In this document: positions 1 through 25,886 of the stretch, one piece after another
Position numbering within the stretch: position 1 is the stretch's first letter
Layout: every line of letters begins with the position of its first letter
From: an uncultured Actinomycetes bacterium
GTDB taxonomy: Bacteria > Actinomycetota > Actinomycetes > S36-B12
Assembly: GCA_964559285.1 (NCBI GenBank)
Contig: CAZLHZ010000003.1
Span: forward strand, 1-25,886
Direction: 5' to 3'
DNA: 25,886 bases
Notes under the pieces: generated by a model
Told to the model about the DNA's origin: nothing
Databases searched by the model: none
Seen by the model: only the letters and a program-made list of their open reading frames with translations
Program-made: the position numbers and the translations under genes

Positions 1-96
1 TTCGTCTGGGTCGCGGGCATCTGGCTCATCGTTCTGGGCATCTTCGAGATCATTTCCTCCTTCATGGTGCGCTCGGCTGCCAAGAAGGCCGCATAA
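1..96 (+). CDS. 3' end of a membrane protein, HdeD/DUF308-like (partial, runs in from the left edge)
   Basis: Frame 1 reads FVWVAGIWLIVLGIFEIISSFMVRSAAKKAA* (TAA 94-96). A hydrophobic helix with G-x-W-L-I-x-x-G-x-x-E resembles the last helix of HdeD/DUF308 proteins. Not in the ORF track. Confidence 0.55.
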   Translation, partial: FVWVAGIWLIVLGIFEIISSFMVRSAAKKAA

Positions 97-98
97 CC

Positions 99-121
99 GG
101 ACGCTGGTCTTCACCAGTTCC
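99..121 (+). terminator. Short stem-loop between the partial gene and iclR (possible terminator or operator)
   Basis: GGA-C-GCTGGT CTTC ACCAGT-TCC, about 9 bp stem with one bulge and one G-U pair. No U tract. Confidence 0.3.
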
Positions 122-127
122 TGACCC

Positions 128-766
128 ATGGCCGCGGAGACCTCGCAGACCCTTGATCGAGGTCTCCGCGTCCTGGGGGTGCTGTCGGAATCCCCGGACG
201 GGCTCACCGTCACCGAGGTCGCTGCTGCGATCCGGGTGAGCCGCACCGTCACCTATCGCCTCATCGTCACCCTCGAACGCCACGCGCTGGTGCGCCGCAG
301 TGCCGATGGTCGCTGGCGCATCGGCATGGCGGTCCTCAGTCTGGCCCGTCAGGTGCAGCCCCTGCTGCGGGAGTTCTCGACCTCGGCACTGCGCCGGCTC
401 GCGGATGCCACCGGTGCCACGGCGTACCTCGCCATCGTGGATGGTGCCGACCTGGTCATCGTTGCCGACGCCGAGCCCACGCACTCCGAGCTGCATGTCG
501 CCGTGCGGGTCGGCTCGCGCCTGCCGATGGATCGCAGTGCTGCTGGTCGCGCCATCGCCGGGGCTCGCTCCGGCCGACCGATGGAGCCGGGCTGGGTCGG
601 GTCGGTGGACCCTGCCACCGGAGCACTGGCCGTCGCGGCTCCCGTCCTTGGACCACCCGGACTCGAGGCGGTGACCGGGGTGGTGGCCCTCGGCGACGCG
701 CGCGCCGGTGACCTCGGCGGCCACGCCATCCGGGCCGCCGGGGAGATCGCCCGCGCCCTCGGCTGA
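128..766 (+). CDS. IclR-family transcriptional regulator (short effector domain)
   Basis: N-terminus SQTLDRGLRVLGVL...LTVTEVAAAIRVSRTVTYRLIVTLERHALV is the IclR winged HTH. The C-terminus has VGSRLPMDRSAAGRAI and LAVAAPV IclR effector-domain motifs. Confidence 0.9.
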   Translation: MAAETSQTLDRGLRVLGVLSESPDGLTVTEVAAAIRVSRTVTYRLIVTLERHALVRRSADGRWRIGMAVLSLARQVQPLLREFSTSALRRLADATGATAYLAIVDGADLVIVADAEPTHSELHVAVRVGSRLPMDRSAAGRAIAGARSGRPMEPGWVGSVDPATGALAVAAPVLGPPGLEAVTGVVALGDARAGDLGGHAIRAAGEIARALG

Positions 767-800
767 GCGATGCCGTGGTCGGGCCGCTATCGCGATGTCC

Positions 801-830
801 TTGACGGCCCCCCGTGGAGGGGGTCAGACT
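801..830 (+). promoter_or_regulatory. Candidate sigma70/HrdB promoter with a palindrome in the spacer
   Basis: TTGACG (801-806), 18 nt, CAGACT (825-830). The spacer contains CCCCCC-GTGGA-GGGGG. Confidence 0.35.
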
Positions 831-908
831 CACGCAGTCACCTTGTCGGCGTCGACGGTGACCGGCGGGCGCTCTACTGCCGCGGGTGAGGCATGGGGGA
901 ATGTCACT

Positions 909-1496
909 ATGGCAATCGGTCTGAGCGTGATGAACCATCCGGTGCTGAGCACGGCTGTGCGCGTCACCGATGTGGAGCCTGGGGGGATCGCCTCCCGATG
1001 GGGACTCCGATCGGGCGACGACGTACTGAGTGTGGATGGTCACGCCTTCACGGACGTCGCCAGCCTCAAGAATGCCTTGGCGGGGATGGAGCACAATGAC
1101 GGCACAACCGTGACCGTATCGCGCGCTGGATCTGTCCTCATCCTTGCGCGCGGCGGTGTGACGGAAGCCGCTCCGGAGGCCGCCGCGCAAGTCGAGTCAC
1201 AGTTGCAGCGCGGCCAAGCAGCGGGCTACACCCTCGGGGCTACCGCGCTGGAAAGCGCGAGATCGGTCGAGGGCCTCGGCAAGGTGGTCGCCGGATTCGG
1301 TATCGCCGTCATCGTCCTTGGCATCGTGGCCGGGGTGATCCTCGCAGCCGCCGGACAGCCGGCCGTCGGCATCGGGTTGGCGTTCGCCTCGCTCATTCAG
1401 GGGCTGCTCCTGCAACTTCTGGGTCGATATGCCGAGATGCGGAGCCAGGTCGCGCGTCACCAGTTGTCGCAGGGGTACGTGCAGCAGACGCGTTAG
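909..1496 (+). CDS. PDZ-domain protein with a C-terminal two-helix membrane anchor (~195 aa; start uncertain)
   Basis: VRVTDVEPGGIASRWGLRSGDDVLSVDGHAF...TVTVSRAG is a bacterial PDZ pattern. Two hydrophobic segments follow (VVAGFGIAVIVLGIVAGVILAAA; AVGIGLAFASLIQGLLLQLLG). ATG 909 is preceded by GGGGGA. The ORF track start at 708 overlaps iclR. Confidence 0.7.
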   Translation: MAIGLSVMNHPVLSTAVRVTDVEPGGIASRWGLRSGDDVLSVDGHAFTDVASLKNALAGMEHNDGTTVTVSRAGSVLILARGGVTEAAPEAAAQVESQLQRGQAAGYTLGATALESARSVEGLGKVVAGFGIAVIVLGIVAGVILAAAGQPAVGIGLAFASLIQGLLLQLLGRYAEMRSQVARHQLSQGYVQQTR

Positions 1497-1560
1497 CCCC
1501 AGGCACGTCGCACGACGTCGTGGCACCGACGGCGGTCATCAACCTGATAGACACCCCCCC

Positions 1561-2934
1561 GTGACCGAATCCTCGTCCGCGGGCACCGCCTCGACCGCCG
1601 CCCCGCCTGCCGCTGCCCCACGCGAGCAGGTGCGCATCCTCGGGCTGGCCGTCCTGGTCGGCGTCTGCGCTGCCGTCGCGGCCTCCGTCTTCCTGTGGCT
1701 CATGGCCCGCGGTCAGGAACTGATCTGGGATCGACTCCCGCGCCAGTTCGGCCTCGTGGGCAGTGACGGACGCCTCGCCTGGTGGTGGATCGCCCTGGTC
1801 CTCGTGGTCGCCGCAGGGGTCGTCGCTCTTGCTCGCCGCATGCCCGGCGCCACCGGCAACGGTCCCCTGAGCGGATTCCACTTCAATGATGCGCCCGCGA
1901 TCATGCCGTCCGTTCTCATTGCGTCATTCGCGACTCTGCTCTTTGGCATCGCACTCGGTCCGGAAGCCCCCCTCATCGTGCTTGGCTCCGGAGTGGGTGC
2001 GCTCTTCGCGTGGCGCGCAGCCCGCCCCGACCCGTCGGCCTCACCTATCGCCATGGCCATGATGATGGTCGGTGGCCTCGCCGCGATCAGTGCCGTCTTC
2101 GGCAACCCCTTCATCACGGCGTTCATGCTGCTGGAGTTCAGTGCCTTCGGGCTCGTGCCCGCGCGTCTCATCGTGCCCGGATTCGTTGCGCTTGCATCGA
2201 GCTATCTCGTGCAGGTTGGCCTGTGGGGACTTCCCGGCTTCGGTGTTCATCCGCTCTCGGTGCCCGGGGTTCCGGTGTACTCCACGGTCAAGTTCGGTGA
2301 TCTGGTTACCGGTGTCGTCGTCGCGCTCATCGCCGCTGCGCTGTCGATCCTCATCCAGAAGGCGGGATCCGCCATCGACCGCCTTCAGCGACATCGTCCA
2401 CTCCCGGTGCTCGTGGGTGCCGCTCTCATCACTGCCGCAGTTGCGATCATCGCGGTTGAGTTCCTGGGACTTCCGTTGGACAGTGTGCTCTTCAGCGGTC
2501 AAACCGGAATGCCAAGCCTCATCGCCGAGACATCGCTGGTGGCGGTCATCGCGATCCTGCTCTTCAAGGCAGTGGCGTACGCCGTTGCCCTCGGTGGTGG
2601 ATTCCGGGGTGGCCCGATCTTCCCGGCGACCTTCCTTGGTGTCGCGGTCGGCGTTGCCGTGCATCTCATCGTGCCGAACGTGTCCGTCACTCCGCTGGCG
2701 GCGGTGGGGATTGCTGCGTCGGCCGGCGCGATGATCCGACTGCCCGGCACGTCGGGTCTGTTGGCGATGCTGCTCGTCTCGACGGGTTCGGTGGCCGTCG
2801 CCCCCTTCGCGATCCTCGGTGCCGTGATCGGTGTCGTCATCCGCGTCTTCATGGATGGGCGCAGTTCGCATGTGGCTGCCGCTGGCAGCAGTTCGGCAGC
2901 AGCAGCTCCATCGTCTGGTAGGAATGCTCCATGA
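1561..2934 (+). CDS. ClC/EriC-family chloride channel/transporter (no CBS domains)
   Basis: Many TM helices. LGPEAP corresponds to the GxEGP gating-Glu motif and FRGGPIFP to the GxFxP motif. GTG 1561 chosen because the upstream ORF part overlaps the previous gene. Confidence 0.85.
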
Positions 2935-3911
2935 GGACGCGAGAGCTGGGGGATGGACTGGCGGTGAGCTCGCTCGGTCTGGGCTGCATGGGAATGAGTG
3001 AGTTCTACTCGGGTCGAGATGATGCCGAGTCGATCCGGACCATCCATCGAGCGATCGATCTCGGCGTCACCTTCCTCGACACGGCGGACATGTATGGTCC
3101 CTGGACCAATGAGGAGCTGATCGGGCAGGCCCTCGTCGGTCGTCGCGATCAGGTGGTCCTCGCGACCAAGTTCGGGAACATGCGCGGAGCCGATGGTGCG
3201 TTTCTGGGCATCAACGGGCACCCGGACTATGTGCGGTCCTGCTGCGATGACTCACTTCGTCGGCTGGGCGTCGATGTCATCGATCTGTACTACCAGCACC
3301 GAGTCGATCGCACGGTCCCGGTTGAGGAGACCTGGGGCGCCATGTCGGACCTGGTGGCCGCGGGGAAGGTGCGCCACCTCGGCATCTCCGAGGCAGCCCC
3401 CGCGACGATCCGTCGAGCCCATGCCGTTCATCCGGTGGCGGCGGTCCAGACTGAGTGGTCCCTGTGGACCCGTGATGTCGAAGTGGATGGAGTCCGAGAG
3501 ACGACCCGCGCGCTGGGCATCGGATTCGTCCCCTACTCACCCCTGGGCCGTGGTGGCCTCACGGGCACGATCTCGACAGCGGATGACCTTGCGCCCGATG
3601 ACTACCGCCGGATGAGCCCTCGCTTCGCTGCTGACAATCTGCCGACCAATCTGTCGATCGTCGATGCGGTGCGAGCGGTTGCCGACCGCCACGGTGCCAC
3701 CCCAGCCCAGATCGCTCTGGCCTGGGTGCTTGCTCAGGGCGATGATGTCGTGCCGATCCCGGGAACCAAGCGCGTGCCCTACCTTGAGGAGAACGTCCGC
3801 GCGCTCGACATCGCACTGACTCCTGAGGATCTCGCCACCCTGGACGCGGCGGCTCCGCACGGCGGTGTGCGTGGCGACCGCTACCCGAATATGTCAACCG
3901 TCTACGTCTGA
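2931..3911 (+). CDS. Aldo/keto reductase (AKR13-like)
   Basis: [18 protein letters not shown] (catalytic D/Y), LATKFG (K), DLYYQHRVD (H), [19 protein letters not shown] overlap with the ClC stop. Confidence 0.95.
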
Positions 3912-3940
3912 GCAGAAGCAACGACACCGAGGAGATTGCC

Positions 3941-4303
3941 GTGAGCGTCGTCTATCAGATCATTGTCGTCCTGCACTTCATCGGCCTGGCAAGCCTGCTC
4001 GGTGGCTTCATCGTTCAGATGAAGAGTGCCGACAAGGGTGTCAATGCGGCGATGCTGCATGGTGCACTCACCCAGTTGGTCACGGGTGTGCTCATGGTGG
4101 GTCTCGTGGAGTCCAAGGTCGTCCCGGGTGAGGATCCTGCCGACCTCAGCATGTCCAAGATCGGCGTCAAGCTCGCGATCGTCGCCATCATCACGATCCT
4201 GGCGATCATCGGCCGCCGCAAGCAGCCGCCCCAGGTGGCGCTGTGGGCCATCATCGGCACCCTCACCCTGGCCAACGTCGTCATCGCCGTCTTCTGGAAC
4301 TGA
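3941..4303 (+). CDS. Small integral membrane protein (about four TM helices), unknown function
   Basis: GAGGAG RBS at 3929-3934 and GTG start. LHFIG and MLHGALTQLVTG segments plus KIGVKL resemble a conserved actinobacterial hypothetical membrane protein. Confidence 0.8.
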   Translation: MSVVYQIIVVLHFIGLASLLGGFIVQMKSADKGVNAAMLHGALTQLVTGVLMVGLVESKVVPGEDPADLSMSKIGVKLAIVAIITILAIIGRRKQPPQVALWAIIGTLTLANVVIAVFWN

Positions 4304-4328
4304 TCCACGGCGATCCTGCGGGGGATCA
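4301..4328. terminator. Inverted repeat at a convergent junction (possible bidirectional terminator)
   Basis: TGATCC (4301-4306, includes the + stop) pairs with GGATCA (4323-4328, includes the - stop). An inner alternative is GATCC-TGCGGG-GGATC. Confidence 0.3.
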
Positions 4329-6008
4329 CTCGGCGGGCATGTAGCCGTCCAGCACATCCTCGCGAATGAGGTCCGGATCGCGTTCCGCGGGATCGCCGAA
4401 TCCACCGCCGCTGGCCGTCATCAGTTTCACCAGGGTCCCTTTGGGGATGGGAATGCGAGTGGTGAGACCGTGCTGGCTGGTTCTGCCATCGGCGTACACG
4501 ACCTCGACGGTGTTGGGTCGACCCGGCTCGCCACCGGCCAGACCCCACGGCCGAATGCGTGTGCGGGCCAGCGCTGACGTGAGGTAGCAGTCCTCAAGCG
4601 CGCGGAAGAACAGATCGATGCCCAGGCCCCCGCGGAAGCGGCCGCGTCCGGCGGTGCCGGAGGCAGGGGCGCACTGCTCGATGAGCCACGGGTTGCGCGA
4701 CTCCCAGATCTCGGTCGGGGTGAAGCGGGTGGCCGACTGGGAGTGGAACATCTGGGCATGGGCACCATCGCGCGTGGATGTGGCTCCCTGCCCGACCGGA
4801 TGCGGAGCTCCATCCGCCCACGCCCGTCCGGTCTCCTCACGCTCCCCCCACCAGACGAGGGCATTGATGTCGCCTCCGCTGGATGCGGGGACCAGATCGG
4901 GTAACGCCGATGCCATGGCGGTGACGACGAGTTCGATCATGTGATCCATCGGGATGCCGTACATGAAGCAGGGAGCTGGTCGGACCGGATGGAAGATCGA
5001 CCCGACCCGGGTGAGCACCTCCACCGCGCGGAAATGGCCCTCATTGGGCTGGTGGGCCCCGGCGAGGAAGGACATCGCGAGGCGACAGCCAGCGATGGTC
5101 GAGGGCAGTGGACAGTTGATCGGGCCGGCCACCTGATCGGGCACGTCGGTGAGGTCGAAGCGCGCGGCGCCGTTTCGGATGATGAGTCGCACGGTGAAGG
5201 GGATGGGCTGACCGGTGACGCCGTCCTCATCGATGATGCTGGAGGCGCTGTAGTCACCGTCCGGGATCCCGCTGAACCACTGACGGATCTCGGCTTCACC
5301 GTTGGCATACATTCGCTCGACGCAGGCATGCACCGTGCTCATGCCGTGCCGATCCACAATGCGCTGCAGGGCGAGCCCGCCGGCGCGGGACCCGGCAATC
5401 ATGGCGTTGATATCGCCGATGACCGACTCGGGCATGCGGCTGTTGGCCAGCACCATGCGGTAGATCCCGTCGACGCGGTCCCCTGCGTCATAGAGCTTCA
5501 CGCCGGGGAAGATCGTGCCCTCCTGGAACACGTCCACCGTGTCGGTGCAGTAGGGATCCTTGCCACCGATGTCGAGCCAGTGCGCCTTGATGGCGGAGTA
5601 TCCGACGAGAATGCCCGATGCGAAGACGGGTGTCACAAGCGCCGCATCCTGAGGATGTGATCCCGTGCCGTAGGGGTCGTTGTAGAGGATGACATCACCC
5701 TCGCGCATCGCAGCGGGTCCACCGCAGGCCGTGACCGCCTCGGCCACGCAGAACCCCATCGTCCCCATGAATGCCGGAAGGGTGGGAGCTTGCGCAAGCA
5801 TGCGGATATCGGCGTCGTAGAGCGCGACCGCGAAATCAAGGGCCTCATAGATGATGGGCGAGAATGCGGTCCGAATGACCGCCCGCTTCATCTGGTCGGC
5901 TGCCGCGTTGAGCTGCTGTCGGATGATCTCGGTGAGCACGGGATCTGCATCGATGCCGACGCCGTTCGATGAGCCGGCGAATGTTGTGAGGACGATCTCG
6001 CCGCTCAT
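4326..6008 (-). CDS. Hydantoinase B/oxoprolinase-family subunit (HyuB-like)
   Basis: DPVLTEIIRQQL..AADQM, RTAFSPIIYEALDF, GDVILYNDPY.TGSHPQD, AHWLDIGG, FQEG, GRGRFRGGLG, SGGGFGDP. Confidence 0.93.
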   Translation of the reverse strand: MSGEIVLTTFAGSSNGVGIDADPVLTEIIRQQLNAAADQMKRAVIRTAFSPIIYEALDFAVALYDADIRMLAQAPTLPAFMGTMGFCVAEAVTACGGPAAMREGDVILYNDPYGTGSHPQDAALVTPVFASGILVGYSAIKAHWLDIGGKDPYCTDTVDVFQEGTIFPGVKLYDAGDRVDGIYRMVLANSRMPESVIGDINAMIAGSRAGGLALQRIVDRHGMSTVHACVERMYANGEAEIRQWFSGIPDGDYSASSIIDEDGVTGQPIPFTVRLIIRNGAARFDLTDVPDQVAGPINCPLPSTIAGCRLAMSFLAGAHQPNEGHFRAVEVLTRVGSIFHPVRPAPCFMYGIPMDHMIELVVTAMASALPDLVPASSGGDINALVWWGEREETGRAWADGAPHPVGQGATSTRDGAHAQMFHSQSATRFTPTEIWESRNPWLIEQCAPASGTAGRGRFRGGLGIDLFFRALEDCYLTSALARTRIRPWGLAGGEPGRPNTVEVVYADGRTSQHGLTTRIPIPKGTLVKLMTASGGGFGDPAERDPDLIREDVLDGYMPAE

Positions 6009-8005
6009 GCGTCTGCTCCCGATGTGCGAGCCACGCGGAGGATCTCCCCCTCGGGGTGGGCGTGGTAGCCCTGGTCCACGTAGGTCGTCGAGGTGGGTTC
6101 GGTCACGAGCAGCGGCCCCTGCCCGCCCGTGGGTGCGAGGTCGAGGCGGTCAACCACGGCGAAGTCGAGTCGCCGCTGCGCGCGGCAGCTCCACACGTGA
6201 CGAGTGGTGCCGGGCGCTGTGCCATCTGGGGTGCTCGGGTGCTGCGCGGGAGCATGGTCATCGGCGGAACGCAATGCCACCCAATGCTGGACCCGCACGG
6301 TCACGATCTCCGCAGCCGAGTCGAGCTGGTGGCCGTAGGCGGCTCGATAGGCGCTGAGGAAGCACTGGTACGTCGACTCCACATCACCGGCAAGCGAAAC
6401 GGTCAACGTGTGCTCCTGCCCTGAGAACCGAAGGTCGACGAAGACTGCGGTGTCGCCCCCATCTCCCGGGATGCCAGCAAGCAGCTGCGACGCCGCTTCG
6501 CCTACCCGGGCAAAGCCGGTGTCATCGAGCGGCGCGATGAGCGTGCGCGACGCACTCCGCACGAGGTCCGACTCCATGAGTCCGACAGCGGAGAAGTTCC
6601 CAGCTGTCGGCGGGACCACAATGTCCGGGATGTCGAGCTCATCGGCGATGAGCGTGGCGAAGAGCGGACCTGCACCACCGAAAGCCACGAGTGTGCTGGC
6701 GGTGGGGTCGACTCCCCGATCGACGGTGATGCCGCGGATCGCCTCCGCCATGTGCGAGGCCGCGATCCGCATGATCCCGTCGGCTGCAGCGTCGAGGGAC
6801 GGCAGGCCAGCCGCTGCGGCGACGTCGTCAACGGCATCTCGCGCGCGCTGTGCACTCAGGATCACGCCGGGTTGCAGTTCCCCCTCCGTCAGCAGCCCGA
6901 GCACAAGCGCCGAGTCGGTGACCGTGGCGATCGAGCCGCCACGCTGGTAGCAGGCGGGCCCCGGGATGGCACCGGCACTGCGCGGGCCGACGTGCAGGCC
7001 ACCGGCATCGACGATGGCGAGGGACCCGCCGCCGGCACCGACGGATCGGACGTCGACCCAGGGACACTGCAGGGGCAGACCGGCGACGGTGCCCTCGTAG
7101 AGCAGGGGCAGCTCACCATCGATCACGAGCGCGGTGTCGAAGCTGGTCCCGCCGACATCTGCGATGAGGGCCGAGGAGATGCGGTGACGGCGGGCTAGGC
7201 CCGCGGTGGCGGTGGCCCCGGCAACCGGTCCGGACAGGATCGTCTCGACGGGTCGCTCCAGTGCCTGGTCCACGGTGAGTGCACCACCACCGGATCGCGT
7301 GATGAGCAATTCACCGGTGAAGCCGCGAAGCCTCAGCTCACGATCAAGGGTCTGCAGGTAGGGGCCCATGCGTCGACGGACGAAGGCGTCGACGATGGTC
7401 GTCGTCGTCCGCTCATACTCGCGATACTCACCGGAGACACGATGAGACAGTGAGATGTCTCCGGTGAACCCGCTCTCGCGCAGGATCTCCTCGATCTGCA
7501 GCTCATGGCTCGGATTCGCGTAGGAGTGCAGGAGCACGACAGCCAGGGTGCTGATCCCTGCTGACGTGAATACTGCTGCGGCCGATCGGACATCATCGGC
7601 TTCCAGCGGCTGGTGAACGTGCCCGTTCGCCATCACTCTCTCGCGCACCTCGAGGCGATGGCGTCGAGGCACCATGGGCGCAGGTGGGTGCCACGTCAGC
7701 GCATAGGGGTCGTCCCGGTCACCACGACGGATCTCGAGGACATCGCGGAAGCCGGCAGTGGTGATGAGCCCGACCGGCGAGTCGCTGCCCTCACGCTCGA
7801 TGAGCGCATTGAGTCCGACCGTCGTGCCGTGAATGAGATGGCGACATCGGGGGAGGTCCTCCGGTCCCACGACGGCATCGACCGCATGGAGGACACCTTG
7901 CTCGGGATGAGCCGGCGTCGTGGGCACTTTGGCCACGCGGACTCGCCCATCGAGCCTCATCACCAGGTCAGTGAACGTGCCACCGACGTCGACCCCGATC
8001 GCCAC
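6005..8005 (-). CDS. Hydantoinase A/oxoprolinase-family ATP-binding subunit (HyuA-like)
   Basis: IGVDVGGTFTD, HGTTVGLNALIER, EYREYERT, SGPVAG, DVGGTSFD, VGAGGGS, GPRSAGAIPGPACY, AFGGAGPL. ATGA overlap with the B subunit. Confidence 0.95.
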   Translation of the reverse strand: MAIGVDVGGTFTDLVMRLDGRVRVAKVPTTPAHPEQGVLHAVDAVVGPEDLPRCRHLIHGTTVGLNALIEREGSDSPVGLITTAGFRDVLEIRRGDRDDPYALTWHPPAPMVPRRHRLEVRERVMANGHVHQPLEADDVRSAAAVFTSAGISTLAVVLLHSYANPSHELQIEEILRESGFTGDISLSHRVSGEYREYERTTTTIVDAFVRRRMGPYLQTLDRELRLRGFTGELLITRSGGGALTVDQALERPVETILSGPVAGATATAGLARRHRISSALIADVGGTSFDTALVIDGELPLLYEGTVAGLPLQCPWVDVRSVGAGGGSLAIVDAGGLHVGPRSAGAIPGPACYQRGGSIATVTDSALVLGLLTEGELQPGVILSAQRARDAVDDVAAAAGLPSLDAAADGIMRIAASHMAEAIRGITVDRGVDPTASTLVAFGGAGPLFATLIADELDIPDIVVPPTAGNFSAVGLMESDLVRSASRTLIAPLDDTGFARVGEAASQLLAGIPGDGGDTAVFVDLRFSGQEHTLTVSLAGDVESTYQCFLSAYRAAYGHQLDSAAEIVTVRVQHWVALRSADDHAPAQHPSTPDGTAPGTTRHVWSCRAQRRLDFAVVDRLDLAPTGGQGPLLVTEPTSTTYVDQGYHAHPEGEILRVARTSGADA

Positions 8006-8027
8006 GTCCGTAGTCTAGGGTTCAGCC
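8006..8027. promoter_or_regulatory. Two overlapping divergent -10 elements (leaderless-type promoters)
   Basis: Plus strand: TAGGGT 8016-8021, 6 nt before GTG 8028. Minus strand: TAGACT (8017-8012), 6 nt before GTG 8005. No RBS on either side. Confidence 0.65.
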
Positions 8028-9521
8028 GTGGCCACGATCGGCGACCTCTGTGCCGTGGATGCGCATGCTGAAGGTCTGCATGATCTCCTGCCTCTCTCCG
8101 AGGTCGGTGTCCATCGGGGGCGAACGCTCACGTCGGTGGGTCTCGTGGAGTCCCCCGAAGCGCTCGCTGATGCTCCCGCAGACTCCGTGCAGGTGATGGC
8201 GACCGAGGTGGCACGCTCGCTGCAGGCCTATCAGGTGGATGTCGCCGTGCGCACGGCCGCGGCACGTTCGGTTGCTGTCCTCGTGATGCCGGGTGTGACT
8301 GAGCTGCCCGCCACCGCGACCCACATGGCGGCACGCAGCGGCATTGTTCTGGCCACCTGTCGGCCCGGTGTTCCACTGGCACATCTCGTTGTGAGCATCG
8401 ATCAGCGACTGCGCGGAGATGCTTCAGTGACAGTCGGTCGTGCCCTATCGACTCTGGTGCGCCTCCGTGAGATCGAAACTGATGACTCGCTGACGGTCGA
8501 GGACCTGGTGATCGCGGCTTCACGCGAGCTGGGTATCACCGTGCAGACCGTGACCGCTGGCGATGAAGGTGGTGAGCCGGTCGAGATCGATGGAGCTGTC
8601 ATTGAGCGACTCGTCGCTGATGAAGACGACGATGCGGTGCGACTTGTCCTGCCGACCCTCGCGGCCATCCTGTCTCGGCGACGTCGACATGAGCGGGACC
8701 TGCGTCTGGCTCCCGACCAGGCTCGGGGTGAGGTTGTCGTGCAGATCCTGCTGGCGGGAGATCTCGAGGTCACGACGCGCATCGCTGATCGCGCTCGATC
8801 TCTTGGCGTCGATATCGACGCCCGCCATGTCGTCATCGCCCTATCGACCGATGACGATCCAGCTCGAGGTGACAGCACGATGTCGGTGGGTGCGGAGCTC
8901 AGTCGTCGCTCCCATCGCGAGGACCTGGTGACCCGGATGCGCGAGGTTGCTCGCGGACGTGATGGCTGGGTGACAACAGCGCTGGAGGAGGACGTCCTCG
9001 TCATCCTCACCGGCGAGCTCTGCCCGATGGCCGATGATGTGGTCTCGGAGATGCTCCACATTGCCGGCCCGGACGTCTTCTGTGGAGTGGGGACCGAGCA
9101 GCCGGGGGCAACGGGTCTGCGCCTCTCCGCGTCGGAGGCGCGATCGGCTCTGGGCTCCGCACGCATGCGGGGGCGCGTGGGGGAGGCTGTGCGCTTCGAC
9201 GCCACGGGCGTACGCCGAGTCCTCGCGGATGTCCGAGCATCCTGGGTCGGTCGGCGGGTGCTCGATGACCTGCTGGCTCCGATCGACGCCCTCGATCAGG
9301 AGCGGTCCCGGGCGCTGTTGGCCACGCTGTCGGCGTACCTCGACAGCCAGGGGTCACTCAAGGCGGTGGCCGGACGACTCCATCTGCACCCCAACGCGGT
9401 CGCCTATCGGATCCGGCGGATCGAGGAGGTGCTCGCGATGGATCTCGCGGATCCGGATGTGCGCTTCGCCCTCCACCTCGCCTGCCGGGTCCGATTCCTC
9501 GACACCCCCTTGGGCTCGTGA
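8028..9521 (+). CDS. PucR/CdaR-family transcriptional regulator
   Basis: C-terminal LLATLSAYLDSQGSLKAVAGRLHLHPNAVAYRIRRIEEVL..DL is a PucR-type HTH. There is a central GGDEF-like region (CGVG...GLRLSASEA..AL). Confidence 0.92.
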   Translation: MATIGDLCAVDAHAEGLHDLLPLSEVGVHRGRTLTSVGLVESPEALADAPADSVQVMATEVARSLQAYQVDVAVRTAAARSVAVLVMPGVTELPATATHMAARSGIVLATCRPGVPLAHLVVSIDQRLRGDASVTVGRALSTLVRLREIETDDSLTVEDLVIAASRELGITVQTVTAGDEGGEPVEIDGAVIERLVADEDDDAVRLVLPTLAAILSRRRRHERDLRLAPDQARGEVVVQILLAGDLEVTTRIADRARSLGVDIDARHVVIALSTDDDPARGDSTMSVGAELSRRSHREDLVTRMREVARGRDGWVTTALEEDVLVILTGELCPMADDVVSEMLHIAGPDVFCGVGTEQPGATGLRLSASEARSALGSARMRGRVGEAVRFDATGVRRVLADVRASWVGRRVLDDLLAPIDALDQERSRALLATLSAYLDSQGSLKAVAGRLHLHPNAVAYRIRRIEEVLAMDLADPDVRFALHLACRVRFLDTPLGS

Positions 9522-9542
9522 CACAGGAACCTCCCAGATCCC

Positions 9543-9586
9543 TGTGCTGAGATCACATTGCTCCCTCGGCATCGCGCTGCCACGAT
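9543..9586 (+). promoter_or_regulatory. Candidate promoter of the DUF917 operon with an upstream palindrome
   Basis: TGTG-N7-CACA (9543-9557) abuts TTGCTC (9558-9563), then 17 nt, then CACGAT (9581-9586), then 7 nt to GTG 9594. Confidence 0.5.
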
Positions 9587-9593
9587 GTGCCCC

Positions 9594-10673
9594 GTGCGCG
9601 CCGTGACCCTCGAGGATCTCGATGACCTGGCCTTCGGTGCCGCCCTCTTCGGGACCGGGGGCGGTGGCAGTGTCGACGGCCAGTTGCTCAGCGCCAAGGC
9701 GGCCCTCGCTGAACTCGGACCCGTGCCGCTCGTCGACATCGACGACCTGCCCCCCGACAGCCTCGTCATGCCGCTGTCCGGTATCGGCGCACCGGTCGTC
9801 TCCCACGAGGTGCTGCGCAACGGACATGAGGCGGCCCTCATCCGGGCAGCTGTGGAGCGGGAGCTGGGTCGACCCGTCGCGGCCGTCATGTCCTCCGAGC
9901 TGGGCGGCGGCAACGGAGTGGAGCCGGTGATGTGGGCGGCCCGCCTCGGTCTGCCGATCGTCGACGGTGATGGCATGGGCCGGGCCTTCCCCGAGGTGCA
10001 GATGGTCACGTACTACGTGTGCGATATGCCGGTCACCCCGGTGTTCCTCTCCGACGTGCAGGGCAATGTGACGGTGGTCCATCCGGTGTCGGGGGAGTGG
10101 TCGGAGCCGATCGCCCGCTCCGTCACCGTCGCGATGGGCAGCAGTGCGCTCATGGCCGACTATGTCCTGCCTGCCGGAGTCGTCAAGGACGCGATCGTCC
10201 GGTCATCCATGAGTCGGGCGATCCGCGTCGGGCGTGCCGTGCGCACATCGACCTCGCCGCTGGCGGCCATTGAGGCCGAGCTCAATGCCACCCGGCTCAT
10301 CACCGGCAAGATTCGCGAGATCGAGCGGCGCACCGGCGGTGGGTTCGTGCGCGGGAGCGTCATCGTCGAAGGCTCCGGAGCCGATCGTGATCGACTGCTG
10401 AGGATTGAGATCCAGAACGAGAACCTCATCGCCCTCGAGGATGGCCAGCCACTCGCCGTCGTACCCGACCTCATCTCGGTCGTCGACTCCACGACGGGAC
10501 GCGCCATCGCGACAGAGGAGCTGAAGTACGGCCTGCGCGTCGCTGTCATGGCCTGGCCCTGCGATCCCATCTGGCGCACTCCGAAGGGACTGCGCACCGC
10601 CGGGCCTGAGGCGTTTGGGTACGACGTGACCTACGTCCCCATCGAGGAGGTGCGCCGTGGCCGCGCGTCGTGA
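9594..10673 (+). CDS. DUF917-family protein (thiohydantoin desulfurase-like)
   Basis: GAALFGTGGGG, IGAP, ELGGGNG, IVDGDGMGRAFPE, GGFVRG, QNENL, VPDLI are typical of DUF917. Start placed at GTG 9594 (MRAVTLEDLDDLA). Confidence 0.9.
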   Translation: MRAVTLEDLDDLAFGAALFGTGGGGSVDGQLLSAKAALAELGPVPLVDIDDLPPDSLVMPLSGIGAPVVSHEVLRNGHEAALIRAAVERELGRPVAAVMSSELGGGNGVEPVMWAARLGLPIVDGDGMGRAFPEVQMVTYYVCDMPVTPVFLSDVQGNVTVVHPVSGEWSEPIARSVTVAMGSSALMADYVLPAGVVKDAIVRSSMSRAIRVGRAVRTSTSPLAAIEAELNATRLITGKIREIERRTGGGFVRGSVIVEGSGADRDRLLRIEIQNENLIALEDGQPLAVVPDLISVVDSTTGRAIATEELKYGLRVAVMAWPCDPIWRTPKGLRTAGPEAFGYDVTYVPIEEVRRGRAS

Positions 10674-12249
10674 TCTGCGTGCCGGCATCGACGTCGGTGG
10701 CACCAACACCGATGCCGTCATCCTCGACGGGCAGGATCGCATCCTCGCGCGCACGAAGGCCAGCACGACACCGGATGTCAGCAGTGGGATCACGACCGCA
10801 CTCGAATCGGTCCTGGAGCAGATCGGCCCGGATCGCAGTCGGGTCTCCCGCATCATGCTCGGCACCACCCACGCGACGAATGCGATCCTGGAGCGCCGTC
10901 CCCTCGGTCGAGTCGGTGTTCTGCGGCTTGCGGCCCCGGCAACCCTGTCGATCCCTCCCATGTCGGGTTGGCCGACGGACCTGCGGGACGTCATTGCCGT
11001 CGACTCCGCAATCCTGCCGGGCGGCAACTATGTCGACGGCCGGATCATCTCCCGCGTCGATCGCGATGCGACGAAGCGCTTCCTGGAATCCCTCGCCGGT
11101 CGCGTCGATGCTCTCGCGGTGACCTCCGTGTTCTCACCCGCCTCCAGCGATCACGAAACCGAGGTCGCTGCACTCGCCGCCTCCATCCTCGGCCCAGACC
11201 TGCCGGTATCCCTGGCACATGAGGTCGGCTCGCTCGGACTTCTCGAACGCGAGAACGCGACCATCCTCAACGCCGCGCTCTATGGCGTTGCCGGACAGGT
11301 CGTCGGTGCACTCGACTCGGTGCTGGATCGACTCGGCATCGATGCGGAGACGCTCTTCGCGCAGAACGACGGCACGCTCATGGCGATGGAGTTCGCACAG
11401 CGCTATCCGATCCTCACGATCGGATCCGGCCCCTCCAACTCCCTGCGCGGTGCCGCCTACATCAGCGGCTGCCAGTCCGCGATCGTGGCAGATGTCGGTG
11501 GCACCTCCACCGATCTCGGCGTCCTCGTCGGTGGATTCCCGCGCGAGTCCAGTGAACCGGCGGAGATCGGTGGCGTGCGCACCAACTTCCGGATGCCGGA
11601 CACACTGGCGATCGCGCTGGGCGGAGGCACCATCCTGCGACGCGGTGCCGGTGGGCGGCCCGCGCTCGGCCCGGACTCGGTGGGCTATCGGCTCACCAGC
11701 GAGGCCCTCGCCTTCGGTGGATCAACTGTGACGCTGACTGATGCGGGTGTCCTGCATGGACGGCTGTCGGCAGGGGAGGGAGCGGACGCGGTGCGGGGCA
11801 GGCTTGCGGCGTGCGCCGATGTCGATGCGACCTTCCTTGCCGAGGCACCCGGTGAGGCCGTCGAGATGATCGCTGGCGCCGTTGACCGTGTGTCGCTCGG
11901 GCGCCACGAACTGCCACTCGTGGCGGTCGGCGGCGGCGCGTTCCTCATCCCCGACGGCGTCCCCGGAGTGTCAGAGGTCATTCGCCCGGCCGATGGAGCC
12001 GTGGCCAACGCCGTGGGTGCCGCGATCGCGTGGGCGAGTGGACGCTGGGATTCCGTCGTGTCGGTCGGCCCGAACTTCCGCGAACAGGTCGAGCAGGCGC
12101 GGGCGACCGCCTGCGAGCGGGCCGTCGCCGCGGCCGCGGACCCGGCGACGGTTGAGGTTGTCGACCATGTTGAAGTCCCACTGTCCTACCTGACGACGCC
12201 GTCGGTGCGAGTCATGGTGAAGGCCGCCGGCCCCTTGGCGTCGACATGA
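10657..12249 (+). CDS. Hydantoinase/oxoprolinase N-terminal-type ATPase (DUF917-associated, no B subunit)
   Basis: GIDVGGTNTDAV, GTTHATNAILERR, LERENATILNA, QNDGTLM, SGPSNSLRGA, DVGGTSTD, VANAVGAA. 17-bp overlap with DUF917. Confidence 0.9.
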   Translation: MAARRDLRAGIDVGGTNTDAVILDGQDRILARTKASTTPDVSSGITTALESVLEQIGPDRSRVSRIMLGTTHATNAILERRPLGRVGVLRLAAPATLSIPPMSGWPTDLRDVIAVDSAILPGGNYVDGRIISRVDRDATKRFLESLAGRVDALAVTSVFSPASSDHETEVAALAASILGPDLPVSLAHEVGSLGLLERENATILNAALYGVAGQVVGALDSVLDRLGIDAETLFAQNDGTLMAMEFAQRYPILTIGSGPSNSLRGAAYISGCQSAIVADVGGTSTDLGVLVGGFPRESSEPAEIGGVRTNFRMPDTLAIALGGGTILRRGAGGRPALGPDSVGYRLTSEALAFGGSTVTLTDAGVLHGRLSAGEGADAVRGRLAACADVDATFLAEAPGEAVEMIAGAVDRVSLGRHELPLVAVGGGAFLIPDGVPGVSEVIRPADGAVANAVGAAIAWASGRWDSVVSVGPNFREQVEQARATACERAVAAAADPATVEVVDHVEVPLSYLTTPSVRVMVKAAGPLAST

Positions 12250-12355
12250 ATCGTCCCGACGCCACGATGACAATCACATCTCGATGCTCGAGGAGATCGA
12301 GCAGAGCCCCCCACCTGCCGCCATCATGGGGCAGCAACCACCCTGGAGGAACATC

Positions 12356-13987
12356 ATGAGAAGCAAGCTGATGGGAGTCGCCATCCTCGCGGCTGCCGCC
12401 CTGACCATCGCCGCGTGCGGTGGCGGACAGTCCAAGGATCCGACATCGAGCGCCGCTCCGTCGCCGACCGGGGCGACCTCGTCTGCAGCACCGGTGGACA
12501 CCGTGTTCACCTACGCGCCAAACCTCGAGGTCGTCACCGAGTGGGATCCAGCCAAGTCCTACTCCAATGAGCTCATCGCGATGCAGAACATCTACGAGTC
12601 GCTCACTCGCTATGACATCACGACGCAGAAGACCGTCGGCGTGCTGGCGGAGTCATGGACCGTGTCTGCAGATGGCCTCGAGTGGACCTTCAAACTTCGC
12701 AGCGGAGTCACGTTCCACACGGGTCGCGCACTTGATGCGACCGCAGCCAAGGAGGCACTCGACCGCACGATCAAGATCGGCGCCGGTGCCGCCTACATAT
12801 GGGGAGCGGTCAGCGAGATCACGGCCGTCGACGCTCAGACGCTGAAGTTCACCCTCTCCTACCCGGTGGCACTCGACCAGGTGGCAGCTGCTGCCTACGC
12901 GTCCTACATCTACGACGTCACGGCAGCTCCCGAGTCTGAGCTTGAGGCGTGGTTCAACAAGGGCAACGATGCCGGGACCGGCCCCTACACGATCGCGTCC
13001 TACGAAAAGGGTGCCGAGGTCGAGGTGTCGCTCAAGGCGAACCCTGATTACTGGGGTGGATGGGATGGCACGCACTACGACACCGTGAACTTCCGGGTCA
13101 CTCCCGAGGTCACGACGGCCTGGCAGCTGGTCCAGACCGGCGAGGTCGACTTCATTCAGCGCGCCAACCCGGAGATCTTCGAGCAGGCCAAGACCACTCC
13201 GACGGTCCAGGTGTCTGAGACGGGTTCCTTCCAGAACCTGCTCGCGCTCTACAACACCGCGAGTGGTCCGCTTGCTGACGTGCGCGTGCGCAAGGCGATC
13301 CAGATGGCGGTGGACTATGACGGTCTGCTCGCCTCCCTCAAGGGCTCGGCGGTCGCGGCCTCGGGCTTCGTCCCCGAGGGCCTGCTCGGCTACACCCCGG
13401 GTCTATCCGGCAAGCAGGATCTGACGGCTGCAGCAGCACTGCTGAAGGAGGCGGGGTACGGCGAGGGCGGCAAGCCGCTGTCGCTGGTGATGACCTACGC
13501 CCAGGGTGATGATGCCCAGCAGACGCTGGCCACCCTCCTCTCCTCGGCGATCCAGACCCTCGGTGGGACGCTCGACGCCCGCCCGATGGAGTGGAATGCG
13601 CAGTGGGACATGGCGAAGTCGACAGACACTGCTGGACGTCAGGACATCTTCGTCATGTACTGGTACCCCGACTATGCCGATGCCTACTCGTGGCCGTTCA
13701 ACCTCTACGTCGGATCTGAGGAGCCCTTCTTCAATCTCTCGTACTACAACGATCCGGCGCTCAATGCTGAGATCGAGGCCCTTCCGGCGCTGACGGTGAA
13801 CGATCCGGCGGCGGCTCAGGCTGCCTACGAGAAGATCAACACGCAGGTGACGAATGAGCTCGCGCTCAGCTCGTACTTCTACGTGCAGAACTACCAGCGG
13901 ATCCTCGCCGGCAGCGTGAAGGGCTATGTCGACAACCCGGCATACCCGAACGTGACGAGGGTCTACGACATGAGCCCGGCCAGCTAG
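12356..13987 (+). CDS. Family-5 (Dpp/Opp-type) ABC substrate-binding lipoprotein
   Basis: GGAGG RBS then ATG 12356. Signal peptide with lipobox IAAC. NIYESL, LAESWTVS.DGLEWTFKLRSGVTFH, GTGPY, RVRKAI. Confidence 0.93.
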   Translation: MRSKLMGVAILAAAALTIAACGGGQSKDPTSSAAPSPTGATSSAAPVDTVFTYAPNLEVVTEWDPAKSYSNELIAMQNIYESLTRYDITTQKTVGVLAESWTVSADGLEWTFKLRSGVTFHTGRALDATAAKEALDRTIKIGAGAAYIWGAVSEITAVDAQTLKFTLSYPVALDQVAAAAYASYIYDVTAAPESELEAWFNKGNDAGTGPYTIASYEKGAEVEVSLKANPDYWGGWDGTHYDTVNFRVTPEVTTAWQLVQTGEVDFIQRANPEIFEQAKTTPTVQVSETGSFQNLLALYNTASGPLADVRVRKAIQMAVDYDGLLASLKGSAVAASGFVPEGLLGYTPGLSGKQDLTAAAALLKEAGYGEGGKPLSLVMTYAQGDDAQQTLATLLSSAIQTLGGTLDARPMEWNAQWDMAKSTDTAGRQDIFVMYWYPDYADAYSWPFNLYVGSEEPFFNLSYYNDPALNAEIEALPALTVNDPAAAQAAYEKINTQVTNELALSSYFYVQNYQRILAGSVKGYVDNPAYPNVTRVYDMSPAS

Positions 13988-13998
13988 GTCGATCTGAC

Positions 13999-15015
13999 AT
14001 GTCGCGCTACCTCCTGCGCCGATGCGGGCAGGCACTCCTCGTCATTCTTGGCGTGGTCGTGCTCACCTTCATCGTCGTGCGGCTGCTGCCCGGGGATCCC
14101 GCGATCGCCTATGCGGGTCCCCGGGCGACAGCTGAGGAGTTGGCGCAGGCCCGGATCGCCCTGGGACTGGACCGGCCCGTGCCGGTCCAGCTCTGGATCT
14201 ACCTCACGGGGATCGTCCAGGGCGATCTGGGCACGTCCATCTTCACCAAGCAGCCGGTGGTCGCTGATCTCACGAAGGCCTTCCCGGCCTCGCTCGAACT
14301 CGTGGCGGCCTCCCTCATCATCGCGGTCCCGGTGGGAATGGGCATCGGCATGCTCGCGGCGCGGCGCAAGGGTGGCGCAGGTGACGTCTCGGCGCGCTTC
14401 ATCACCATGCTCGCCGTGTCGTTCCCGTCCTTCTGGCTCGCGCTCATCCTGCAGAGCGTGCTGGCGACACGGCTCGGCTGGTTCCCGGTGGCCGGGGAGT
14501 ACGACTCGGCGCTGGACTCCACCTCACCGCTCTCGCAGTGGACCTACATCACCGTGGTGGATACGCTCATCACCGGGAACTGGCCCATCTTCCTGTCCAC
14601 CCTGCACCACCTCGTGCTGCCGGCGCTCGTGCTGGCGATGTATCCCATCGGCGTCATCGCCCAGCTGACCCGGGCCGGCCTCGTTGAGGAGCTGACCGCC
14701 GAGCACGTGCGCAACGCCCTGTCACTGGGTTTCTCCCGCGGACAGGTCATTCGCAGGTTCGCGCTGCGCCCGGTGGCCTCTCCCGTCGTCACCCTCATCG
14801 CACTGGTCTTCGCCTACTCACTGGTCAATGCGGTCATCGTGGAGTCCATCTTCAACTGGCCAGGCCTGGGGCGCTACGCCACCGCTGCTCTGCGCTCACT
14901 GGACACTCCCGCGATCGCAGGTGTCACCCTGCTCGTCGCGATCGTCTATGTCATCCTCAACCTCATCGTCGATCTCGTGCAGACGTGGATCGACCCGCGG
15001 GTGCGTCTTCGATGA
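13999..15015 (+). CDS. ABC permease, DppB/OppB-type
   Basis: LLPGDPA, LGLDRP, GDLGTS, FPASLEL, PSFWL, EHVRNALSLG (EAA-like loop), VESIFNWPGLG. Confidence 0.95.
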   Translation: MSRYLLRRCGQALLVILGVVVLTFIVVRLLPGDPAIAYAGPRATAEELAQARIALGLDRPVPVQLWIYLTGIVQGDLGTSIFTKQPVVADLTKAFPASLELVAASLIIAVPVGMGIGMLAARRKGGAGDVSARFITMLAVSFPSFWLALILQSVLATRLGWFPVAGEYDSALDSTSPLSQWTYITVVDTLITGNWPIFLSTLHHLVLPALVLAMYPIGVIAQLTRAGLVEELTAEHVRNALSLGFSRGQVIRRFALRPVASPVVTLIALVFAYSLVNAVIVESIFNWPGLGRYATAALRSLDTPAIAGVTLLVAIVYVILNLIVDLVQTWIDPRVRLR

Positions 15016-15893
15016 GCATGATCGAGGTCGACCCGATTCGACCGGGGGTCTTGAGCAGATTCACCAGTCGCTGGACGAGGGATTGGTTTGTCATCGTGGG
15101 TGGCGGGCTCATCGCGGTGATCGTCCTTGCTGCGCTGCTGGCGCCGTGGATCACGCCGTACCCGCAGGATGCTCAGGGAGCCGTTGACCCCGTCAATGGG
15201 CTTCTGCCGCCAAGTGCGCAGCACTGGTTCGGGACGGACAAGGTGGGACGGGACATCTTCACTCGCGTCGTGTTCGGCGCCCGCACCTCGTTGCTTGTCG
15301 TCGCCTGTGTGCTCATCGCGTCGATCATCATCGGTGTCATCCTTGGAGTGTGGGCGGGGTACGCCGGTGGCTGGTGGCGTGACGTCATCATGCGGATCAC
15401 CGACGTGTTCCTTGCCTTCCCGGCTCTCCTGCTCGCGCTCGCCCTCGCACTTGTCCTTCCGCGCGGGCTGCCGACCCTCATCATCGCCATCTCTGTGACC
15501 TGGTGGCCGTGGTACACCCGACTCATTGCCGCAGTGGCGAACTCGGTGTCGGAACGTCCCTATGTCGAGGTGGCACGCACACTGGGTGAGCCTGGCTGGC
15601 GCATCGTGGGGCGACACGTGCTTCCCAACTCCCTCACGCCCGTCGTTGTGCAGGCATCGCTTGATGCTGGCGGGATCATCCTCGTCGTCGCCACACTGTC
15701 CTATCTCGGACTCGGTGTCAGCGAGCCGACAGCGGAGTGGGGACTCATGGTGCAGCAGGGTCAGTCACTGCTGGGCACCCAGTGGTGGGTGGTCACATTT
15801 CCCGGTCTGGCCATCATGGTGACGGCCCTGGCATTCAACCTCCTCGGTGAGGGACTGCGCGAGTCACTGGATCCGCGACGGAGGACACGATGA
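15012..15893 (+). CDS. ABC permease, DppC/OppC-type
   Basis: HWFGTDKVGRDIFTRVVFGARTSL, YVEVARTLG, RHVLPNS, LSYLGLG...EWG. ATG 15012 overlaps the upstream TGA. Confidence 0.95.
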   Translation: MSMIEVDPIRPGVLSRFTSRWTRDWFVIVGGGLIAVIVLAALLAPWITPYPQDAQGAVDPVNGLLPPSAQHWFGTDKVGRDIFTRVVFGARTSLLVVACVLIASIIIGVILGVWAGYAGGWWRDVIMRITDVFLAFPALLLALALALVLPRGLPTLIIAISVTWWPWYTRLIAAVANSVSERPYVEVARTLGEPGWRIVGRHVLPNSLTPVVVQASLDAGGIILVVATLSYLGLGVSEPTAEWGLMVQQGQSLLGTQWWVVTFPGLAIMVTALAFNLLGEGLRESLDPRRRTR

Positions 15894-16684
15894 GTGCACT
15901 CGTCGACATCCGCGACCTCGTGATCCGCTTCCCGGCGGGAGGAACTTCCACGGGCGAGGGCACGGTGATCTCAGTGCCTCAGCTTCAGGTCCACTCGCGT
16001 GAGATTGTCGCCCTCGTCGGTGAATCCGGATCGGGCAAGACGACCACGCTGCTGTCGATGCTCGGCCTGCTTACGGAGTCGGCTCACGTCACAGGCGAGG
16101 TCGTCACCTGCGGCGTGTCAATCATCGGGGCGTCAGCACGCGAGTTGCGCCTGGTGCGCGGCGCCAAGGCTGCCCTCGTCTTCCAGTCACCCCAGGCAGC
16201 ATTCACTCCCACCAAGAGACTCGGCGACTTCGCTGCCGCAGCCCTGCGCCTCCACGGTCATGACCGTGCCGCGATCACGAGCACGCTCAACGAGGCCCTC
16301 GATGCGGTGAGTCTCGATCGGGACATCGTCCGTCGCTACCCCCATCAGGTATCAGGCGGCCAGGCTCAGCGCTTCGCGATTGCCCTGGCCCTGTCCCTCG
16401 GTGCCGAACTCCTCCTCGCGGATGAGCCGACGAGCGCCCTTGATGTCACTGTCCAGGCAGAGATTGTCGCGCTGTTCCGCCGCCTGCGCGACGAGCGCGG
16501 CCTCACCGTCGTCATTGTCAGTCATGATCTCGCTCTGGTCTCCGGACTGGCGGACCGCATCGTGGTGATGAAGGACGGACAGGTCGTCGAGGAGGGCACG
16601 GTGAGCGCGGTGATCGGGTCACCGACCTCTGACTACACGCGTGACCTCATTGCGTCCGTGCCGAGCATTGGCCAGGCTGAGTGA
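15890..16684 (+). CDS. ABC ATP-binding protein, DppD-type
   Basis: Walker A GESGSGKT, YPHQVSGGQAQR, Walker B LLLADEPTSALD, H-loop SHD. No C-terminal oligo_HPY extension. Confidence 0.95.
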   Translation: MSALVDIRDLVIRFPAGGTSTGEGTVISVPQLQVHSREIVALVGESGSGKTTTLLSMLGLLTESAHVTGEVVTCGVSIIGASARELRLVRGAKAALVFQSPQAAFTPTKRLGDFAAAALRLHGHDRAAITSTLNEALDAVSLDRDIVRRYPHQVSGGQAQRFAIALALSLGAELLLADEPTSALDVTVQAEIVALFRRLRDERGLTVVIVSHDLALVSGLADRIVVMKDGQVVEEGTVSAVIGSPTSDYTRDLIASVPSIGQAE

Positions 16685-17439
16685 CGATGACGAATCCACT
16701 GGAGGCGCAGGAGATCAGTGCGGGATTCGCCGCCACCGAGGTCCTGCATCGCGTGTCCCTGACCCTTCCGCCAGGCCCGAGTGGTGTCGCACTCGTGGGG
16801 GAGAGCGGTTCGGGCAAGTCGACGATGGGTCGAGTGCTGCTCGGCCTGCATGAGCCCACCGCGGGCCGGATCCTCATTGACGGTGTTGATGTCACGCAGA
16901 TGTCAGGTTCGGCCCGTCGCGCGGCACGGCGACACATTCAGCCGGTCTTCCAGGATGGTCTTGAGAGCCTTGACCCCCGGATGCGGATGTCCGCCTGCAT
17001 CGGCGAGGCCATGGCTCACCGCGATCGATCGGAGCGCGACGATCTCATCACCGAGCTCGTCGGTCAGGTCGGTCTCAGCACAGCGCTGCTCAATAGATTC
17101 CCCCATCAGCTCTCCGGTGGTCAACGGCAGCGAGTGGCGCTGGCACGAGCCCTCGCAGCAGAGCCGACGGCGCTTATCCTCGATGAGCCAACGAGCGCCC
17201 TCGATGTGACGGTTCAGCGGCAGGTCCTCGAACTCCTGTCTCGGGTCCAGCGCGAGCGCTCACTGTCGATCCTGCTCATCACGCACAATCTGGCTATCGT
17301 CCCTCAACTGTGCGACGGCGTCATCGTCCTTCGGCGAGGAGAGGTGGTCGAGAGCGGCCCCACCGAGCAGGTGCTCACTGCACCGACGAGTGACTATGCG
17401 AAGGCACTCATTGCTGCCGTCCCCACGCTGCGCATGTGA
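16681..17439 (+). CDS. ABC ATP-binding protein, DppF-type
   Basis: GESGSGKS, FPHQLSGGQRQR, ILDEPTSALD, ITHNL. GTGA overlap (alternative ATG at 16687). Confidence 0.95.
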   Translation: MTMTNPLEAQEISAGFAATEVLHRVSLTLPPGPSGVALVGESGSGKSTMGRVLLGLHEPTAGRILIDGVDVTQMSGSARRAARRHIQPVFQDGLESLDPRMRMSACIGEAMAHRDRSERDDLITELVGQVGLSTALLNRFPHQLSGGQRQRVALARALAAEPTALILDEPTSALDVTVQRQVLELLSRVQRERSLSILLITHNLAIVPQLCDGVIVLRRGEVVESGPTEQVLTAPTSDYAKALIAAVPTLRM

Positions 17440-17454
17440 TCGCATAAATCGCAA

Positions 17455-18903
17455 TCACAGGAATATCACCTCGAGGAACTCCGGCTGCGGGTGCGCATCA
17501 GGCAGGGTGGCACACACGTCGGCTATCGCCTGCGGGGCTGTTATCCCACGATGCCGTACGGAGTACAGCGCTGCCACCGATGGTGTGCGACTCTGTGCCT
17601 GGACACAGTGCAGCAGCACGCGTCGACCCTCAGCACGTAGGGCAGCGACCGCGTCAGCAGCCTCCTGCAGCACGAAGCTCGTGTGCTGATTGCCACCAGC
17701 CCGATCGATGAGCCACACCTCGACATGATCACGATTCATCACCGGCGCGGGTGCATGCTCACTCGCACCGAGTCGGCACAGCGACACAATGGCGTCGACA
17801 CACTCCGGCAGTGAGTGCAGTGCACCGACACCGCCGAGCACGACGTCCGGATCATGCGGATGCACGGCGAGGGCCGTGGTTCCGGCGTAAGGCGAATAAT
17901 CGAAGATCGCACCCGCTGGCCACCCCTGTGGATCGGGAGCACCTCGTGACACCGCCAGCATGCCGACCCTGATGAGATCGCGGGTCCGGTAGCCCGGCCA
18001 CCCGTGGAGGATCCGCTGCCAGCGCAGGGGAATCGCGGTGACACCCCAGCGGGCGCCGAGCAAAGCTCCGGCGATGGCGGCCACCGTGTCCGTGTCATCA
18101 CCGCATCGGACCGCTGCTTCCAGGGTGCGGGCGAGATCCTTGGGACCGTCCTGTGCAACGTGGTGAATGGCAGACCATGCGGCCTGAAGTGCTGCGACAA
18201 CCCAGCCGTTGTGGGGGATCTCGTACGGGAGCAGACGCTCTGCCTCGTCGAGTCTCTCGTGCCACAGTGCTGCTCGATGTGGCGGCAGGGCGTCGACGCC
18301 CAGTCGCACGCCGTCGAAGGTGCCGGTGAGCACCGCATGTGCGATCGCATCGCACCAGATCTGGCAGGCGTCCTCGGCGTCATCACCGGGGTGGGTCAGT
18401 GCGCTCATGGCTCGTGCCGCGTCGCGGCGTCCCTGCGGGTCGTGCAGGAAGGCGAGTGCCACGGGGGAGGTGCGCATGAGCGAGCCGTTGCCCGCACGGC
18501 CGCGCTGCGCGAAGATCTCGGCGGCAACATCAGCCGCTACCTCGGCACGCCGCTCCGCGCGGATGCGCGAGGACCTGAGCACGCTGGCCGTCTGGTTCCC
18601 GACATCTCGTGCCTCGCTCGCCCAGTCGACGAAGCGAGCCACAACGGCATCGCGCGCGGAGACCTCCCTCAGATCCACACCCTGCGCCGCAACATCCGCG
18701 ATGCACAGCGCCATCGAGGTGTCATCGGTCCATTCCCCGGGTGCCCATCCGAACGAACCGCCGCCGACCATCTTGACCGGCTCGCCGTTGATGCGGGCCG
18801 GCTGGAACTCATAGGGAGCACCCAGCGCGTCACCTGCAGCCTGTCCCACGAGAACACCAGCCGCACGATCGCGCTGTACCCCTGTCATCCGCTCCTCAGT
18901 CAT
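17455..18903 (-). CDS. ADP-ribosylglycohydrolase (ARH/DraG family) fused to a C-terminal tyrosine/dual-specificity phosphatase-like domain
   Basis: GDALGAPYE, WTDDTSM, GNGSLMR, GDDTDTVAAIAGALLGA are ARH Mg-site motifs. C-terminal LHCVQAQSRTP (17587-17610) is a CX5R motif. GAGGGG RBS before ATG 18903. Confidence 0.9.
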   Translation of the reverse strand: MTEERMTGVQRDRAAGVLVGQAAGDALGAPYEFQPARINGEPVKMVGGGSFGWAPGEWTDDTSMALCIADVAAQGVDLREVSARDAVVARFVDWASEARDVGNQTASVLRSSRIRAERRAEVAADVAAEIFAQRGRAGNGSLMRTSPVALAFLHDPQGRRDAARAMSALTHPGDDAEDACQIWCDAIAHAVLTGTFDGVRLGVDALPPHRAALWHERLDEAERLLPYEIPHNGWVVAALQAAWSAIHHVAQDGPKDLARTLEAAVRCGDDTDTVAAIAGALLGARWGVTAIPLRWQRILHGWPGYRTRDLIRVGMLAVSRGAPDPQGWPAGAIFDYSPYAGTTALAVHPHDPDVVLGGVGALHSLPECVDAIVSLCRLGASEHAPAPVMNRDHVEVWLIDRAGGNQHTSFVLQEAADAVAALRAEGRRVLLHCVQAQSRTPSVAALYSVRHRGITAPQAIADVCATLPDAHPQPEFLEVIFL

Positions 18904-18926
18904 GGCAACCCCCTCACATCGTGCTG

Positions 18927-19892
18927 CTACGTCCACACTGTCGCTGCGAGCACCTCCGGCACCAGAACCTCGGTCAGCAGCCGCACATCATCCTGATCGT
19001 CCCCGGCCCACCTCACGTCGTACGTTGATGACTCGACCTCACCGCCGATAGCGATGACCGTGCTCTTGCGCTCGCGGACCCACTGTGCCATCTGCGTCTG
19101 CCATCGGGAACCGGCGAAGACCATGAGTCGATAGTCAAGAGTCTTGGTGAGGTAGACATCGACATGACTCCAGTCGCCGCTCTCGCAGCCGACTGCCAGC
19201 CGGCGCGGTCCCTCGCGCAGCATGAGCGCTCCCTGCTGCGCACTCGAGAGGCGATGCGCCGGGGCGGCAAGGAAGGTGCCATCCGGGCCGAGGGCCAACT
19301 CGGCCACGCGCGGCAGCCACGCATCACGCCGAGCAAGGAGGTCCTCGGTCGCGTCCGCCGCCGCCCGGACCGTCGGCACCACCGGAGGGCACGACCCTGG
19401 TGCGAGCTTCTCCTGCAGTGACAGAAGCAGGCCGAGGGTGTGCTGGAAGGAGCGGCAGGCCACACCGCCGGCTTCCACACCGGCCATCATCGGCACCATC
19501 GCATCAACCATGGAGGTCAACTGCGATCCATCGACATTGACCATGCCGAGGATCGGACAGTGGCTGGCGTACCTCGTCAGCGCATCGAGTGTCTCCACGG
19601 ACCCACCGCTGGCGGAGACGGCAATGACCACCGTCGATGGTCGCGGTGCTGGAAGCAGGTCGCTGCTGGCAATCTCGGCGACCGCATCGATGCCTGCCGC
19701 ACGCAGCCGAGCAGCCGCGACAGAGTTCGCATAGTGCGATGAGCCCATCCCGAGCAGCACGATGTGTGACGAGGCCGAGAGCCCGACGCTGGCCGCATCC
19801 GCCCAGGCACGCCCGTCAGCAAGAACCTCCGCGAGTGCACGCAGCGCAGCAGGCTTGGCCTCAAGATCGGCCCGGAAGAGATCACGATCCAT
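18927..19892 (-). CDS. Stand-alone double-SIS sugar-phosphate isomerase/deaminase (GlmS isomerase-domain-like)
   Basis: LLGMGSSHYA, AVSASGGSVET, VACRSFQHT, QGALMLRE, GDWSH. GGAGG RBS before ATG 19892. The upstream part of the ORF-track ORF overlaps the kinase. Confidence 0.85.
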   Translation of the reverse strand: MDRDLFRADLEAKPAALRALAEVLADGRAWADAASVGLSASSHIVLLGMGSSHYANSVAAARLRAAGIDAVAEIASSDLLPAPRPSTVVIAVSASGGSVETLDALTRYASHCPILGMVNVDGSQLTSMVDAMVPMMAGVEAGGVACRSFQHTLGLLLSLQEKLAPGSCPPVVPTVRAAADATEDLLARRDAWLPRVAELALGPDGTFLAAPAHRLSSAQQGALMLREGPRRLAVGCESGDWSHVDVYLTKTLDYRLMVFAGSRWQTQMAQWVRERKSTVIAIGGEVESSTYDVRWAGDDQDDVRLLTEVLVPEVLAATVWT

Positions 19893-21240
19893 GGGCACCT
19901 CCACGGTGACGGGCGATGAGCGCTGGCAGTGCCGCGTCCGGCACGTAGTGCCAATGCGGAAGGTAGCGGCGCGCATAGGCATACTCGCGCAGCTCCTGCT
20001 GGACCTGAAAGGCTGCGGTGAGACGAGCATCGGCAAGCTCGAGCAGTTCGGCGCTCTCCAGTTCCGCGAGGTACGCCGCAAGCAGGACCGATTGACTCCG
20101 GTCAATCCACTGCAGCACAGTCGAGGTCTGATGGTTGTCGAGGTTCTCGGTGCGATGGAGCAGCACACGTCCGACATGGTCGAGCGAGGCCAGCATCGAG
20201 GCGACATCCCGCGCGGGTGGCTGCGGCAGATGCCGTTCCTGCGGTGTCAGCAGCGGTGAGCCATCGAAGTCGACAACGACATAGCGGTCTGGCTCACCTT
20301 GTGCTGAACGGGATCGAAGAACCTGCCCCACGTGATAGTCGCCGTGAATCGCCGTGAGTGTGGTGCCCGTCGCGGCCTCGATGGTCGGCAGGGCTCGGCG
20401 TACCTCAGCCACGAGATCGCCCTCGATCCCTGATGCCGCCAGATCATCCTCGAACCACCGCACCCACGTCCGAACATCGTCATCGGTGGCCGCACGTGTC
20501 CTGCCGCGCGCGAACGCGATGTGCATGCGTGCGGTGATCGCACCGAGTTCCAGCACGGGGGCCAATGCCTGCACCATTGACATCCTGCCCTGGGCCAGTG
20601 TCCGTACGTCATTGACCGCCCACTCCCACCCGTCCTCGGCATCCGGGATGAGGTCGATGATCGTGGCGATCCGGCACATCGTCGGCGGGTCCGCCCCATC
20701 GAGGACGAGGTCGATATCCGCCCAGGGGCGTGGGGCGTGTGTGAATCGCGCCAGGGTCAGCGTCGTCAGTCGCGCGAAGGCCACATCCGCGCCGTCGGCC
20801 GGATGAAGGGTCCACTTCACGAGCGCATGGCGACCGAGGGCGACGAGGTCGTTCGTCTGGTCTGCCTCGATGGCATGCTCATCGGACACCGTGCTCACCG
20901 GCCACCGCTCGGCGTCGTAGACGGTCGTGCGCAATCCGACCACGTGCAGATTCGTGCGCAGGCCCTCGATGAGGCTGCTGCTCGCACCCTCGCCAGCACG
21001 TGCTCGTCGCAGGCGACCGTTCTCGATGACCATGGGACCGGCGTACCGCTCACCACGCGCATCCTCCAGCAGCACGGCGTAGAACGGTCGATCACCCATG
21101 CGGGCCGCACCCAGCACCCGCAGGGGCAGCTCGATCCGCGCGGCCTCATCTCGACGACGCTCGGGAAGCAGCGCAGCGGGGTCAGCGAGGATGAGCGCGG
21201 TCGAGACCTGCTCGATCGCCTGAGTGTCGATGCTGGTCAC
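19882..21240 (-). CDS. Maltokinase-like (APH fold) sugar kinase, probably actinobacterial glucosamine-kinase family
   Basis: DQTN P-loop, LVKW lysine, HGDYHVGQVL, VVDFDG, RDVASMLASL, and C-terminal QELREYAYARRYLPHW. GTGA overlap with the GT stop. Confidence 0.8.
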   Translation of the reverse strand: MTSIDTQAIEQVSTALILADPAALLPERRRDEAARIELPLRVLGAARMGDRPFYAVLLEDARGERYAGPMVIENGRLRRARAGEGASSSLIEGLRTNLHVVGLRTTVYDAERWPVSTVSDEHAIEADQTNDLVALGRHALVKWTLHPADGADVAFARLTTLTLARFTHAPRPWADIDLVLDGADPPTMCRIATIIDLIPDAEDGWEWAVNDVRTLAQGRMSMVQALAPVLELGAITARMHIAFARGRTRAATDDDVRTWVRWFEDDLAASGIEGDLVAEVRRALPTIEAATGTTLTAIHGDYHVGQVLRSRSAQGEPDRYVVVDFDGSPLLTPQERHLPQPPARDVASMLASLDHVGRVLLHRTENLDNHQTSTVLQWIDRSQSVLLAAYLAELESAELLELADARLTAAFQVQQELREYAYARRYLPHWHYVPDAALPALIARHRGGAHGS

Positions 21241-22550
21241 GCGCGGGTGACGTGCTCCCGGCCGACGCGCTCGATGACGTCCGCGCCGGCGCGCAGTCCG
21301 TCGCGGGCTCGGATGGCCGTGCCAATAGCCGACATCCGTGCCCGAAGGCCGGTGTCAGCGAGCAGTCGCTCAACCGCGCCGGTCAACTCCTCGTCAGTGA
21401 ACGCGTAGGTCGCCAGGCGCACTCCGAAGCCGAGTTCATCCATCCGTTGGGCGTTGTCATACTGATCCCAGAACAGCGGCAGCAGGATCATCGGCTTGCC
21501 GAAGTGCATGGCCTCGGTCGTGGTGTTGTTGCCGCCGTGCGTGATGACAAGGTCGACGTGCGGGATGATCGTCGTCTGCGGGAGGAATTGGGCTCCCACC
21601 ATGTTGTCAGCGAGCTGCAGCTGATCGGCCTGTGGACCCATGCTCACGATGTAGCGATGAGGCGTGGTCGCGAGCACGGAGATGAGGCGACGCATCAGGT
21701 CGACGTCCGCACCGCCGAGCGAGCCGAGCGAGAGATAGACAAGAGCACTGCCTGCCGGTCGATTGGCCACCGACTCCGGAATCTCGTAGCGCGCATCTGT
21801 CTCGCGCACACTCGAGTCCATGCGATGCCAGGTGGTATTGAGCGGACGTTGATCGGTGTAGTCGGCCTCAGTGGGATAGACGTAGAGGTTGGCAACTGGT
21901 GACTCATGGATGAAGTCAAGGTCGGCGAGTGCTGGAGCGCCCTGCTGGATCACCCACTCGTTGTACGCCGACCACATGGCCCGATGTGTCCGGTCATACT
22001 CCGCCCGGAAGGCCGCCCATTCGGAACGATCGGCACTCGGCAGGCCACCGAACACGGGCGGAACATCAGCTCCGCGCACCTCCAGCGGATTGCACGACAT
22101 GATGCGCACGAACGGCGCCCCGGAGGTGATGAGGGCGGGGAAGCACACGACGTTGTCCTCGACGATGACGTCGGGGCGCTGGCGCGCGATGATCTCCTTG
22201 AGCTGAGGCTCGCAGTACATCGCCCCGTCGATGAGTGCCTGCCAGGTGGGCTGCACGAACGTGGACAGCTGCTCGACTGTCGGCTTGCGGAACTCCGGCG
22301 ACGTGTCGCGGATGAAGTCGGTCCAGAACTGGCCGGCGTCCTGCTCGGGCGCGTCCGGGGGCGGGGGCGGGGCGAGGTCAACGAGGTCCTCGACAAAGCC
22401 CAGGGGCTCGAGACGTCCGGCCCATGATGCCTCGGCAGCGAACACGACTCGATGGCCCCGGTCGAGGAGGACCTTGCCGATGCCGATGCACTGGTTGGTC
22501 GGTCCGTAGGCCGACTCGGGCATGAACATGATCGTGAGCGGGCGGGTCAT
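21237..22550 (-). CDS. GT1 (MGT/OleD-like) glycosyltransferase
   Basis: RGHRVVFA, LVYLSLGS, FLPQTTIIPHVDLVITHGGNNTTTEAMHFGKPMILLPLFWDQYDNA (UDP-sugar-binding signature). ATGA overlap with the TetR stop. Confidence 0.92.
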   Translation of the reverse strand: MTRPLTIMFMPESAYGPTNQCIGIGKVLLDRGHRVVFAAEASWAGRLEPLGFVEDLVDLAPPPPPDAPEQDAGQFWTDFIRDTSPEFRKPTVEQLSTFVQPTWQALIDGAMYCEPQLKEIIARQRPDVIVEDNVVCFPALITSGAPFVRIMSCNPLEVRGADVPPVFGGLPSADRSEWAAFRAEYDRTHRAMWSAYNEWVIQQGAPALADLDFIHESPVANLYVYPTEADYTDQRPLNTTWHRMDSSVRETDARYEIPESVANRPAGSALVYLSLGSLGGADVDLMRRLISVLATTPHRYIVSMGPQADQLQLADNMVGAQFLPQTTIIPHVDLVITHGGNNTTTEAMHFGKPMILLPLFWDQYDNAQRMDELGFGVRLATYAFTDEELTGAVERLLADTGLRARMSAIGTAIRARDGLRAGADVIERVGREHVTRA

Positions 22551-23152
22551 GTGAGCTCCGTGGGTAGGGGATGGTTCGTGGCCAAGCGGGCGTAGCCAAG
22601 GATGAGCGAGATGGAGGCATCACGGTCGATGACCGGGTGCCCCGCCATGATGCGGTAGCCGTAGGCATCCTCAAGGGCGACGAGGTTTCGCGCGATCGGC
22701 AGTGACTCACCGGCGAGGGTGAAGACTCCCTGGGCCGCTCCGGTCTCGAGGATCATCTGGTAGAGCGCGACCTGCCGGTCGAACAGTGAGGTGAGGAGCA
22801 CGGCGTAGACCGTGTTGCGAGCCGCCTCACCGCCGAGGGCGCAGAGGAGGCGCACCTCCTCATCGTCGGCATCGACGGGCAGGCCCGACATGATCGTGAT
22901 GACGAGACGGCGGGCTGGGTCGGCGATTCCCTCGATTGCCTTGAGCCGGCCGTCGTAGAAGCGCTCCATGCCGGCCCGGTTGGCATCGACGAGGAGATCC
23001 TGCAGATCGGGGTAGTGATAGAGGATCGCGCCCGAGGTCAGACCCGCTTCCTCGGCCACCTGGTGCAGGCGCACCCCTGGACCGTGCTCGGCCATCGCCC
23101 GCTGGGCGGCAGCGATGAGGTGGGAGCGGCGTCCACCCTTCACCCGAGGCAC
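22547..23152 (-). CDS. TetR/AcrR-family regulator (BetI-like C-terminus)
   Basis: RRSHLIAAAQRAMAEHG...LHQVAEEAGLTSGAILYHYPDLQDLL is a TetR HTH. Start placed at GTG 23152 (MPRVK...). GTG 23173 is the alternative. Confidence 0.9.
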   Translation of the reverse strand: MPRVKGGRRSHLIAAAQRAMAEHGPGVRLHQVAEEAGLTSGAILYHYPDLQDLLVDANRAGMERFYDGRLKAIEGIADPARRLVITIMSGLPVDADDEEVRLLCALGGEAARNTVYAVLLTSLFDRQVALYQMILETGAAQGVFTLAGESLPIARNLVALEDAYGYRIMAGHPVIDRDASISLILGYARLATNHPLPTELT

Positions 23153-23159
23153 GGGCGGC

Positions 23160-23165
23160 AGCCTA
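23160..23165 (-). promoter_or_regulatory. -10 element for a leaderless tetR operon transcript
   Basis: TAGGCT on the minus strand, 7 nt upstream of GTG 23152. No RBS. Confidence 0.5.
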
Positions 23166-23248
23166 GCGGCCACCCGGATCGTGCAGGGGGTTTCCTGAAG
23201 GGAGCATCAAGTTGTTGCCGAAATGTGCCATCCCGTGTGGAGGAATCG

Positions 23249-23276
23249 CTTGCATCCCCTTCCACGCGTGTGCAAG
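23249..23276. promoter_or_regulatory. Inverted repeat in the divergent tetR/ABC region (possible operator)
   Basis: CTTGCA-N16-TGCAAG, with an internal CACGCGTG palindrome. Confidence 0.25.
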
Positions 23277-23322
23277 TGTCGCCCGTCGCCGGAACCCCCG
23301 GCCCACTTCAAGGGAGTCATTG

Positions 23323-24435
23323 ATGAGCACTCTCACCCGTTCCCTCCGTCGAGGCAGCCTCGCCGCCGGGATCGCCGTCACCGCCGCGGTGGCGCTGGCT
23401 GCCTGCGGCAGCTCGGGCGGCTCGGCGAAGGCCAGCTTGGATCCCAAGGCTGACCTCACCAAGCAGACCCTCACCATCTCCAACTGGGCGGGCTACTACC
23501 CCGAGGATCTCGCCGACACCGTCAAGGGAGCCTTCGGAACCCCGGTGACGATCACGAACCACGCCACCAACGAGGAGATCATGGCCAAGCTCACCGCCGG
23601 TGGTGACTCGGGCATTGACGTGGCCTTCGTGTCAGGGCAGTACGCGCAGGCACTCAACGCGGCTGGGCTGCTCGAGCCCATCCACGCCGACCTCATTCCG
23701 AACCTGTCGAACCTCTACCCCGAGGCGACGACGCTGCCGTACGACGTGGGCAACACCTACTCCGTTCCCTACGCCTGGGGCACCACGGGAATCTGCTACC
23801 GCAGCGATCTGGTGAGCGGAACTCCGGACAGCTGGAACGCGGTTCTCACGCCGGCTGCGGACACCAAGGGCAAGATCACCGCCCTGTCAACAGAGCGGTG
23901 GCTGGCCCTGCCCGCCCTGAAGGCCCTCGGCTACTCGATCAACACGACGAACGCAGACGAGCTTGCCAAGGCGAAGGAACTCCTCATCGCTGAGAAGCCC
24001 GGCCTTCTGGCGTACGACGACACCACGTTCTACTCGCGGCTGGTGTCGGGTGAGGCGTCCATGGCGGTGGCGTGGGACGGCTGGTGCAACTACGCCATCG
24101 CCGAGGATCCGAACGTGAAGTTCATCGTTCCCGAGGAGGGCAGTGACCTCTGGACGGACACGATGGTGATCCTCAAGACCTCCAAGAACAAGGAGGCCGC
24201 CCACGCGTTCATCAACTTCATCCTCGCCCCGGGGAACCACGGCTGGGTCGCGGAGAACATCCTCTACAAGGTCCCCAACAAGGCGGCCATGGACAAGGTG
24301 GGTGCGGCACTCGCGGAGAGCTTCCCCAACATGGGCATGACCCCCGCGGACCTGCTCAAGCAGGAAGCCATCATCGACCTCGGTGATAAGAGTTCGGAAT
24401 ACACCAAGCTCGCCACCGAAGTCACGTCCAGCTAA
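23323..24435 (+). CDS. PotD/PotF-family ABC substrate-binding lipoprotein
   Basis: AAGGGAG RBS, ATG 23323, lipobox LAAC. NWAGY, TNEEIMAKL, YSVPYAWGTTGI, LGYSINTT, PEEGSDLWTDTMVI, AHAFINFIL align to PotD. Confidence 0.92.
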   Translation: MSTLTRSLRRGSLAAGIAVTAAVALAACGSSGGSAKASLDPKADLTKQTLTISNWAGYYPEDLADTVKGAFGTPVTITNHATNEEIMAKLTAGGDSGIDVAFVSGQYAQALNAAGLLEPIHADLIPNLSNLYPEATTLPYDVGNTYSVPYAWGTTGICYRSDLVSGTPDSWNAVLTPAADTKGKITALSTERWLALPALKALGYSINTTNADELAKAKELLIAEKPGLLAYDDTTFYSRLVSGEASMAVAWDGWCNYAIAEDPNVKFIVPEEGSDLWTDTMVILKTSKNKEAAHAFINFILAPGNHGWVAENILYKVPNKAAMDKVGAALAESFPNMGMTPADLLKQEAIIDLGDKSSEYTKLATEVTSS

Positions 24436-24444
24436 AGGCGATTG

Positions 24445-25338
24445 ATGGCATTCGCCCGGACCCGAGGGCGCGACGCGGCAACGCGTCGCGCCCTCGGCGC
24501 GCGCACGGTCTTCCTCGGACCTGGCCTGCTCTACGTCACGGCCTTCATGACCGTGCCGCTCCTGCTCGTCCTCTCCTACGCCTTCCTCACCCGCGGCCGA
24601 TTCGGCGGCGTGACATTGCCGCTCACGCTGGCGAATTTCCAGCGCGTCCTTGATCCGGTCTATCTCTCGGTCATCGGCAACTCGCTCCTCATTGCCGGCA
24701 TCACGACGATTCTGGCGCTCCTGCTGGGCTACCCGGTGGCCTACGCCATCACCCGGCTCCCGACGAAGTGGCGAACCATCGCCCTCATCCTCGTCGTGCT
24801 GCCGTTCTGGTCGAACTTCCTCATCCGCACCTACGCCTGGATCGTGCTGCTCAATTCCGAGGGTCCCCTCAACGGCTTGCTCATGGCGATCGGGATCGTC
24901 GATGAGCCGATTGGCTTCCTTTACAACCGTGGAGCCGTCATTGTCGGCCTGCTCTATGCCTACCTTCCCCTCATGATCCTGCCCCTCTACGCGTCACTGG
25001 AGCGCATGGACCACTCGCTCATTGAGGCAGCGACGAACCTCGGAGCAACGAGAAGGCGGGCCTTCCTTGATGTCACGCTCCCGCTGACACTTCCAGCCGC
25101 AATGGTCGGCTCGATCTTCGTCTTCGTCCCCAGCCTCGGAAACTTCGTCGTGCCCGAACTTCTCGGCGGCGGCAAGACCGTGATGATCGGCAACCTCATC
25201 CGTGACCAGTTCCTCAAGGCGCGGGACTGGCCGTTCGGGTCGGTGCTCGCACTGCTCATGGTCGTCTTCCTCATCACACTGTTCGCAGCCCAGGCGGCAA
25301 TCTCACGGCGCATCAACGGGGGGAGGAGTCGTGCGTAG
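24445..25338 (+). CDS. PotB-type ABC permease
   Basis: LLGYPVAY, LPFWSNFLIRTYAW, YAYLPLMILPLYASLERMD.SLIEAATNLGA, LLGGGK, DWPFGS. Confidence 0.95.
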   Translation: MAFARTRGRDAATRRALGARTVFLGPGLLYVTAFMTVPLLLVLSYAFLTRGRFGGVTLPLTLANFQRVLDPVYLSVIGNSLLIAGITTILALLLGYPVAYAITRLPTKWRTIALILVVLPFWSNFLIRTYAWIVLLNSEGPLNGLLMAIGIVDEPIGFLYNRGAVIVGLLYAYLPLMILPLYASLERMDHSLIEAATNLGATRRRAFLDVTLPLTLPAAMVGSIFVFVPSLGNFVVPELLGGGKTVMIGNLIRDQFLKARDWPFGSVLALLMVVFLITLFAAQAAISRRINGGRSRA

Positions 25339-25886
25339 GCTCGGCTGGCTGCGGCTTCCCCTCATTGTGGTGTTCTGCTTCCTCTACATCCCCATCGCCG
25401 TCGTCGTGGCAATGTCCTTCAACGCCAGCAAGCTGCCCTTCTCCTGGAGCGGCTTCTCCCTCCAGTGGTACGCCTCACTGGCGGCCAACGAGGAGATCCG
25501 ACAGGGTTTCGTCAACACGATGATCGTGGCGATCGGCGCCACGATCATCGCGACGATCCTCGGCACACTCGTGGCCATCGGACTTGCGCGATACACCCGA
25601 TCAGCACTCCTCGAAGCCTATGCCCTCACCCCCGCTATCGTCCCCGATCTTGCTCTGGCCATCGGGCTGCTCGCCATGTTCAGTGGGATCGGGATGACAC
25701 TCGGCCTGCACTCGGTGCTGCTGGCGCACATCGTCTTCGGCATGGCATTCGTGACTGCCGTCGTGACCACGCGAATGACACAGCTGGATCCGAGCCTCGA
25801 CGAGGCCAGTCGCGATCTCGGAGCCTCGGCATCCACGACCTTCTTCCGGATCACGGTGCCTTCGCTGACCCCTGCAATCGCCGCCG
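25331..25886 (+). CDS. PotC-type ABC permease (partial, runs off the right edge)
   Basis: GGAGGAG RBS and GTG 25331. Translates as MRRLGWLRLPLIVVFCFLYIPIAVVVAMSFNASKLPFSWSGFSLQWY, later LDPSLDEASRDLGAS (EAA loop). Not in the ORF track. Confidence 0.93.
   Translation, partial: MRRLGWLRLPLIVVFCFLYIPIAVVVAMSFNASKLPFSWSGFSLQWYASLAANEEIRQGFVNTMIVAIGATIIATILGTLVAIGLARYTRSALLEAYALTPAIVPDLALAIGLLAMFSGIGMTLGLHSVLLAHIVFGMAFVTAVVTTRMTQLDPSLDEASRDLGASASTTFFRITVPSLTPAIAA

Follow-up and report, generated by a model that had tools for sequence, protein, structure and literature searches.

In a freshwater actinobacterium, a published, unexplained gene triad is paired with a special polyamine-type importer, apparently under one repressor, and this pairing points the triad towards amine (nitrogen) metabolism. 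Our data show that the importer arm and the enzyme arm travel together in evolution, and the link between the PotD importer and the triad is real. We see about an even chance, judging from sequence, that these genes form a TetR-controlled amine-uptake and amino-sugar regulon around an amine-directed GT1 glycosyltransferase, acting as a nitrogen-scavenging module.

Locus organization

The window, i.e., the whole 25,886-nucleotide stretch that was analyzed, carries the following features:

17455 to 18903, minus strand: ARH-PTP fusion, an ADP-ribosylglycohydrolase plus a CX5R dual-specificity-phosphatase-like domain
18927 to 19892, minus strand: double-SIS protein of the GlmS-isomerase/NagB-II type (SIS)
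19882 to 21240, minus strand: glucosamine-kinase-family kinase with a maltokinase/ePK-like fold (GlcNK)
21237 to 22550, minus strand: GT1 UDP-glycosyltransferase with Pro at the catalytic His position
22547 to 23173, minus strand: repressor of the TetR family, heading the enzyme operon
23174 to 23322, no strand: control region separating the divergent TetR and PotD genes
23323 to 24435, plus strand: PotD-subtype lipoprotein substrate-binding protein
24445 to 25338, plus strand: PotB-like permease (NCBIfam PotB)
25331 to 25886, plus strand: PotC-like permease (NCBIfam PotC), cut at the window end

Re-inspection of the window confirmed the order of the genes and each of the four junctions as first described. 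TetR and GT1 meet in ATGA (22547 to 22550) and GT1 and the kinase in GTGA (21237 to 21240), while the kinase stop (19882) and the SIS ATG (19892) overlap by 11 bp, with GGAGG upstream of SIS. A 23-bp gap containing GAGGGGG separates the SIS stop (18927) from the ARH-PTP ATG (18903), and no terminator-like site was found on the minus strand within the enzyme operon. TetR, whose start codon is uncertain (23173, 23152, or 23143), diverges from PotD (ATG at 23323), which is followed by PotB and then by PotC (GTG at 25331, preceded by GGGGGGAGGAG). The window ends inside PotC because the contig itself nearly ends there; the full contig (C3, 26,653 nucleotides) holds the complete PotC (25313 to 26104) and the start of PotA (26121 to 26651, 74% identical to that of a relative).

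The enzyme arm

GT1, GlcNK, and SIS are the known part of the locus, namely, the actinobacterial triad described by Manso et al. (2019, mBio, PMC6520443) with SjGlcNK and MsGlcNK; the original prediction was right about the GT/SIS neighborhood of actinobacterial glucosamine kinases. The window kinase scores 271.5 bits against NCBIfam GlcN_kinase, below the cutoff of 550, and carries the entire Manso signature, QELREYAYARRYLPHW, along with DYH, DFD, DQTN, and LVKW. Its glucosamine fingerprint is thus complete. The proposal that the operon is of an uncharacterized amino-sugar type is supported.

The SIS protein gave a weak, GlmS-type Pfam match and an NCBIfam match to the glmS C-terminal region (5.5e-15). 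Its AlphaFold model (pLDDT 93.6) aligned in Foldseek with the GlmS isomerase domain and stand-alone GlmS-like proteins (TM 0.82 to 0.84) and with NagB-II deaminases (TM 0.75 to 0.76). The phosphate loop S-A-S-G-G-S, the E488-equivalent Glu, and the H504-equivalent His are kept in 23 to 24 of 24 orthologs. The protein has the fold and the catalytic Glu and His of the GlmS isomerase domain, and its predicted reaction is the conversion of an aminosugar-6-phosphate to a ketose-6-phosphate and an amine, or the reverse.

GT1 matches UDPGT/EryCIII-like_C in Pfam (UDPGT/MGT type), and its best PDB matches are the spider-mite enzymes UGT203A2 (2.1e-71) and UGT202A2. When these are aligned, their G-H-V-N corresponds to G-P-T-N in the window protein. 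This motif is invariant, with Pro replacing the catalytic His in all 56 GT1 orthologs, and the donor motif HGGNNT...WDQYDNA has been preserved. Across the phylum, GT1 orthologs show 50 to 77% identity. The expectation that GT1 departs from its usual type was therefore borne out.

The importer arm

The binding protein carries the lipobox LAAC and matches 1POT at 1.9e-36. Relative to Escherichia coli PotD, five canonical polyamine-contact positions are changed (T35A, E36G, Y85Q, D168T, and E171W), as expected for a protein predicted to be atypical, and W34, Y37, S83, W229, W255, D257, and Y293 are retained. Conserved acids are gained next to the lost ones in the subtype motifs T-E/D-R-W and AWDGW, both conserved in 17 orthologs, so the earlier suggestion of a single amine site is unsupported. 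PotB scores 259.6 bits against NCBIfam PotB, below the cutoff of 348, and the partial PotC protein scores 154.9 bits.

In relatives, the operon continues in the order PotA-DAO-ALDH, and another contig of the window's genome (C138) carries DAO, an FAD amine oxidoreductase (65%), and ALDH (71%). The ALDH of this operon passes the NCBIfam aminobutyraldehyde-dehydrogenase cutoff (647 versus 615 bits). PotA with these two enzymes is a polyamine-catabolism layout, and the predicted polyamine operon SCO5666-5671 of Streptomyces coelicolor has the same makeup as this importer operon (PMC9397018). Since the importer operon runs on into these amine-oxidizing genes, the original wording that this is not ordinary polyamine uptake was too strong.

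Co-occurrence and putative shared control

Of the 24 family genomes, the 14 with GT1 are exactly those with the PotD subtype, and GlcNK occurs in 13, the 14th locus being cut at a contig end. Because one deletion can remove linked genes together, and because related genomes are not independent of one another, these counts exaggerate how many independent events took place. In each of the 13 family loci retrieved, GT1-GlcNK-SIS is combined with PotDBC(A). No homolog of ARH-PTP was found in any of the 18 related triad loci searched.

In the phylum searches with GT1, GlcNK, and the PotD subtype, four candidates were scored per genome. The PotD subtype was found in five genomes of the 400-genome sample, all five with GT1 and four with a spacing of 99 to 213 bp between the two. 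GlcNK-type kinases (at least 250 bits) were found in eight genomes, each also encoding GT1, which lies no more than 17 kb away in seven. Thus, in both the family and the sample, the PotD subtype is present only in GT1-bearing genomes, in agreement with the predicted functional link between importer and enzyme operon. GT1 without its partners is found in about 30 genomes and is therefore the hub. In most lineages, GT1 occurs without importer or kinase, and Mycobacteriaceae as well as four sister-family genomes have the triad but no importer; the importer link is therefore facultative.

The window TetR (Pfam TetR_N, 26.5 bits) has orthologs with 60 to 79% identity at the same position in 12 of the 13 family loci and in Nonomuraea antri; the 13th family locus (L035) has only a distant BetI-type TetR. 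The palindrome TGAAT-N4-ATTCA, with up to three mismatches, precedes TetR/PotD in each of 12 family loci, compared with 5.5% of shuffled sequences. About 340 kb of sequence contains its core 15 times, with 14 of these copies upstream of TetR, PotD, GT1, or GlcNK, two of the 14 being in Nonomuraea, and in one locus (L027) it precedes PotD even though PotD lies 5 kb from TetR. These results show that in relatives both arms share a TetR-type palindromic putative operator. In the window control region (23174 to 23322), no recognizable operator was found, only a degenerate palindrome near 23195 to 23212.

Proposed function and alternatives

We propose that positions 18,927 to 25,886 represent one regulon with two arms, tetR-GT1-glcNK-SIS and potD-potB-potC-potA, the latter continuing into the FAD amine oxidoreductase and the aminobutyraldehyde dehydrogenase on the next contig. 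In this scenario, TetR would keep the promoters of the two arms repressed as long as no imported amine, or derivative of one, has built up. The importer would take up a polyamine-like amine, which the oxidoreductase and the dehydrogenase may convert to an omega-amino acid with release of NH3. GT1, with an intact UDP-sugar site and Pro in place of His, would glycosylate a nitrogen nucleophile or another base-independent acceptor belonging to the imported amine pool. GlcNK would then phosphorylate the amino-sugar part (glucosamine or an N-substituted relative) at position 6, and the GlmS-like SIS protein would yield fructose-6-phosphate and an amine or ammonia. The whole would be a nitrogen-scavenging module with GT1 at its center. 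We know of no precedent for a Leloir glycosyltransferase within a catabolic regulon, and the literature searched yielded no natural glycosylated polyamine.

Alternatively, an ordinary operon for polyamine uptake and catabolism may lie beside a separate glucosamine-salvage operon, the two forming a nitrogen-scavenging island that common regulation or simple synteny keeps together, with GT1 in an unrelated (e.g., detoxifying) role. Either arm can be read conventionally on its own, GT1 stands alone in most lineages, and GlnR or glutamine synthetase (GS) genes near GT1 in several loci suggest a general nitrogen neighborhood. Furthermore, relatives encode five to eight GS-like paralogs each, which could allow the oxidoreductase to work through the usual gamma-glutamyl route, with no need for GT1. 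We nevertheless consider this unlikely. Across two classes, every PotD subtype found was accompanied by GT1, and in four of the five distant genomes the two genes are directly divergent. Nonomuraea keeps TetR, GT1, ALDH, PotDBCA, GlcNK, and SIS despite a rearranged order, with one copy of the palindrome at each of the two divergent promoters. Nonhomologous amine enzymes also recur beside GT1: a flavin amine oxidase in L081 and L086 and a saccharopine-dehydrogenase-like gene in L035, while in L078 GT1 adjoins a PuuR-like HTH-cupin regulator and a Pot ABC system.

A biosynthetic role, following Manso et al., seems more doubtful still. Here, GlcNK and SIS would supply glucosamine-6-phosphate, a housekeeping mutase and uridylyltransferase would make the UDP-amino-sugar, and GT1 would transfer it to an aglycone to give a glucosamine-containing metabolite, with the importer providing the acceptor or a nitrogen source. 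The triad lies beside phosphoglucomutase and UDP-sugar pyrophosphorylase genes in Streptacidiphilus jiangxiensis and within predicted biosynthetic clusters in several species (PMC6520443), and both the intact donor site and the dependence of kinase and importer on GT1 as hub fit such a role. Arguing against it, none of the Nanopelagicales-type loci has a mutase, pyrophosphorylase, PKS, NRPS, or exporter, the carriers are aquatic genomes of 2 to 4 Mb, the repressor/importer/oxidase/dehydrogenase layout is that of a catabolic operon, and SIS would duplicate GlmS.

We regard as very improbable the five-gene amino-sugar-conjugate system originally predicted, in which an ARH-phosphatase repairs or deconjugates and glucosamine or an N-glycosylated amine enters by way of an atypical PotD. 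The kinase and SIS would fit a route from glucosamine via glucosamine-6-phosphate to fructose-6-phosphate, and the Trp residues that PotD acquired while losing E36, D168, and E171 could stack on a sugar ring, but the amine oxidoreductase and dehydrogenase co-operonic with the importer are unneeded for glucosamine, and ARH-PTP is a passenger rather than a conserved member of the system. This protein matches Pfam ADP_ribosyl_GH (4.7e-56) and, weakly and below cutoff, DSPc (3.1e-06), with an HCX5R motif. Having its own ribosome-binding site and no intervening terminator, it is probably cotranscribed with the SIS operon in the window. In related loci, the gene after SIS varies, and ARH-PTP homologs are present in 10 of 41 relatives, four of them without GT1/GlcNK. 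Its neighbors elsewhere are NrtR-like and ARPP-1 genes, as in one relative (G014) where it lies 18 kb away beside both; the window's own genome has NrtR and ARPP-1 on contig C35. We propose that the passenger derives from an NAD/ADP-ribose-related (ARPP-1/NrtR) system.

Comparison with known systems

The proposed regulon shares with the Manso triad three closely coupled gene families, including a kinase with the DxH and Q-x2-RE-x2-YA-x3-LP-x-W fingerprint, an AgaS/GlmS-type SIS, and an MGT-type GT1. It differs in being headed by TetR and coupled to amine-oxidation genes and a dedicated ABC importer of the PotD subtype; Manso et al. (PMC6520443) make no mention of this coupling. It also lacks PGM, UDPGP, and secondary-metabolite genes, and its kinase score (271 bits) is below the equivalog cutoff.

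As in SCO5666-SCO5671 and E. coli Puu/Pot (PMC9397018), a PotD/F-type binding protein, two permeases, and an ATPase share an operon with a DAO-family FAD oxidoreductase and a gamma-aminobutyraldehyde-type dehydrogenase. In contrast to those systems, the five spermidine-contact residues are replaced, gamma-glutamyl-polyamine synthetase and hydrolase are absent, and a His-less GT1 invariably accompanies the importer operon.

That GT1 has the GT-B fold and UDP-sugar motif of MGT/OleD and spider-mite UGT202/203 (PDB 2IYA, 6PNT, and 7LVY) and aligns with the latter over its entire length, whereas the His of their His-Asp dyad is replaced by Pro and, unlike MGT/OleD, it lies outside an antibiotic-resistance context. 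As in FrlD/FrlB and GfrE/F deglycation and NagK/NagB-II, a kinase would phosphorylate an amino- or N-substituted sugar at position 6, after which a double-SIS enzyme would split or isomerize the C-N sugar phosphate; the window kinase, however, has the maltokinase/ePK-like fold rather than that of PfkB or ROK, and the SIS protein shares only about 20% identity with GlmS or NagB-II. Finally, the ARH-PTP of relatives adjoins ARPP-1 and NrtR-like genes, as in ARG/rhodanese-phosphatase/ARPP-1 systems (Pfam PF20208), while that of the window sits apart from those partners, behind SIS.

Gene layout and the GT1-GlcNK-SIS triad

Five minus-strand genes diverge from an importer operon on the plus strand, and the original prediction joined all five into one amino-sugar(-conjugate) system facing an atypical PotD importer. 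A six-frame ORF list, together with the sequence at each junction, confirmed the gene layout that it described, and its family assignments agree with Pfam and NCBIfam. The features are as follows.

17455-18903, minus strand: ARH-PTP, an ADP-ribosylglycohydrolase and dual-specificity-phosphatase-like fusion
18927-19892, minus strand: SIS, a double-SIS protein
19882-21240, minus strand: kinase of the glucosamine kinase (GlcNK) family
21237-22550, minus strand: GT1, a UDP-glycosyltransferase
22547-23173, minus strand: TetR regulator
23323-24435, plus strand: PotD, with a lipoprotein signal and an LAAC lipobox
24445-25338, plus strand: PotB
from 25331, plus strand: PotC, continuing past the window end

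The minus-strand junctions are ATGA (TetR/GT1), GTGA (GT1/kinase), an 11-bp overlap (kinase/SIS), and a 23-bp gap (SIS/ARH-PTP), and the promoter and terminator scan found no terminator-like site within this operon. The window is approximately an entire contig of a metagenome-assembled genome that is 60% complete; the full contig completes PotC and adds the first 177 codons of the PotA ATPase. In relatives, the operon order is PotD-PotB-PotC-PotA, followed by a DAO-family FAD oxidoreductase and then an aldehyde dehydrogenase. The corresponding pair of the window genome lies on another contig, C138, whose contiguity with the window contig we infer. The runs in which the window sequence occurs are metagenomes of rivers, estuaries, freshwater, and drinking water; these sources and the names given to near-identical proteins point to an uncultured Nanopelagicales-type actinobacterium.

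A maltokinase paralogue was identified as a glucosamine kinase with a Km for glucosamine of 8 mM; its gene is tightly associated with those of a GT1 and a putative AgaS-type sugar isomerase (SIS), an association to which the authors assigned no physiological role (Manso et al., mBio 2019, PMC6520443). The GT/SIS neighborhood that the original prediction noted for actinobacterial glucosamine kinases is the one described there, and in its central part the finding is a rediscovery; our literature search found no papers on GlcNK after that article and its preprint. The published fingerprint consists of D-x-H in the catalytic loop and the helix motif Q-x(2)-RE-x(2)-YA-x(3)-LP-x-W (PMC6520443). It is complete in the window kinase, as HGDYHVGQV and QELREYAYARRYLPHW, and the motif is largely retained in 24 orthologues. 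Against NCBIfam NF041273 the window kinase scores 271.5 bits, below the equivalog cutoff of 550, which only two Mycobacteriaceae-type genomes of our phylum sample reach. GT1, kinase, and SIS are adjacent and co-oriented in the window, and the same triad was found in 17/17 order-level loci and in 5 phylum-sample loci. A search for related loci with the kinase alone returned a single locus, from Nonomuraea. At an E value of ≤1e-20, the kinase query gave one match per genome in the family, in relatives and in the window genome.

Coupling of the importer to the triad

In all 13 same-family loci fetched, GT1-GlcNK-SIS is accompanied by PotD-PotB-PotC-PotA, and 12 of the 13 hold a TetR orthologue, the remaining one (L035) having a distant BetI-type TetR. 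Every part is also present in Nonomuraea antri, in rearranged order. GT1 and the PotD subtype have the same distribution among 24 family genomes, being shared by 14 and jointly absent from 10, with the split falling inside two genera; these counts are to be read with the qualification that related genomes are not independent and that linked genes are lost together. Across the phylum, 400 evenly sampled genomes were searched, with only four candidates scored per genome; a GT1 orthologue (50 to 72% identity) occurs in 43, the GlcNK type (≥250 bits) in 8, and the PotD subtype in 5. GT1 is present in all 8 kinase genomes, lying ≤17 kb from the kinase in 7, and in all 5 PotD genomes, in 4 of which PotD is divergent from GT1 at a distance of 99 to 213 bp.

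Neither the kinase nor the PotD-subtype importer was found without GT1 in the family or in the 400-genome sample, and GT1 does occur alone; GT1 is thus the hub of the system. The importer-triad link is real, and this part of the original prediction was upheld by the neighborhood survey. The link is also facultative, since the triad occurs without the importer in Mycobacteriaceae-type and sister-family genomes.

As a separate observation, the GT1-SIS-GlcNK operon of L035, in which the gene order differs and the BetI-type regulator gene lies beside PotD, is headed by a saccharopine-dehydrogenase-like gene (5929-7098). Carboxyspermidine dehydrogenase belongs to this family.

ARH-PTP as a passenger gene

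A tblastn search with the window proteins as queries found an ARH-PTP homologue in 0/18 related triad loci. There, SIS is usually followed by a convergent gene, which varies by locus (helicase, LacI, exo/endonuclease-phosphatase family protein, XRE, or GGDEF). ARH-PTP homologues do occur in 10 of 41 relatives, 4 of which lack GT1 and the kinase; in G014, 18 kb separate the homologue and the triad. ARH-PTP as a conserved fifth operon gene is thereby ruled out, and the proposed role of ARH-PTP as a component of the amino-sugar system has to be abandoned.

When neighborhoods were compared by all-ORF clustering, the only recurrent neighbors over nine ARH-PTP loci were an NrtR-like Nudix regulator and a Pfam ARPP-1 protein (e.g., L090, 6133-9346), the latter family being described as [quoted passage not shown] and none of the neighbors in these nine loci is shared with triad loci. 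Judged by this genomic context, the fusion is a member of a putative NAD/ADP-ribose-type system and a passenger behind SIS, with which it is probably cotranscribed in the window lineage. Since an NrtR/ARPP-1 pair without the fusion gene lies on another contig of the window genome (C35, 7878-9626), the system appears to be split there. In one relative (G040), an open frame of approximately 1,400 codons has ARH-PTP as its C-terminal portion.

A predicted operator shared by both arms

The TetR protein has the helix-turn-helix domain by Pfam, and its solved relatives are unnamed structural-genomics entries only. A CTGAAT-N4-ATTCAG-like palindrome occurs in the TetR-PotD spacer of 12/12 family loci, with ≤2 mismatches in ten; among shuffled spacers, 0.4% come this close. 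Its core of 10 specified bases, TGAAT-N4-ATTCA, occurs 15 times in approximately 340 kb of related loci, and 14 of these occurrences are found upstream of TetR, PotD, GT1, or GlcNK. Nonomuraea has the core both at the promoter between TetR and GT1-ALDH (ALDH being the aldehyde dehydrogenase) and at that between PotDBCA and GlcNK-SIS, and one relative has it in front of a Pot operon 5 kb from TetR. The presence of the core upstream of both arms in these genomes is good evidence that the arms form one regulon there, through a shared predicted operator. The window spacer (23174-23322) contains only a copy with 3 to 4 mismatches, and the window lineage may have lost the predicted operator or carry a diverged form of it. 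A different imperfect palindrome, GCATCAAGTTGTTGC, lies at approximately 23204-23218.

Importer and amine context

The window PotD aligns with E. coli PotD (1POT) at 1.9e-36, and its partners match PotB and PotC in the window and PotA on the contig tail. Compared with the E. coli contacts, it keeps W34, Y37, S83, W229, W255, D257, and Y293 and carries the changes T35A, E36G, Y85Q, D168T, and E171W. These substitutions are conserved in 17 orthologues, together with new acidic residues in T-E-R-W and AWDGW (equivalents of 169 and 230), which bears out the description of this PotD as atypical. Its score against the NCBIfam PotD model is 135 bits, the cutoff being 582. We conclude from the binding-site comparison that it is a distinct subtype, probably for an amine other than spermidine.

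The aldehyde dehydrogenase of the importer operon scores 647 bits, above the NCBIfam aminobutyraldehyde dehydrogenase cutoff of 615. For the FAD oxidoreductase, the nearest model is "aminophosphonate oxidoreductase" (228 bits), and no solved relatives were found at an E value of ≤1e-8. No gamma-glutamyl-polyamine synthetase (PuuA/GlnA3) or hydrolase was found within the loci. Elsewhere in the genome, five relatives (G005, G020, G014, G023, and G001) hold 5 to 8 glutamine synthetase (GS)-like paralogues per 2- to 4-Mb genome, which suggests an extensive gamma-glutamylation capacity for amines in the family. The idea that GT1 substitutes for PuuA in genomes without gamma-glutamyl-polyamine synthetase is weakened by these paralogues.

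In other lineages, the neighbors of GT1 include a PuuR-like HTH-cupin regulator accompanied by a Pot transporter of a second kind, as well as GlnR or glutamine synthetase; a flavin amine oxidase beside GT1 is restricted to one genus and thus represents one event. A GlnR-type response regulator lies ≤6 kb from the GT1 orthologue in six loci of two other families (L053, L058, L070, L082, L084, and L085), with a glutamine synthetase between the two in L053 and L084. The window genome also carries a paralogous PotA-PotB-PotC-DAO operon (C160, 1660-5423; 36 to 58% identity to the one studied here) and further Pot-type systems on contigs C1 and C83.

The glycosyltransferase and the SIS enzyme

GT1 is the best conserved part of the locus, with approximately 70% identity across classes versus approximately 40% for the kinase, and 108 of its 437 positions are ≥96% invariant. 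Its family is very large, with at least 7,975 homologues in public data at an E value of ≤1e-50, and members are common among Actinobacteria of fresh water and estuaries. The nearest solved structures are the spider-mite enzymes UGT203A2 (2e-71) and UGT202A2 (2e-61), far better matches than OleD or YjiC. The G-P-T-N of GT1 aligns with the catalytic G-H-V-N of UGT203A2, and proline occupies the catalytic histidine position in 56/56 orthologues, in which the UDP-sugar motif is intact. Mite UGTs are considered bacterial in origin, so the window GT1 clade may be close to their donor lineage. The catalytic histidine is kept in the mite enzymes.

The SIS model is confident (pLDDT, 93.6), and its Foldseek TM scores are 0.82 to 0.84 to the GlmS isomerase domain and stand-alone GlmS-like proteins and 0.75 to 0.76 to NagB-II deaminases. 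It has two SIS subdomains and, by alignment and conservation, retains the Ser/Thr phosphate loop and the equivalents of the catalytic Glu (E488) and His (H504). A search with PF01182 (classical NagB) gave one match per genome, which may be 6-phosphogluconolactonase.

Discussion

Our data preserve the amino-sugar-type triad and the importer link of the original interpretation and remove ARH-PTP from it. The operon limits should be redrawn, leaving ARH-PTP out and taking in PotA, the amine oxidoreductase, and the aldehyde dehydrogenase. This takes a misleading component, the ARH-phosphatase, out of the picture, and the triad is now tied by phyletic pattern and a shared predicted operator to a PotD-subtype importer and amine-oxidizing enzymes, giving a testable hypothesis of nitrogen scavenging from polyamines.

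From these observed parts, their coupling, and the operator, we consider it an even bet that the locus combines TetR-released amine uptake and oxidation with amino-sugar conversion and GT1 activity on the amine pool. In this scenario, the TetR repressor would free both arms once the imported amine or a derivative accumulates, and the amine would be oxidized to an omega-amino acid. GlcNK and SIS would convert a glucosamine-type sugar to fructose-6-phosphate and ammonia or an amine, and GT1, lacking a general base, might glycosylate a nitrogen or an otherwise preactivated nucleophile of the amine pool. Against this reading stand the facultative link, with the triad alone in Mycobacteriaceae-type and sister-family genomes, the 5 to 8 GS-like paralogues of relatives, and the fact that the literature searched holds no natural glycosylated polyamine.

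A more specific and, in our view, improbable version is a sugar-tag route of polyamine catabolism, in which GT1 masks an amino group and the kinase and SIS later take the sugar off. Here, the His-less GT1 would N-glycosylate one amino group of an imported di- or polyamine, and the FAD oxidoreductase and aminobutyraldehyde dehydrogenase would oxidize the free end. The GlcNK-type kinase would then phosphorylate the sugar-amine adduct, and SIS, as a GlmS-like deglycase, would split it by Amadori/Heyns chemistry, yielding a hexose-6-phosphate and an omega-amino acid. Known polyamine masking proceeds by gamma-glutamylation (PuuA) or acetylation; if true, the sugar-tag route would be a third way to mask polyamines and would give the whole triad of Manso et al. 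a physiological role.

The canonical polyamine-contact set of the PotABCD spermidine/putrescine importer (T35, E36, Y85, D168, E171, W255, and D257, among others) is not fully matched by the window PotD. MGT/OleD-type GT1 enzymes carry, in an N-terminal G-H-x-N-P loop, a catalytic histidine that the window GT1 lacks, and its score against NCBIfam MGT, 131 bits, is below the cutoff of 260. Compared with the GlmS isomerase, SIS has methionine at the K485 equivalent, and an equivalent of the C-terminal K603 was not seen. With the kinase query at an E value of ≤1e-20, the family genomes showed no separate canonical maltokinase paralogue, in contrast to the species that yielded the first GlcNK. The importer arm shares its makeup, an importer, a DAO-family oxidoreductase, and an aminobutyraldehyde dehydrogenase in one operon, with the predicted polyamine operon SCO5666-5671 of S. 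coelicolor (PMC9397018). The locus as a whole is an importer-coupled, putatively TetR-controlled new version of the published triad operon.
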